Assembly: GCA_963790475.1 (NCBI GenBank) | Contig: CAWBOS010000010.1 | Span: forward strand, 800,001-864,000 | From: an uncultured delta proteobacterium | GTDB lineage: Bacteria > Desulfobacterota > RBG-13-43-22 | Length of the DNA: 64,000 nucleotides | Direction of reading: 5' to 3' | In this document: positions 1 to 64,000 of the stretch, piece by piece | Numbering within the stretch: the first letter of the stretch is position 1 | Layout: each line of letters starts with the position of its first letter | Translations under genes and position numbers: made by a program | Notes under the pieces: model-generated | The model's input: only the letters and a program-made list of their open reading frames with translations | Told to the model about the DNA's origin: nothing | The model's database searches: none

Positions 1-10
1 TGAGCGTGAT

Positions 11-1024
11 CTAATCCGATCCTTTCCTGTCCAGATCTCTAAAGGCGGTCATCAGGCCCAGGCTGGTGGCTTCGACAATCCCTCTGATAATAGCCCGGGT
101 CAGACAGTCGGCCGCGGCCCGGCCGATCTCATTCAGGGCGGGGGCTTTGGGGGCGGCGAAGAAACCTTCGGTGTCCGGAAGTTCTCGATTGTTGGTTGCC
201 AGACAGAAGATAGTGTCCCCATCAAACATGGTGTGGGCCGGCCGTATGGCCCGGCCTAATCCATCCTGGGCCATCTGGGCCACTTTTTGCGTTTGGGCTT
301 TATTTAAAACCGCGTCAGTGGCTATGACCCCGATGGTGGTGTTTGTTGAAGAAGAGGGCAGGGGAGCAGCGGGTAGCCTCACCGATCTTTTCCCAATGGA
401 TCCGAATTCTCCTTCCCTTTCCAATCGGATCTCCCAAGGACGGCCGTTCAGCGGATCGATAACCGAGCCGAGGGAATTGACGGCCACCAGGGCAGCCACC
501 TTTATCCCCGATCCAAGAATCTCGCTGGCCGTACCTAACCCGCCCTTGATGCCCCCGGAAAGGGCACCGGTCCCGGCACCGACAGAACCCAGAGGAAATG
601 TTGCGGCTGTAGCCGCTTCACAGGCCATCCTGCCCCAGTCGGGGTTGGCCGGAGGGATAAAATCTTTCCCCCGGCCCAGGTCAAACAAGGCCGCACCTGG
701 GACAATCGGGGCCACATGACCTTCCGGTAAAGGAAACCCCCAGCCCTTTTTCGCGAGCCACCTTACGACACCATCACAAGAGGCCAGCCCATAAACCGAA
801 CCGCCGGTCAGAACAATGGCCTGGGCCTTTTCCACCAGATTCAAGGGCTGTAAGAGATCGGTTTCGCGAGTACCGGGGGCAGAACCCCGTACATCAACCC
901 CCGCCGTTGCCCCCTGAGGACATAGAATGACTGTTACACCGCTGGCCGCTTCACTATTCGTATAATGCCCGACCAGTATCCTTTCCACATCGGTAATTGA
1001 ATTTTTTCTGCCGATTACCGTCAT
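11..1024 (-). CDS. P1/DmpA family aminopeptidase (peptidase S58)
   Basis: Motifs NSITDV, GVDVRGSAPGTRETDLL, GGSVYGL, NTTIGVIATDA, PAHTMFDGDTIF. Start moved to ATG at 1024, which follows an AAGGGG RBS-like site. Confidence 0.9.
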   Translation of the reverse strand: MTVIGRKNSITDVERILVGHYTNSEAASGVTVILCPQGATAGVDVRGSAPGTRETDLLQPLNLVEKAQAIVLTGGSVYGLASCDGVVRWLAKKGWGFPLPEGHVAPIVPGAALFDLGRGKDFIPPANPDWGRMACEAATAATFPLGSVGAGTGALSGGIKGGLGTASEILGSGIKVAALVAVNSLGSVIDPLNGRPWEIRLEREGEFGSIGKRSVRLPAAPLPSSSTNTTIGVIATDAVLNKAQTQKVAQMAQDGLGRAIRPAHTMFDGDTIFCLATNNRELPDTEGFFAAPKAPALNEIGRAAADCLTRAIIRGIVEATSLGLMTAFRDLDRKGSD

Positions 1025-1144
1025 TGGGCAAGCCCCTTTCAACAATATCAAAAAAATCAGCTTCTACGCCCCGTCCGTGAGTTCACCCGGAAGAGGTGGC
1101 CCCTGACAGGGCTTAAATTCGAATATTGCGTCAAAACCCATCTT

Positions 1145-1212
1145 CGTCCGGACTTGACCCGGAATCCAGGAGTTTAAATCTCTCCTGGACCCCGGCTTTC
1201 GCCGGGGCGACG
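1145..1212. repeat. REP-like paired palindrome (CCGGAATCCAG ... CTGGACCCCGGCTTTCGCCGGGG family), copy 1
   Basis: Shares CCGGAATCCAG and CTGGACCCCGGCTTTCGCCGGGG with 32512-32590 and is related to 63643-63705. Confidence 0.8.
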
Positions 1213-1312
1213 GCAAAGAGGACTCTTAGCGATATGATTAAATAGAACGGCAAAACTTTGTCGATGTTGATTTACTAAGCGACTAATCCGATGCGGAAAC
1301 ATCGCCTTAAAA

Positions 1313-2167
1313 TCAGCGCTTGATAATCCCGCTGGCCCGGCCTTTTACGTTTGCGGTGCCATCCACCTGCTGGATGCGGAAGGCAAGAATCAGCCGGGTG
1401 CCCTCTTTGCTCTCGATTTTCTCTGAGATTGAAGCCCGGATGGTTATGGGCTGCTTCTGATGAACCGCCTTAACAAAGGCCAGTTCGATTTCCCCGCCGG
1501 TAAACCAGTCAGACCCGAAAAAATCCTCAAAATACTTGGAGAGATAGCCGCAGAGGACATAACCGGAAAGCAAGGCGGCCGGGTAGCCCTTGGTGCGGGC
1601 GTACTCATCTTTGTGACTGGAATCGGCCAGGAAGGGAAAATCATCCAATGCCCGCTGGAAGGCGGTTCTGGTAACCGAAGGTATTTCATGACCGGGTTTC
1701 AAGTCCTCCATTTTAGCCGGAGAAGTCGATCCTTTCACCTCCTGAACATCAGACCTTTTTTCAAGGCTCAGCAGGAAGTGGTCGGTTGTCCGTCTGATCT
1801 CGAGACCGTCTTCGTCAGTCATGAGAGTCTCAATGGCCGCGTATTCAAGTCCCTTTTTGATGTATTTATCAACCAGCACGCCGCTCAGAAACAGCTTCTT
1901 GTCGAGCTTCGCCGGGTTGATGTTTTTCTGGGAAAGCCTTGCGGGTACAGTAGCATGGGAGTCGTATTTTGAACCGATCATTCTCAGTCCGAGGAGGGTT
2001 CCCATGTACATGGCCGGGTAAACCGGTCCGCCCCAGGGCGATTCCTTGGTATGAATCGGATCTAATTCATCCATTTCGCAGGTAAAGTATCGCTCGATGT
2101 AGGGTAACTCCAACGGTCCGTATTGGTCGCCGGTCTTCAGTTCTTCCCAGGGGATGTATTTTGACAT
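1313..2167 (-). CDS. Double hot-dog MaoC-like dehydratase/acyl dehydratase
   Basis: Two MaoC-like halves (DPIHT..SPWGGPVYP and SSHKDEYARTKGYPAALLSG...FVKAV). Confidence 0.75.
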   Translation of the reverse strand: MSKYIPWEELKTGDQYGPLELPYIERYFTCEMDELDPIHTKESPWGGPVYPAMYMGTLLGLRMIGSKYDSHATVPARLSQKNINPAKLDKKLFLSGVLVDKYIKKGLEYAAIETLMTDEDGLEIRRTTDHFLLSLEKRSDVQEVKGSTSPAKMEDLKPGHEIPSVTRTAFQRALDDFPFLADSSHKDEYARTKGYPAALLSGYVLCGYLSKYFEDFFGSDWFTGGEIELAFVKAVHQKQPITIRASISEKIESKEGTRLILAFRIQQVDGTANVKGRASGIIKR

Positions 2168-2686
2168 ACTTTTTCCTTCACCAACGAATGTCGGCTATTA
2201 GCATTCGTTGGTACTTGCTAAAAGTTATTCTGCCTTAAAATTTTTACCGTGCTTCTTAATGGGAGTCAAGGGTAAATATCCGGTTAATAAAACCCTTCAA
2301 GTTTTTTCGAAAATTACTTCAACGCACTGAATTCAATGAGGACACTACCGATGCTTCAAATTGCATAGAAATGAGGGCAAGCAGTTTTTATTTTTGACAA
2401 AGCTCCTGACAGACGTTACTATAATATTGAAGCATTTGTTCTCCCAGATTGGGGATATGAGTTCATTCCGTCTGAGGTGAGACCAGCCAATCTAAGGCAT
2501 AGAAGTTTTTTTCTTGTCGGGGTCTTTGGATCAGCAGATGGTCTGGGATTCTTCTGGGAGATTAGGATATCCGTTCTTGGGCGGCGGCAAGGATTTCCAT
2601 TTATTTCTGGGATGGTTTCATCATCTCTAAGCAACCGAGTCAATGGAGGATGGACTTGGCAGAAGACCTGAACCGGAGGAAGGATT

Positions 2687-3880
2687 ATGATGCAGAGCAG
2701 AACGTTTGTTGCCGTTTTAGTGCTGACTTATCTGATTCTTATCGGTATTACAGCCGATGGGTACTCCCAGCAGCAATCAGACCCTCTTAAAACCCCTGGA
2801 AAAGAACAGCCGTCCACTGCCAAACAGCCCGCTTTGAGATCGCCGCGACGGGAGGGGATCGGGCTTCAGGTAATTGTGGACCTGAGTGTGAGCCCACTCG
2901 TCTATACAGGCTCGTGCCCGGCAGTTTTCACCTTCAAAGGTCGGATTTATGCGAACAAGGCTACGGAGGTTTTGTACAAGTTTATCCGGAGTGACAGTGT
3001 CCAGTCGCAGGTAAAATCTCTCGTCTTTGAGAAAGAAGGGCGTCAGGAGGTGACCTATACCTGGCAAGTGGGTGACCCGGCTAAGCTTCCGAAATTCAGC
3101 GGGGCTGTAGTCATGCAGGTCATCTACCCGCTGAATATGATGGTCCAATCGAACGAAGCTATTTTCAGGGGCAATTGCACGGGCCCGGGGAAGACTGGGC
3201 CGGAAAATCGTGCGGGTCAGCGAACAGTCCAGCAGGGGCCACCAACAGCCCCGAGCTCCTTTCCTTCGCCCACAGGGAAAGAGGGAGGACAACCTCCAAT
3301 GCCCTTTCCTTCAACCGCAGGTCAGCAGGGACAACCTGCAATGACCTTTCCTTCAACCACTGGCCAACAGGGACAACCTCCCATGGGCTTTCCTCCACCC
3401 TCGGGCCAGCAGGGAAAGCCGGCAACGGGAGACGGAGATTGCTTTACCTTCAACCCCGCTGCAACGAAGGTCCAGCAGAGTCAGGGGAGCTGGTCCTTAG
3501 TCGATGGCCCCCGCACCTTGTTCAGTTTTGGCGTAGACAGGATTGAGGCAGAGAATACCCTGGCCATCCTGAAACATTACGGGATGGACCGTTCATGTTT
3601 TGTGGGCCATCCCAGGCCCTCTTTTCATTATATGCTGGCCGGTGGTTCTCCGCCGGTGGGCCCTTTCCCGGGCGAGGATTGCCGTTCTTTCAACCCGGCC
3701 ATGACCTCTGCCCTGTGGATCAAGGGCTGGAGGCTTGTGGACGGCAACAACGCTCTGTTTGAGTTCGGCACGGATAAAGACGGCGCAGACCAGGCTTTGG
3801 CGATCATTAAGAGATACGGTTTCACGCACTCCTGCAGGATGGCCCGCGGCAAAGTCGATTTCCTCTATTTGCGCAAGTAG
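2687..3880 (+). CDS. Secreted hypothetical protein with a Pro/Gln/Gly repeat linker and a duplicated Cys-containing C-terminal domain
   Basis: GGAGG RBS, hydrophobic N-terminus, 14-aa GQQGQPxMxFP repeats, two DCxxFNPA...W.LVDG...LF.FG.D..A..ALAI.K.YG...SC modules. Confidence 0.75.
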   Translation: MMQSRTFVAVLVLTYLILIGITADGYSQQQSDPLKTPGKEQPSTAKQPALRSPRREGIGLQVIVDLSVSPLVYTGSCPAVFTFKGRIYANKATEVLYKFIRSDSVQSQVKSLVFEKEGRQEVTYTWQVGDPAKLPKFSGAVVMQVIYPLNMMVQSNEAIFRGNCTGPGKTGPENRAGQRTVQQGPPTAPSSFPSPTGKEGGQPPMPFPSTAGQQGQPAMTFPSTTGQQGQPPMGFPPPSGQQGKPATGDGDCFTFNPAATKVQQSQGSWSLVDGPRTLFSFGVDRIEAENTLAILKHYGMDRSCFVGHPRPSFHYMLAGGSPPVGPFPGEDCRSFNPAMTSALWIKGWRLVDGNNALFEFGTDKDGADQALAIIKRYGFTHSCRMARGKVDFLYLRK

Positions 3881-3952
3881 CGGGTAGGGTGTATAGAAAG
3901 TGGGTTCAAGTCCGTCCGAGGGCGGGAGGACCCATATTCGGCGCTACTGCTC

Positions 3953-6900
3953 CTATGGGGTTATTTCTTTGGCCAGCGATCTTTTTCTCCAGAGTATGTA
4001 GATGGCGGGATAGATGGTGAGCTCGAGGACGGTGGAGGTCACGAGACCGCCTATCATCGGCGCAGCGATACTCTTCATGATCTCCGAACCGACCCCGGTG
4101 CTGAAGAGGATGGGAACGAGGCCAAAGAGCATGGTCCCTACTGTCATGATCTTGGGCCGGAGCCTTTTTACCGCACCATGCCTGACGGCTTCCTCCAGGT
4201 CGGAAAGGCCCTTCAACCTCCCTTCCTCTTTCCAGCGGTCGTAGGAAAGATCGAGGTAGAGCAGCATCACTACTCCGGTCTCCGCATCCAGCCCGGCCAG
4301 GGCGATGATACCCACCCAGACCGCGGTGCTCATGTGGTATCCGAGGAGGTAAAGGAGCCAGAAAGAGCCCACCAGGGAGAAGGGGACGGCAAGAAGGATA
4401 ATAGCGGTCTTCACATACGACCTGGTGCTGAGATAGAGGATGATGACTATCAGGAGGATGGTAAGGGGTACGACGGTCTTGAGATGTTTGCGGATACTCT
4501 GGATGCGCTCGTAGTCGCCACTCCATTCGAGGCGATAGCCCTCGGGAACCTTGAAAGAGGCCAACCGTTTCTTGGCTTCCTTGATATAGGTTCCGGCATC
4601 CCCCGCGGCGTAATCTATGTAGATGTACCCGGTGAGCATCCCTGCCTCGCTCTTGATCTGGGTTGGTCCGTTGACAATCCTGATATCCGCCAGTTGCGAA
4701 AGGGGTACCTGGGCGGAACCGGGGGAGGTAGCCGCGGGCAGGTCGGGCTGACCGGCCGGAAAAGAAACGGGGACAAGGACCCTCTTCAGGGTATCAACAT
4801 CGCCACGTAGTTCCCGGGCATAGCGGATATTGACGGGATAACGCCCTCTCCCCTCGATGGTGGTGGTTACATTGAGGCCCCCGACGGATGACTGGATAAT
4901 ATCGTTGACGTCATCCACGGTAAGGCCGTAACGGGCAGCTTTTTCCCTGTCGACGGTGATGTCGAGAAAATAGCCCGTATTTACCCTTTCGGCATAGACG
5001 CTTCTGGTATTGGGTACCTCCTTCAGGAGTTTTTCAACGGCAATATCGATTTTTTCGATCTCTTCAATACTGGGGCCGAAGATTTTCATCCCCAGGGGCG
5101 TTCGTATGCCTGTGGAAAGCATGTCGATTCTCGCTTTGATGGGCGAGGTGAAGGAATTGACCACTCCGGTCATCGTCAGAGCCTCATTCATCTCCATGGT
5201 CAGTTCCTCGACGGTCATCCCTTTTCGCCATTGCGACTTGGGTTTCAGGTTGATGATCGTTTCGAACATCTCCAGAGGGGCCGGGTCGGTGGCGGTCTCG
5301 GCGCGGCCCGACTTGCCGAACACTTGGGAGACTTCAGGGAAGCCCTTCAGTATTTTGTCCTGTTTCTGAAGCAGGGAAGAGACCTCCGAAATGGCCACGC
5401 CGGGGGCAGTGACCGGCATGTAGAACAGGGCTCCTTCGAAGAGAGCGGGCATCGACTCGTATCCCAGTCTGAAAAGCGGATAGGCGGTTATTCCCATGAG
5501 GATCAGCGCCCCGATGAGCACTTTTTTAGGGGACCCGAGGCTGAGACGTACCACCGGATCATAGATTCTCTGAAGCAGGCGATTCACCGGGTTGTCCTGC
5601 TCCGGCCGTATGTGTCCTCTAATGAAAATGGTCATGAGGGCAGGGGTGAGTGTGATCGGCCAGGCAGGACGCGGCCAGCATGGCGAAGGTCTTGGCATAG
5701 GCCAGAGGCCTGAAGAGCCTTCCTTCCTGGCCCAGGAGGGTAAAAATAGGCAGAAAGGCCACGGTAATGACTATGAGCGCGAAGAACAGCGAAGGCCCCA
5801 CCTCTTTGGCGGCTCCAACGATGATGTCGATCCGGTTGACGGTTGTCGGTTGCCGGTCCTGCGTCCCCGGGGCCTGACCATTGGCTTTAGGTCCGTCGTT
5901 GGACGGTGATAACCCGTAACCGGCCTGTTCCAGCTTCTTGTGTGCGTTTTCCACCATAATGATGGAGGCATCCACAAGTACACCTATGGAAATGGCGATT
6001 CCGCTGAGGCTCATGATGTTGGAGGTGACTCTCAGGTAGTAGAGGAAAATAAAGGAGATGAGAACCGCGCCCGGGAGCGTGAGGATAACGACCAAGGCAC
6101 TGGGAAGATGAAAGAGAAAGACTATGCAGATAATGCTGACCACAACGAAGAGGATAATGATCTCGTTACGCAAGGTACCGACTGACTTGTATATGAGATC
6201 GGAGCGGTCATAGGTGGTGACAATCTTCACTCCTTTGGGGAGGCTGGGGGCGATATTATTATTGATCCTCTCCTTTACACGGTCAATGACGTTGAGAACG
6301 TTCTCTCCATACCTGATGACGACGATGCCTCCGGCCACTTCCCCTCTGCCGTCGAGATCGGCAATCCCCCGCCTTATCTCAGGTCCCAGCTGAACCCGGG
6401 CAACATCCTTCAAAAAAACCGGGGTTCCCGATCCGTCGCTGCCCACGGGAATGGTCTCCAGGTCCTTGATGTCCCGGATGTACCCCCGTCCCCGCACCAC
6501 ATACTCCGCACCTGAGAATTCCACTACCCGTCCCTCGACATCGCTGTTGCTTTTTCTTACCGCTTCAAATACTTTGTTGATCGGTATACCGTATGACAGG
6601 AGCCGGTTCGGGTCGACGATGATCTGGTATTGTTTCACGAAGCCGCCAATGCTGGCCACCTGGGCGACTCCGGGCACGCTCTCCAGGGCCAGCTTCAGGT
6701 TATAATCTTGAAGCGAGCGCATCTCCGATGGATCCCGATCCCCCTTTTCATCCACTAAAGCATAGCAGAATCCCCACCCGACACCCGAGGCATCAGGGCC
6801 GAGCACGGGGTTTACGTCAGCGGGTATCTTCCCTTTTACCGCCTGAAGATATTCCAGCACCCGGCTTCTCGCCCAGTAGATATCCGTTCCGTCTTTGAAT

Positions 6901-7187
6901 ATGACGTAGATGAAGGAGCTTCCCAGGAAGGAGAAACCCCGCACCGCCTTCACCCGTGGCGCGGCCAGGAGCGTGGCACTTATGGGGTAGGTTATCTGAT
7001 TCTCCACCAGGTCGGGGCTTCTGCCCTGCCAGTCCGCGTAGACGATGACCTGGGTGTCGCTCTGGTCGGGCAGGGCATCGAGGGAGCATTCACTGAGGGC
7101 CCAGTATCCCCAGCCCACCAGGATAACGACAAGGAGGATCGTTACCAGCCTGTTTTTGGCGCAGAGCTCGATGATCCGCGCTATCAT
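3953..7187 (-). pseudogene. cusA: CusA/CzcA heavy-metal RND efflux permease split by a +1 frameshift near 5657
   Basis: ORF 5619-7187 is the N-terminal half (DALPDQSDTQVIV, NIMSLSGIAISIG) and ORF 3953-5698 the C-terminal half (GKSGRAETATDPAP, GAVKRLRPKIMT). Removing one base joins ...ASCLA|ITLTPALM. Confidence 0.85.
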
Positions 7188-8392
7188 TGACCCGCACCCT
7201 TCAGCTTCGACTCTGAATCGATGAGGAAGACTGCCGACGAGGCCACTTTCTCTCCGGCTTTGAGACCGCTGAGGACTTCAACCATACCGTTGCCCCTGAC
7301 CCCGGCTTTGATTTGGCGGGCGGAGAAGGAGCCATCCCCCGTATCTACGTAGACGACCTGCTTCTTTCCCGTATCGAGGACGGCTGTTTCAGGTATGGTG
7401 AGTCTATTTCCCAGATCGAGCTCCATCTCCACGTCGGCAAACATCTGGGGCTTGAGGAGCAGGTTGGGATTGGGGATTACGAACCGTGCCTTGGCCGTCC
7501 GCGTCTGGCCCGACAAGGAAGGATAGACGAAATCGACCTTGGACGAGAATTCTTTCTGAGGATAGTAACTCAGTGTGATTTTGGCATTCTGACCGGCCTT
7601 AACAAAGGGTATCTCGTATTCATAGATATCCGCAAGCACCCAGACGGTCGAGAGGTCCACCACGTCGAATATCTTATCTCCCGGCGCCACCCGGGTCCCC
7701 TTGAAGACGGGCTTCTGAAAGACATATCCGTCGGCCGGGCTCTTAACCGTCAGGGTTCTTATCGGTTTCTTGCTGGTCTCTATCTCTTTCACCTGCTCGT
7801 CGGTGAATTCCCAGAGAGAGAATTTTTGTCTGGCGACATTAAACAGGCCTTCCAGGTCAAAGGTGGTCACCCTTCCCACAGTGCCATAGCGATCTCCCCA
7901 GCTGAACTCGACGTTTCTCTGGGAACGAAAACCCACGTTGGCCTGCATGGCCAGGAGATTGAGATATTCAAGCTGGACAGACATCAGTTCCGGACTGTAT
8001 ATTTCTGCCAACGGCGCGCCCTTTTGCACGTATTTTCCCGTGTAATCGGCATAGAGCTTTTCGATCCACCCTTCCACCTTAATGTTGACGGTGGTCAGTT
8101 TTCTCTCGTCGAATTCCACACGCCCCACGGTCCTGAGCGTCTTCTTCATTGGCAATATGGCCGCCGTAAAGGTTCTTATTCCCATCATCTGCTTCTTATC
8201 AGCCGAGACTTCTACTGATGGGGTTGGCTCCGGTTGGGCCGTGGCTGGTTGAGAAGCGCCGGCTGAGTTTGCCTCAGCCTTCCCCCCTGAGACCGGAAGG
8301 GATGGAGAGGGACCAGCGCCGTGTGAATAGAAGAGGTAAGCTCCGACGGCGATAAGAATTACCACTAAACCCGCGACATATGTTTTTTTCAT
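7184..8392 (-). CDS. cusB: CusB-like RND periplasmic adaptor subunit
   Basis: GWIEKLY, EIYSPEL, DLSTVWVLADIYE, FLIDSES motifs; 4-bp ATGA-type overlap with the cusA start. Confidence 0.9.
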   Translation of the reverse strand: MKKTYVAGLVVILIAVGAYLFYSHGAGPSPSLPVSGGKAEANSAGASQPATAQPEPTPSVEVSADKKQMMGIRTFTAAILPMKKTLRTVGRVEFDERKLTTVNIKVEGWIEKLYADYTGKYVQKGAPLAEIYSPELMSVQLEYLNLLAMQANVGFRSQRNVEFSWGDRYGTVGRVTTFDLEGLFNVARQKFSLWEFTDEQVKEIETSKKPIRTLTVKSPADGYVFQKPVFKGTRVAPGDKIFDVVDLSTVWVLADIYEYEIPFVKAGQNAKITLSYYPQKEFSSKVDFVYPSLSGQTRTAKARFVIPNPNLLLKPQMFADVEMELDLGNRLTIPETAVLDTGKKQVVYVDTGDGSFSARQIKAGVRGNGMVEVLSGLKAGEKVASSAVFLIDSESKLKGAGQ

Positions 8393-8481
8393 CTCAGGAC
8401 ACCTCTCAGATAACAGGGTTGAAGGTTAACAGGGTTCCAAGGTTCAATGGTCGAGAACAACCCAGGGATTTCTGGTCAAAG

Positions 8482-8877
8482 TCACCTCACGTCGATGAGG
8501 ACCGTCATCCTGAGTTGCTTACTGCCTACGCCTCCCCTGATGACTATATTCCAGGGGCCTTTCATGATCAAGTTCATGGTTGTGCCATATCCTGAGCTGC
8601 GAGGGGATGCCTTCACCGTATAATTCATGGGCGGCATACCCGGCATGGGAGGCATAAAATAATTGACCGTCACCAGGGCATCAACCACATATTTTCCGGC
8701 GAAATCCTTGATTTCAACCCATAGGTCGTTCTTCCCCAGGATAGGAGGGTTCTGATTGATAGCCACATCCAGGGTGTAGCCGTCCACGGTTCGACGCACC
8801 GAAAAGTTTTTTCCATAGGTCGGGGTGACCAGGATCAGGATCAGGAGCGCAAGGGCCAATATCTTTATTTTATCCAT
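8482..8877 (-). CDS. YtkA/FixH-like secreted protein, Met-rich (MPPMPGMPPM)
   Basis: Signal peptide, NPP..GKN, MPxMPGMPxM and M.GPW motifs typical of proteins upstream of cusBA. Confidence 0.75.
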   Translation of the reverse strand: MDKIKILALALLILILVTPTYGKNFSVRRTVDGYTLDVAINQNPPILGKNDLWVEIKDFAGKYVVDALVTVNYFMPPMPGMPPMNYTVKASPRSSGYGTTMNLIMKGPWNIVIRGGVGSKQLRMTVLIDVR

Positions 8878-8889
8878 CTATCCACCGCC

Positions 8890-9891
8890 TCACCGGATAC
8901 CCAGCGTAAGGTTTGCCGTCACTATCTTCCAGATGGAGACGGCCGCGAAGAGCAGGTAACAGATTATCGAAATCAGGGCCAGATTTCTGCTGACCGCCGG
9001 AACGATACGGACGAGACTCTTGACGTCTCTGAACGGCTGCAGCAAGCCCACCCCGGCGCCGAAGACTACTCCTCCGAGGAGACTGCCATAAAGCAGGTAG
9101 CCGACATAGCCGTATTCTCTCTGAAGAATGCAGAAGGGGCAGTGGTGGGTGGGGAGCTCGTAAAAATAGAGGGATATGAACGAGAGTAAGGACAGGGCCA
9201 TGACGGGAAAGGCGGCAACGGCAAAAACAGAGAAAAGCAGGCTACCCCGCCCGCTTATCCGGTAGCGAAGGCCGGTTAAGGTAACCAGGATCAGGCTGGC
9301 ATAGAAAGCGATCATCATCGGGCCGGGCGGAAGCGCTGCCAGGTCACCGGAGACCGACCCCTGGCCGGAACCGAAGAGGCTGCCGCAACAGGAAGTGATG
9401 ATGTCCGGCCTCAGCTTCAAAAAGTAGCCCGTCTGCAGGACCGCCTCGGAAACTACGAAAGGGACGATGGCCAGGAGCAACATGAACTTCTTCCGTATCA
9501 GCGGGTAATCATAGGCGCGGCTGTCGGCGTAGTTCATGATGAGCCAGAGGCCTGCCAGGATACAGCTAAAGATCTTGAGCAGGAATGTCGGATAGCCATA
9601 GGAATTGACGTTGAGACTTCCGGCGGCGCACATGGCGCCCACGAAACGGGAATGGAGATCGTCCGCGGTGTAAACATAAAGAAAGAGTGAGGTTATTTGA
9701 AAGGCAAAGGCGCAGGCCAGGAGAGTCGAAATAAGGTAGGTGCTTCTTTCCAGTGTAAGCTGCTTCGCGCTCCCGTTACCGATATCCCAATATCGGATAA
9801 TCCTGGCGCCGAAGAAGGCGGCGTAGACAACCATAAAAGTGACCAGACCGGAGGTGAGGAGGAGGGCGACAATGGCGGGGTGGAGGATCAT
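8890..9891 (-). CDS. Multi-pass membrane protein with Cys/His motifs (GAMCAAG, TSCCG, HHCPFC)
   Basis: Several hydrophobic segments; 4-bp overlap with the ATPase gene. Confidence 0.75.
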   Translation of the reverse strand: MILHPAIVALLLTSGLVTFMVVYAAFFGARIIRYWDIGNGSAKQLTLERSTYLISTLLACAFAFQITSLFLYVYTADDLHSRFVGAMCAAGSLNVNSYGYPTFLLKIFSCILAGLWLIMNYADSRAYDYPLIRKKFMLLLAIVPFVVSEAVLQTGYFLKLRPDIITSCCGSLFGSGQGSVSGDLAALPPGPMMIAFYASLILVTLTGLRYRISGRGSLLFSVFAVAAFPVMALSLLSFISLYFYELPTHHCPFCILQREYGYVGYLLYGSLLGGVVFGAGVGLLQPFRDVKSLVRIVPAVSRNLALISIICYLLFAAVSIWKIVTANLTLGIR

Positions 9892-10631
9892 CCCCTCTTC
9901 CCCTCCACCCTGCCGTCCCGGATGGTGACCACGCGGTCTATAACCGGTGCATCGTACACCAGGGGGTCATGACTGGCTATGATCGCCGTCTTTCCCTCGT
10001 CTTTCAGCTTGCCCATTATGGTCATGAACTCGCGGGAAAGGGCGGAGTCAAGATGCGCGGTCGGCTCGTCGGCGATGATAACCGGTGGTTCGTTGATGAG
10101 GGCTCTGGCGATCGCTACCCTTTGAGCCTCACCGCCGGACAGCCACTCCACACGCGCCAAGGCCCGGTGGGACACGGAGAGCATTTCCATGATCTCGAAG
10201 GCTCGCCTTTTCGTCGCCCCGAAGGGCTCTCCCAGGGGATAGGAGGGCAGCATGACATTGTCCAGCGCCGAGATTCCCCTGATGAGATGATATTGCTGAA
10301 AAATAAACCCGAAAGTCTTCCTCCGTATCCCCGTCAGGAATCGTTCAGGCAAACTCGTCACGTCGAGCTCGGCGGGTTCGCCATGTCCTGAAGAGGGACC
10401 GTTGCCTGAAAACCCCGGTATCCCTCCCGTCAGGCAGAGTCTGATCCTCCCCGATGTCGGCCGGGCCATGCAGCCGATCAGGGAGAGGAGAGTAGTCTTG
10501 CCGGATCCGCTCGGCCCCTTCAGCACGGTGACCTTGTTCTCTTTGAGAGACAGGGTCACACCGTTAACGGCCGTGTACTCGTTGGGCTGCCCGGCGTTGA
10601 AAGTTTTTTTCACGTTGACCAACTCGACCAT
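9888..10631 (-). CDS. ABC transporter ATP-binding protein (LolD/MacB type)
   Basis: Walker A GPSGSGKT, signature LSGGE, Walker B IIADEPT. Confidence 0.95.
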   Translation of the reverse strand: MVELVNVKKTFNAGQPNEYTAVNGVTLSLKENKVTVLKGPSGSGKTTLLSLIGCMARPTSGRIRLCLTGGIPGFSGNGPSSGHGEPAELDVTSLPERFLTGIRRKTFGFIFQQYHLIRGISALDNVMLPSYPLGEPFGATKRRAFEIMEMLSVSHRALARVEWLSGGEAQRVAIARALINEPPVIIADEPTAHLDSALSREFMTIMGKLKDEGKTAIIASHDPLVYDAPVIDRVVTIRDGRVEGKRG

Positions 10632-10632
10632 G

Positions 10633-11763
10633 TTATCCCCTCATTATCGAATCCGGGTCCACGATTGACGCTTTCCAGGAGGGTATGATCGTGGCTACAA
10701 CGTAGGGAACGACCGTGAGGAAGAAGAGGGTCACCACTTCGTAAGGGCTGATGAACGGAGTGAGCCGGAATTCGGGGTAGAGGATCGACCAGCCCTTCAA
10801 GACTGGTTCAAAGAGGGTCGCCGAGGCAAAGAAGACATGGAGGTAAGCGAGCAGGCTGCCGAGGAGAAACGCGGTCAGAGAGATGGCGATGGCTTCCCAG
10901 AATTTCATCACGATGATGTCCCCTGTCTCCCAACCGATGGCCTTCAAGGTGCCTATCTCCCTTTTTTCCTCGGCGCTCAAACCGGAAGCCTTATCGAGTG
11001 CGAAGATGACGAAAGCGAGCAGGGCGATCACGATGAGGATGACGATCACACCGGCGCGCCAGTCAAAGACGGCGTCGTAAGTCCTCAGAATCTCATCTCG
11101 TACAATGGGCCTGGTATCGGGAAGGAGTTCGGCAACTTTGGTGGCGACCGTCTCTATCTCCTTCGGGTTTCGCACTTTTACGGTCAGATCGGTGGCCACG
11201 TTTTTTTCCAGGCCGAAAAGATTTCTGAAGTCTTTTTCAGACATGAGAATGAGGTCAGCGGAGACCAACTCGGATGTCGCGGGAAGGATCTCCTTCACCT
11301 CGAAATCGGAGACTGTGCCATCGGGGCCTCGAAAGGCAAAGGCATCCCCTTTCTTGATCTGGAGGGTCCTGGAGATGCCTTGCCCTATGGCGATACCTTT
11401 CTCGCCGTAGGGGGATTCGTTCCGGGCCATTACCGTAAAGTTGGCGCCCGCCAGGTAATAGTATCCCCAGAGCCTGGGCTCGACTGAGATGACCCCCCGG
11501 ATGCCCTTTATCCGTTCGGCGTACTGTACCGGTATCAGGTCGTGCCTGCCGACGATCTGTCTCTGGACCACAATCTCGGGGGCTTCCCTGAGGACCATCT
11601 TGGCTTCCTTTTTCAGCGCGCCGGTAAAAAAGACGACTGAAGCCAGGAGCATTACCACGAAGGCAAAGACGGCTATCAAAGTAAGGTTCTTTCCCTTTCT
11701 CCTGGCCAGGCCAGCGATGGTGAAGTCAATGATATTCCTATGTTTTTCAATCCACTTTTTCAT
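10633..11763 (-). CDS. FtsX/LolE-like ABC permease
   Basis: N-terminal TM, large periplasmic loop, REIGTLKAIGW motif, three C-terminal TMs. Confidence 0.9.
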   Translation of the reverse strand: MKKWIEKHRNIIDFTIAGLARRKGKNLTLIAVFAFVVMLLASVVFFTGALKKEAKMVLREAPEIVVQRQIVGRHDLIPVQYAERIKGIRGVISVEPRLWGYYYLAGANFTVMARNESPYGEKGIAIGQGISRTLQIKKGDAFAFRGPDGTVSDFEVKEILPATSELVSADLILMSEKDFRNLFGLEKNVATDLTVKVRNPKEIETVATKVAELLPDTRPIVRDEILRTYDAVFDWRAGVIVILIVIALLAFVIFALDKASGLSAEEKREIGTLKAIGWETGDIIVMKFWEAIAISLTAFLLGSLLAYLHVFFASATLFEPVLKGWSILYPEFRLTPFISPYEVVTLFFLTVVPYVVATIIPSWKASIVDPDSIMRG

Positions 11764-12055
11764 GTTTCATCCTTATGCTTCCCGGGGGTCGGGTCAGGGA
11801 ACCGGCCGGGAAGTGCTCTGGCGACATGGGATAGTCCTGGAACGGCGAATGGAGATCAGCCTGCGACAGGTGGCGTGCATAACGGGCCTCGGTAAAGAGG
11901 CAGAGGTCGGTGAGCTGCAGCTTCTTTACCAGGGCAGCCCTGCTTTCGATCAGGGTCATGTTGGCCTGCCGTCGAAGATGCGCATCGACGAAGAGAAGCC
12001 CGGAAAGCACCAGGCCGGTGGCCAGACACAAAAGAAAAATATCCGATTTTCTCAA
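11747..12055 (-). CDS. Small membrane-anchored hypothetical protein of the NosL/ABC cluster
   Basis: N-terminal TM, LTDLCLFTEARY.RH and EHFP.GS motifs; overlaps the permease start. Confidence 0.65.
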   Translation of the reverse strand: MRKSDIFLLCLATGLVLSGLLFVDAHLRRQANMTLIESRAALVKKLQLTDLCLFTEARYARHLSQADLHSPFQDYPMSPEHFPAGSLTRPPGSIRMKHEKVD

Positions 12056-12098
12056 TTAAGCCTCGTGCCCCCTGTCAGACGTTTTCTCCGAGGCCCCG

Positions 12099-12575
12099 TC
12101 ACTGGTCCAATCCCCTTAAGGTCTGTCGGGTTACCTCGGTAAACCTCAGGATGCCTTTCCCCTTGTGATCTTTGAGAAACCCCTTGGCGTCGGACTCTTT
12201 TGTAAAGGGGATGAGTTCCTTGCCCATCGGTCCGAATATATCGCTGCCGATCACGTAATAGGCCTCTTTGCCATCTACTGGCGTGAGGGTGTAATAATCC
12301 ATTACCCGGAAGGACACCATGTCGGACGAGCTCTTTGATGGGGCATAGTGCATTACATCGTGATAGTATTTGAACATATCCTTAGGGCCGTCGAAAAAGG
12401 CCTGCGACCCGTCACGGAAGCGTACTACCGTGATCCAATCGGGATACCTGGCCACGAACATGCCGCAGACCGGGCACTTGTCCCTGGCGGAGGGTTTATA
12501 CGATCCCGTTTCCTCGGCAACCAGGGAGGGAACGAAGAGGAATAAAGCCAGGAGGACAACATAAAGTTTTCTCAT
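12099..12575 (-). CDS. NosL-family metal-binding protein
   Basis: Signal peptide MRKLYVV..., CPVCGM, FFDGPKDM, GSD..GPMG.ELIPF. The ATG overlaps the amidase stop (ATGA). Confidence 0.9.
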   Translation of the reverse strand: MRKLYVVLLALFLFVPSLVAEETGSYKPSARDKCPVCGMFVARYPDWITVVRFRDGSQAFFDGPKDMFKYYHDVMHYAPSKSSSDMVSFRVMDYYTLTPVDGKEAYYVIGSDIFGPMGKELIPFTKESDAKGFLKDHKGKGILRFTEVTRQTLRGLDQ

Positions 12576-14008
12576 GTTTGGTCTATCTCTTTCATTATTT
12601 TTTGTGACCCAAAGGCTTCTAATTTGAGACTTACCCACTCGGGCAGACTTTTGGGGAAGGCCAGGCTCTCCTCAATAATCTCGGCCACATCCAGGAGCAA
12701 AAATTCATGAAAGGGCGCCGCAATAATCTGAACTGAGACCGGGAGCTTTTCCTTGGTCAATCCGCTGGGAATGGCAATAGCTGGAAATCCCAAGAGGTTG
12801 ATGGGTCCTGTAAATTGGGCATTGCGAGGATCCATTACTTCCCCGACGCGGGTGGCCGGGTTTGGTGTGGTCGGTACTATCCAGGCGTCCACCCTTTCAA
12901 AAAGTTTTCGGGCTTCATCAACGAGTTTCGCACGTACTCTTTGGGCCCGAATATAATCCACGGCACTGAGGAGATGCCCCTGCTCAAGAAAAATCCTAAC
13001 ATCCTCACCGAAGCCGTCCGGGTTTTGAATCAGGCGTTCATGGTGGATTTCACTGGCCTGGGCCAGGGTCATAGTAAAGGCGGCCGTCAATGCCGTTTCA
13101 AAACCCGGGATTTTCTCCTCCACCAGGATAGCCCCTTCTTCCTCGCCAATGGTCAAGGTTTTCAGATACTGCTGCCAGACATTTTTGTGACATGAGTTTT
13201 CCGGAACCATAGACGGTATGCGGGCAATTTTCAGACCTTTCAGCCTTTTTGAGGCCAAGGGAGTGGGACTATTTGCTCTTCTGATTGATTCAAGTTTTTG
13301 TAGTTCCTGCGGGGTCAATAAGGCCCTAAAAAGCAACTTGGCATCCCCCACGCTTCGGGTCAAGGGCCCGACATGGTCCAAGGTATAACCCAGGGGGAAA
13401 ATACCTGCCGTAGGGAGCAGACCATAGGTGGGTTTTAGCCCCACAGTTCCGCAGAGGGCGCTGGGAAGACGTATGGAACCCAAGGTGTCGGTCCCCAGGG
13501 CCCCGGGAACCATATGCGCAGCTACGGCCGCTCCGCTGCCGCCGGATGACCCCCCGGGAATATAATCAGGGTTCCAGGGATTACGGCATATCCCGAAATG
13601 GGGATTGGACGAGGTACCCCCCCAGGCAAATTCATGAAGATTGGTCTTCCCAAAAATAATAGCGCCGGATTTTTTAAGACGATCGACAATGGAAGCATCT
13701 TTATCCGCGGGCAAGGCGTTTCGAAAAAAGGAGGACCCTTGAGTGGTCACCACTCCGGCTACATCGATAAGGTCTTTAACGGCGATGGGGATCCCCTCCA
13801 GCAACCCATCAGGGGCGCGGCCTTTGGAATTCAGGGTACGGGCTTGCTTGAGGATTCGCTCTTTATCAATGGAAATAAAGGCTGATAATTGATCGTTCAA
13901 AACGTCGAATATTTTCAGACAGCTTTCAATGATCTCCTCGGGTTTCAGCACTCCTTTTTTAACCAGTTCACACATTTCTGTCAGAAGGAGATCCCTGGGT
14001 TCGGTCAT
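12572..14008 (-). CDS. Amidase-signature family enzyme (GatA/AtzE-like)
   Basis: [42 protein letters not shown] (Lys-cisSer-Ser triad). Confidence 0.92.
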   Translation of the reverse strand: MTEPRDLLLTEMCELVKKGVLKPEEIIESCLKIFDVLNDQLSAFISIDKERILKQARTLNSKGRAPDGLLEGIPIAVKDLIDVAGVVTTQGSSFFRNALPADKDASIVDRLKKSGAIIFGKTNLHEFAWGGTSSNPHFGICRNPWNPDYIPGGSSGGSGAAVAAHMVPGALGTDTLGSIRLPSALCGTVGLKPTYGLLPTAGIFPLGYTLDHVGPLTRSVGDAKLLFRALLTPQELQKLESIRRANSPTPLASKRLKGLKIARIPSMVPENSCHKNVWQQYLKTLTIGEEEGAILVEEKIPGFETALTAAFTMTLAQASEIHHERLIQNPDGFGEDVRIFLEQGHLLSAVDYIRAQRVRAKLVDEARKLFERVDAWIVPTTPNPATRVGEVMDPRNAQFTGPINLLGFPAIAIPSGLTKEKLPVSVQIIAAPFHEFLLLDVAEIIEESLAFPKSLPEWVSLKLEAFGSQKIMKEIDQT

Positions 14009-14205
14009 GAGGCCACCTCGTCAAGATCGAATTGGAGATCGTCATGAGGTCTGAATCCGGTTACATTCAACTGAAAAAGTATCGCTCGAATCAATTGGAC
14101 CATATCGAATACGCCGCCCTTTTCGGTTATCCTTTCCGCCCGCTCCCGGGAGAACCTCAGTCCCTGCTGCTCTCCAAGGGTAATGATAAATTCTTTTCTA
14201 TCCAT
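14005..14205 (-). CDS. Small protein translationally coupled to the amidase (possible GatC/AtzG-like partner)
   Basis: 66 aa, GGGGAGG RBS, ATGA overlap with the amidase start. Confidence 0.6.
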   Translation of the reverse strand: MDRKEFIITLGEQQGLRFSRERAERITEKGGVFDMVQLIRAILFQLNVTGFRPHDDLQFDLDEVAS

Positions 14206-14233
14206 AGGGCCTCCCCTTTCATTGATTCAATGG

Positions 14234-14375
14234 CTATTGAAGGTCTGAATTCGTTTTGGTATTTCCACCATGGCAGACACCGCAATTGGCGGTAAAATCG
14301 GCTTCCCCATCGCCCTGGGGCCAGAGCCGGAAATACGAATCCAACGAGGCTGATCAAGATCAATATTTTTCTCAT
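14234..14375 (-). pseudogene. Frameshifted, truncated c-type cytochrome remnant
   Basis: Signal peptide MRKILILISLVGFVFPALA. Removing one C from the run at 14317-14320 gives QGDGEADFTANCGVCHGG (CxxCH) followed by an early stop. Confidence 0.7.
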
Positions 14376-14567
14376 GGATATCTTCCCGCCTGATTGATTT
14401 GATATTTTTAACATCAATAAAAACAAAGAGCAAAAAATAAAAATCCTTGCCCTCTGGAGTATGAAAAGACGGCCGGACCAAGAATCACTAAGAGAGCGGT
14501 CATTCTTTTACTCATTGGACTTTCTCCTTAAATGCACTAACTAACCGATCGGCTGTAAACGATTGGA

Positions 14568-15089
14568 TCAGGATTTAGGCTCGGACATCTTCATCCGGTT
14601 CATTTTTCTTTTTTCCCTGATCATTTTAGTGTCTTCGGCCATATCTTCATAGGCCGCTTTCATGGCTTCTTCGAAAGCAGCCGGCTGGCCCATGTTGGTC
14701 TTCAAGAAGGCTTCGGCGTCCCCCTTTTTCTCAAAGGCCCACTTCCCTCTCTTGGACATAACCCCCGGCCTCTTGCCCCCAACCACCCAGAAGGCCGTTT
14801 CGGCATTAATAAGCTGTCGGCTGTCATAATCACCGACTTGGATTGATATCGGAGTCTTGTCAATGTGGTTGGCCAGATCAACAGCAGCACAATGCAGACT
14901 GCATAAAGCGCTTATGGTCCCGTCTTCATATTTGATCAACATTCGAGAAAAATTGAATTGCCCCCGGTCCATGCCGCAAAGGGGGCAGGCCTTATGGGTA
15001 GAGAGGTCATCAGCGGCCTGGGCCAAAAGCATACTTCCTGAGATTAAAAAAGCAGCTGATATGATGGCCAAGATACTTAGTCGTTTCAT
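14568..15089 (-). CDS. NosL-family metal-binding protein
   Basis: Signal peptide, CPLCGMDR, CSLHC, WVVGG..PGVM, WAF motifs. Confidence 0.85.
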   Translation of the reverse strand: MKRLSILAIISAAFLISGSMLLAQAADDLSTHKACPLCGMDRGQFNFSRMLIKYEDGTISALCSLHCAAVDLANHIDKTPISIQVGDYDSRQLINAETAFWVVGGKRPGVMSKRGKWAFEKKGDAEAFLKTNMGQPAAFEEAMKAAYEDMAEDTKMIREKRKMNRMKMSEPKS

Positions 15090-15565
15090 CTTCTTCCTCC
15101 TTTATCGTCAGTTCATTTTTTGAATATCAGGCAAATCCTTAATAATTTTACTGTCAGGGTCCATTTCTCAGATGATACTAACAAAAATGACCCTTGAAGT
15201 TAATAAAGTAAAGACTATATTTTGAAGGGGAAAAGGCCTTATTTATGATCGATAAACAAGGGTTTTTTCCCAAAAGGATATTTATTTTAACCGATTGTTT
15301 GAGATGTTCTTTTAGCAGAGGGATCAAATAGAATCAATTAAATTTTGATTAGAAGTCGTTTTTCATGGAATGGGAAGTGTATAAGGGGGGGGAGAGACAA
15401 GATCAAGAATAAAAAGAAGAAAATGGAATAGTGAGGGACAGACGGCCATGTTTTGAGGATCACTTCCGAGGCGATGGGAAAGACAAAAGACCGAATAAAA
15501 AAGATTGACTTATAAGGCATCCGATCGATATTATATCCTGGAAGTGTTTTAAAAAGGATTCAAGC

Positions 15566-15865
15566 ATGAAGAAAACGAATCATCTACCACGCGCCCTCTT
15601 GGTCATAACCATAGTCTCTATTTTGTTATGGCTCCCTTTATTTATGAACTATTACTGGTTAATGGAAGCTGATTTTTTAGCGACTAACCTGTCTTTTGAA
15701 AATACGGATTTGGATATTCTCCCGGCGGCCCAGAAATCCCAATTATGGTCATGGGGGTCCGCTATAGTTTTTTCCCAATGGATGAACCATCTGTTTAAAG
15801 ATTTCCTGGTTTTTCACAGTCAAATACCCGCGATCGAAAATAAAAATAATGCCCTTCGGTGTTAA
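15566..15865 (+). CDS. Small hypothetical protein with an N-terminal TM and C-terminal LRC, upstream of tatA
   Basis: 99-aa ORF with an AAGGA RBS-like site and hydrophobic N-terminus. Confidence 0.5.
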   Translation: MKKTNHLPRALLVITIVSILLWLPLFMNYYWLMEADFLATNLSFENTDLDILPAAQKSQLWSWGSAIVFSQWMNHLFKDFLVFHSQIPAIENKNNALRC

Positions 15866-16004
15866 CATGCCCCTCTTTTTATCCAATGATAATCATTAAA
15901 ATCCTGAAAGGGAAAGGCGCTTTTTTAAAAGCGCATTCTTCATAAAAACAGGGTGGTACTAAATTTTGGATTGAAAGAATTTATGGGTTGCACAAGGAGG
16001 GAAT

Positions 16005-16199
16005 ATGATCGGAATAAATCAAGATCTAATTGTCATTTTAATAATAGCCGGATTTATTTTCGGTGCCAAAAAATTACCGGAAATAGGCAAAGGGCTGGGA
16101 AAAGGGATTAAAGAATTTAAAAGCGGGCTGTACGGTCAAGAGGAAGAAGAGACGGCCGCCAAACCTAAGGAGATTGAAGGTAGTAGTAAGGGCCAATAG
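16005..16199 (+). CDS. tatA: Twin-arginine translocase TatA/E subunit
   Basis: TM followed by FGAKKLPEIGKGLGKGIKEFK; AGGAGG RBS. Confidence 0.95.
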   Translation: MIGINQDLIVILIIAGFIFGAKKLPEIGKGLGKGIKEFKSGLYGQEEEETAAKPKEIEGSSKGQ

Positions 16200-16428
16200 A
16201 AATAACCGGCAAATCAAAGGCTGACCTGCTTATCTCCTCCTCGAAAAGAGAACTCCTCTCCTTAGCCGGAAACGAGGGGGCGAGGGGGATGAAAGCGGTC
16301 AGCCAGCCTTAAGGCTGTCTATGAATACCTTTTATTTGCCATATCCTATCAGACTTCTTTACTTTAATCGGACCCGAATCCAGATACCTGTATGAAAAAA
16401 CTGTGTTGTTAAACAAACCGACGGCAGG

Positions 16429-17001
16429 ATGACTTCACTCCCCACTTTAGAATATCTGATCAGTACCTATGGTTACATTGCCATACTGCTGGGTACCTTT
16501 TTTGAAGGGGAGACTATTCTAATTGTGGCCGGATTCATGGCCCATTTAGGATACCTGAAATTACCTTATGTTATGGGAATGGCCTTTATTGGAAGCCTTA
16601 CCGGGGATCAATTTTTTTTCATCCTCGGGCGCATAAAAGGCCAGCCTCTCCTGCTAAGATTTAAGCATATCCAGAAACGGGTGGAGAAGATCCATATCTT
16701 TCTGGAACGTTACAAAGATTTGATCATGATCGGTTTCCGATTTGTCTATGGTATCCGCATCCTGACTCCCATCGTCTTAGGCATGAATCATAAAATCAAG
16801 GCCAGACGGTTTCTCTTGTTTAATGCGGTCGGGGCCATCGTTTGGTCCATAGTGGTTTCTCTGGGAGGCTATCTTTTCGGGGAAGCGCTTCACCTGATCA
16901 TGAAGGGCATCAAACAGTATGAACTGAGGATCATTATTGGAATAGTGATCATAGGGGTGCTGGCCTGGATCCTCAATCGGCTCACCGCGAAGATGCCATG
17001 A
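16429..17001 (+). CDS. DedA family membrane protein
   Basis: YGY.AILLGTFFEGE, GDQFFF.LGR, FRFVYGIR motifs. Confidence 0.9.
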   Translation: MTSLPTLEYLISTYGYIAILLGTFFEGETILIVAGFMAHLGYLKLPYVMGMAFIGSLTGDQFFFILGRIKGQPLLLRFKHIQKRVEKIHIFLERYKDLIMIGFRFVYGIRILTPIVLGMNHKIKARRFLLFNAVGAIVWSIVVSLGGYLFGEALHLIMKGIKQYELRIIIGIVIIGVLAWILNRLTAKMP

Positions 17002-17068
17002 GCTGGAGGCCGGATATCTCAAGTGGTCTGACTTCTAATAAAGGCCGACACAAAAATGCGACAACAGA

Positions 17069-17096
17069 GTGGTGCGCCGGTTGACCGGCGCACCAC
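17069..17096. terminator. GC-rich hairpin between convergent genes (probable terminator)
   Basis: GTGGTGCGCCGGT-TG-ACCGGCGCACCAC perfect inverted repeat; no strong U-tract. Confidence 0.55.
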
Positions 17097-17104
17097 CTGA
17101 TAGG

Positions 17105-18850
17105 TTAAAATCCCATCTTTTTCTTCATCTCCTGATCGATCCAGACACGGGCCATGATCGGGCCGCCTCTCTGGGCACCCACATAGAGCTCTCCATTATA
17201 GTTTTTCAGCCAAGGCCACCAGCCCAAATAGTAGTAGGAAGTGGGAAGGATAATGCAGGGGGCCTGGTTGAGGGCATAAACTGCCAGTTTTTTCATGGTT
17301 TCCATAACTTGTTTGTGAGTAAGTTTTGGGTTTTCGATAGCGTCCTGCCAGGTCTTGTCCATGTAGGGATCAGACATCATGTGAGGATTCCAGGTCTGGC
17401 CGGTGAGGAAATTTTTTCGGATGCCGGCCGTAGGGTTGCCGTGGTCGTTGTCGAAGAAATAGCCTTCCGAATGATTTTTTTTCAACATCCTGGTGAGGTA
17501 GAGGCCGTAATCCAGGGGTTCCAGTTCCATCTTGACCCCGATCTTGGCCAGGTAGGCCACTACCAAGGCGGCCAGATCCTGTTGAGTCTGACTGGCATTG
17601 GATATTTGGGCCTTGAAAGTGAAACCATTGGGGTAACCGGCCTCGGCCAGAAGCTTTTTGGCCTTTTCCGGGTTGTAGGTAAAAAGTTCCCGGGCGGAGG
17701 GAGGGAGTTTATCCAGCGGGGTATAGACCTCTTTAAAGGAGGGAGGAAAGGGATAGGTGTGCAATTCGGCATTGCCGCCGTAGAATTTATCGATGATCTC
17801 CTTTTTGTTGACAGCCAGATTCAGGGCCCGTCTGACCCGGATATCAGTAAAAGGTTTCCTGTCCATGCGCAAGGCAACCGTAAAATTGCCGCCGCTCAGT
17901 ATGCGTTTCCAAGTCACTTGAGGAAGGCTCTTTCTGAGCTCGTCCACATACTTCCAGTTTACCGGTATTAGATCGAGCTTGCCGGATCTGAAGGAAGAAA
18001 TCGCCGTTTGTTCATCCTTGATGATCGGTAGATATACCTTGTCAACAAAGGGCAACTTGTACTTTTTCCCGCCGATGACCTCCGAATCCCAATAATTGGG
18101 GTTCTTGGTATAGGTCTGGGAATGGCCGTCTTTGTACTCGGTAATCATGAACGGTCCGGTGCCGGTGGCGTTTTCCCATCTGTTGGGACCACCGGGGGCT
18201 TTTTCCTGCTCCGGGGCCTGGATGGCATCATAATATCCCCAACCGATACGGTAGGGCCAATCCGCGCACCACTCGGTCATATTGATGACCACCGTATATT
18301 TGTCGGGGGTTTCCATTTTACCGATAAAATCCAAATACAGGGGGATGGCCTTTTTGGATTCTTTTAAACGGGTAAAGCTGTAAACCACATCATCGGCCAC
18401 CAGCTCCCTGGCCTTCATGATTCCCGGCCTTTCCTGCCACATGACACCTTTCCTCAAATGCAGGATAATCTGCATAGGGTTTTTCTTAACTTCCCACTTC
18501 TCTAATAGCTCGCCTCGAGTAACCTCAGGGGGGATCCAACCGAGAGTGTCGAAAGCGAACTGATTGGTTCCCCTGGGTCCTTTCTGGAGATCGCCCATCA
18601 TCAGGTGTTCCATATAGAATCCGGTGTCGTTGCCGTGCTTCCAGGTCCATTCACCGATATCCCAGGAGATCGGATTTATGACCCTATGCATAGTAACCGT
18701 TCCGCCGTACTGGGGTGCCTTGGCGCTGGCGCTGGGACCCTGGGCTTTGACCGCTGTCGCCTTGGAAGGGGCTCCATAGGCGGATAATCCGAGGAACAAT
18801 ACCGAGATGACCAACCCTGCTATCATGAGAACATGAAAAAACTTTTTCAT
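17105..18850 (-). CDS. ABC transporter substrate-binding protein, family 5 (peptide/nickel type), no adjacent permease
   Basis: Signal peptide, PQYGG, LRKGV.W, GTGPF, KNPNYW, PF.DIRVRRAL, YNPEKAKKLLAEAGYPNGF. Confidence 0.92.
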   Translation of the reverse strand: MKKFFHVLMIAGLVISVLFLGLSAYGAPSKATAVKAQGPSASAKAPQYGGTVTMHRVINPISWDIGEWTWKHGNDTGFYMEHLMMGDLQKGPRGTNQFAFDTLGWIPPEVTRGELLEKWEVKKNPMQIILHLRKGVMWQERPGIMKARELVADDVVYSFTRLKESKKAIPLYLDFIGKMETPDKYTVVINMTEWCADWPYRIGWGYYDAIQAPEQEKAPGGPNRWENATGTGPFMITEYKDGHSQTYTKNPNYWDSEVIGGKKYKLPFVDKVYLPIIKDEQTAISSFRSGKLDLIPVNWKYVDELRKSLPQVTWKRILSGGNFTVALRMDRKPFTDIRVRRALNLAVNKKEIIDKFYGGNAELHTYPFPPSFKEVYTPLDKLPPSARELFTYNPEKAKKLLAEAGYPNGFTFKAQISNASQTQQDLAALVVAYLAKIGVKMELEPLDYGLYLTRMLKKNHSEGYFFDNDHGNPTAGIRKNFLTGQTWNPHMMSDPYMDKTWQDAIENPKLTHKQVMETMKKLAVYALNQAPCIILPTSYYYLGWWPWLKNYNGELYVGAQRGGPIMARVWIDQEMKKKMGF

Positions 18851-19157
18851 TTATAGCCTCCTGTCTAAAATTAACCGATTATTTTTGGTGCTTATTCCAG
18901 CTTTAAATCTTACACCCTTGTTGTGCAATGGCTTAACATCTTGTGTCGATTAGCCAAGTTCACTCCATATTTCCCTGGTAGGCATTCCCCCTTCCGGTTT
19001 TTTTAAAAATACTGGAAACTGCTGGGGAGAATATAAGATATTACAAGTCAGGGTCAAGGGAAAAAAGGCTCAATTCCGATTTTCCCTTTGACGAAAATTA
19101 TGGGAAAAGTTAGTATGAAATAAATCTTTTTGACCGAATTTTCTTTAAGGAATTAAA

Positions 19158-21431
19158 ATGAAAAATTTCAGAACCACGGCCGCGGACAGCGACATTTCCA
19201 TCATCAACACTGGATGCTGCCATGACTGCGGCGGCCGATGCGTGCTCAAGGCCCATGTTAAAGACGGCAAAATTATCCGCTTCGAATCCGATACCGGGAG
19301 AGCGCCCCAGATCCGGGCCTGCCTGCGTGGCCGGGCTTACCGCCAGCGTCTTTATTCGTCCGACCGTTTGAAATATCCGATGCGCCGTATCGGGGAACGG
19401 GGACAGGGAAAATTTGAACGGATCACCTGGGACCAAGCCCTGGACACGGTGGCGGAGAATCTGAATAGAATCAAGGCGACCTACGGGAATTCGGCTATCC
19501 TATTTTTACCGGGCGCCGGTAACCAGGGCCTGCTCCACGGCCCGACGGCACCGGGTATGCTCCTGCAGGAGTTCGGCGGTTTCACCCGTTTCTGGGGCGC
19601 CCCTTCCTATGAAGGTGCCCTTTTCGCTTCCATGGCCACTTATGGCACCATTCGCACCGGCCACTCCCGCCAAGACCTGATGAACAGCCGTTTGATCATT
19701 CTATGGGGCTGGAATCCGGCCAACACGATCTGGGACCCGGAAACCAGTCTGTCCCTGGCCAAAGCCCGGGAAAACGGGGCCCGTTTAGTGGCCGTCGATC
19801 CCCGCTATACCGATTCGGTGTCTACCTTTGCCGACCAATGGATCCCCATCCGGCCCGGTACGGATGCGGCCATGCTCATTGCCATGGCTTATGTCATCAT
19901 CAAAGAACATCTCCAAGACCAGCCCTTTATAGATAAGGTTACCCAGGGTTTTGATCAATATAAAGATTACCTTCTGGGAAAGACAGACGGGGAGCCCAAG
20001 ACGCCCGAGTGGGCTGAATCCATTACCAAGGTCCCGGCCCAGGTCATCACCGATCTGGCGCGCGCTTATGCCACTCAAAAACCGGCGGCCCTGATTGCCG
20101 GCTGGGGACCGGCCAGGTCCGCGATGGGCGAGCAGTATTCGCGCAGCGCTGCCGTGTTGTGCGCCCTGACGGGCAATATCGGCATTCCCGGTGGGTATGC
20201 CGCCGGATTCATGCGGGCCTATTCCAGCCGGGAAACCGGTCATCTGCAGAAAAAAGATACCAACCTGCAGGTCGACAAGTCCAAAGGCATTCCCTCAGCC
20301 AATCCGGTTGAAGACGGGGCCAAGCCACGGCCCAACAGCCTATATAAGTTGAGCGGGGGCACCAACGCTACCAGCGCCCGGATTCATCAATGTAAAATTT
20401 GGGAGGCCATCCTGCACGGCCGGAAAGGAGGATATCCGGCTGATCTGAAGATGGCCTACATCGTAGCCAGCAACTGCCTCAACCAGTATCCCAACAGCAA
20501 TCGCGGAGCCCAGGCCCTCAAATCGCTCGAGTTCGTTGTTGTCCATGAACAGTTTATGACCGCCACGGCCCGCTTCGCCGATATCCTTCTGCCGGTCAAT
20601 ACCTTCATGGAACGGGAGGATATTGCCCCTCCCTGGCTTGGATCGCCCTATTATCTCTATCTGAATAAAGCGGTTGATTCACTTTATGAATCCAAATCCG
20701 ATCTTGAAATCTGCCGAATGCTGGCCCCACGCATCGGCGTATCCCCTGATTTTTTTAGTCAGTCCGATGAGGCCATTTTGCGGATGTTTACCTCCCGCCG
20801 AAAGGACATTAAAGACTTCGACCTCCTGAAAAAGGACGGCGTAACGAAAATCCGTCTCTCTGAACCGGTTGTCGCCTTTAAGGACCAAATCGCCGACCCG
20901 CAGCACCATCCTTTTCCCACCCTGTCCGGAAAAATAGAGATCGCCTGTGACCATCTGGCGGAAATGAATAATCCGCGTATTCCTTCCATCCCCAAATATC
21001 TGAGCCACCCTGAGCACTATGATGCACCTCTGGCGCAAAAATATCCGTTGCAGCTCCTGACCACCCACTCCAAGATCCGCACCCATTCCACCCTGGAAAA
21101 GGTCCCCTGGCTCAAAGAACTGGAAGGTCAGGGCGCCTGGATCAATCCCCTCGACGCACTACCCAGAAAGATCAAAAATGGAGATCGGATCGATATTTTT
21201 AATGATCGGGGAAGGATTCGTACCTCCGCTTATGTGACCGAACGCATCATGCCGGGCGTGGTCAATGTCTGCCAGGGAGCCTGGTACAACCCGGACGAGG
21301 CGGGCGTCGATATCGGAGGCTGCGCCAACACGCTGACTTGTGACGAACCTTCCCCCGGAGGGGCTCTCCCGATGAACAGCGCTCTAGTTCAAATGGAACT
21401 TTCTCCCCGCAGTCAAGAGAAGGAAAAGTAA
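19158..21431 (+). CDS. DmsA-like molybdopterin oxidoreductase catalytic subunit, no Tat signal
   Basis: CCHDCGGRC...C FeS0 motif, RLKYPMRR, WGWNPA, TARFADILLP, C-terminal molybdopterin dinucleotide-binding domain. Confidence 0.9.
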   Translation: MKNFRTTAADSDISIINTGCCHDCGGRCVLKAHVKDGKIIRFESDTGRAPQIRACLRGRAYRQRLYSSDRLKYPMRRIGERGQGKFERITWDQALDTVAENLNRIKATYGNSAILFLPGAGNQGLLHGPTAPGMLLQEFGGFTRFWGAPSYEGALFASMATYGTIRTGHSRQDLMNSRLIILWGWNPANTIWDPETSLSLAKARENGARLVAVDPRYTDSVSTFADQWIPIRPGTDAAMLIAMAYVIIKEHLQDQPFIDKVTQGFDQYKDYLLGKTDGEPKTPEWAESITKVPAQVITDLARAYATQKPAALIAGWGPARSAMGEQYSRSAAVLCALTGNIGIPGGYAAGFMRAYSSRETGHLQKKDTNLQVDKSKGIPSANPVEDGAKPRPNSLYKLSGGTNATSARIHQCKIWEAILHGRKGGYPADLKMAYIVASNCLNQYPNSNRGAQALKSLEFVVVHEQFMTATARFADILLPVNTFMEREDIAPPWLGSPYYLYLNKAVDSLYESKSDLEICRMLAPRIGVSPDFFSQSDEAILRMFTSRRKDIKDFDLLKKDGVTKIRLSEPVVAFKDQIADPQHHPFPTLSGKIEIACDHLAEMNNPRIPSIPKYLSHPEHYDAPLAQKYPLQLLTTHSKIRTHSTLEKVPWLKELEGQGAWINPLDALPRKIKNGDRIDIFNDRGRIRTSAYVTERIMPGVVNVCQGAWYNPDEAGVDIGGCANTLTCDEPSPGGALPMNSALVQMELSPRSQEKEK

Positions 21432-22000
21432 TGGCTCAGATGGGCATCTATTTCGACCAGACCCGTTGTACCGGCTGTTACACCTGTGTGGTAGCCTGTA
21501 AAGATTGGTACGACCTTGACACCGGCCCGGTGAATTATATGCGTGTCCGGGCTATCGAAAAGGGGACCTTTCCGGATCTTTTTGCTGCCTACCTGGCCTC
21601 ACCTTGCTACCATTGCCTCAAGCCGCCCTGTGTTCAGGTCTGCCCGGCCCAGGCGATTTCCAAAAGAAGCGGAGACGGTATCGTCGTGGTGGATTCAGAT
21701 CGATGCCTGGGCAAAGACGAATGCCCTGAAAAATGTCTGAAGGCCTGTCCCTGGAAGGCTCCCCAATTTGGACCGCAAGCGAATGCAAAAATGCAGAAAT
21801 GCGAATTGTGCCTGGAACGCCTGGAAGAGGGCCGGCAGCCCATCTGTGTGGAAGCCTGCCCCATGTTCGCCCTGGAGGTCGGGCCGTTGGATGAACTCCG
21901 CCGGAAATATGGTGAAATCACGGAAGCTGAAGGATTCAAAACCCTCAAACGATTTGGGCCTGCGGTGGTATTCAAGCCGAAAAAAGACTTATCCGTTTAG
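21431..22000 (+). CDS. DmsB-like 4Fe-4S dicluster protein
   Basis: CTGCYTCVVAC, CYHC..PPCV.VC, KCELC..R....P.CVEAC; TAATG overlap with the dmsA-like gene. Confidence 0.92.
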   Translation: MAQMGIYFDQTRCTGCYTCVVACKDWYDLDTGPVNYMRVRAIEKGTFPDLFAAYLASPCYHCLKPPCVQVCPAQAISKRSGDGIVVVDSDRCLGKDECPEKCLKACPWKAPQFGPQANAKMQKCELCLERLEEGRQPICVEACPMFALEVGPLDELRRKYGEITEAEGFKTLKRFGPAVVFKPKKDLSV

Positions 22001-22177
22001 TCCAACCGGAAGAACTCAGACCCAGTATCTCCCAACCTTTACTCTAGCATATTAAGTGTCCTGAACAGAAGTTGGGTTGACGGATTGTGTCAAAAAAACC
22101 CTTCTTGCGACTTCACCTACAAGTCTTGTTCTGGAATGGTTCGGAGATTTAACGATTATCGTTTGAAGGGGCATAGA

Positions 22178-22405
22178 AAAAGCAGGGCCATTTCTGACGA
22201 GCCGATAGCTTAACGTGTTGATAATACCGTTATGATATAACATTAAAGCCTATAATTATAAATAGTTAAATCATTGCCATTTGTAAGAAGATAATTTCTC
22301 AGAAAGAAAAAGCCTCTAACTCAAAAGAATTAGAGGCTTTTCGAATCATTGCAAATCCGTTTTCAACACGTTAAGCTATCGGGTCGCCATTTCTGACCCT
22401 GCTTT
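22178..22405. repeat. Pair of ~43-bp inverted repeats with a directly oriented 10-bp core
   Basis: 22178-22221 AAAGCAGGG-CCATTTCTGA-CGAGCCGATAGCTTAACGTGTTGA versus reverse complement of 22363-22405 AAAGCAGGG-TCAGAAATGG-CGACCCGATAGCTTAACGTGTTGA. Confidence 0.8.
22307..22341. terminator. Hairpin flanked by A and T tracts (bidirectional intrinsic terminator-like)
   Basis: AAAAGCCTCTAA-CTCAAAAGAA-TTAGAGGCTTTT. Confidence 0.6.
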
Positions 22406-22486
22406 CGTCCAGCTTACCAGATATTGATTTACGTTTTAACCTCGTGCTTGTAAGGAAGAACGGAGTGGGTCTCAAGTATTTCTTGT

Positions 22487-22678
22487 CTATTTATTAATAC
22501 TTACTGGAATAAAATAAATGTCTTTAACACTTACATCATGACCAAAAACTTTTTCTGCCCAACCCATGACTGATTCCCGGGTAATTCTGGAAGGATTCTT
22601 TCTTCTTTCCTCCAGAACTCCAAGCAACTCTTCTATTTTTGTTACCGGGTTACTCCTGTAAAATTCATATGCGATCAT
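22487..22678 (-). CDS. Small hypothetical protein (MIAYEFY...ERRKNP.RIT.ES...W)
   Basis: 63-aa ORF resembling small unannotated proteins I associate with deltaproteobacterial genomes (recall, unverified). Confidence 0.6.
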   Translation of the reverse strand: MIAYEFYRSNPVTKIEELLGVLEERRKNPSRITRESVMGWAEKVFGHDVSVKDIYFIPVSINK

Positions 22679-22864
22679 TTCTGATTTCTCTCAATCTGGT
22701 TAATAGATATTAAACCTTAAAAAAGAGCAGACCCTCTCTTCTCTGCTTCTTTTAATAAAAGCTTTTTTGTCCGCCTCCAATTTTTAAACCAAAAAGATCC
22801 ATAAAATCATATGCCTTTATGTTTTCACCAATTTCATATTTAGTGTTATAGAAGAAAACTTCGG

Positions 22865-23641
22865 CTAAGCAACCCTCTTTTTCCCCAGCGCCCTTAACGG
22901 GGTCAATATCTTATTCTCTAGGGGGACCCTTAAAAAAACAGGGTATCCATTTCCATTTGTCTGGATGGCTTTTTTTTCTTTGGGCAGTCGCAAGGGCACC
23001 TCCTTACCCGCTTGCTTTAATGAGTTGGAGGATGCTTCCAGGATGGCTACCACCCTCAATCCGTCATTTCCGTCGGATGGAGGATGAATCTCTTCTTTTA
23101 TACATTCCAAAAAGGTATCACACTGTTTCCTGAGGGGTTCATATTCGTCAATTCTTGGGCTATCAGTATCTCCTGACCGGTAGGCGAAATGGAACTCAGC
23201 AAAGGTATCATAATAAGGGGGTATTTCCAACCCCTTGTCATATATCTTTATCTTTTCCTGCAATTTCATGTCATCGTAAACCAACATCTTCCTTGTTCCG
23301 ACAATTGTTGTCTCCCGGATTTTTTTCGGATCAAGCCAACTGTTATGTATAAAGGCTATTAAGCCATTATTGAAGTTGAGCGAGGTGATCGCCACATCTT
23401 CAATATCAGATTTATAATGCGCTTTCCCTTGGCAGTTGACCGAAACCGGAAATTCGCCCAGGACATAAAGAATGATGGATATATCGTGGGGGGCAAGATC
23501 CCAAACCACATTGATATCCTTTTGAAGGAGTCCCAAGTTTGTATGGGTACAACTAACATAGAGTATCTTCCCCAATTCCCCACTTTCGATGATCTCTTTA
23601 ATCTTGTTTACAGCGGCTGTATATTCAAAGGTGTGGCCCAC
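22865..23641 (-). pseudogene. 5'-truncated Gfo/Idh/MocA oxidoreductase
   Basis: Begins at VGHTFEY (mid-protein) and has WDLAPHDIS and HNSWLDP.K.R; the N-terminal Rossmann part is missing. Confidence 0.8.
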
Positions 23642-23792
23642 TTTCGTTACCTATCGCAATGTTAATCGCCTCTTCACCGGAATTCGCTGTGATGACTTTG
23701 TAGCCGAAACTCTTGATCCTCTCCTTCTCGACCACCTCGATAAAAATCTCGTCTTCAACGAGAAGAATGGTTTTCTGTTCCTGGGTGCTCAT
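23625..23792 (-). pseudogene. Response-regulator receiver domain N-terminal fragment
   Basis: MSTQEQKTILLVEDE...FGYKVITANSGEEAINIA, then runs out of frame into the oxidoreductase remnant. Confidence 0.75.
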
Positions 23793-24378
23793 GGTTATTT
23801 TTCCGTTTCAAAAAGGCTCTTCCCGTTGGTTGCCAATATACTTTTTTCACATAATCTTTTTACTGTTAAAATCTAAAAAAGTCAAGATAAAACTCAACAT
23901 ATGGTATGTTTTTTATATTCGCTACAAGATATAGGTCAATCCATCCAAGGCCTGGCTGATCTTATCGGATTCGGATAATTCGAAGGGAAACCATCCCAGG
24001 ACTTGGCTCAGTCAAAAGATTTGGAATAGAAATCCGTCGACATTTTGTCATGAGACCGTCAATAACTTCACAAACCCGTTCATCGCTTCGGCAAGAAGGA
24101 AGAGGTCTTTTCTAAAGGTTTTTTTAGGGATTAATCGAGTTAGTCTCTTAGGGGAACGATGGCAGACTACTTGCTTTTTGAAAGCCTTGAGATCTCTTGC
24201 CGTTTCTAAGGCCAAGAAATATCAAGACCCTTTTATCGACGATTACGATTTGAACTCTTGTCTTTTTCCAAAAATTGGATTTAGAGGACTTCAGGAAGCT
24301 ATACGTACTAAAGTCTGATTTTCTTATTGAAGTTAATGGGTTAGGTACTGTTTAAAATTTCATAGTTTAGTTCTTTTG

Positions 24379-25266
24379 TCAAGGATTATTTGGGTTGCCA
24401 GCCGTTTGTAGCCTGATCACCTCCATGGCCTTGAAGTAGTCTCTCTGCACTTTCAGGTTTGATATCCGGCAGTACCGTTGCGTGGTTTTCACATTGCTAT
24501 GACCCAAGAGATCCTGGATGGTGCAGAGATCGGCATCAGCGTTGAGCAGCTGGGTGGCCATGGTGTGTCGAAGATGATGACAGGACACCTTGAGCTTCGC
24601 TTGGCGGCCATAATATTCCATGCGCCTCTGAATGCCACGAATGGAAATGGGCTGTCCCTTACAGGGAGCCTTTTCCGCCAGAAAGATCCTACTGGCTCTG
24701 GATAGAGGCCTCACCCTCAGATAGGCGGTCAGGGCCTGAAGGGCATCATGACTCATATAGACGACCCGGTCTTTTCCACCCTTGCCGTCTTCCACCAGGA
24801 TGGTCCTGCGCTTGACGTCGATGACGCCTATGGTGAGATGGGCGACTTCTTCCACCCGTAACCCGCATCTAAGCATAAGCATGAACATGGCCCGGTCGCG
24901 GGCCCCCTTGATGGCCTGGAAGAAGGTCTCCACCTGTTCATCTCTCAGGTGCCGGGGAAGGGGCCTGGACATCTTCTGGAAGTGATGCTTCCTGATGGGA
25001 TTGGTGATGGTCAGACCTTCTTCCTCCCGCAGATAATGGTAGAACTGGCGGATGCCGTTTAAGTGACAGTTGACTGTCTTGGGCGCCAGTCTCTTCCTCA
25101 TCAGATGCTCAATGTAGCGGGAGACGACCGCAGAGGTAACCTCCTCCACCGGCACATCCAACCAGATGACAAAGTGTTTAATGAGGTTCAGATAGTTCTT
25201 CAGGCAATGGGGCGAACAGTTCCTTCGCTTCAAAAATCGCCGCCAGTTCAGGATCGCATCGATCAT
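24379..25266 (-). CDS. XerC/D-like tyrosine recombinase B
   Basis: RCGLRVEE, GKGGKDR, HHLRH, LLGH..VKTTQRY (complete R-K-H-R-H-Y set); AGGAGG RBS. Confidence 0.93.
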   Translation of the reverse strand: MIDAILNWRRFLKRRNCSPHCLKNYLNLIKHFVIWLDVPVEEVTSAVVSRYIEHLMRKRLAPKTVNCHLNGIRQFYHYLREEEGLTITNPIRKHHFQKMSRPLPRHLRDEQVETFFQAIKGARDRAMFMLMLRCGLRVEEVAHLTIGVIDVKRRTILVEDGKGGKDRVVYMSHDALQALTAYLRVRPLSRASRIFLAEKAPCKGQPISIRGIQRRMEYYGRQAKLKVSCHHLRHTMATQLLNADADLCTIQDLLGHSNVKTTQRYCRISNLKVQRDYFKAMEVIRLQTAGNPNNP

Positions 25267-26317
25267 GACTCTTCCTCCTCTCGATCTTCGACATGGCCTT
25301 AAAATACTCCTCCTCCCGGGTCTTATCGGTCAACCGGGCATAACGTCGCGTCTCCTCGATGCTCCGGTGTCCCAGCAATACCTGGAGGCACTCCAGACGC
25401 ATGCCGGCGTTGAGCAACTCCGTGGCAAAGGTGTGACGCAGGGTATGCAGGGAATATCCCTTGCCCTCTAATCCCGCTTTGGATATATATCGCAGAAAGA
25501 TGATCCGGGCGGTGCTGTAACACAAAGTCTCGACGTTCTTCCCATAGAACAGGTACTCCTCTCCGGGATTCCTCTTCTTCAACCACTTCCGCAGGGCTAT
25601 AACTGCATCGTCGCTGAGATAGACCACCCTCCCCAGGCGGTTCTTCTCCCCTTCGTAAATCTCTATCTTCCGCTCCTGGAGATGGACGTCGGTCATCTTG
25701 GTCTGAAGCAACTCGCCGATCCGCAGGCCAGTCCGCAACAAGACCAGGATCAAAGCTCGGTCACGGATATCATGAATAACGGAAAGCAGCTTCTGCAGAT
25801 CGTCAGGATCCATGGCCCGCGGCAGCCGCTCCGGTAACTGCAACCGTATCCTCCGACTGCGGAATATATCCCCAGAAACGATCCCTTCCTCCACCAGATA
25901 GCGGAGAAAGGCCTGCACACTCACCAGCCTGGTCCTGATCGTCGTTATCTTAATCCCCCGGTCCTGCTCTCGCTCGATAAAGGCCTCTACATCACTTCGG
26001 GTAATGGCTTCAAAGCCTTTGCCGGTGTCCCGTATCAGTCCCAGAAAAAGAACGAGGGTGCCAAACCGACTGTACAGGGTTCTCGGTCGGCGATTGCCGT
26101 GAGTTAAGTGGCGAAGATAGGCGGCTACCTGATCTCTCCCCGGGAGGTCCATTCCGGCCAACCGTTTCAAAATCTTTCCGAGCGCTTCTAAACTTCCTTC
26201 AAGATGGGAGGTGAATCGTAACCGCGTCTGATAGTAACGGGGTGGGGTTGGGGTGGGACTCTTAAAATGATCTGAAGTTATATCTGCCTTCTGTATATCA
26301 CTATATAGGCTCGTCAT
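25178..26317 (-). CDS. XerC/D-like tyrosine recombinase A with N-terminal extension
   Basis: RTGLRIGE, EGEKNR, HTLRH, LLGH..IEETRRY; AAGGAG RBS; 89-bp overlap with recombinase B. Confidence 0.93.
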   Translation of the reverse strand: MTSLYSDIQKADITSDHFKSPTPTPPRYYQTRLRFTSHLEGSLEALGKILKRLAGMDLPGRDQVAAYLRHLTHGNRRPRTLYSRFGTLVLFLGLIRDTGKGFEAITRSDVEAFIEREQDRGIKITTIRTRLVSVQAFLRYLVEEGIVSGDIFRSRRIRLQLPERLPRAMDPDDLQKLLSVIHDIRDRALILVLLRTGLRIGELLQTKMTDVHLQERKIEIYEGEKNRLGRVVYLSDDAVIALRKWLKKRNPGEEYLFYGKNVETLCYSTARIIFLRYISKAGLEGKGYSLHTLRHTFATELLNAGMRLECLQVLLGHRSIEETRRYARLTDKTREEEYFKAMSKIERRKSHDRCDPELAAIFEAKELFAPLPEELSEPH

Positions 26318-26519
26318 CTCTGTCTCCTTTTCTTAAATCAATAAGAAAATCAGACAGATGATGATCAAAATCTCCTTATCTGTCAATCATCACTTTGGTA
26401 CGTATAGCAGGAAGAAACGTTGCCATCAAACTTGACATCGTCCGTATAGTCGTATCCTGATTTTTACATATTAAGGTCTCATAATAGTCTTGACCTAAAA
26501 CTAAAGAGCTCGCATATCC

Positions 26520-27221
26520 CTATGATTTGGGTGGAAGGGTGATTTTCCGGTAATACGAATTGGAAAGATAGATGGCGGCCAGGGGGTTGTGGCCGGTCAC
26601 CCGGTCCTTGACCGCCAGGACCGTTGTGGGGGCCTTGGCATATTTGAAAAAAAGGGAATCATGGCCGACACACAGACCCAGGAGGACATTGAATTCCGTC
26701 TTGGCCTTGTTCAGGACCTTGGCCTGATAGATGGGATTGCACATGGCCTCATCCGTACCCTGGAAAATTTTTTCCTTATCTTTGACCCCGATTTTTTCCT
26801 TGGAAATTCGTCCGGCCTTGCAGACCACCGAGATCACTTCGAACCCCTGTGATTTGAAAATCCTTTCCACGGCTTTGGCCTCTTGGACCAGGCCGATACA
26901 AAAAGCCAATCCCAGGCGCTTATAACCCATCTTTTGGGCAAACTCGCAGATTTCCACGATGCGGGTCTTGGTGGGCTGCAGAACATAAGGCCGTTGGTGG
27001 CGATTGGCATAACATTCCCCCTCCTGGATGGAGGCCTGTCGGGCAAACTCTTTGGTCTGCGGGTTCTCATATTCCTTTAGGGCCTCGATTAAACTATTTT
27101 CTTTCAGCAGGGTAGGGCAGCCCTTGGAGCCGATTCCATCCGAAGAAAAGCAGATTCTCTTCGGGGTGATGATTTCACAGGAGGCACAGGAGGGGAGGGG
27201 AGTATCTTTTTTTATAGTCAT
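26520..27221 (-). CDS. DUF1847-like Cys-rich metal-binding protein
   Basis: TRIVE, GLAFCIGL, SVVCKAG, MCNP..QA, GLCVGHDSLF, KDRVTGHNP. Confidence 0.85.
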   Translation of the reverse strand: MTIKKDTPLPSCASCEIITPKRICFSSDGIGSKGCPTLLKENSLIEALKEYENPQTKEFARQASIQEGECYANRHQRPYVLQPTKTRIVEICEFAQKMGYKRLGLAFCIGLVQEAKAVERIFKSQGFEVISVVCKAGRISKEKIGVKDKEKIFQGTDEAMCNPIYQAKVLNKAKTEFNVLLGLCVGHDSLFFKYAKAPTTVLAVKDRVTGHNPLAAIYLSNSYYRKITLPPKS

Positions 27222-27499
27222 GACGGATTCCTTTCCTAATTTTGATCGCTTAATATTTCTTCTTACAATGGCACCTGTTGTTTGTCGTCCAGTGAAAAAA
27301 GATGTTGTGACAAGAAGTTTGCGTTTGATTGTTGGGTAAATTTATTCATTTAAATATGCTTCAATCAGTTTCCCGAGTCCATTTAAACGAACTTGAAAAT
27401 CCTCGGCCTTCATGGCGCTGATTATTGATTTCCCCTTATCCGAAATTGAGATGAATGAATGAATGAAAGTCAATTCACATAAATTGGATTCAATTTCCC

Positions 27500-27868
27500 T
27501 CATTTCGCTGCCCCTTTGGGCGATATTGAAGGGCCTGGTTGAGCGGCCTGTGCCGCGATTTCCGCGAGAGTCCGGGCCACGGCATCCACGTGGGTCGTGG
27601 TCAGGGCGTGGGTGGCCTTTTCGATCTGCAGGAGCGAGCCGGACGGCGCATAAGCGGCAATGACCTGCGCTATCCGGTGCGTCATCTCAGGGCTTCTCCG
27701 GCCAACGATCGTGACGACCGGCATGGACAACCGGCGGAACGACTCAGGCGTATAGCGTTCCCGCCAGGACTTGGCGTTGCCGGGGGAACCATGAATGAGT
27801 AAGGCCACAGGGCCGGCCCCATAATCTTCATAACTTACCTTACGGCCGTCTCTATCGAGTATAGGCAT
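27500..27868 (-). pseudogene. Alpha/beta hydrolase with a large internal in-frame deletion
   Basis: N-terminal YEDYGAGP.ALLIHGSPG..W is joined directly to C-terminal LSMPVV.IVG..SP...ATH; no GxSxG nucleophile region. Confidence 0.7.
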
Positions 27869-28189
27869 GATAAATTACTCCTTCTAACGTTAAATGAGGC
27901 CTGGACCATGGCACGTGGTTTGCGGGGTCGAAGGCCCATGCAGACATAAGACATCGGTGTCCAATGACATGATTGGGCGACTCATTTACAGGCCAGAATC
28001 ACCTCAGAGGGAAACAACATCTGTTGATGGTACTCCCTGGTTTCGACTTTGAAGCCATGTTGCTGCGATTTTGTCGTACACGGCTCCAATTCTGTCCTGC
28101 GCTACTCTCGCATCCAGTATCTTTTTTTCACCATGGCCGAAAGTGAAGCCGCAACATGAACATACCATTCTCCTATTTCCTCCTAACGC

Positions 28190-28876
28190 CTATTTTTTCC
28201 TGAGGGTCACTCGAAATAACTTTCTTGGAAGGCCCCCTTCTTCAAATTCATCGACACTGATTATCTCGTAGCCCTTGGCGAGATGTTCCACTTTTTCCCG
28301 GTTGAGAAAGTGAACGATAAATCCCCCGACCTCATACAGGTCCTCACCTCGGTGAGTTCCCGTCTGATAGTGGACATCTCTTATGTTCCTGACGGTGTAA
28401 ATATGGAGTCCATTTGGCCGCAAGACCCGTCTAATCTCTCCGGAAAGAAACTCAAGCTCTGACGTTTTAAGGGCCATGCAGTAGAGCATATGCGAATAAC
28501 ACGCGTCAAAAGATTCGTTCTCAAAAGGGAGGGGGTCGCGTACATCATGCTGAAGTGCGGTTATGAAACCAGATAAATTCAGGTTCTCTGCTTTGTCGGT
28601 AATCGCCCTGACTGCACTGTCGGAATAGTCGAGCGTGTAGACTTGGAAGCCCTTTTGGGCAAAGAAAAGTGTATCCCGCCCCTGTCCGCCGCCCAGTTCA
28701 AGAATCTTAGTTTTGCCTTCTTTCTTGAACATTTCGACAGCGATCTTAGCCGGGTTGCTGGGTTCAGTGCCAAAAATGTCGGGCTTCTCCCCAAACGTCT
28801 TCTCCCAGTGTTGGCGCTGGGCATTCAAGGGCTCTTTCATTTCGATTGCCGTTTTATCTATTGTACCCATTTTCAA
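28190..28876 (-). CDS. Class I SAM-dependent methyltransferase
   Basis: ILELGGGQGRD, LDYS, LPF..ESFDACY, RVLRPNG; start codon uncertain. Confidence 0.88.
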   Translation of the reverse strand: MKMGTIDKTAIEMKEPLNAQRQHWEKTFGEKPDIFGTEPSNPAKIAVEMFKKEGKTKILELGGGQGRDTLFFAQKGFQVYTLDYSDSAVRAITDKAENLNLSGFITALQHDVRDPLPFENESFDACYSHMLYCMALKTSELEFLSGEIRRVLRPNGLHIYTVRNIRDVHYQTGTHRGEDLYEVGGFIVHFLNREKVEHLAKGYEIISVDEFEEGGLPRKLFRVTLRKK

Positions 28877-29213
28877 GTGTCCGTCAAACTGGGGAGGTTC
28901 AGGTTAACCCCTATGTTCCTTTTATTAAGCCAGTTATCTTGAGCTCAAATAGCCATCCAGCCAGCCCAAGACTTTCTCCCAGATTTCGGCATTCCCGTAT
29001 GCTGCCTGGGCGCGCCCGATGAAGCCTTCATCTCGAACGGTCACGAGCGTGCCGTTTGATGGTAGACGCCGGGATATTTCCACCATTGCTCTACCTCATT
29101 CGTAGTGAGAGCACGGAAGACCTGTTCCGGTGTTCCAGCCACTTCGGCGACTGCCAGGATCATCCCACCGATGCCATCAGCTACTGCTTTGGGACTTTTC
29201 TTGGATTCAGTTC

Positions 29214-30332
29214 TTATCGATTATCAAGAGCGGCTTCTATCTCTTCGCGTACCAGGCCCTGGGAATTTGGCAGGGCAGCCGATAAGACCTTCTTGGCTTC
29301 CGGACCGCCGATGCGCCCCAGGGCCCAGGCGATCATACCCTGAACCCGTTCGTCGCTATTTTCCCGGAAGGCCCTGGCCAGTTCCGGAATATATTTTTCA
29401 TCCAGGCTGTTGCCCATGGCCCGGGCGACATTCATCTTCCACCGCCAGAGTTCGTTTTCCGACATATAGAACATATGGGGCCAGATGAGGGATTTAAAAT
29501 ATTCCCTGTCCATATGGAGAAGTTTTTCCAGCTTGAAGTCTTCCACCATGGCTTCCACCTTTTTGTTTATAGGCAGTTCCCTGGCCAGCCAGGGGGCATT
29601 CCGGGGACAGACGTTTTGGCAGTGGTCGCAGCCGTAAACCCTTAAGCCCATGGGTTCCCGCAATTCCAGGGGGGTGATGCCCTGGCCGTAATAACTCAGA
29701 TAGGAGATACACTTACGAGGGTCGAGATGACGGGGGCCTCTCAAAGCCCCGGTCGGGCAGGCGGTCAGGCAGGTGTTTTTGCACCAGTCCGGACAGCCGA
29801 TTTCCATCGTAGGTTCATTCGGAGGAAATTCTTGATCCACTGCCAGGGAAATCAGCGTCACCCATGACCCTCTGGCGGCCAGTTTATTGGAATAGAACAA
29901 GCAATTTTTCCCGTAGGTTCCCAAGCCGGCTCGGGCAGCGGCGATCTTTTGAGGAAGTTGGGGCGGAATCTTGGAGACTATTCCATTCTCGGTGAGGAAA
30001 TCGCGAAAAGTCTTTGTCCGTTTGGAGAGATCTTTCTTGATGATCCGGTCGTCATCCAGGTAGCAGCGACCAAAATATCGTTCCAGGATGTCGGGAAAGG
30101 CCTGGCTGAAATAGGACTCCACCAGTACGATGACGGATTTCGCCTGGGGGAAAACGGCCTTTGGATCGGTACCGGCCCACAGGTCCAGTCCGGATTTGGC
30201 TACCCATTCATAGGCCGGCCGCCGTTCACTCAAAACAGTTTTCTGAACGTCAAAGGGTTCAGCCGTAGTAAAGCCGATATCCCCGAAGCCGCATTCGTAG
30301 GCCTTTTCGATGATTTCTTTTTTGCTGACCAT
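29214..30332 (-). CDS. queG: Epoxyqueuosine reductase (QueG)-like Fe-S protein
   Basis: AARAGLG.YGKN, C..C...CLTACPTGAL, CISY, YGCD.CQ.VCP.N, C-terminal HEAT repeat (AWALGRIG). Confidence 0.75.
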   Translation of the reverse strand: MVSKKEIIEKAYECGFGDIGFTTAEPFDVQKTVLSERRPAYEWVAKSGLDLWAGTDPKAVFPQAKSVIVLVESYFSQAFPDILERYFGRCYLDDDRIIKKDLSKRTKTFRDFLTENGIVSKIPPQLPQKIAAARAGLGTYGKNCLFYSNKLAARGSWVTLISLAVDQEFPPNEPTMEIGCPDWCKNTCLTACPTGALRGPRHLDPRKCISYLSYYGQGITPLELREPMGLRVYGCDHCQNVCPRNAPWLARELPINKKVEAMVEDFKLEKLLHMDREYFKSLIWPHMFYMSENELWRWKMNVARAMGNSLDEKYIPELARAFRENSDERVQGMIAWALGRIGGPEAKKVLSAALPNSQGLVREEIEAALDNR

Positions 30333-30485
30333 TGATTAATTCTCCGTTCATAAATAGTAGAGACTCTATCAGATCGGGCTTAACTTTTCCTCTTTTTTTT
30401 ATCCTTGACTCCTTTTCCACCGTCCTCTTATAATCTCAACCGACCTATATCGTTAATTTTCCCTTATAAAGCAGAGTAGAGGGTT

Positions 30486-31400
30486 ATGCCGACTTCATCA
30501 AAAGCATGGGGAGGGCTGTTGGTTGTTTTGCTGGTCCTTCTGCTTATTCCCTTGGTGGTGTATTTTCGGGTGCCGAAGCCTTGCCGGGATCCGATAACCT
30601 ATCACATCGGGAAAGTGGATGAAAGATTCACCCTGACCCGTCAGGAATTCGAGAGGATCATCCATACGGCCGCGGCCATGTGGGGGAAACCCATTTTCCG
30701 CGATCTATTTCGAGAAGACCCCAATGGCAGTATTGAGATCAATCTCGTTTATGACTACCGGCAAGAAGCAACCAACCGTTTAAAAAAGCTTAATTATAAG
30801 ATCGATTATTCGAAGAACTCTTATGAAGAACTCAAGACACGCCTGGAAAACCTAAAGACTGAATTTGAACAAAAGGACGCCACCCTGATCAATGACCTTA
30901 ATGACTACCAGGCACGGGTAAACGCTTTTAATACGGAAGCGGAGTCCTGGAACCAGCGCGGCGGAGCGCCTGAAAGTATCCTTCCGAAGCTGACCAAAGA
31001 GAAAAATGAATTGGATGCCCTGCGCGACCCTCTGAACCTTCGCCGGGAAGAGTTGAAAGAATTGACGGATACCATCAACAGCCTGATTGTGGTCATCAAT
31101 GAAATCGCTTCCAATTATAACCTGGATTTAGTAGACCAACAGAACACCGGAAAGACATTGGGCCGAGAGTTTTACGAAGGATTATATGAGAATAAAAACG
31201 GCCGCCAGACCATCACCATTTATCAATTCGATGACTCCGATCGCTTGGTCCGCGTCCTGGCCCATGAATTCGGCCATGCCCTGGGTTTGGAGCACAGCAA
31301 CAATGAGGAGGCCGTGATGTACCGGCTGAATAGATCCCATTCTCTGGAGCTTGACCCGGATGATGTGGTCTTGTTGAGGAGACGATGTAAAATTCAGTAG
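30486..31400 (+). CDS. Membrane-anchored matrixin-family (M10) zinc metalloprotease with coiled coil
   Basis: N-terminal TM, central coiled coil, HEFGHALGLEH and Met-turn AVMY. Confidence 0.88.
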   Translation: MPTSSKAWGGLLVVLLVLLLIPLVVYFRVPKPCRDPITYHIGKVDERFTLTRQEFERIIHTAAAMWGKPIFRDLFREDPNGSIEINLVYDYRQEATNRLKKLNYKIDYSKNSYEELKTRLENLKTEFEQKDATLINDLNDYQARVNAFNTEAESWNQRGGAPESILPKLTKEKNELDALRDPLNLRREELKELTDTINSLIVVINEIASNYNLDLVDQQNTGKTLGREFYEGLYENKNGRQTITIYQFDDSDRLVRVLAHEFGHALGLEHSNNEEAVMYRLNRSHSLELDPDDVVLLRRRCKIQ

Positions 31401-31489
31401 GCTGAAGACTGAAGTCCGAAGGTTGAAGGACTTGGTTGAAAACCATTTTGCTTCCTTTCTCCCGGCCTTCCACCTTCAGTCTTCAGCCT
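31399..31489. repeat. Inverted arrays of heptamers (NNTGAAG / CTTCANN) forming a long hairpin
   Basis: AGGCTGAAGACTGAAG ... CTTCAGTCTTCAGCCT between convergent genes. Confidence 0.75.
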
Positions 31490-31493
31490 GTTT

Positions 31494-32423
31494 TTATTCT
31501 CCAACTGCCACTGGAATCCCTGATCTTTCCAGATGCGAGCGGACTTCCTCTACCTTTTTTTTGCTGAACATTTTGACGCCTGGCATCGGTATTTTCCGGC
31601 CCAGATTCAAATATTTCCCATCCCCGTAACGATTAAAGGGTAAAAGAGAAATTTTTTCCGCCCCTGTTTCCCGGGCCAGGGCAATCACCTTGTCTAAGTT
31701 TTCTTGGGAATCGTTATACCCGGGGATGATCGGCAGTCTTAGCCAGATTTTGATGTTCCCGGGGATCCGGCGCAAATTGGAAAGGGGCAAGGCATTGCTT
31801 TTCCCGGTGCCCCGGGTATGGGCTTTGGGGTCCATATGCTTGATGTCAAACAAAACCAGGTCCAGATACTCGAGCAGCTTTTCTAAAACAGACCAGGACC
31901 CGTAGCCGCTGGTATCCAAAGTAGTGTGCAACCCCCGTTCCTTGCAGGCCCTTAATAACTCGAGGACAAAAGGGCCTTGGGACAGCGGTTCTCCGCCGGA
32001 AACGGTAACCCCTCCGCCGGAGCGGTTAAAAAACAGTTCATCTTTGATGATCTCGGCCATCACCTGATCAACGGTCATGGTTTCACCCACCGCGGTCAAG
32101 GATTTAGAGGGGCAGACTTCGACACAATCCAGGCAGCGGTTGCATCGGCTGCGGATAATCTTACGCCCTTTTTGAGGATGGAAGGTGATGGCCTTTTGCG
32201 AACAGGCCTCAAGGCATTTCAGACAGGCGATGCAAAGATCATCGTGGGTCATCAATTCCGGGTAGCTCTTGCCGGATTCGGGGTTGTGACACCAGAGACA
32301 TTGGAGGGGACAGCCCTTGGTGAAGACCGTGGTCCTTATTCCCGGGCCGTCATTGGTACTAAATCCTTGAATTAAAAAAATCGATCCCCGGTTATCTACT
32401 GTCGCCTGATGAAACTTGTTCAT
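31494..32423 (-). CDS. Glycyl-radical enzyme activating enzyme (radical SAM with ferredoxin insert)
   Basis: DGPGIRTTVF.KGCPLQCLWCHNPE, two CxxCxxCxxxC motifs, GGVTVSGGEP, DTSG. Confidence 0.95.
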   Translation of the reverse strand: MNKFHQATVDNRGSIFLIQGFSTNDGPGIRTTVFTKGCPLQCLWCHNPESGKSYPELMTHDDLCIACLKCLEACSQKAITFHPQKGRKIIRSRCNRCLDCVEVCPSKSLTAVGETMTVDQVMAEIIKDELFFNRSGGGVTVSGGEPLSQGPFVLELLRACKERGLHTTLDTSGYGSWSVLEKLLEYLDLVLFDIKHMDPKAHTRGTGKSNALPLSNLRRIPGNIKIWLRLPIIPGYNDSQENLDKVIALARETGAEKISLLPFNRYGDGKYLNLGRKIPMPGVKMFSKKKVEEVRSHLERSGIPVAVGE

Positions 32424-32475
32424 TGTCTATTTTTTTGATCCGAAGGGGGCGAAAATAATTTTAGAAGGGTAAACA

Positions 32476-32608
32476 TGATGGTTATGTAAAAGTCGCTGAA
32501 ACCCAAATTAAGTCATTCCGGCGAAAGCCGGAATCCAGTGTTTCTGAGTAATTTTTAATTTACTGGACCCCGGCTTTCGCCGGGGTGACGACTTTTACAG
32601 AGTCATCA
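32476..32608. repeat. MITE-like element: outer IR enclosing a REP-like pair (copy 2)
   Basis: Outer TGATGGTTATGTAAAAGTCG / CGACTTTTACAGAGTCATCA; inner GTCATTCCGGCGAAAGCCGGAATCCAG and CTGGACCCCGGCTTTCGCCGGGGTGAC. Confidence 0.8.
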
Positions 32609-32625
32609 AATATTATCCGTTTGTG

Positions 32626-33426
32626 TTACAGGCCCTTAAACTGGGCAGGTCTCTTTTCCAGAAAGGCGCGGACGCCTTCGCGATGATCTTCGGACCCGCG
32701 GCAGACCCCCTGGGCGAAACTTTCAAAGTCCAGTTGGGTCTGGAGGTCGTTGTGGCGAAGTCCTTTATAGACGGCCTTTTTCATAAGCTTGATCGGCAAG
32801 GCGGGGCCATTGGCCAGTTTCAAGGCCAGTTCCTGGGTAATGGACAACAGGGCCTCCGGAGGGACTACCCTGGTCACCAGGCCGATACGCTCGGCCTCCC
32901 GGGCGTCAATCATGATCCCGGTGGTCAGCATTTCAATGGCCTTATCCGGGCCGATAAGCTGGGGAAGTAATAGAGTGGCCCCCAAATCGCCGACCAGACC
33001 GACCCGTACCCAGATGGCCCCAAAACGGGCGGTTTCCGAGGCGATGCGGATATCGCTCAACAGGGCCATTGAAAGTCCCGCTCCGGCGGCTACCCCGTTG
33101 ATAGCGGCAATGATGGGGATTTCCAAATCCCTGATCAGTTTGGCAACGTACCCCGTTCCTTCCAGCAGGTCGGCCTGGGTCTTAGCGGGTCCGCGTCCTT
33201 CGATATTGGCGGCCAGTCGGGCGCCGACATCCGAACCGGAACAGAATCCCCGGCCGGAACCGGTGATCACTAATACTTTTATTTCCTTATCTCCCTGAAT
33301 ATGATCGATGATCTTTCGAAAATCGTTCCACATCTCGGTAGACATGGCGTTCAACTTTTCCGGATTTTCCAAAGTCAATGTGCCAATGCCGTCCTTTTGA
33401 TTTAGGGACATTTTATCGAATTTCAT
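32626..33426 (-). CDS. Enoyl-CoA hydratase/isomerase (crotonase) family protein
   Basis: ITGSGRGFCSGSD, PIIAAING.AAGAG, DIRIAS, DAREAERIGLV, EGVRAFLEKR. Confidence 0.93.
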   Translation of the reverse strand: MKFDKMSLNQKDGIGTLTLENPEKLNAMSTEMWNDFRKIIDHIQGDKEIKVLVITGSGRGFCSGSDVGARLAANIEGRGPAKTQADLLEGTGYVAKLIRDLEIPIIAAINGVAAGAGLSMALLSDIRIASETARFGAIWVRVGLVGDLGATLLLPQLIGPDKAIEMLTTGIMIDAREAERIGLVTRVVPPEALLSITQELALKLANGPALPIKLMKKAVYKGLRHNDLQTQLDFESFAQGVCRGSEDHREGVRAFLEKRPAQFKGL

Positions 33427-33444
33427 TAGTTCTCCCGGAGGTTT

Positions 33445-33534
33445 TAGGCAAGAGGCACGAGGCGAGAGGCAAGAGCTAAGAAATTTTCTTGGTTATTATC
33501 TGCCTGTCGCCTCATGCCTCTCGCCTCTCGCCTA
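33445..33534. repeat. Inverted heptamer arrays (AGGCRAG / CTYGCCT-like)
   Basis: AGGCAAG AGGCACG AGGCGAG AGGCAAG ... GCCTGTCGCCTCATGCCTCTCGCCTCTCGCCT in the GRE-crotonase spacer. Confidence 0.75.
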
Positions 33535-33539
33535 TTTTT

Positions 33540-36023
33540 TTATAGACTCAACTCCGTTCTCTCAATGATCTGATCCTGCACCCCCTTGGTCATGTCCACA
33601 AAATAAGCGGCCAGACCGGCGGTCCTGACCACCAGATCGGAGTATTGATCCGGATGCATTTGGGCATCGATCAAGGTCTCCCGGTCGATGACATTGAATT
33701 GGGTGTGGTGAATGCCGAGGTCGACAAAGGTTTTCAGCAAAGCGATAAAATTGGCCCCGTTGTTCTTCTTTAATTCCTGCGGGGTGAATTTTTGGTTGAA
33801 CAGATGGGTAAAGGTGCCGGCGTGATCCAATTTGCTGATGGATTTCATGGTCGCCAGAGGTCCTTTTTTGTCCGTGCCGATAACCGGGGAAACGGTCCCG
33901 TCATTGAAAAGATCGAGGTCCTTCCGGCCGTCCGGTGTGGCCCCGGTCATTCCGCTGTAATCATAATAGGAAGAGGCCCCGGTTCCGTCTTCGTTGAAAG
34001 GCCAGCCCCAGATATTTTTAAAACTTTTAAAAGCCTGGTTGGTCTTCTTGTAGAATTCACGGCCGATGAGGTCCACATAATCATCGTCGTTGCCCCATTT
34101 GGGGGCGTCATTGATAAATTGCTGACGCAAATCCTCCCGCCCCTCCCAATTATTTTTCAAGGCCTCGAGGAGTTCGGCCATGGGGACCTTCTTTTCATCA
34201 AAGACCATCTTTTTCAGGGCCGCCAGGGAATTGATGATGGTCACCTGTCCCACCGGCTGGATGATCGTATTGTGATAATACTTGAACTCGCGGCAGTCTT
34301 TGCCGGCTTCCATACAGCCGTCCACCACCGCGGAAAGAAAAGGCTGAGGCAGCCATTCTTCTTCCAGAACGTCCACAACGTTATAAATGGTCACCAGCTT
34401 ATGTAAGAAAAATTTGAGCTGTTCCAGATAGGCCTCCATGGCATCACCGACCGAGGTCCAGGTCACAGGATCGCTGGTCTTGGCCCCGACTTGTTTGCCG
34501 CTGAATTTATCTACGCCTTGATAGAGGGCGTATTCCAGACACTTGGGCAGGACAAAGGTGCCTCCCAAGGCCCTCTGGCACATGGCCTTGCCGGGAACGA
34601 TCCAGCGCATACAGCCGTCGGTCCCGTAATCCCGGGCGTCTTCCAGGGGGAGACCGAGGTTCATCAGAAAGGGGATCATCATATTGTCGTTAAAAAAGGA
34701 ATAGACCCCGGGCTGCTTGAGTAAAGAGGAGACGATCTTTTGATAGAGTCTCTGAGGTGTTTGAGGATGGAGCCTGACGGCCAGGGCCGGCTGATTGAAT
34801 CCTACCTCATCCTTGGCGTCCATGATGATGTAGGTCATTTCATTGGTGGCGTCAAAACCATCGGGGTCCACGCCTCCGATGGTCACCACGCGGGTGATCA
34901 AAGGTCCGGCCGAGGGGTGAGAGGGTGGAATCAAGGCCCCTTCTTCATTGAATTTAAGCAGCAGGTGTTCGACCAGTTCCTGGGCCTGCGCATAGGTCAA
35001 GCGCCCTTCTTCCTTATCTTTTTTATAAAAGGGGTAGAAAATCTGGTCCACCCGGTCCCCGTTGCCGGAGGTTTGGAGGTCAAGGACCCGGACAATCAGG
35101 TTGATAAACCAGTAGAACTGCAGGGCCTCATGCAGGGTCCGGGGCGGGTTTTCCGGTACCCAATCGCAAACTTCGGCCATTTCCTCCAGCTCTGCTTTCC
35201 GCTTGGGATCGGTGGCCTTGGCCGCCTCCTGCCGGGAAAGCTCGGCGAACCTTTTGCCCTGCCGGATCACTGCTTCGGAAGAAATAATCACCGCCTCGTA
35301 AAAGGCTTTTTTCTTGAGAAAGTCTTTGGCTTTCAAATAGAGTTCCGGATCGGCTTTGATTTCCTCCAGCTTTTCTTTGGCATCGGCGATAATCCCTTTT
35401 AATCCGGATTGGAAAATTCTGGAATAATTGGGTGCTCCCACATGGCCGCCATGGCGCCACAGGAAAACGCCCTGGTTGGGATAAAACCAGTAGTAGAGGA
35501 TGTCCTTGGGGAGCAGATTTCGCTCCATGCCATGGACGGATTTTCCTTTCCAATACTTATGGATCTGATGCAGTTCGGTCCGTTTTTCATCGGTCAGTAA
35601 TTGGCTATACTCGGTATCGATGGCCTTGTCCAGCCAACTGCTCCATTTTTCAGGGAAGGTGATCATCGAGCAAGGTTCGCTGGACACGTTTCCGACAATG
35701 CGTTCATTAGGCAGGATATAGAGGGTCCGGTTGTCCAGGAAATGGGCCATGGCCTTGGCCCGGCGGAGGACCATGGGTTCGCCTTCCGAGGCCTTATATC
35801 CTTCGGTGATCAACCGCGCCCGTTCAATACAGAGCTTGACCTCATCCCGGTAGGGGTTGCGGCCTTCTTCCTTAACCCGGGTTACATTTCCTTTGGCGGC
35901 TTCAATCCTTCCCGAACCTCGACTGCTCTTGTTCTGGTAAACGATGCTTTTTCTCATCTCCTTAGTTACCCGCGAAGGGTCCGGAGAAACCTGTACCCCG
36001 ATGGTGCGTTTTGCTAAACTCAT
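33540..36023 (-). CDS. Glycyl-radical enzyme (PFL superfamily), uncharacterised class
   Basis: ERARLITE, LRRAKA, ERIVGN, PKWGNDDDYVD, GATPDGR, HTQFNV; Cys loop GCMRW and Gly loop VVRTAGLAAYF. Confidence 0.92.
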   Translation of the reverse strand: MSLAKRTIGVQVSPDPSRVTKEMRKSIVYQNKSSRGSGRIEAAKGNVTRVKEEGRNPYRDEVKLCIERARLITEGYKASEGEPMVLRRAKAMAHFLDNRTLYILPNERIVGNVSSEPCSMITFPEKWSSWLDKAIDTEYSQLLTDEKRTELHQIHKYWKGKSVHGMERNLLPKDILYYWFYPNQGVFLWRHGGHVGAPNYSRIFQSGLKGIIADAKEKLEEIKADPELYLKAKDFLKKKAFYEAVIISSEAVIRQGKRFAELSRQEAAKATDPKRKAELEEMAEVCDWVPENPPRTLHEALQFYWFINLIVRVLDLQTSGNGDRVDQIFYPFYKKDKEEGRLTYAQAQELVEHLLLKFNEEGALIPPSHPSAGPLITRVVTIGGVDPDGFDATNEMTYIIMDAKDEVGFNQPALAVRLHPQTPQRLYQKIVSSLLKQPGVYSFFNDNMMIPFLMNLGLPLEDARDYGTDGCMRWIVPGKAMCQRALGGTFVLPKCLEYALYQGVDKFSGKQVGAKTSDPVTWTSVGDAMEAYLEQLKFFLHKLVTIYNVVDVLEEEWLPQPFLSAVVDGCMEAGKDCREFKYYHNTIIQPVGQVTIINSLAALKKMVFDEKKVPMAELLEALKNNWEGREDLRQQFINDAPKWGNDDDYVDLIGREFYKKTNQAFKSFKNIWGWPFNEDGTGASSYYDYSGMTGATPDGRKDLDLFNDGTVSPVIGTDKKGPLATMKSISKLDHAGTFTHLFNQKFTPQELKKNNGANFIALLKTFVDLGIHHTQFNVIDRETLIDAQMHPDQYSDLVVRTAGLAAYFVDMTKGVQDQIIERTELSL

Positions 36024-36186
36024 GGCATTCCTCCCCTGGAATTTTAAGGGTTTATTTTATTGAATAATGATAACTTTATCGTGATCTTTAACATAAAGAT
36101 TTTCATTCGGTTTTATAAAAATGTCAACAACTTTTTGTGTGCCTTCAACACCGCCCAATTTGAATCCGAAAAATATGATTTTGTCG

Positions 36187-36215
36187 TTGACACCTGTTAC
36201 GCCATAGGTTACAAT
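36187..36215 (+). promoter_or_regulatory. Sigma70-type promoter of higBA with imperfect operator palindrome
   Basis: TTGACA-17 bp-TACAAT, with TGTTAC-N7-GTTACA overlapping; the GTG start is only 7 nt downstream. Confidence 0.7.
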
Positions 36216-36222
36216 TGTTTCT

Positions 36223-36501
36223 GTGATCAAATCATTTAAGCATAAAGGTTTAAAAAGGTTATTTGAAAAGGAACACCCTTATGGAGTTAATCCACAACCT
36301 ATAGAGCGCCTTCGTTATATTCTCGCACTTCTTGAGACGTCGGAGACAGATGAGGATATGGATCTGCCTGGGTTAAATTTACATCATTTAAAAGGAAAAA
36401 GGAAAAATACTTTAGCGGTGAAGATTAGTGGAAATTGGCGAGTTACCTTTACATTGAAAAATGGAGATGTTTTAGAGGTAAATTATGAAGATTATCATTA
36501 A
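36223..36501 (+). CDS. higB: HigB (RelE/ParE family) toxin
   Basis: [32 protein letters not shown]. Confidence 0.93.
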
Positions 36502-36512
36502 AGGAGTTTGTT

Positions 36513-36797
36513 ATGAGTATGCATAATCCGCCTCATCCGGGTGAGATAATTAATGAGTTTTGTGTTAAACCCCTCGGCCTGACCGTTACCAAGGCAGCGA
36601 AATCTTTAGGAATCACCAGGAAAACTTTTTCAATGCTTTTGAACGGAAAGTCGGGGATTAGTCCTGAAATGGCTCTGAGGCTTTCAAAGGTTTTCGGCCG
36701 TACGCCCGAGGGATGGCTAAAACTCCAACTTCAATATGATTTATGGAAAGCAAAAAAGAATGTAGATATTGACCGTCTGGAACGAATAGCAGCCTGA
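36513..36797 (+). CDS. higA: HigA family XRE antitoxin
   Basis: [31 protein letters not shown]. Confidence 0.95.
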
Positions 36798-36959
36798 TTA
36801 ACTTGAATTCAGGGGGATGCATGTGAACCTTCACCCAAAGATAGCAGTGGTTTTTCAAGCCTTTCAACCAGAGCGAATCCAAAACGGGAAGACAGCAGAA
36901 TTCAAGGTCAAGAATAGGGGGAAGAGACTCTTGTAGCTATTATTGACTTTCCTGTTTGT

Positions 36960-37169
36960 TCAAACAACTCCATGGGACAGTCTTTTGGCCACTTCCCGGG
37001 AAATTTGTTTTTCATCCCAATCAGGATGGGTACTTTTTAGATGGGCCGTCAACATTTTCCGGGCCGATGTCCACAGGCTGAATCCAATTTGAATCCTTAA
37101 GGCCGGGGTCTTTTTTCACAGGATTTCGGCCATGACATCATCTATCACTTCAGTCTTTCTTGGCCCCAA
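36960..37169 (-). pseudogene. Small helical protein with an internal stop (type found upstream of nucleotidyltransferases)
   Basis: Translated by hand: ...EVIDDVMAEIL*KKTPALRIQIGFSLW...HPDWDEKQISREVAKRLSHG; TGA at 37116-37118. Confidence 0.55.
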
Positions 37170-37438
37170 TTTTTGTTTTATTTTTTGTAATTTTTTCAGG
37201 GACTTATTTCTTATATGGAAGTATATACTTGGTGTAAAGTTTAATCGAGAGAAATCATTTGTCAAGATAATCCCTATCATTTATAATAGGTTACAAAGAA
37301 TCTGAGGAGTTTACCAAACCTTTTGACATCTAAAACAGATAAATGAAAAAGTTTGCTTTCCCTAATTGAAGTGTTCGAATTGTAGGATTATACAGAAAAA
37401 AGTTAGAATTTTTTATTATACCTATATCAAGAGGTAAA

Positions 37439-37600
37439 ATGGAAAATAAGACTAAGCAGAAGACCCCACAATTTAATGATGCTCGCAGTAAAAAAGTAAT
37501 GATTGTAGCTCATTGCATTTTGAATCAAAACGCCCGGATATCTGATCTTAACCCTGATCGGGGTCTTGCTATAGTAAATGACTTGATTGCAGCTGATTAA
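37439..37600 (+). pseudogene. N-terminal fragment of a DUF523/TudS-related protein
   Basis: F.DARSKKV.IVAHCILNQNAR motif followed by unrelated sequence and a stop. Confidence 0.55.
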
Positions 37601-37665
37601 TAATGTTTCATCAGACTTGCAGAATGGGGTGACGTTGTAAGGTTTTTAACTTTCGCAACAGGATC

Positions 37666-37899
37666 ATGAGATATCCTGTAGCCTCGAACGTAGTAACCTT
37701 AAAACTTAACAGCGTCCACGGTTACACACTTGCGGCCCGGCTAATCCGGATAGTTGATGTATACGGGGCTTTGACGAGCAGTCGTCCTTACAGGCATGCA
37801 TTCATGCAGGCGAGGGTTCTTGAGATTATCCGTGACGAACGTCAGCACTTCGATCCGCAACTCCTTGACCCCTTCACCCAGATCATTTCTGCGGAGTAG
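37666..37899 (+). pseudogene. HD-GYP phosphodiesterase C-terminal fragment
   Basis: AARLIRIVDVYGALTSSRPYR...HFDPQLL. Confidence 0.65.
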
Positions 37900-37951
37900 T
37901 AGCGGAGTCGATGGACGAAAAAACACTGCGGGTCCAAGCTGCCGAAGCAAG

Positions 37952-38076
37952 AATAAAAGAGACGGTTCTCTTTAAGACGAAAGAATAAATAATCAGAACC
38001 GTCCTCTTTTATTTAGGGGACACTTTCCTATTTAATTTTCTTAAGTTGAAAAAATGAGTATGATGTCACCAGATTG
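37952..38076. repeat. REP-like inverted repeats immediately upstream of CBASS
   Basis: AATAAAAGAGACGGTTCT / AGAACCGTCCTCTTTTATT, followed by GGGGACAC ... GATGTCACC. Confidence 0.5.
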
Positions 38077-38148
38077 TTGTTATGAAGAAAGTTGCGATGA
38101 GACTTTGAATCATGACTAAAGTTGTAATAAAAGTTTATAGAGGATGCA

Positions 38149-39696
38149 ATGGCACAAAAACAAGTTGGGGCACGGACGGAGGGCGATGTTTACCAAGGAT
38201 TATTCTTCTGGCGAAATGCCGCATCCCTGCTGATACCAGAATCACTTGTTATTAGAGTTGACATAGAGCATGACAAAGCTGATGGGGTTGATGATGTTGC
38301 AGTCTTCTATGATAGGCCGGGTATAAATGCTGGTGGGTGGCAATGCATGGCTGACTACTATCAACTAAAGTACCATGTTGACAAAAGGGATTCCTATAGT
38401 TCGGTTTCAATTATTGATCCTTCATTTATTAACGCAAAATCCTCATTACTACAGAGATTTCATAAAGCATACAGTAAGTTAAGTATTCTAGCAAATTCTT
38501 TCAGATTAAACTTGGTATCAAATTGGAGATGGCAAGACGATGATTACTTAGCTAAAATGCTCAGAGAATATGATGGTGCCTTACCCCAATCATTTTTTTC
38601 AAAGGAGCTAAAAAGTAAGTTGGGTGAAGTTCGAGAACAATGGCGCGAGCATCTTGAAATGGAGTCAAGCGATTTTGAAGTCTTTGCTAAAACATTGCGG
38701 TTCCAACTTGATCTTTTTGGCCGCCAATACTTCAAAGAATGGGTTAATGACCGATTAGCTCGTGTTGGTTTACGCACCCCATCTGCGGATCATGCTGCTA
38801 GTCCATATGAAAGTCTGGTTCAAAAGTTCTTAATGGATGGTCCAAATTCTTTCGATAGAGAAACCTTCAGCAAAATGTGCCATCGCGAAGGGCTTTTTGA
38901 TCCTAATGTTGTTACTACCCAAAATGATCATGATCCAGTAATCGGCATCAGGAGTTTCATTAGATTTGCAGAAAATATTGAAAACGAAGTAGATAGTTTC
39001 ATTTGTGTAAGTGATCTTTTCGAGGGACGACATCCAATTGATGATGAATCATGGAGAGTTGCTGCTTCAAGGATATTGTTGTTTCTATCTGACACTGCAT
39101 CGAAAAAAGCCTTACGATCAGAGGAGCATCGGCTATTACTCGAATGCCACGGATCACTAGCCCTTTTGGCTGGATACGAATTGAGCAGAAACTCAGGCAG
39201 TCGTGTATACCCCGTTCAAAAACCTAGAATGGAACTATGGAAACCAAGCTCCCAAATATCATTTACAACCCCATCAATACGTATTACTGAAAAAAGCTAT
39301 AAAGATGGTGGTGCTATCGCAATTTCACTTTCGCTTACACACGATATTATGAGGGACGTGGAAAACTATTTTCTTGAAGCCAAGATAAATATTGGCAAGC
39401 TTATTAACATTCAACCAATAGACGGTTCTAGCAGCGGGAGCATCAAAGGTGCCGATCAAGCTGTGCACATAGCAAACGATGTGGTAAGACTATTGCGAGA
39501 ATCAAGGTCCAAGGCATCAGATGTAATTCACGTATTCAGCAGTACTCCAAATTCTTTCATGTTTTTCCTTGGTCAGTATCGGCAGGCACTTGGACGTTTA
39601 CAGCTTTATGAATACGATTTCGGGTTTGAAAGAAACTGCTCCTATTCGCCAAGCATCCTGATACCCGACGATGTCAACCCAAACCATGGAGGGTAA
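38149..39696 (+). CDS. cap4: CBASS effector: Cap4-like endonuclease fused to a SAVED domain
   Basis: N-terminal G..YQ, DDV and QLK restriction-like motif; C-terminal SAVED-like (AISLSLTHDI..DV, IHVF.S.P...MF.LGQ, LYEY). Confidence 0.82.
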   Translation: MAQKQVGARTEGDVYQGLFFWRNAASLLIPESLVIRVDIEHDKADGVDDVAVFYDRPGINAGGWQCMADYYQLKYHVDKRDSYSSVSIIDPSFINAKSSLLQRFHKAYSKLSILANSFRLNLVSNWRWQDDDYLAKMLREYDGALPQSFFSKELKSKLGEVREQWREHLEMESSDFEVFAKTLRFQLDLFGRQYFKEWVNDRLARVGLRTPSADHAASPYESLVQKFLMDGPNSFDRETFSKMCHREGLFDPNVVTTQNDHDPVIGIRSFIRFAENIENEVDSFICVSDLFEGRHPIDDESWRVAASRILLFLSDTASKKALRSEEHRLLLECHGSLALLAGYELSRNSGSRVYPVQKPRMELWKPSSQISFTTPSIRITEKSYKDGGAIAISLSLTHDIMRDVENYFLEAKINIGKLINIQPIDGSSSGSIKGADQAVHIANDVVRLLRESRSKASDVIHVFSSTPNSFMFFLGQYRQALGRLQLYEYDFGFERNCSYSPSILIPDDVNPNHGG

Positions 39697-39699
39697 TAT

Positions 39700-40851
39700 A
39701 TGGAACTTCAAGCTGATTTCACGACTTTCCTCAGCGCGATTAGGCCAACTGAAAATCAGAGATCTGAATTACAAACAGGTCACACCACATTGAGATCAAG
39801 ACTAAAAAGTTATCAAGACCTTTCAAAGATTTTCGTAAGTGATTTTCTACAGGGAAGCTACCGCAGAGTAACCGCCATTCGGCCGAAAGGTGATAAGCGG
39901 TCTGACGTAGACATCATTGTAGTTACGAAATTGCATGAGGACGAATATACACCTGAAGCCGCAATGGACCTCTTTGCTCCTTTTCTTGATGAATACTATA
40001 AAGGCAAGTGGCAAAAACAAGGACGATCACTTGGAATTTCATTGTCATACGTAGATTTGGACCTTGTAATTACATCGGCCCCTTCTGAAGGTGAAATTGG
40101 TGTATTACAATCAGAATCTGTCACTTCAGAAGATGATATTGCCAAAGCTCAAGACTGGCGCTTGCACACCTCCTGGCTTTCATCGAATAGTAGGTTTTTG
40201 ACTGAGAACGCAGCACAACTAATAGAGAAGGCTAAATCGGAAAGTGAATGGAAGCTAACCCCCCTTCGTATTCCAAATCGTGATGCGGGATGTTGGGAAG
40301 ATACACATCCACTTATGCAAATCCAATGGACCAGGGATAAAAATGCATCCACAAACTATCACTTTGTTAATGTAGTCAAAGCGTTAAAATGGTGGAAGCT
40401 TGAAAATTACGATGAGGCCAAGCATCCGAAGGGTTTTACCCTGGAACGGATTATTGGCGACTGCTGTCCGGACGATATATCTTCTGTCTCCGAAGGCATA
40501 GTCCGGACCCTGGAAGGAATAGTGTCAAAATATCAGGTTCTTTCGATGACAAACTCCAAGCCAGTTCTTCCTGATTATGGAGTGCCAGGCCATGATGTTC
40601 TTAGTCGTCTTAGCGTCGAAGATTTTGCCACCTTCTACGATCAGGCCAAGGAAGGCGCCATAATCGCCAGACAGGCTTATGATTCATTGGATCGGACAGA
40701 AAGCGGCAATTTGTGGCGTAAACTGTTGGGCACTAAATTTCCTCCACCACCAGATAATGGGGGAAAAGCAAAGGCTGGCTATACCACGCCGGTCGCTGCC
40801 GCTGCGCCAGGAGGAGGTAGGTTCGCTTCAACAGGAGCGTGTCTTGACTGA
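39700..40851 (+). CDS. CBASS cGAS/DncV-like nucleotidyltransferase (CD-NTase)
   Basis: FLQGSYRR.T.IRP, SDVDII, VDLDLV, VKALKWW, W.KLLG.KFP, C-terminal PGGGRFA. Confidence 0.92.
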   Translation: MELQADFTTFLSAIRPTENQRSELQTGHTTLRSRLKSYQDLSKIFVSDFLQGSYRRVTAIRPKGDKRSDVDIIVVTKLHEDEYTPEAAMDLFAPFLDEYYKGKWQKQGRSLGISLSYVDLDLVITSAPSEGEIGVLQSESVTSEDDIAKAQDWRLHTSWLSSNSRFLTENAAQLIEKAKSESEWKLTPLRIPNRDAGCWEDTHPLMQIQWTRDKNASTNYHFVNVVKALKWWKLENYDEAKHPKGFTLERIIGDCCPDDISSVSEGIVRTLEGIVSKYQVLSMTNSKPVLPDYGVPGHDVLSRLSVEDFATFYDQAKEGAIIARQAYDSLDRTESGNLWRKLLGTKFPPPPDNGGKAKAGYTTPVAAAAPGGGRFASTGACLD

Positions 40852-42697
40852 AGAAATACCGCCAAAGGCTATACATGTTGGTGTGCTCAATGCTCAAGCC
40901 ATTCCGGGTGCGGAATTTTTCGGGAAACCATTCTTTGAAAAATTCAAAGAGGTTTCTTTTTGGGCTTTTGCGCTTCGGCTCCACATAGGATCACACTCAG
41001 AATTTATTCCCCAGGCATCCGAATGGTACGCCCTTTTGGAGGATACCTACCCATTTGGAGACATAAGAATTTATCCATCTAAAACAAATGGGATTTCGGT
41101 CACATTTCCACACCAAGACCTCAATTCCTTTGGTAATGAGAAGCTTCCCTGGAGAGAAGGTAAACTTTGTCTCGATACCCCTGTTCAGAGACTTGGTAGA
41201 ATCGCAGGTGGAAAAGACCCGATTGGCGATTATGAGGAAAGGCTTCGATGGTATTTGACACGAGCACTTGCCTGGTTAGATTGTGCCGCCACTAATTCTT
41301 TAATGCAGGATGGTGATCCTTTTGAAATACCATATTATAGGGACTCGTCTCACCAACAGATAATTCATGACGAATCATTAGAAACCTTTCCCTTCTGGAA
41401 GCCCTACGCCGCTAGCTCCGTGGGTGTGGTGGTTTTTAATACGGTATCCAAGACGGATAACCGGGAATCGGTTGTCTGCTTTGAGACCATGAATGGAGCG
41501 CTGATCAGAAAGACTCGCTTCTTTTCTGAGGAAGCACATGGCCCGAAAAACCGCCGTCGGCATACTGGATTTTGGTGGTTATGGGGTGGACCTATTGTTC
41601 TTCTACCATGGAAGGCTCCAACAAACTGGGGAGAACTAAGGGCAGCTGGGAATCATCAAGGTATAAACGTTGACGAGATTCTAAAGGGCATTGCTCCTCT
41701 TGTTCGAGGAAAAGGGGCTACCACTCTTTTGGTCGGATACCCTATACCGCTCCTGTGCGGGGGGGAACCACTTGAGATTTATTGGCACGCCATCATGCTT
41801 CCACCCCTAATGTCTGCAAAGAAGCCACCAAAAGGTTTCAGGCCAACAGAAGGCAACTTTTGGGAAAGGGATCGTCTGCAAGCTTTTTTGGATCAAAAAG
41901 AGTTAGTATATCTGAAAACCGAAAATTGGCATCCGAGTAGAATGCAAGCGAGGGGGCGTTTCAGTCCTCAAATGTGTCAGTCGAAAGTCGGACTCATTGG
42001 ATGTGGCGCGTTAGGGTCCATAGTTGGTGAGCTTTTAGTCCGAGAAGGCATAAAAGATATAATACTCGTAGACAATAAACCGCTCGGCGCCCACAACCTT
42101 GTACGCCATACTCTTTACGGTGATGATATTGGAAAAAATAAAGCGAGTGCCTTGACTGACCGTCTTTCATCCGCTTACCCCTTTTCAAAAATTGTAGCTG
42201 TAAATAAATCCTTACCAATGGATGTTGATGAGCTTGAAGTTCTTCTCATGGATCGAAAAATAGTGATAGATTGTACCGGCAGCGATGCTGTCATTCAGGT
42301 TTTATCGAATGCTTGGTGGGAGATGCCTAGACTATTTGTATCAGCATCGGTTGGCTATAAAGCACTTCGCACTTTTATTTTTACATCTATATGCAATCAA
42401 TTTCCATCAGACCAATTTTTAACTTTATTAGAACCCTTTCTAAATGAAGAACGTAAGCTATGGGTAGAAGACGGTGAAACCTTAGAAGGCCCTGGTTGTT
42501 GGTCGCCTCTGTTTCCTGCGCGTTTCGATGACTTACTGCTTTCTGCAACTGCATGCATCAAAATAGTTGAGGAGTGTTTAATCAATTTCAATCCGGATAC
42601 CCAACTCATTGTTTTTGAGCAAACTTTTTCCGATGGGATATTTACTGGATTCAGTAGGAAGAATCACTCGCTCGAATCTGCGAAGGAGGACGAGTGA
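40844..42697 (+). CDS. cap2: CBASS Cap2 E2-E1 (ThiF) fusion
   Basis: E2-like YP...IRIYP..TFPHQ...GKLCL; E1 GCGALGS, NLVRH, IDCTG, GPGCW.P.FPA. TTG start at 40844 after AGGAG. Confidence 0.9.
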   Translation: MTEEIPPKAIHVGVLNAQAIPGAEFFGKPFFEKFKEVSFWAFALRLHIGSHSEFIPQASEWYALLEDTYPFGDIRIYPSKTNGISVTFPHQDLNSFGNEKLPWREGKLCLDTPVQRLGRIAGGKDPIGDYEERLRWYLTRALAWLDCAATNSLMQDGDPFEIPYYRDSSHQQIIHDESLETFPFWKPYAASSVGVVVFNTVSKTDNRESVVCFETMNGALIRKTRFFSEEAHGPKNRRRHTGFWWLWGGPIVLLPWKAPTNWGELRAAGNHQGINVDEILKGIAPLVRGKGATTLLVGYPIPLLCGGEPLEIYWHAIMLPPLMSAKKPPKGFRPTEGNFWERDRLQAFLDQKELVYLKTENWHPSRMQARGRFSPQMCQSKVGLIGCGALGSIVGELLVREGIKDIILVDNKPLGAHNLVRHTLYGDDIGKNKASALTDRLSSAYPFSKIVAVNKSLPMDVDELEVLLMDRKIVIDCTGSDAVIQVLSNAWWEMPRLFVSASVGYKALRTFIFTSICNQFPSDQFLTLLEPFLNEERKLWVEDGETLEGPGCWSPLFPARFDDLLLSATACIKIVEECLINFNPDTQLIVFEQTFSDGIFTGFSRKNHSLESAKEDE

Positions 42698-43200
42698 TGC
42701 ATCTTGAATGGCGGACTGATTGTGGAAATTACGGGATGATAATCGAAAAGAGTTCTTGGGAAACTATTAAAATTGAGCGCGCTAAATCCATCAACCAAGA
42801 AACTGGTGGGATACTCATCGGCTACTATTCTGATAACAACCAAACCGCCATCGTTTGCGAAGCTACCCCACCCCCAAATGATTCTCAGAAGGGGAGTAAT
42901 TGGTTTTGGAGAGGCGTAACCGGCTTGCGATCACTCCTTCTTGACCGATGGAATCAGAATCAACGGACATATTATATTGGAGAATGGCATTACCATCCGA
43001 CCCAAATAATCGAGCCCAGCATAACCGATTTGAAGCAGATGATCGACATTAGCAAATCGAAGCCCTACCATTGCAGCGAGCCGATTCTTATCATTATTGG
43101 ATGTAGTATAAAAGTCGAAACGCCCGCCCGGGCCTTTGTCTTTCCTAACATCGCAAGGGGGGGCGGACCACGCCAATGGCTTGAATTTACAATGGTTTAA
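42694..43200 (+). CDS. cap3: CBASS Cap3 JAB/MPN metallo-isopeptidase
   Basis: ETGGILIGYY, YIGEWHYHP...PS.TD (JAMM motif); GTGA overlap with cap2. Confidence 0.92.
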   Translation: MMHLEWRTDCGNYGMIIEKSSWETIKIERAKSINQETGGILIGYYSDNNQTAIVCEATPPPNDSQKGSNWFWRGVTGLRSLLLDRWNQNQRTYYIGEWHYHPTQIIEPSITDLKQMIDISKSKPYHCSEPILIIIGCSIKVETPARAFVFPNIARGGGPRQWLEFTMV

Positions 43201-43309
43201 AATGGGGTCTGATTACAGGAGTCGGAGCAGACGAAGGGATTGAATCCCTAATGAATTATATTCTAAAGCGGGGTCGGTCCACATTGGTTGATAGCCGAAA
43301 GGAACCAAA

Positions 43310-43714
43310 ATGCAAAGCGATAAATCGACAGCATCGGTCGAACAGCAAATCATCCAACTCGAAATGCAGGCGCTGCAGCGCTGGTGCAATGGGGATCCGT
43401 CCGGCTTCCTTGAGATATCCGCACCCGATGTTGTGTACTTCGATCCATTCCTGGAACGAAGGATTAACGGGATCGGAGCGCTGACCGAATATTACGAGAA
43501 CCTCCGGGGCAAGATCCGCGCCGATCATTTTGAATTGTTGAATCCGCTGGTGCAACGAGTTGGTTCTGCGGCGGTTCTCACCTTCAATTTTCTTTCGAGG
43601 GGACGGGACGGGGACGAGAACCGTTGGAACTGCACAGAAGTTTATCGCCAGAACGGGTCTCGCTGGGAAATCATTCAAACGCACTGGTCGTTCACTAAAG
43701 TCGCGACAGACTAA
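43310..43714 (+). CDS. SnoaL/NTF2-like (DUF4440-type) protein
   Basis: ALQRW..GDP.GFL, DVVYFDP, WNCTEVY, W.IIQTHWS. Confidence 0.8.
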   Translation: MQSDKSTASVEQQIIQLEMQALQRWCNGDPSGFLEISAPDVVYFDPFLERRINGIGALTEYYENLRGKIRADHFELLNPLVQRVGSAAVLTFNFLSRGRDGDENRWNCTEVYRQNGSRWEIIQTHWSFTKVATD

Positions 43715-43854
43715 GTTTAACAGCTTTAACTTTAACAGAGGTCTTCCTATTAAAAATGGGCCTCTTAGGGGACCTTTTATAGCGGGAGTAGATATTTGAA
43801 AAAAATCCGATATGAATTAGGGATCAATATTTTTAAACGAAAAGGAGAATTATC

Positions 43855-45285
43855 ATGGCTTTTCAGGAATACTCTTCTTATGATGGTCTCGGTTTGGGTG
43901 AACTCGTCCGGAAGGGTGAGGTAACCGCATCCGAGCTTCTGGAGGAGGCGATAGCCCGTGTGGAGCGCCACAACGGCAAGATCAATAGCATCATCTACAA
44001 ATTCTACGACCAGGCCCGCGAGGCTGCACGGAGGAAACCGGGTCACGGCCCTTTCGAGGGCGTCCCCTTCCTCCTCAAAGACATATTAGGCGATTGCGAG
44101 GGGGTGCCGACGCGCTTTGGGAGTTGTTACTTCCCTTCCTTTCCTTCACCAATCGACTCCGAACTGGTAGCCAGGTACAAGCGTGCCGGGCTGATCCCCT
44201 TCGCCAAGACCAACGCCCCGGAGTTCGGCCTCCCTCCCATGACCGAGCCCCAACTTTACGGGCCAGCCCGAAATCCCTGGAACACTGATTACACCCCGGG
44301 AGGTTCGAGCGGAGGGTCGGCTGCGGCTGTAGCTGCCGGGATCGTTCCACTCGCCCATGGCAACGACGGAGGGGGCTCGATCCGAATCCCGGCCGCCTGC
44401 TGCGGTCTGGTCGGTCTCAAACCGACGCGCGGTCGAAATTCGCTTGCCCCGAATCTCGGAGAGATGGCGGGCGGATTGGCCTGCGAGCACGTCTTAAGCC
44501 GAAGTGTGCGGGACAGCGCTGCGGCGCTCGACGCCACCGAGGGACATGTGGCCGGCGACCCATATTCTGCCCCGCCCAAAAAGGCTCCCTACATCCAAGA
44601 GGTCAGGACCGATCCCGGGCGTCTGAAGATCGCCTTCTGGGAAGGCGGGACCCAGGGCGAGTCTCTTCACGAGGAGGCTGTTAAAGCTGTTCGTGGGGCG
44701 GCCAGGCTTTGTTCCGAGCTCGGCCACGAAGTGGAGGAAACCGGACCGACGATCAACGATGATGGAGCGGCCTCCGCATTCATCACGATCTACGCCGCCG
44801 GTCTCGCCTCAACCGTTGAGGTCTTGAAACAGATCACCGGCGTGCCGCCAACCTTGGAAAATCTGGAGAGCCTGACGTTAAATTTTTACGAGATGGGAAG
44901 AAAGATTACCGCCACCCAGTACCTGATGGCGGTTGCCTTACTGCAACGTCTATCCAGGCAGTTTGCCGCCTTCTTCGAGAGGTACGACATATTGATTACC
45001 CCGACCCTTGGATGCCCGCCTTTAAAGGTAGGGACCATCGATTTTCAAAGTCCGTCAGCTTCCATGGAGGACCAGAGGATCGCGGTTTTCGCCCACACCA
45101 ACCCACTTTATAACATCTCCGGCCAGCCCGCCATATCGCTCCCTCTCCACTGGACCGCCGAAGGACTGCCGCTCGGGGTACTCTTCGGCGGAAAGTATGG
45201 GGACGAGGCAACTCTTTTCAGGCTTGCCGGACAGATTGAACAGGCCCGGCCGTGGAGGGACCGGCATCCTTCAGTCTGGGAATAG
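43855..45285 (+). CDS. Amidase-signature family enzyme (6-aminohexanoate-cyclic-dimer hydrolase-like)
   Basis: [43 protein letters not shown]. Confidence 0.93.
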
Positions 45286-45353
45286 AGAAAGGCGGGGCGG
45301 ATTTTTGCGCATTCTGTTAAGGACCTAATAAGAAAAGAAGGAGGGATTGAACA

Positions 45354-46238
45354 ATGCCAAATATTAAAGCCAATGGGATCCGGATTGAGTACGATACCTT
45401 TGGTGACCGTATTTCTCCACCTCTCTTGCTCATCAGGGGATTAGGGACCCAGATGACTGACTGGGAAGAGGACTTTTGCAACCTGCTGGCGGATAAAGGT
45501 CTTTTTGTTATCCGGTTCGACAACCGGGATGTCGGCCTTTCCCAAAAATTTGAAGAATACGGGGTTCCCGATATTATGGCGGCATTAACTGCATCTATGC
45601 AAGGGAAAGAGATTCAAGCCCCGTACAGCCTCGATGATATGGCTGATGATGCCATCGGCTTACTCGATGCCTTGGAAATTAAAAAGGCCCATATCTTTGG
45701 AATTTCAATGGGCTCGGCCATAACTCAAATAATAGGCTATAGGCACCCTTCAAGGGTTCTGAGCCTGATTCCAGTAATGGGTTCCACTGGTAATCCCGAT
45801 CTTCCTCCTGCCAAGCCAGAGGCCTGGGAAGTACTTCTTTCCCCTGCGCCAAAGCAACGGGATGCCTATATTGAACATTACCGAAGAGGGCAAAAGGTAA
45901 TTTGGGGCAATTTACCCTATGATGAAGATGATATAAATAAGAGAGCCGAAGTTTCTTACGAAAGGTCAAATTATCCCCAGGGGGTAGCACGTCAGCTTGT
46001 GGCTACTATCGCCAACGGAAATCGAAAGCCCCGTCTTGCTTCCATAACTGCTCCCACACTGGTAATCCATGGCGCAGAAGATCCGCTTATCCCCTTTGCG
46101 GGGGGAATGGACACAGCCAAAGCCATTCCCGGAGCCGATCTATTGAAAATTGAAGGGATGGGTCACTGTCTTCCAAGAGCGGCCTGGCCCCAAATTGTGG
46201 GGGCCATCGCAACGCTGACGAACAGAGTATCAGTTTAG
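45354..46238 (+). CDS. Alpha/beta hydrolase
   Basis: RFDNRDVGLS, GISMG nucleophile, IHG.EDPL, GMGH. Confidence 0.92.
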   Translation: MPNIKANGIRIEYDTFGDRISPPLLLIRGLGTQMTDWEEDFCNLLADKGLFVIRFDNRDVGLSQKFEEYGVPDIMAALTASMQGKEIQAPYSLDDMADDAIGLLDALEIKKAHIFGISMGSAITQIIGYRHPSRVLSLIPVMGSTGNPDLPPAKPEAWEVLLSPAPKQRDAYIEHYRRGQKVIWGNLPYDEDDINKRAEVSYERSNYPQGVARQLVATIANGNRKPRLASITAPTLVIHGAEDPLIPFAGGMDTAKAIPGADLLKIEGMGHCLPRAAWPQIVGAIATLTNRVSV

Positions 46239-46362
46239 CAAGGGCTTAAAGCTTAAAGGCGCTTTTTAATGGGTCGGACCGATTTTTAAGCCTCAGGGGA
46301 CATAAGCGGGACGCTGTCACGCCCTTTAACGCATTAAAACTTTTTATTAAGGAGTGAAAAAA

Positions 46363-46878
46363 ATGGACATCAAAACTATTAAGCTGTTGGCCAGTTATAA
46401 TGAAACGACAAACAAAGAAATGAATAAATATATTTCTCAAATAAATGAGACTCAATGGAATAATAACTTTAAGGCCCGCTTCTCCAGCGTCTTCAAGATT
46501 TGTAACCACATTTATATCGGAGATTACAACTGGCTGAAACGTTTCAGTACCTTACGGGATTTCCAATACATAAAAGACGGCTTTTTTTCAAAAGAAATAA
46601 GCTTCACTATGGATGCCTTTAAAGACCCCAAAGAGTATATCGCTAAAAGAGAGTATTTAGACAAAATGATGCATAAATTTGTAGATGAATTAACGGAGAA
46701 TGACCTTGAGAAAAATTTGAGATATACGGATTCAAGGGGAACGGAGCATAATCGAAATTTCGGCGGACTGATCATACACATGTTTAATCATCAAACTCAT
46801 CATCGAGGCATGATATCCGTTTTCCTGGAAATGTTAGGAATAGATAACGATTATAGCAATCTATTCTATTTGGTTTAA
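46363..46878 (+). CDS. DinB family protein
   Basis: LASYN...N, NHI..GD..W, HMFNHQTHHRG; AT-rich. Confidence 0.9.
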   Translation: MDIKTIKLLASYNETTNKEMNKYISQINETQWNNNFKARFSSVFKICNHIYIGDYNWLKRFSTLRDFQYIKDGFFSKEISFTMDAFKDPKEYIAKREYLDKMMHKFVDELTENDLEKNLRYTDSRGTEHNRNFGGLIIHMFNHQTHHRGMISVFLEMLGIDNDYSNLFYLV

Positions 46879-46916
46879 GGAAAACCAGATCCCTCAAGTT
46901 AGAAGAAGAGAATTGT

Positions 46917-47245
46917 ATGAACATACCGTTTACCGTCGAGCAATTCTTCGATGTTTTCAGAACCTACAACATAGCCATATGGCCTTTTCAGATAGTGGCC
47001 TATTTTCTGGGTGTCACGGCGCTTGCGTTGTCCATTCACCAAAACAAATTGTCCGGCCAGGTCATTTCGGGAATTCTGGCATTATTGTGGATCTCGGAAT
47101 GAGCGCTGCCGTCAGTTTGAAAGTCCCGCAAGACTATGGTCTCATGCTTGCCGGGGTTCTTGGGACAATCTTGATAATAATTCAGAATCGCACGGGAAAA
47201 CAGCCCAACAAGCCAAATCAGTCGCTTTGCTCCACTCGCGGCTGA
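46917..47245 (+). pseudogene. Internally deleted membrane protein (DUF6064-like) cassette remnant
   Basis: N-terminus MNIPFTVEQFFDVF..YN.AIWP.Q ends at 47102; C-terminal SAAVSL.VPQDYGL lies in another frame. Confidence 0.65.
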
Positions 47246-47276
47246 TCACTACCTTGTCGAGGAGGCTGTGTTAGAC
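47203..47276 (+). other. Degenerate attC-like site
   Basis: R'' GCCCAAC, L boxes AATCAGTCGC / GCGGCTGATC, R' GTTAGAC; the L'-R' spacer is abnormally long. Confidence 0.65.
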
Positions 47277-47316
47277 GCAACTCGTCATAGATATTAATAG
47301 AGCGATGAGAATATAA

Positions 47317-48057
47317 ATGGAAATCGATTACAATGATATTTCTAAAACATATGATCACTATCGTTCTTATGCCTATTCTGAAGTAATGCAATTGATGAGG
47401 TTCGGAAGGATTGAGAAAGGAATGAAGATTCTTGATCTTGGGTGCGGAACGGGTAATTTGTCGGCCCAATTATTGGATTGTATCTCGTTGGAGACTATTG
47501 GCGTTGATAAGTCCTTGCCGATGCTGGAGAAAGCCAGCAAAAAAGGATTAAAGGTTTTATGCGCGGATGCTGATCTTAATCCATTGCCCTTCAAAGACGA
47601 ATCCCTTGATGTTGTGATCGGGGCTTATGTTATTCAACATATCAAGAACAGGGTGGATTTGATAAGAGAGTGTCATCGTATCCTAAACGAGGGCGCCCTT
47701 ATCCTGTTGACCTCCAGCCATGTTCAAATTGAAAATTTGCATCCGGTAATGAAAGAATTCTTTCCAAGTCTGATTGAAATGGATAAGAAGAGATTTCCGG
47801 AAATCTCAAAATTAGATTATTTTTTTGAAAGTGCCGGATTTAGGGACATCAGGCATGAAGAATTGGTAATCAGTAAAATTCCTATCGATATGGTTTATCT
47901 GGATAAAGTAAAAAACAAATTTGTTTCGACTTTTCATCTTTTGCCGGAAAATGAGTTTATGGCCGGTGTTGAAAAATTGGACAGGTTTATTAAAAAGAAT
48001 ACCGAACCCATATATAGAGAATGGCGGGGGACTATGATTTATGGAAAAAAATCATGA
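47317..48057 (+). CDS. Class I SAM-dependent methyltransferase
   Basis: ILDLGCGTG, GVDKS..ML, LPFKDESLD. Confidence 0.9.
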   Translation: MEIDYNDISKTYDHYRSYAYSEVMQLMRFGRIEKGMKILDLGCGTGNLSAQLLDCISLETIGVDKSLPMLEKASKKGLKVLCADADLNPLPFKDESLDVVIGAYVIQHIKNRVDLIRECHRILNEGALILLTSSHVQIENLHPVMKEFFPSLIEMDKKRFPEISKLDYFFESAGFRDIRHEELVISKIPIDMVYLDKVKNKFVSTFHLLPENEFMAGVEKLDRFIKKNTEPIYREWRGTMIYGKKS

Positions 48058-48112
48058 GGTTTTTCGTCGAGGAAGGCATAATATTTCTGTTGGCTGAGAT
48101 TTCGGGGGGTCT

Positions 48113-48472
48113 ATGGTCACCAAACTGAAGCGAGCGTATGAAGTACCCGAATCGGGTGATGGATTCCGTGTCCTTGTGGACCGGCTCTGGCCACGGGGCG
48201 TGTCCAAGGATTCGGCCCGGATCGATCTCTGGCTCAAGGAGATCGCTCCGAGCGCCGTACTCCGTAAGTGGTTTGGCCACGATCCATTGAAATGGACCGA
48301 GTTTCGCAAGCGCTATTTCCGGGAACTCGACAATAATCCCGGAGCGGTCGATCAGCTCAGAGATCATGCGCGGCGGGGCCTGGTGACACTGGTGTATGGT
48401 GCCAAGGACCGGGAACATAACGACGCCGTTGCCCTTAAGGAGTATCTTGAATCGCATCGGGCACATTCCTGA
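48113..48472 (+). CDS. DUF488 (YeaO-like) protein
   Basis: KRAY, DG.RVLVDRLWPRGV.K, W.KEIAPS..LRKWF.HDP, HN.AVAL. Confidence 0.92.
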   Translation: MVTKLKRAYEVPESGDGFRVLVDRLWPRGVSKDSARIDLWLKEIAPSAVLRKWFGHDPLKWTEFRKRYFRELDNNPGAVDQLRDHARRGLVTLVYGAKDREHNDAVALKEYLESHRAHS

Positions 48473-48535
48473 GATTGATCGTTTGGCCGCTCATTGGATG
48501 GGACTACCTGATAAGATCATGAAACAAATCACTGT

Positions 48536-48581
48536 CGCCAACCGCCCAAAAATCGAACTCGGGATGAACTCAATGTTGGCC
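48536..48581 (+). other. Degenerate attC-like remnant
   Basis: CGCCAAC ... TGAACTCAAT-GTTGGCC with complementary core ends. Confidence 0.4.
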
Positions 48582-48639
48582 GTGAACAGGTAGAATCAAA
48601 TGCCAATTACAGAAACCCCAAAAGTGTCCTATCGCCTGA

Positions 48640-48951
48640 CAAAATATCCTCGGTATTATCGAGGTTCGCGAAAACAGTCACGTCGCCCTTCTCTTTGTTG
48701 AAAATTTCTGCCAGAGAAAAGGAATCGGCAAAGAACTTATGAGAAGGTCTATTGAGATATGCAAGAGACGAAAGCCGGACATCAATAAATTAACTGTAAA
48801 TTCATCTCCCAACGCGGTTAAGGCCTATCGAAAGATGGGATTCAAAGGCATCAGGGATGAAAGGGTTGTCAATGGCATTTGTTTTATTCCCATGGAGTTT
48901 TCGCTTGTTCAAAAAGTGAACCGCCAACCTGTCGTTCCACCGGATTGCTAA
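48640..48951 (+). pseudogene. 5'-truncated GNAT acetyltransferase
   Basis: HVALLFV....QRKGIGKEL, LTVNSSPNAV.AY.KMGF; no upstream start in frame. Confidence 0.7.
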
Positions 48952-48977
48952 CGCTCCCGGTGAACTTTTCCTTAGAC
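48922..48977 (+). other. attC site with mutated core
   Basis: CGCCAAC-N5-GTTCCACCGGA...TCCCGGTGAAC-N5-CTTAGAC. L boxes include the extrahelical base; R' reads CTT instead of GTT; RBS and ATG follow directly. Confidence 0.75.
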
Positions 48978-48990
48978 CTTGGAGGAAAAA

Positions 48991-49512
48991 ATGCGTATAG
49001 TTGCCTGCACGCATGAGGGGCATGCAGAATCAATCCTCGATATTCTCAACGAGGCCATCGAAAACTCCACTGCCCTTTACGACTACAGGCCCCGCCCTCT
49101 CTCCTCCATGGAAGGCTGGTTCATGACCAAGGCGGCTGGCGAGTTTCCGGTTATCGGCGTTGAATCCGAAGAAGGCCGGTTGCTGGGGTTTGCCAGTTAC
49201 GGTACCTTTCGAGGCTGGCCGGCCTACAAGTACACCGTTGAGCATTCGGTGTATGTTCATAAAAATCACAGAGGCCAGGGTCTGGGCCTGAAGCTCATGC
49301 GGGAACTCATTGCTATTGCCAGAGCGCAGGAGCGTCACGTTATGGTTGGGGGCGTGGACGCTACGAACGAAGCCAGCATTGCCCTTCATCGTAAGCTTCG
49401 GTTTGTTCACGCCGGCACCATCAAGCAAGCCGGGTTTAAGTTCGGCCGCTGGCTGGATCTGGCCTTCTATCAGCTAACGCTGGAAACGCCGTTGGCGCCA
49501 ATAGATGGGTAG
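48991..49512 (+). CDS. GNAT N-acetyltransferase (Pat/YncA-like)
   Basis: GFASYG.FR..PAYKYTVEHSVYV, N.ASI.LH, GFKFGRWLD. Confidence 0.92.
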   Translation: MRIVACTHEGHAESILDILNEAIENSTALYDYRPRPLSSMEGWFMTKAAGEFPVIGVESEEGRLLGFASYGTFRGWPAYKYTVEHSVYVHKNHRGQGLGLKLMRELIAIARAQERHVMVGGVDATNEASIALHRKLRFVHAGTIKQAGFKFGRWLDLAFYQLTLETPLAPIDG

Positions 49513-49571
49513 CTGGCTTTGAGCCCAAGGTCGGCCCGCCCCTCCAAAAAAAACGATTTCGGAAAACGGAA

Positions 49572-50048
49572 ATGATCGGTAAGAATCCCAGGATGGAAAA
49601 ATGGAAACCGGCCGTGCCCAAAAGCGGCCTGTTGTTTATGGCCGGCATGATCTGGCTCTCCATCGGAGTCATGATGGACAGCATCGCCTATTCCTGGTTG
49701 AAGTCTGAAAATTCAAGGCCGGTTCTTTTAATCTCAGCCATCGGGTTTGTCCTGGCCCTCCTCATTCATCACTTTGGGTTTTTACGCATTGTCGATAGAA
49801 ATTTAGGGCGGATTCTTCCCCTGGAAGGCCGGCGTTGTCTTTTCTCTTTTATGCCCTGGAAGAGCTATATTCTGGTCATAGTTATGATGTTTGGAGGATT
49901 TTTGCTCCGTCATTCAGCCCTGCCGAAATCCTATTTGGCCCTTCTCTATCTGGCCATCGGAACGGCCTTGATGTTGTCCAGTGTGCGCTATTTGCGTTAT
50001 TTAATCATGGCCGTGAGAGGAAAAGATTTAAACATCTATTGTCTTTGA
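49572..50048 (+). CDS. Small multi-pass membrane hypothetical protein
   Basis: About four hydrophobic segments; C.FSF..WKSY motif. Confidence 0.7.
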   Translation: MIGKNPRMEKWKPAVPKSGLLFMAGMIWLSIGVMMDSIAYSWLKSENSRPVLLISAIGFVLALLIHHFGFLRIVDRNLGRILPLEGRRCLFSFMPWKSYILVIVMMFGGFLLRHSALPKSYLALLYLAIGTALMLSSVRYLRYLIMAVRGKDLNIYCL

Positions 50049-50119
50049 GAATTCTATGTGGTTTTGGGGCCAAATCTCAGAAGAAGTGCCTGCCTCCCAC
50101 TGAATCCCACCGTTCGACG

Positions 50120-50243
50120 ACCTAATGGGAAGTCGAGTATAGATTTCTTCAAGAAGCAGGCGAAGAAGCATAAGACCTCTTATCAAAAAATGATACGAGA
50201 AGTAGTTGACTGGTATGCTTCGCATTATGAAAAGACCGCCTAA
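50120..50243 (+). pseudogene. C-terminal remnant of a BrnA/CopG-type antitoxin
   Basis: SSIDFFKKQAKKHKTSYQKMIREVVDWYA; its stop codon lies within GCCTAAC. Confidence 0.6.
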
Positions 50244-50303
50244 CGAATATCGGCGCCGTACGTGGCAAAACAGCTCGCCACGGATGCGAGCAGCCGGTCA
50301 GGC
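50238..50303 (+). other. Degenerate attC-like site
   Basis: R'' GCCTAAC, internal CGTGGC/GCCACG stem, R' GTCAGGC (one mismatch from GTTAGGC), then GGAGG and ATG. Confidence 0.65.
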
Positions 50304-50320
50304 ATTTTATTGGAGGAAAT

Positions 50321-50881
50321 ATGGAAAATAAAAGAAATCGGGTCTGCCCTGCTGAACTTGCTTATTCACTCGATAATAAGATTAGAAGGTGGCTGCAGAA
50401 TCCCAAAAAGATACTGGCGCCCTTCATTAAAGAAGGAATGACCGCACTCGACATCGGCTGCGGCCCTGGATTTTTCTCTATTGAAATGGCCAAGATGGTT
50501 GGCACGGATGGAAAAGTAATCTCCGCTGATCTACAGGAAGGAATGTTAAAAAAGCTCAGCAAAAAGATTAAAGGAACGGAACTGGAGGAAAGGATCAAGC
50601 TGGTGAAATGTGATCAAGATAAAATCAATATATCAGAAAGAGTTGATTTTATATTAGCCTTTTATATGGTTCATGAAGTTCCGGACAAAAACTCCTTTTT
50701 TAATGAACTAAAAAATGTTCTGAAGGAAAAAGGGGAATTTTTATTGGTAGAACCGAAATTATTCCACGTGTCCCAGAAGGAATTTGAATTAACGACCCGG
50801 CTGGCCGAAACCAATGGATTTAAAATATATCCAGGTCCCAAATTACCCTTTAGCAGGTCCGCCATATTAAAAAATGCCTGA
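50321..50881 (+). CDS. Class I SAM-dependent methyltransferase
   Basis: RRWLQNP, LDIGCGPGFFS, DLQEGML, FYMVHEVPD. Confidence 0.9.
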   Translation: MENKRNRVCPAELAYSLDNKIRRWLQNPKKILAPFIKEGMTALDIGCGPGFFSIEMAKMVGTDGKVISADLQEGMLKKLSKKIKGTELEERIKLVKCDQDKINISERVDFILAFYMVHEVPDKNSFFNELKNVLKEKGEFLLVEPKLFHVSQKEFELTTRLAETNGFKIYPGPKLPFSRSAILKNA

Positions 50882-51001
50882 CCAGTTGTTCAATCTAACG
50901 TGGGAACCATTGTGGAATAATGCATTCTCGGCAGTGAAAGAGGGCAGATCTGCTCTTTGCTCTGAGGGTCGGTAAAATTAAGGAGGCTGTCGAAAAATTG
51001 C

Positions 51002-51325
51002 TCAAAGAAGCCCAGGGGCTCTCTTTTTCAACCTGGATTTCTTAAATCGCTTCAGTTCGTCGGGATCAAAAGTAATATTTTTCCCCACTTTTCCATGATG
51101 AATATTGCCGGCTTGAACCCATCGCCGCATAGTTATCTCAGCCACTTCCAGATACTGTGCAGCCTCCTTGAGGGTAAAAGGGGTTTCCCGGATATCCCCA
51201 AAAACTTCTTCATGGACATAGGAGTCCTTCTCGAAACCCCTTCTGGCAATCACTGCAAAGAGTTTTTCCCTTTCCCCAACCGGCATATCCAAAATCGTTC
51301 TATAGACTTTTTCGGCAGTGATCAT
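51002..51325 (-). CDS. Excisionase-like HTH DNA-binding protein (probable orphan antitoxin)
   Basis: FT.KEAAQYLEV..IT.RRWV..G..KVG; upstream DNA reads ...YENFYRELK, like a RelE/ParE toxin C-terminus. Confidence 0.75.
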   Translation of the reverse strand: MITAEKVYRTILDMPVGEREKLFAVIARRGFEKDSYVHEEVFGDIRETPFTLKEAAQYLEVAEITMRRWVQAGNIHHGKVGKNITFDPDELKRFKKSRLKKRAPGLL

Positions 51326-51721
51326 TTAAGCAACCTCTTTAAAATACTTTTTAGCTCCCGATAAAAATTTTCATAATTGGTCGCGCCATAACATTCCTTT
51401 AGGTCTTCATCCTTTCCACTCGGTGGGGATATGAGAACGTTTTAAGGTTATGACAAAATTATTTTCTAATGTTGAGCAGGAGACTAAGTGTTAAAATCCT
51501 CTCCAATGGTTCCCTAGTCCAGAGTAATTTTGAGACCCTTTGCAAAAGTACGAATTCTTCTTCGCCCTACGGCGTCTCATTAGAGGAAGCTCCTCAGAGG
51601 TTCCTGTTGCCACGCCATTATTTTTTATTTCAGCCATATGTGTTTCCTCCCTTCTAACGTCTAAATGGGTCACGGTCTGTTCTTGACTCTTAATCGTTTT
51701 AACTAATAAGGTCCTTGAATC

Positions 51722-52234
51722 CTACCCCTGGAAGAAATGTATTTTGTTCTCTTGTCCAGTTACTAAATTATTTTTAAAATATTTTTCAGTATGTTTGTCT
51801 TGAAGGTTTTTTACATTCAAACCCGACTCCCTTAATAGCATTTCTGCCGATATGCCCCTTTCAGACAAATCCAGAATTGGCAAGATTTGGATTGGGGCCG
51901 CATCACAACTGCAAAAGATAATATCCGTTCTGTTAAGTAAGATCGATAAAGATTCAAGTTCTCCCATATGAATTCTTGGATGCAGAATTGGAGGTATTAG
52001 TTTGATTATTTGTATTATATCGTCTGAGGTTGCCGAGATTTCTTTAATCAATCCATTTTGGATATAGGACTTTTTGAAATCGATGGGGTGTTTAGTTCCT
52101 TTTCGATAAAAATGGGTAATTTCTCCTGCCACTGATGAGGAAACGTAAACCTCGTGATTCCTGACCAGCTTATCAAGGACATCAAAAGATAAAAAATCGA
52201 TGGTGATATCAGCATCAAGCAACCAGGTTTTCAA
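51722..52234 (-). CDS. PIN-like domain protein
   Basis: LLDADI.I (N-terminal Asp), V..E, H.GE.ES, SCD acidic residues of the PIN fold. Confidence 0.7.
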   Translation of the reverse strand: MKTWLLDADITIDFLSFDVLDKLVRNHEVYVSSSVAGEITHFYRKGTKHPIDFKKSYIQNGLIKEISATSDDIIQIIKLIPPILHPRIHMGELESLSILLNRTDIIFCSCDAAPIQILPILDLSERGISAEMLLRESGLNVKNLQDKHTEKYFKNNLVTGQENKIHFFQG

Positions 52235-53351
52235 GGGAGATAGAGTTTCCTTCCGTTTGCATCATTCCACTACTTTCAATGAAATCATCTATGTCGGCTC
52301 TGTTGATTTCTACCATTTCCGCAAACTTCCCTCTGGATATTAATCCCTTCCGAAGACAACGGATAGCCAGGGTTATAAAACGGTTTGAAACTTTGATTGA
52401 CTCCTTTTCAATACAGCGCCTTTCTCGACTTAGTTCGGCCAGCTCTTCATCATGGGCAATCTTGTCCGCAGTTTCCCAATCAATGTATTTCAAGTACGCA
52501 AAGCGGTAAAGTAAGGCCTTGGTGGAAACTCCGAAGTCCATGGCTATATCAACTAGGTCGGAGTATGTGAGATTTTTTTGGGATTCCCAAAGACTCAGAG
52601 TTTCCTGCCTGATTCCTTCTTCCGGCAACAGCAACATGGAGGCAAATTTCTCAGCCCTTTTTTCAATATCCGAGAAATAACTGCTATCTTTGAGTTGATC
52701 AGGAGGAAGAATTCTCCATAGAATTATATGAAAAAGCTCATGAGCCAAATCGTAGTGACGCCTCCAGGGAGCCTCTTGAGCATTGATGATTATTACTCTG
52801 CCACATTCTTCATGAACCATGGAAACGGCGGAACCTTCCTCAAGCTGAAGATAAAGAATTTTTACTCCGTAATTTTCCTCTAAAACCTTGGGAAGGGTAA
52901 ATGCTGGACGGCTTCCCAGACCCAATAAATCCCTGGTCTTTGTGGCCAATAAATTCAAAGCATCATTATTCCTGATATCGTTTAGCGAGGTTTCTATAAA
53001 TCCTTTCTCGGCTTTAATATTCAACAATTGCTCCAATAAATGATACTGCTCGCATTTAAAAAATATCTTACTTTCAATTTCTTTTCGCTGATCCTCTGTT
53101 TCGGGTGAGTTTCTCCATAAAAAAGAGAATGTCTGTCTAGTTTTTCCCTGGATCAGGAAGTCTTGAATGTTGCAAAAATAGATCCTGGCCATGTTTACTA
53201 GTTCGGAAGCCTTTACTGCTCTGTCGGCGTTTTCAATGCTGCTTAAGGTCTGATAATTGGCATACCCAAGGCGTTTGGCTGCTTCTGTTAAAGGGAGACC
53301 CGCCGATTCGCGGGCAGATTTGAGACGGGAGGCAAGCTTTTTATCCGGCAT
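52215..53351 (-). CDS. XRE HTH fused to ImmA/IrrE zinc metallopeptidase
   Basis: N-terminal HTH (RLKSARE..GL...A..LG...LSSIE), LAHELFH, E.RA.KFA..LL.P, FGVS..A; GGAGG RBS. Confidence 0.92.
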   Translation of the reverse strand: MPDKKLASRLKSARESAGLPLTEAAKRLGYANYQTLSSIENADRAVKASELVNMARIYFCNIQDFLIQGKTRQTFSFLWRNSPETEDQRKEIESKIFFKCEQYHLLEQLLNIKAEKGFIETSLNDIRNNDALNLLATKTRDLLGLGSRPAFTLPKVLEENYGVKILYLQLEEGSAVSMVHEECGRVIIINAQEAPWRRHYDLAHELFHIILWRILPPDQLKDSSYFSDIEKRAEKFASMLLLPEEGIRQETLSLWESQKNLTYSDLVDIAMDFGVSTKALLYRFAYLKYIDWETADKIAHDEELAELSRERRCIEKESIKVSNRFITLAIRCLRKGLISRGKFAEMVEINRADIDDFIESSGMMQTEGNSISLENLVA

Positions 53352-53381
53352 ATGACCCCTCCTTTTTTTAAGAACAGGGGT

Positions 53382-53427
53382 ATATTACTAAATATTATAT
53401 TAATTGTCAATAAAATAATATTTTATT
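53382..53427 (-). promoter_or_regulatory. Sigma70-type promoter with adjacent AT-rich palindrome
   Basis: TTGACA (53410-53405)-17 bp-TAATAT; AATAAAAT-N3-ATTTTATT at 53409-53427. Confidence 0.5.
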
Positions 53428-53486
53428 ATATTTATTTAGTCTATTCCTTTGATAAATTAAATAACTAACTTAAATAACAATAATAT

Positions 53487-55031
53487 TTATAAACAAGTTA
53501 ACCCGCAGTTGTTAATGACCAATCGGCCGTCCTTAAAGAGGGCGGCCACGCGACTGCCAACCACATGGGGATCGATAAAAGGATCCCCATCCACAATGGC
53601 CAGGTCAGCGGTTTTCCCTGCCTCGATGGATCCCAATTGATCTTCCAGTCCCAGACATACCGCGCTGTTGATCGTGGCCATTTTAATGGCGTCTGCGCCG
53701 GTAAAGATGTTTTCTCCGGTTCCCTTGTTGAGAAACAAATCGAAAAGATCGACCTCCTGCTGCATCATGGCCGGGGTGCAGGGGGGGATGCCCCCGTCGT
53801 TAGAGGTGGTGATTCTGGCACCATTTTGAAACAGGAGCCGAATGTTCCTGGCGCCGTAAACGGCTGCCGGAGCATAATATTTAAACATGGTGGTCATAGG
53901 CAAAAAACCAAAGATCTTCATTTGGCCGCTGTTTGCTTTGTCATAATGCTTCTGAGCACCCGGTTTGAATTCGTCAATCCAATATTCATCCACCAGCGCG
54001 GAATGGACGCGGTTTCTGAATTCGGTCAAAAGGGTCATGTTCGGGTCATCAGCAACCGGATCCCCTTTGATTTTATAACTGACGTCATAGGACACCGAGA
54101 GGGTAGGATCACTGATACAGCCCTTGGAAACGAAGGCCTCGACATCTTTCGCAGAGAGAACCCCGTCTCTGGGAAGATGGGCCAGAGAGGAAATACCGGC
54201 CTCTACCGCCCTTCTAAAGGTGGCCACGGAAACCTGATGAATGGTCGACTTCAGACCGCGTTTCCGCGCCTGATCGGCTATGGCATTCATTTGATTTTGG
54301 GTCATGATGGTCGAAGTGGGTTTATAATTAGTCATGTTCTCTTTTTGCTCGCCGAGCTTGATGATTTGGGCACCCCGTTCATCGATGGCCCGGTCCACCG
54401 CATCCCGGACCCGCTGTTCGTCGGCCTCAACCGGAAACTCAACCCCCCCGCTGTAATCCAGATTGTGGTCAACAGAGGCGATTCCCAAGGCAGACCTCAT
54501 CCAGTGCATCACCAGTCCGACCCTCTCCAGTAAATATCCGCCCGGCGGGCCGACGACAATGGATTGTAAAAAACGGGGCCCGGGAATTTCCCTTTTGGAA
54601 ATTCGTTCTCTTAGCTGTCTGGTCCGACGGAGGTCTTCGGCATAGGCATCTCTGATGGTGGTGATGCCGTGGATGAGGCATTCGGCCATGTTTTTTTCGA
54701 TCTGGCGGTCGCTATAAGCCTTGAAGAGTTTAACATCCTTGAAATCCGGTAGGGTGGTAGGCGCGGTAATAGTGATGTGGCAATGGGTGTTGAAAAGTCC
54801 GGGCAGGATGGTTTTTCCCAGACAATCGATGGTCAGGTCGGCCTTGATTCCCGATTCCCGGTCGGTCGGTCCAGTCAGGGCCAAGATTTTCGAGCCCTTG
54901 ATGATCAGTCCGACACCCGGATCAAAATATCCCCCCTTGATCACATCGACAAACCGGCCATTTTTCAGTTCCACCCGGGCCTCATCGCCGGGCTGGTAAT
55001 CCGTTACAAATCTTGTCTCAGGATAGATCAT
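53487..55031 (-). CDS. Metal-dependent amidohydrolase
   Basis: ILPGLFNTHCH, GITTIRD, SLAH, ATINSA..LG, G.IEAGKTADLAIVDGDP. Confidence 0.88.
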   Translation of the reverse strand: MIYPETRFVTDYQPGDEARVELKNGRFVDVIKGGYFDPGVGLIIKGSKILALTGPTDRESGIKADLTIDCLGKTILPGLFNTHCHITITAPTTLPDFKDVKLFKAYSDRQIEKNMAECLIHGITTIRDAYAEDLRRTRQLRERISKREIPGPRFLQSIVVGPPGGYLLERVGLVMHWMRSALGIASVDHNLDYSGGVEFPVEADEQRVRDAVDRAIDERGAQIIKLGEQKENMTNYKPTSTIMTQNQMNAIADQARKRGLKSTIHQVSVATFRRAVEAGISSLAHLPRDGVLSAKDVEAFVSKGCISDPTLSVSYDVSYKIKGDPVADDPNMTLLTEFRNRVHSALVDEYWIDEFKPGAQKHYDKANSGQMKIFGFLPMTTMFKYYAPAAVYGARNIRLLFQNGARITTSNDGGIPPCTPAMMQQEVDLFDLFLNKGTGENIFTGADAIKMATINSAVCLGLEDQLGSIEAGKTADLAIVDGDPFIDPHVVGSRVAALFKDGRLVINNCGLTCL

Positions 55032-55102
55032 GGCTCCTTCCTCCTTTCAACGGCCTCTAGAATATATTGAAAAAAAGGTTGGTGAAAAATGAGACTCTTC
55101 TT

Positions 55103-55810
55103 CTATGCCTTCTGGCCCAGGAAGGCCTCCTTTATCTTAGACTCCTGGAGCAATTCCCTGGATGGACCCTTGAGGACGATTTTTCCGGTCTCCAGGACAT
55201 AAGCAAAATGGGAAACCTTCATGGCCTGTTTGACGTTTTGTTCCACTAAGAGGACCGTGGTGTCTTCTTTGTTGATCTGTTTGATGGTCCGGAAGATATC
55301 GGCCACTACTAAAGGGGCCAGCCCCAGCGAGGGTTCGTCCAAAAGAAGAAGCTTAGGCCTGGCCAGCAAGGCCCGGGAAATGGCCAGCATCTGCTGCTCG
55401 CCTCCGGAAAGCGACCCGCCCGGCTGATCCTTCCTTTCCCTCAACCAGGGAAAGCGTTCGAATTCCTGTTCGATATCTTCTTTGACCTGATCATCCTTTC
55501 GATGATAGGCCCCCATCTCTAAATTTTCCAGGACGGTCATTTTGGAAAGGATGGCCCGGCCTTCCGGAACCAGGGCGATCCCTTTTTTAACAATCTGATG
55601 CGGCTTTAAGGCCCCCATATCTTCCCCTAAAAAAAGGATCTTCCCGGTCTTGGGTTTCAACAGCCCGGCAATGGTTTTCAGCAAAGTGGTCTTTCCGGCC
55701 CCATTCACCCCCAGGATGGTGACGATAGCCCCGGCCGGGACCTCCAAATCCACGCCCTTGAGGGCCTTGATATTTCCGTAATAGGTTTCGACACCCGTAA
55801 CCGTTAACAA
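55103..55810 (-). CDS. livF: Branched-chain amino acid ABC ATPase
   Basis: GVNGAGKTT, VPEGR, LSGGEQQM, LDEPSLGLAP, LVEQN. Confidence 0.93.
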   Translation of the reverse strand: MLTVTGVETYYGNIKALKGVDLEVPAGAIVTILGVNGAGKTTLLKTIAGLLKPKTGKILFLGEDMGALKPHQIVKKGIALVPEGRAILSKMTVLENLEMGAYHRKDDQVKEDIEQEFERFPWLRERKDQPGGSLSGGEQQMLAISRALLARPKLLLLDEPSLGLAPLVVADIFRTIKQINKEDTTVLLVEQNVKQAMKVSHFAYVLETGKIVLKGPSRELLQESKIKEAFLGQKA

Positions 55811-55813
55811 AGA

Positions 55814-56578
55814 CTATTCCTCTTCTTCCCGGCCCAGGTAGGCCTCGATGACTTCCGGATTGCTTTGAATCTCCTGGGGGGTGCCTTCGGCAATCTTTTG
55901 ACCGAAATTTAAAACCACCAGCCGGTCGCAGACCTTCATGACCATGGACATGTCATGTTCGATCAACAGGACGGTAATCCCCAAACCGAGAATCTTTTTG
56001 ATCAGCGCGGCCATCTCTTCGGTCTCGCTGTCGTTCATGCCGGCTACCGGTTCATCCAGTAGAATCAATCGGGGCTGGCCGGCCAGGGCCCGGGCGATCT
56101 CTACTCTTCGTTGCAGACCGTAAGGCAGGCTCATAGCCGGAAAGGTATTATAGCCGGTCAAACCGACCAGTTCCAAGAGGTCGTTGGTTTTTTCCCTGAT
56201 GAGGTTTTCTTCCTTCTTTTGTCCCGGAGTGCGAATGACACTCCTGAAAACACCGGCCCGGCTTCGACAATGACGGCCCACCATCACGTTTTCCTCCACC
56301 GTCATCTGATCGAAAAGCCGGATATTCTGAAAGGTCCGGTTGATTCCCCTCTGGGTAATTTTATGGGTTTTAAGTCCGCCGATCTTTTCCCCGGCAAAGA
56401 AGATTTCTCCGGAAGTGGGGTAGAGAAAGGAGGTGACGACATTGAACAAGGTGGTTTTGCCCGCCCCATTGGGGCCGATCAATCCCAGTATCTCCCCCTC
56501 CTCTAAGGAGAAGGAAATCTGGTTTAAGGCCGCCAGGCCCCCGAAAACCTTACTGACATCTTTCAGCTCAAGCAGCAT
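55814..56578 (-). CDS. livG: Branched-chain amino acid ABC ATPase
   Basis: FGGL.A, GPNGAGKTT, RTFQN, LPYG, LIEHDM, V.EAYLG. Confidence 0.93.
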   Translation of the reverse strand: MLLELKDVSKVFGGLAALNQISFSLEEGEILGLIGPNGAGKTTLFNVVTSFLYPTSGEIFFAGEKIGGLKTHKITQRGINRTFQNIRLFDQMTVEENVMVGRHCRSRAGVFRSVIRTPGQKKEENLIREKTNDLLELVGLTGYNTFPAMSLPYGLQRRVEIARALAGQPRLILLDEPVAGMNDSETEEMAALIKKILGLGITVLLIEHDMSMVMKVCDRLVVLNFGQKIAEGTPQEIQSNPEVIEAYLGREEEE

Positions 56579-57509
56579 CGGGTCTCCTGCTTTTTCCCCG
56601 GAAGATTCGGTTGATCAAATTGGCATCGATCAATCCCTGGGGGCGGAAGATCATCATCAGGACCAGAAATCCCCCGTAAAACATATAACGGTATTCACTC
56701 AAAGATCGCAACAGCTCGGGGGTAACGGTTAGAAAGGTGGCCCCGAAAATCGGACCCCAGAGGACTTCGCTGCCTCCAAAGACGGCAAAGACCAGGATCT
56801 CCACCGCCCGGTGATAGGTAAAATCAGCCGGACTGATATAGCCGGTGACATGGGCGAAGAGGGCCCCGGAAAACCCGGCCAAAAAGGCGCCTTGGCTGAA
56901 AGTCAGGATTTTATAATAGGTGGTGTTGATGCCCATGGCCTCAGCCGCTTTTTCGTCCATACGAATGGAATGGAAGGCCCTGCCTATCCGGGATCGGTCT
57001 AGTCTGGCAAAAAAAATAATGACCAGGATAGTGATCAGGAGCAAAGTCGAAAAAACAGTCAGGCTGATGAATTCATTGTTCTTGAGGCCTATCGATTCCG
57101 GTGAAAAGCCGGCTTTTTGAAACCTGGCCAGAATCGTTCGGCCCAGGTGCGGGATCCCGGCGATGCCGACTGCCCCGTTGGTCAAAGATTCCCAATTGAT
57201 GAAGATCACCCGAACGACCTCCCCGAATCCAAGGGTGGCAATGGCCAGATAGACCCCATGCAAGCGCAGGGTGGGTATGCCGATCAGGATGCCGGTCAAG
57301 GCCGCCAGAAAAGAGCCGGCCAGAATGCCGATAGGAATAGGCAGTCCCAGCTTGGAAGTCAAAAGGGCGCTGGTGAAGGCCCCGATACTCATAAACCCGG
57401 CACTGCCCAATGAGAGCTGTCCCGTGGCCAGGGTGATATACATGCTTACCCCGAGCAAAATATTTATGAGGATAAAAGAGGCGACCTGCAAATGATAGGG
57501 ATTAATCAA
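56568..57509 (-). CDS. livM: Branched-chain amino acid ABC permease
   Basis: GQLSLG, LRL.G.YLAIATLGFGE, RPQGL. Confidence 0.92.
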   Translation of the reverse strand: MINPYHLQVASFILINILLGVSMYITLATGQLSLGSAGFMSIGAFTSALLTSKLGLPIPIGILAGSFLAALTGILIGIPTLRLHGVYLAIATLGFGEVVRVIFINWESLTNGAVGIAGIPHLGRTILARFQKAGFSPESIGLKNNEFISLTVFSTLLLITILVIIFFARLDRSRIGRAFHSIRMDEKAAEAMGINTTYYKILTFSQGAFLAGFSGALFAHVTGYISPADFTYHRAVEILVFAVFGGSEVLWGPIFGATFLTVTPELLRSLSEYRYMFYGGFLVLMMIFRPQGLIDANLINRIFRGKSRRPDAA

Positions 57510-57549
57510 TGTTTTTATCCTGGGAAAAAGTCGGAAAACGACTCCCTTA

Positions 57550-58434
57550 TTACCCTTTAGCCTCAGGCAGGGCCTGTCCGAAAAGGCCCTGAGGCCTGAC
57601 TAATAAAATGAGAATGATGGCGATGAAGGCTATGGCATCCCTGTACCCGGAATACCCGTAGGCGACGACAAAGGTTTCTGAAAGGCCGAGGATCAGGCCC
57701 CCGGCCATGGCCCCATTGACACTGCCCATCCCGCCCAAAATGATAATGGCCAACCCTTTTAGACCCATGGGAAGCCCCATTTGGTTGTTGATGTAATTAA
57801 AGGCCATGCCGACCAGGACCCCGGCAATGCCGCCCATGGAAGAAGCCACGACTACGGTCGAGGTGATGATCTTTTTGGTGTCGATACCCAGTAAACTGGC
57901 GGTTTCCAGGTTCTCCGCCGTAGCCCTCAGGGCCTTTCCGGTTTTGGCTTTTTTAAGCCAGGTGGAAAGGCCGACCATCAGCAGCAAGGATATGACCAGA
58001 ATAATGATCTGGACCAGGTAAATCGTTATCGAGCCGCTCTCGAATTTGATGTCGGCAAAGGAGGTGGGGAAGGCTTTGTTCCCGGCCCCAAAAAAGTGGT
58101 GGGCCAGATTTTCCAGAAAAATAGAAATACCGATGGTGCTGATCAGGGAGGCCAAATGGGAGGCCCCTTTTCGGCCCCGGATGGGCCTCAGGGCCAAGCG
58201 TTCCAGAAGATAGCCCATAGCCGCCGTGACCAGGATAGCCCCCAGGAAGGCCACGCCGATCGGGGCCCCAAACCGGGTAACGATCAGCATGCCGATAAAG
58301 GCCCCGAACATGAAGATCTCCCCATGAGCCATATTGATAATATCCAGGACGCCGAAGACCAGAGTATACCCTAAGGCCACGATGGCATAGATACTGCCCA
58401 GGGTGATGCCATTGATGAGTTGTTCGAAGAACAA
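57550..58434 (-). CDS. livH: Branched-chain amino acid ABC permease
   Basis: NG..LGSIYA..ALGYTLVFG...INMAHG, GGMGS, RPQGLFG. Confidence 0.93.
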   Translation of the reverse strand: MFFEQLINGITLGSIYAIVALGYTLVFGVLDIINMAHGEIFMFGAFIGMLIVTRFGAPIGVAFLGAILVTAAMGYLLERLALRPIRGRKGASHLASLISTIGISIFLENLAHHFFGAGNKAFPTSFADIKFESGSITIYLVQIIILVISLLLMVGLSTWLKKAKTGKALRATAENLETASLLGIDTKKIITSTVVVASSMGGIAGVLVGMAFNYINNQMGLPMGLKGLAIIILGGMGSVNGAMAGGLILGLSETFVVAYGYSGYRDAIAFIAIILILLVRPQGLFGQALPEAKG

Positions 58435-58502
58435 GAGAGACTACCTCACTGAAATGGAGCGGTGACGAGGGTCCGCAATAAAAGACCAACTTGTCTGTAA
58501 TA

Positions 58503-58750
58503 ATTTTAGTTGTTTGAAAAAAGGCTTTTGTTCACCGCAGACACAAAGAACGCAAAGAATATTATTTTTTTTCAATCCCATGAGAGGTGGGATTGAAAAA
58601 ACCAACTCTGGGCTCCGCCCAAAAAATTAACCCTACAGCGTAGCATATGTTATTGATTGCCGGCCCCTCAGCGGCAATCAATAAAAAATATTTCTTCTTT
58701 GCGCTCTTTGCGTCTTTGCGGTGAAAACAATTATTTCAAAAAGCTAAATT
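58503..58750. repeat. ~250-bp nested palindromic MITE-like element with 9-mer repeats
   Basis: TTCACCGCAGACACAAAGAACGCAAAGAA ... TTCTTTGCGCTCTTTGCGTCTTTGCGGTGAA, plus two internal hairpins (TCAATCCCA/TGGGATTGA; TTATTGATTGCC/GGCAATCAATAA). Confidence 0.75.
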
Positions 58751-58768
58751 GATGTAAACACCAGCTTT

Positions 58769-59890
58769 TTAATTAAAAAGCTGAAACTTGCCGTTCTTGA
58801 TTACCAGAACATTCGGCTCCATGACCACATCCCGTTCGGAGTCAAAGGAAAATTTTCCCAGGACCCCATTGAAGTTGCGGATGCCGGCCAGGGCGTCCCG
58901 TAACTTATCCCGGTCGGCCACACCTGCTTTTTTCAAAGCCTCGGCCATGATATTGAGGGCATCATAGGCCTGGGCGGCAAACTGATCAGGTTTCTTACCA
59001 AAAGTTTTTTCATATTTCTGGACGAAGGCCTTCACCTTGGGGTCGGGTTTATCCCCGAACCAGGGCGTGGCCACGATCAGCCCATCAGCCGCTTCCTTGG
59101 CAATCTCAATCACCTTGGGGGAGTTGAACCCGTTTCCCCCCAAAAAGGGGACCATGATCCCCATTTTTCGGGCCTGGGAGAGGATGACGGCCCCTTCATT
59201 GTAGAGGGCCGAACAGAAAATGGCATCCGGTTTGGTGGCCTTGATTTTGGTCAGTTGGGCCTTATAGTCGGCCTGTCCCTTTTGAAATTCTTCGATGGTG
59301 GTAATTTTCAGGCCCAGGTCGGTAGCCACTTTTTTCATGGTGTCAAACCCGGACTTGGTAAAGACGTCGTCATTGCCGTAAAGCATGGCCACCTTTTTGA
59401 TATGGTATTTGGCTATGGCCTTTTTTACCATGGGTGGGATAGCCAGGGCCTCCGGCAGAGAGTTCCTGAAAACATATTTCCCGATCTGGGTGATCCCGAC
59501 GGCTGTAGTCGAGGTACCCATGATCGGCACACCGCTGGCGTTGGCTTCGGGGCCGACAACCATCATTTCCGTGCTGAGCGTTGGACCTAAAATCGCAACG
59601 ACCTTCTCGGAGTTGATCAGTTTCTGGGCCGCGGCCAGGGCCTGTTCCTGTTTCCCGGCGGAGTCTTCAAAGAGTAACTCAATTTTAACCGCTCCTTTGG
59701 CGTTGACTTCATCCCGGGCCAGTTTAAAGCCGTTGGTAATGGCTTCCCCATAACCGGACAGCGATCCGGTAATAATGGAAATAACACCGATTTTGGCCGG
59801 AATGGCCGCGGCTTGGGTCATACTCGTCAAGCCGAACAGAAAAAGAAAAACACCAAAAATCGTAAAAAAGACTGGTCTACAATGGTACAT
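58769..59890 (-). CDS. livK: Branched-chain amino acid ABC substrate-binding protein
   Basis: Signal peptide, KIG....TG, A.QKLI, YVFR, D..AQLTKIK, AQAYDA. Confidence 0.9.
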   Translation of the reverse strand: MYHCRPVFFTIFGVFLFLFGLTSMTQAAAIPAKIGVISIITGSLSGYGEAITNGFKLARDEVNAKGAVKIELLFEDSAGKQEQALAAAQKLINSEKVVAILGPTLSTEMMVVGPEANASGVPIMGTSTTAVGITQIGKYVFRNSLPEALAIPPMVKKAIAKYHIKKVAMLYGNDDVFTKSGFDTMKKVATDLGLKITTIEEFQKGQADYKAQLTKIKATKPDAIFCSALYNEGAVILSQARKMGIMVPFLGGNGFNSPKVIEIAKEAADGLIVATPWFGDKPDPKVKAFVQKYEKTFGKKPDQFAAQAYDALNIMAEALKKAGVADRDKLRDALAGIRNFNGVLGKFSFDSERDVVMEPNVLVIKNGKFQLFN

Positions 59891-60059
59891 ATTCCCCTCC
59901 TATAAGAATTTGATGATTTTCTATTAACCCCCAGGGGTCATCTTGTCAAGGTTTTCTCTTTGCGACAGGAATCGTCCTTTTGCTTTCGGGGGGGCACTCC
60001 TCAGATATAGCTAGATAGCCTGGAAGTGGGATCAAGTTGAAACTGGCGATCCTTTAATA

Positions 60060-60497
60060 TCATTTCAAGTTTTCTGTATCCGCCAGATCTTGTGGACGGC
60101 CGATGGAAAGTTTATTCATTTTAAGGTTTTCGATATCGATGAATTCGACCTGTGTCTCATCGATAGTCGTGGAAACTCTGGAATAATAACATGTTTCAAA
60201 ATCAACACCGGCTGCCGCCGTTAATATATCAATCCTGTTTGGAGGATAGCCAAGCTGAATGATTTGGTCTGCAGCAAGAAAATCTTCCAGGGAAAGACCC
60301 AGCGAACCAAAGCCGAATTGATTTAAAGCCTTTAATAAGTTCGCTGCATTATCGATCGATAATTCTATCCAAATGTCGAGATCCTCGGTATAGCGGGGAT
60401 GCCCATGAAAAGCCACCGCATAGCCTCCGACAATCAGATACTTAACGTTATTTTCGTTTAATAATTTTATAAACTCTTTGAAGTCCTTGCTCAGCAT
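60060..60497 (-). CDS. Nucleotidyltransferase-like protein
   Basis: DFKEFI.LLN...V.YL.VGGYAV..HG.PR.T.DLD, NK...GR.QD.AD; start at ATG 60497. Confidence 0.82.
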   Translation of the reverse strand: MLSKDFKEFIKLLNENNVKYLIVGGYAVAFHGHPRYTEDLDIWIELSIDNAANLLKALNQFGFGSLGLSLEDFLAADQIIQLGYPPNRIDILTAAAGVDFETCYYSRVSTTIDETQVEFIDIENLKMNKLSIGRPQDLADTENLK

Positions 60498-60636
60498 GGT
60501 ATCTCCACTGGTTATATTCCTGACGGATTTGTTCCAGGGCATCAATCCGTTCTTCATAGGATTTCGATTGCCAATAAGAAAAATCAGAGGGCTGTTCATC
60601 GATTTTACATTTGGTAACCACTTTATTAATGCTCAT
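60448..60636 (-). CDS. Small partner protein of the nucleotidyltransferase
   Basis: D..YW.S...EERI.ALE..R...LQRV pattern; overlaps the NTase start. Confidence 0.65.
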   Translation of the reverse strand: MSINKVVTKCKIDEQPSDFSYWQSKSYEERIDALEQIRQEYNQWRYHAEQGLQRVYKIIKRK

Positions 60637-60781
60637 GCTGTTCCCACCTGGTTGACCTCTCTATCTCAAAAAATAATCCTTTCATAATAATCCAAAAAAA
60701 GCTAAAATACAATTAGTTCCTGCTATTTTATCGGGGAAAGCAACTCCAGACCTCCCGAAGCCCGTTTGAGGAAAAATCTTC

Positions 60782-63469
60782 ATGACCGAGCAGCCCAAGC
60801 TCTATCTGATCGACGGCAGTTCTTATATCTACCGGGCTTATTATGCCATCAATCGACTTACCAACTCTAAGGGGATGCCCACCCAGGCCGTCTTTGGCTT
60901 TATTCAGATGATTCGCAAGATCCTCGAGCAGGAAAGACCCGAACACCTGGCCATGGTCTTTGATGCCAAGGGGCCGACCTTTCGCCATGACCTCTACGAA
61001 GAATACAAGGCCCATCGGCCGACCATGCCCGATGACCTGATCGTTCAGATCCCATACATCAAAGAAGTCAGCTGCTATTACGGCCTGCCGATTCTGGAAA
61101 AACAGGGCTATGAAGCCGATGATATCATCGCCACCTTGGCCAAGCAGGCGGAGGCCAAGGGTTTTGTGGTGGTCATCGTCTCCGGGGACAAGGATCTGAT
61201 GCAGATGATCTCTCCCCGGATCTGCATGTGGGACACCCTCAAAAATCAGGTTTTCAATCTGGAAACGGTGCAGGAACGCTTCGGGACCAGCCCCTCCCAA
61301 TGGGTGGATATTATGGGCCTGGCCGGAGACAGCAGCGACAATGTGCCCGGGGTACCCGGCATCGGGGAAAAAACAGCCGTTAAATTGATCCGGGCCCATG
61401 GGTCTCTGGATAACCTTTTGGACGAGTCCACTCCGGTCACCCCACCTAAACTGAAAGAGAAACTGCTTCAGTATAAAGAACAGGCCTTGCTTTCCCGCAC
61501 TCTGGTCACCCTCGATACTGCCGTCCCCCTGGACCTTTCTTCCACGTACCTGGAGATTCAACCCAAGGATGTAGCGGGCTTGAAAAAACTTTTTCAGGAA
61601 CTGGGTTTCAAAAAATTTATCGAAGATCTGGGAGGGGAGGAGGGCAGGGGAGAGCCCTTTCAGGGAGACTTTAAGGGTATTACGGATTGGGAGGAACTGG
61701 TTGCCTTTGTTGAAAACATAAAAAAAACCGGGCGGGTTTCTCTGGATCTGGAGACGACCTCCGAAGACCCGATGCGGGCCGAAATCGTCGGGATAGGCCT
61801 GTCGCATCAAGAGGGCCGGGCGGTTTATATTCCCGTAGACCACCGCTATTTGGGCGCCCCGCCTCAGCTTGACTTATCTGACGTGTTGGACCTGCTGAAA
61901 GAGATCATTGAAGATCCGGCCATTGAAAAGATCGGGCAGAACATCAAATATGAATGGATCATCCTGAAGCGATATGGGCTGTCTTACCGGGGAATAACCT
62001 TTGATACCATGATCGCCTCTTATTTGCTGAACCCTTCACGCAGGACCCACAATCTCACCCAGATCGCCCAGGACTATTCGGACCGGTGTCTAACCACTTA
62101 TAAAGAAATGGTTGGGACCGGAGCCAAGGCCAAGAATTTCAGCGAGGTGCCGGTAGAACAAGCCATCGCCTATGGGGCTGAAGATGCCGAGGTCACCCTG
62201 GCCTGTGCTTTAAAACTGGAGCCCCTGCTCAAAAGAGAGGGGTTGGAAGACCTTTTCAGCGATATGGAAATGCCTTTGATCCCGGTCTTGTCGGAAATGG
62301 AAATGAATGGGGTGCGGTTGGATAGTCAAGCCCTGTATTCCTTTTCCAAAGAAGTGGAGGCCCAATTATTTCAGCTGGAAGAACAGATTTTTCAAATGGC
62401 CGGAGAGCGGTTTAACCTCAATTCTCCCCAGCAACTGGGTTTTATCCTTTTTGAAAAGCTGGGTCTCCCTCAGGGGAAAAAAACCAAGGGCAAGACCCGC
62501 CTGTCCACCGATGCCGAGGTCCTCAAGGATTTATCGCTTCACCACCCTCTGGCAGCCGCGGTCTGGAATTATCGCACCTTGAGCAAACTCAAATCCACCT
62601 ATATCGATGCCCTGCCCAAACTGATCCATCCCGGAACCGGGCGTTTACACACCTCCTTTAATCAAACGATCACGGCCACCGGACGTTTGAGCAGCAGTGA
62701 GCCCAATCTGCAGAATATCCCGGTCCGTACCGAAGAAGGGCGCCGGATCCGTCAGGCCTTTATCCCCGAAGCGGGATGGACCATGCTCTCCGCCGATTAT
62801 TCGCAAATCGAGCTGCGCATCCTGGCCCATAACAGCGCCGATGAAACCCTGGTCCAGGCCTTTAAGGAAGGCCAGGATATCCACAGCCGGACCGCAGCCG
62901 AACTTTTTAATCGCTCTCCGGATGAGGTCACCTCGGAAATGCGCCGTCAGGCCAAGGTGATTAATTTCGGCATCCTCTATGGGATGAGTGCTTTTGGGCT
63001 CTCCAAAGAACTGGGGATCAATAACCGGGATGCCCAGATCATGATCGACCAGTATTTTTTAAAGTACCAAGGGGTCAAACAGTATATTGAAGACACCCTG
63101 GCCGAGGCCCGCCGCATGCGTATTGTCACCACTCTGTTTAACCGCCGCCGTCATATTGAGGATATCAATAGTTCCAATCGGGCTGTACGGCAGTTCGCCG
63201 AGAGAACGGCAATCAATACCCCTATCCAGGGCACGGCCGCCGACCTGATCAAAATGGCCATGATCCGGATTCAGGATACCCTGCACCATGAAAAAATGGA
63301 TGCACGCATGCTCCTCCAGGTCCACGACGAACTGGTCTTTGAGTCCCCGGAAAACGAATTGGGTGCCTTAAAAACCATGGTTAAAGAGATCATGGAAGGG
63401 GTGCTGACCCTGAGAGTCCCGTTGCTGGTTCAAATTTCCCAGGGAAACAACTGGGCGGATTTGAAATAG
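60782..63469 (+). CDS. polA: DNA polymerase I
   Basis: 5'-3' exonuclease (LIDG, EADD, GDKD, GD.SDNVPGV.GIG.KTA), 3'-5' exonuclease (DLET), polymerase DYSQIELR, K.INFG..YG, QVHDEL. Confidence 0.98.
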   Translation: MTEQPKLYLIDGSSYIYRAYYAINRLTNSKGMPTQAVFGFIQMIRKILEQERPEHLAMVFDAKGPTFRHDLYEEYKAHRPTMPDDLIVQIPYIKEVSCYYGLPILEKQGYEADDIIATLAKQAEAKGFVVVIVSGDKDLMQMISPRICMWDTLKNQVFNLETVQERFGTSPSQWVDIMGLAGDSSDNVPGVPGIGEKTAVKLIRAHGSLDNLLDESTPVTPPKLKEKLLQYKEQALLSRTLVTLDTAVPLDLSSTYLEIQPKDVAGLKKLFQELGFKKFIEDLGGEEGRGEPFQGDFKGITDWEELVAFVENIKKTGRVSLDLETTSEDPMRAEIVGIGLSHQEGRAVYIPVDHRYLGAPPQLDLSDVLDLLKEIIEDPAIEKIGQNIKYEWIILKRYGLSYRGITFDTMIASYLLNPSRRTHNLTQIAQDYSDRCLTTYKEMVGTGAKAKNFSEVPVEQAIAYGAEDAEVTLACALKLEPLLKREGLEDLFSDMEMPLIPVLSEMEMNGVRLDSQALYSFSKEVEAQLFQLEEQIFQMAGERFNLNSPQQLGFILFEKLGLPQGKKTKGKTRLSTDAEVLKDLSLHHPLAAAVWNYRTLSKLKSTYIDALPKLIHPGTGRLHTSFNQTITATGRLSSSEPNLQNIPVRTEEGRRIRQAFIPEAGWTMLSADYSQIELRILAHNSADETLVQAFKEGQDIHSRTAAELFNRSPDEVTSEMRRQAKVINFGILYGMSAFGLSKELGINNRDAQIMIDQYFLKYQGVKQYIEDTLAEARRMRIVTTLFNRRRHIEDINSSNRAVRQFAERTAINTPIQGTAADLIKMAMIRIQDTLHHEKMDARMLLQVHDELVFESPENELGALKTMVKEIMEGVLTLRVPLLVQISQGNNWADLK

Positions 63470-63642
63470 GAAGTTGGTATCAGTTTAGCTTTTTAAAATT
63501 TAAATATTTTTTTTAGACAGGATTTACAGGATTCCTTTGATTTTGCTCGGGTCGTCCGGAGCCTGAGCAACCTCGATCTAAATTCTCATGCCCGCCTGGG
63601 CACAGGCGAATCATGAAGATATTGCCCAAACGCCAGGTTGGT

Positions 63643-63705
63643 CGTCATTCCGGCGAAAGCCGGAATCCAGGAGTCCCTGGATGCCGGATCAAGTCCGGCA
63701 TGACG
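63643..63705. repeat. REP-like paired palindrome, copy 3
   Basis: CGTCATTCCGGCGAAAGCCGGAATCCAGG ... CCTGGATGCCGGATCAAGTCCGGCATGACG. Confidence 0.85.
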
Positions 63706-63891
63706 GAGAAGAAACAACTCAATTCAAATTAACCCGGGTAAGCAATGTGCCGCACCCAGTTACAAAACCGGTCAAGGTCAATCAATATTGTTCGTTTACG
63801 TCAGGTGAAATATTCTTGACAGCGGATCTTATATGTCATATTTGACATAATCAATTAACCGTTGAGGCAAAACAGAAATGGAGACCTGCCC

Positions 63892-64000
63892 ATGAAACCC
63901 TTTGCATACCAAGCGCCCTTATCGCTCCGAGAGGCAACGGCTATATTGAGCAATCGAGACCTCGGCGCTCGGCCGATGGCCGGCGGTACCGATTTGCTGG
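63892..64000 (+). CDS. Xanthine dehydrogenase/CoxM-family FAD-binding subunit (partial, runs off the window)
   Basis: MKPFAYQAP.SL.EA...L......MAGGTDLL after a GGAG RBS. Confidence 0.8.
   Translation, partial: MKPFAYQAPLSLREATAILSNRDLGARPMAGGTDLL

Follow-up and report, generated by a model that had tools for sequence, protein, structure and literature searches.

Mobile elements that use tyrosine recombinases are mostly known as large islands, phages, ICEs, Tn554 and three-gene RIT elements. The Tn554 family carries tnpA and tnpB together with a third gene, tnpC. In the TnPZ or XerT-type system of Helicobacter, a Xer-family recombinase inserts at a fixed 7-bp motif, which then flanks both ends, and TnPZ itself is large, conjugative and equipped with a single recombinase. 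According to PMC3414803, actinobacteria have Tn554-related tandems in which two recombinases lie side by side. The locus analysed in this study lies in a window of 64,000 nucleotides (the whole stretch of DNA under analysis) and carries two tyrosine recombinase genes, A and B. Quite likely, this is a site-specific integrative element of IS size that moves autonomously by means of its own Xer-like recombinase pair.

Structure of the element

As read from the sequence, the two-recombinase element is 2109 bp long (window positions 24299-26407), and together with its flanks it is organised as follows.

24224..24291, + strand: host intergenic repeat motif serving as target, left of the core; matched by the nhmmer model, with conservation ending at the core
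24292..24298, + strand: left copy of the core CAGGAAG, the putative crossover (overlap) region; the same at both sides of all three copies
24299..24314, + strand: left terminal arm (B side), CTATACGTACTAAAGT; conserved in 34 unique left ends
24313..24330, + strand: left copy of the subterminal box, GTCTGATTTTCTTATTGA; directly abuts the arm
24379..25266, - strand: gene B, a Xer-like tyrosine recombinase of 295 aa, from its ORF, Pfam matches and catalytic residues
25178..26317, - strand: gene A, a Xer-like tyrosine recombinase of 379 aa, from the same three kinds of evidence
26338..26355, + strand: right copy of the subterminal box, between the gene A promoter and its ribosome-binding site
26358..26386, - strand: predicted sigma-70-like promoter directed towards gene A (TTGACA-17 nt-CATCAT), with 10/12 consensus matches only
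26392..26407, + strand: right terminal arm (A side), ACTTTGGTACGTATAG; reverse complement of the left arm with one mismatch
26408..26414, + strand: right copy of the core CAGGAAG; direct repeat of the left core

The terminal inverted repeats are 16 bp long with one mismatch (T/C at position 11), and a repeat search of the window recovered this arm pair (17 nt, 94%). A second inverted repeat inside the element is perfect over 18 nt (24313-24330 and 26338-26355), and its family consensus is CTGnTTTTCTTATTGA; this subterminal repeat was absent from the preliminary description of the locus. The right copy is a candidate operator or accessory recombinase site. Within the predicted promoter, TTGAC(A/C) and TCATCATCT are conserved over 30 unique right ends. 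Both genes are on the minus strand, and the 3' end of A overlaps the start of B by 89 nt. All features of an insertion sequence are present in the descriptive sense, namely a length below 2.5 kb, mobility genes only, inverted repeats, direct repeats and several copies; however, its direct repeat consists of a constant core, and its mobility genes encode tyrosine recombinases, enzymes that no ISfinder family is known to use.

A and B each match the Pfam Phage_integrase domain and an N-terminal SAM-like domain. The catalytic residues R199, K225, H291, R294, H317 and Y326 of A are invariant in 24 sequences, and R137, K162/K165, H230, R233, H256 and Y265 of B in 11 sequences. These results agree with the preliminary description, which had reported a delimited 2.1-kb element with inverted-repeat ends and CAGGAAG flanks, at coordinates that we confirmed, and a complete R-K-H-R-H-Y set in both ORFs. 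The N-terminus of A is variable and disordered, and the predicted structure of A (a moderate model, mean pLDDT 72.7) shows one core-binding domain of four helices, with a single additional helix and a disordered tail in front of it.

XerA, XerC and XerD were the best-scoring models for both proteins. Against the XerC and XerD NCBIfam equivalog cut-offs of 335 and 330 bits, A reached 145 and 132 bits and B 202 and 170 bits; the integron integrase model gave 71.7 bits for A and 111.1 bits for B, with a cut-off of 265. The host genome encodes its own XerD elsewhere, above the cut-off at 381.5 bits, as well as a XerC-like gene. Since A and B are both publicly annotated as XerD, recognising the family would correct this annotation. 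A quick version of a tree, with long reference branches and weak support, placed A and B in separate clades with matching subclades, and left one RIT trio and an actinobacterial pair of 341 and 611 aa outside both; the A-B pair thus placed appears to evolve as a unit. Carriage of the element by viruses or plasmids was considered and rejected: the best viral-contig relative of A was only 34% identical, and plasmid relatives were at most 32% identical.

Copies, empty site and family

The genome contains three copies of the element at unlinked places, in unrelated contexts and with base-exact ends. A tabulation of their 7-bp flanks, which the preliminary description had proposed, gave CAGGAAG on every copy. 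Copies 1 and 2 are 100% identical (0 differences in 2109 bp), and copy 3 differs by nine substitutions and a 1-bp insertion. In another genome of the same genus (G013:C38) the site is empty, as that description had also foreseen: the motif and just one CAGGAAG precede a right flank 86% identical over 340 nt to that of copy 2, and at this core the orthologous right flank adjoins a non-orthologous left side. The distribution is patchy, with A found at E <= 1e-20 in 5/13 same-genus genomes, and several genomes carry multiple copies. The element is real, recently active and mobile.

A pattern search of the assembly with up to three mismatches matched only the six ends of the three copies, with no circle junction or solo end. 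Logan contigs from four metagenome runs showed neither a joint across the element nor a junction form, a result that is uninformative because contigs cannot show rare forms. Loose contig ends at 24290/24292 and 26414 represent other insertion contexts. Short matches in two other genomes (G002 and G004) were examined as miniature non-autonomous derivatives and turned out to be one-ended remnants beside a core and motif. The left flank of the element in the window is duplicated in the genome (97% over 600 nt), and the duplication stops exactly at the core.

We found 37 complete elements, mainly in MAGs of Syntrophales, Smithellaceae and Desulfobacterales. All 37 have exactly two recombinase ORFs, which lie on the same strand and share a conserved overlap (about 30-95 nt in the family as a whole), and none has a third gene, in line with the earlier claim of a cargo-free element lacking a third recombinase. 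Identity of A among them ranges from 48 to 100%, and the A and B proteins of the family measure 288-400 aa. The CTATACGTA... ends, the subterminal box and the predicted internal promoter occur family-wide. As the same ends and flanks recur in all three genome copies and in 36 further complete elements, these features are not due to chance.

The 7-bp core

The flanking 7-mer does not vary inside a lineage, but other lineages carry other 7-mers (CAGGAAG, GTATTTG, GTAGGTG and others). Among the 35 elements outside the genome that have both flanks, the 7-bp direct repeat is exact in 31, differs by one base in three and is discordant in one (L060). The main core classes in the 36 elements outside the genome were CAGGAAG (22, including L044 with one mismatch), GTATTTG (5) and GTAGGTG (3, including L011 with one flank only), and CACCTAC, CAGTTAG, ATAGCAG, ATAGCCG/ATAGCTG, TAGCAAG/TGGCAAG and CAGCTTT/CAGATGG were seen once each. 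A 7-mer that is fixed per lineage and different across lineages argues for a crossover region and against a random target duplication; likewise, the direct repeat is the same in all three genome copies, which makes it a fixed core and not a target duplication that changes with the site.

The host repeat as target

The target is a host intergenic repeat of about 60 nt, and all three insertions in the genome lie at its end. The nhmmer motif model matched 39 places in the genome, including contig C10 824224-824298, which corresponds to window positions 24224-24298. The preliminary description had supposed that a short match to the target suffices; the genome has 1848 CAGGAAG sites, yet 3/3 insertions are at this 39-copy repeat. 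Its picture of a low-specificity transposon is likewise not borne out, given the constant 7-mer per lineage and the positioned box upstream of the core.

This box, ATTACGATTTGAACTCT, starts at 24242 in the target, 50 nt before the core, and in 23/32 insertion sites of other genomes the box starts 49-52 nt before the core. When the box was tested at the 32 sites elsewhere, 14/32 exceeded the 95th percentile of the control (Mann-Whitney p = 0.0018), statistics that overstate independence because the insertion sites are partly related across genomes (L061/L062 and L050/L065, for example, are each the same site in two genomes). The motif model matched 7/32 left flanks and 0/32 right flanks in other genomes. 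The target contains no sequence resembling the element's arms, as had been noted before, and its box showed no homology with the element ends (33 elements, mean z about 0); nor did target and element ends share any homology of a guide-like or extended attP/attB kind. Taken together, the 3/3 insertions at the motif end, the box spacing and the lineage-specific 7-mer indicate that the element integrates site-specifically through a shared core like that of attP and attB.

Motif copies often occur in same-orientation arrays, 2-5 kb apart. Seven of 25 motif sites continue with CTA/CTG..., one of them with 8 bases of the element's arm, and these sequences may be relics of past insertions. No motif copy carried any other insert with an inverted repeat and a second core at its boundaries. 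We rejected the idea that the motif is a structured RNA or a hairpin of the attC kind: RNAalifold gave an energy of 0 for either strand, Rfam yielded nothing at E <= 1 over 23500-27000, and a stem checked by hand (TTGAA/TTCAG) showed no consistent compensation. A protein C-terminus was rejected as well, as the motif lacks a conserved reading frame. One subfamily has a repeat that resembles an ordinary small transcription unit with a terminator at its end.

Proposed mechanism

The mechanism that we infer involves a circular form, defined cleavage positions, joint action of A and B with a role for each, and reading of the box. The recombinases would pair the two ends and exchange strands at both edges of the 7-bp core. 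Excision would yield a 2116-bp circle with the junction arm-CAGGAAG-arm, a palindromic core site, and leave one CAGGAAG in the donor; the arm-core anatomy agrees with the earlier proposal of a junction in which inverted arms enclose a 7-bp spacer. The circle would then re-integrate by the reverse reaction at a chromosomal CAGGAAG that ends the host intergenic repeat. The asymmetric core would set the orientation of insertion, so that the B side would always adjoin the repeat. The remaining specificity would come from the box about 50 nt upstream of the core and the 3-4 bases preceding the core, which are probably read by protein, since the element has no sequence matching the box. Expression of A and B would be driven by the element's own predicted promoter, and the subterminal box at the predicted transcript start is likely to be an autoregulatory or accessory site.

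A further, tentative proposal combines two ideas, to which we jointly give a low probability: that the core is a heritable, rewritable address borne by the element, and that the recombinase pair also recombines host sites of motif plus core with one another. Under a rewritable address, integration at a near-cognate site would give unequal left and right cores, the next excision would fix the new core, and lineages would retarget stepwise. Three copies with unequal left and right cores were seen, and cores switched several times on the tree. If the pair does recombine the host sites, these repeats would resemble an integron, as a platform on which small transcription units of Thermodesulfobacteriota genomes are shuffled.

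Alternative explanations

The least improbable alternative holds that motif-plus-core sites are general recombination junctions, with A and B as the integrases of an integron-like cassette platform and the element as its selfish autonomous member. The arrays of motif copies, the duplication of more than 600 nt that terminates at the core, the non-orthologous left side of the G013 junction and the possible relics after 7/25 motif sites are compatible with this explanation, and repeat conservation stops exactly at the core in 8 within-genome site pairs. However, in 4 pairs similarity continues for about 55-60 nt past the core, and it also crosses in same-genus matches to L113:5920-6191, while no within-genome pair has right-side similarity that begins at the core. 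The lack of any other inverted-repeat-bounded insert at motif copies, the motif without an attC-like consensus hairpin and the subfamily in which the repeat looks like a small transcription unit ending in a terminator also speak against it, and we consider it improbable.

Another alternative is a RIT element in degraded or reduced form, with one of its three recombinases lost. RIT elements, too, are free of cargo, carry tyrosine recombinases only and are bounded by inverted repeats, according to PMC3414803, and among plasmid matches of A the best (29% identity) comes from a Bradyrhizobium plasmid, where it is the third gene in a RIT trio. Nevertheless, two genes in 37/37 complete elements over A identities of 48-100% give no sign of a lost third gene, which supports the preliminary view that this is not an individually degraded RIT. 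The overlaps of about 30-95 nt contrast with the typical 4-8 bp in RIT elements, according to PMC3414803; RitA is reported in PMC8138268 to have two sequential core-binding domains, whereas the modelled A has one plus a helix; and A and B both fall outside the trio in the quick tree. A reduced RIT is therefore, on these grounds, very improbable.

Membership in the Tn554 family, with TnpA and TnpB as the two recombinases, is still harder to credit. Two tyrosine recombinases and site-specific insertion occur there too, and the short member of an actinobacterial Tn554-related tandem is 30.6% identical to A. However, no element has a tnpC-like third gene, neither A nor B is long while the actinobacterial tandem has a 611-aa partner, and the references lie outside the A and B clades of the quick tree. 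The terminal inverted repeats of the element are also clear, and the same 7-mer lies on either side of it, two features that Tn554 is not known to have.

Non-mobile segmental duplication of a recombinase pair that serves the cell, for instance in dimer resolution or as an inversion switch, as the best-scoring Xer models and the public XerD annotation could suggest, is already contradicted by the scores far below the equivalog cut-offs, the separate host XerD and XerC-like genes, the identical base-exact copies in unrelated contexts, the empty site, the patchy distribution and the multi-copy genomes.

Comparison with known systems

Considered as an autonomous site-specific integrative element, the family is widespread in syntrophic and sulfate-reducer-type lineages and combines dif-like palindromic ends with a lineage-specific 7-bp address. 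It offers a compact system for studying the division of work between two recombinases, allows specificity reprogramming to be tested by a 7-bp swap, and raises the question of how a box 50 bp away could mediate the capture of a target that lacks arm-like sequence. Recognising it would also flag repeat-induced contig breaks in these MAGs. Apparently, the family is undescribed and fits no named family, as the preliminary description had concluded; no published description was found, and the supplements of PMC3414803 and PMC8138268 may list related pairs.

RIT elements, as described in PMC3414803, are similarly small and cargo-free, with one operon-like recombinase block, inverted repeats and multiple copies in some genomes, and a distant common ancestry is conceivable. 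They differ in having three consecutive genes, ritA-ritB-ritC, with short gene overlaps in place of the long one here, and the two-recombinase element has short arms of 16-20 bp with a fixed flanking 7-mer. RIT hosts are mainly alpha- and beta-proteobacteria, whereas this family is found in Thermodesulfobacteriota-type MAGs. BIM, the known two-gene family, also includes a tyrosine recombinase, but according to PMC3414803 its second protein is not a recombinase and its hosts are beta-proteobacteria; it was ruled out, since both genes here encode recombinases.

Tn554 and the actinobacterial tandems resemble the element in having two tyrosine recombinases together, site-specific insertion and a short shared core, and they differ in that the element has no TnpC-like gene, cargo or 600-800-aa partner and possesses terminal inverted repeats and a core constant per lineage. 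XerC/XerD at dif and the IMEX elements, whose integration site is dif, share simple, Xer-like recombinases, and the predicted circle junction is dif-like, with two inverted arms of roughly 10-16 bp around a 7-bp centre; however, the element encodes its own pair, the host Xer genes are separate, and the target is a multi-copy repeat unlike the arms. Compared with TnPZ, the element is only 2.1 kb long, has two recombinases and calls for a positioned upstream box. Integron integrases and attC sites are comparable in that recombination takes place at the edge of a conserved 60-140-nt site recurring in arrays, with weak model matches, but the scores are far below the cut-off, the motif has no hairpin consensus and all seven core bases are kept on both sides. 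To our knowledge, this 2.1-kb two-recombinase element would be among the most compact autonomous tyrosine-recombinase elements known.

Structure and recent mobility of the element

The element in the window is delimited as in the preliminary description, with terminal inverted repeats (arms), flanking CAGGAAG 7-mers (the core) and two recombinase ORFs, A and B, and it has the following features:

24292–24298: core CAGGAAG, left copy (read directly)
24299–26407: element, 2109 bp, starting CTATACGTACTAAAGT and terminating in its reverse complement with one mismatch
24313–24330 and 26338–26355: second inverted repeat, perfect, 18 nt (repeat search)
24379–25266, minus strand: gene B, 295 aa (ORF call)
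25178–26317, minus strand: gene A, 379 aa (ORF call)
26408–26414: core CAGGAAG, right copy (read directly)

The arm pair was recovered by a repeat search of the window sequence. The two ORFs, which fill the element and overlap by 89 nt, each carry Pfam Phage_integrase and an N-terminal SAM-like domain.

Three copies were found in the window's genome (6.34 Mb, 20 contigs), all with CAGGAAG on both sides, and homology among the three loci begins and ends precisely at the element ends. Copies 1 and 2 are identical across all 2109 bp; copy 3 differs by 9 substitutions and by a 1-bp insertion that shortens A to 339 aa, downstream of the catalytic Tyr. In a same-genus genome, contig G013:C38 matches the right flank of copy 2 at 86% identity over 340 nt, and the match is preceded by a single CAGGAAG with the element absent, an empty site of the kind sought in the preliminary description, albeit with another copy of the host repeat discussed below on its left side. 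The element is real and recently active.

As a separate observation, the left flank in the window (22386–24298) is a segmental duplicate of C10:478652–481333 (99.3% over 1257 bp and 96.8% over 659 bp) that stops precisely at the core. At 23641 about 768 bp are missing from the window version, a loss that left two fragments:

22865–23641, minus strand: truncated Gfo/Idh/MocA-like ORF
23625–23792, minus strand: response-regulator fragment, 55 aa

A family of paired recombinases with lineage-specific cores

In related genomes, A was found at 78–82% identity, with B always adjoining, and a further branch at 55%. The species-representative collection yielded 48 loci (A identity 48–80%), mostly in MAGs labelled Syntrophales, Smithellaceae, Syntrophaceae, Smithella, Desulfobacterales, Thermodesulfobacteriota or "delta proteobacterium"; five loci lie in one Smithellaceae MAG, and one each in MAGs labelled Syntrophorhabdus, Thermodesulfovibrionia, FCB group and Bathyarchaeota, for which mis-binning is possible. 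All 37 complete elements, the window's included (2041–2448 bp), have ends CTATACGTA(A/C)... and two same-strand recombinase ORFs with a conserved overlap (where intact, A 336–400 aa and B 288–333 aa), and no third gene was found in any of them. Three of the copies (L059, L065 and L011) are decayed. The element belongs to a coherent family, which is apparently undescribed. In the hit table of public sequences, many close A relatives lie on metagenome contigs of ~2.0–2.6 kb, about the size of the element, as is usual where a repeat assembles alone and breaks MAG contigs.

In a quick tree, A and B formed separate clades (100% support for B) with corresponding subclades, indicating that the pair evolves as a unit. 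Outside the window's genome, 35 elements have both flanks: an exact 7-bp direct repeat was present in 31, a one-base difference in three (L044 CAGGAAG/CAGGAAA, L075 ATAGCCG/ATAGCTG and L074 TAGCAAG/TGGCAAG) and discordant flanks in one (L060).

Core classes over all 36 elements outside the window's genome
CAGGAAG (L044 included): 22 elements
GTATTTG: 5 elements
GTAGGTG: 3 elements (L011 with one flank only)
CACCTAC (reverse complement of GTAGGTG): 1 element
CAGTTAG: 1 element
ATAGCAG: 1 element
ATAGCCG/ATAGCTG: 1 element
TAGCAAG/TGGCAAG: 1 element
CAGCTTT/CAGATGG: 1 element

In the same tree, the GTATTTG elements form one subclade, and the GTAGGTG clade includes one CAGGAAG element (L076), so that the core must have changed more than once. 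That the 7-mer is a random target duplication is contradicted by the constancy of CAGGAAG at all three copies and by the lineage-specific cores elsewhere. Conserved arms around a lineage-specific 7-mer match the expectation for a tyrosine-recombinase core site with a 7-bp overlap region. In a Smithella MAG (L069), the core read along the element body is CACCTAC, which is the GTAGGTG of the L010/L068 group in reverse complement; with an inverted core and symmetric arms, the insertion orientation relative to the target should invert.

The target is a host intergenic repeat

The left flanks of the three copies share 36–41 of 60 identical positions, compared with 15.2 ± 3.5 for sequences upstream of random CAGGAAG sites, of which the genome has 1848 overall. 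These flanks are copies of a ~60-nt motif that nhmmer matched at 39 places in this genome, and its conservation stops at the core in most copies. Motif copies are intergenic, often arrayed in the same orientation 2–5 kb apart, with neighbouring genes mostly on the opposite strand; one gene ends 3–115 nt past the core and the next starts 60–500 nt past the motif. Since the same-genus genomes G002, G004, G005, G007 and G008, where A was undetected at E <= 1e-20, also have ~100-bp stretches that end in the motif (E <= 1e-10), the motif is a host feature. Neither a consensus fold nor an Rfam match was found for it. The motif lies within longer dispersed units of about 100–270 bp, and in one subfamily the unit runs, on the neighbouring-gene strand, from core through motif to an intrinsic terminator; the motif may form the upstream end of a small transcription unit.

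Across genomes, the target retains two blocks, the box ATTACCGTTTGAAAT and A(C/T)T(T/A) immediately preceding the core. With a box weight matrix from 12 unoccupied copies in the 15-site seed alignment, the best match begins 49–52 nt ahead of the core (44 possible starts) at 23 of 32 insertion sites elsewhere, several of which are orthologous between genomes and thus not independent. Fourteen of the 32 score above the 95th percentile of the controls, which were right flanks (Mann-Whitney p = 0.0018), and nhmmer with the same 12 copies matched 7/32 left flanks versus 0/32 right flanks. The B side of the element always faces the motif, and sequence comparison showed no likeness of the target to the arms or to any non-coding part of the element. 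The transposon needing only a short target match, as first proposed, was not borne out; unlike a low-specificity transposon, the element has a fixed 7-bp address.

Several further repeats and remnants were observed, and the regions around motif sites are rich in mobile DNA. In one subfamily (L113:1761–2070, reverse complement, and related copies), the motif starts a ~250-bp unit ending in an intrinsic terminator on the neighbouring-gene strand, and related copies have a TGTATAAT-type -10 ~100 nt past the motif; such units may be genes for small RNAs or small peptides that form a family. CTA.../CTG... directly follows seven of 25 motif copies (C15:131825, C15:268354, C6:407104, C1:4888, C6:633054, C12:876685 and C6:570690), perhaps as a relic of old insertions; at C15:131825 the arm (CTATACGT) is matched by the first 8 bases past the motif, and the sequence after them resembles the subterminal box. 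One-ended remnants (~140–220 bp of the B-side end) adjoin core and motif at L089 (G002:C262) and L091 (G004:C40), in genomes with A undetected at E <= 1e-20, and the G002 remnant is at a motif copy closely resembling the left flank of copy 3. A 453-aa transposase-like ORF (MNPPRFKCCDRD...) lies about 440–1800 nt left of copy 3 (L003 flank, C13) and again at C15:16000–17400 near another motif copy. Unrelated to the motif is a 141-bp dispersed repeat (L113:1383–1523, C12:1009882–1010022), which looks MITE-like, with 54 BLAST matches in the window's genome and, in every same-genus genome searched, many copies at 83–92% identity. A further tyrosine recombinase gene occurs twice (C10:1651379–1652161 and C11:98092–98874), each time scoring 151.5 bits against the XerD model, and is probably a different repeated mobile element.

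Element ends, recombinases and a possible mechanism

In addition to the arm, there is a subterminal box, CTGnTTTTCTTATTGA, at both element ends, the two copies being inverted; it abuts the arm on the B side and lies ~36 nt further inward on the A side. The A-side interval between arm and box contains TTGACA-17 nt-CATCAT, and TTGAC(A/C) and TCATCATCT recur with few exceptions over the 30 unique right ends compared. Given this promoter-like sequence, the A-side box falls where the transcript is predicted to start, ahead of the ribosome-binding site AAAAGGAGG.

The catalytic sets are invariant in 24 A and 11 B sequences. A structural model of A (mean pLDDT 72.7) has disordered residues 1–36 and an extra helix (36–54), followed by a four-helix core-binding domain and the catalytic domain; no separate arm-binding domain was found in this model. 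The closest solved relatives are a XerC-like (XerA-type) archaeal recombinase (4a8e) and XerD (1a0p).

In its behaviour the element is a miniature integrative element whose predicted junction is dif-like and whose 7-bp address is fixed. In the proposed mechanism, A and B would synapse the ends and strands would be exchanged at the edges of the 7-bp core, producing a 2116-bp circle, in which the ends meet at a palindromic arm-core-arm site, and leaving one core at the donor site. Integration would be the reverse reaction at a chromosomal core beside the box, with core identity setting register and orientation. The three elements with unequal cores fit integration at near-cognate sites, which would also be a route to new cores. 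No circle or excision product was seen in the assembly or in contigs of four metagenome runs, where rare forms would not show.

Comparison with known systems

In NCBIfam, A and B are nearest to XerA, XerC and XerD with scores far under cut-off; the host's own XerD scores above cut-off. Public names are only "integrase/recombinase XerD" or "tyrosine-type recombinase/integrase". The best plasmid relatives (<=32% identical) come from a recombinase-in-trio (RIT) element and an actinobacterial Tn554-related tandem, both of which fall outside the A and B clades in the quick tree. Within the available part of PMC8138268, the words "pairs", "two YR" and "tandem" are absent, and full-text literature searches, which covered few subscription journals, yielded no paper on an IS-sized element with two tyrosine recombinases. 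These data agree with the preliminary description, which could assign the element to no named family. The bipartite module (BIM), according to the text available from PMC3414803, pairs one recombinase with a non-recombinase, whereas both genes of the present element are recombinases.
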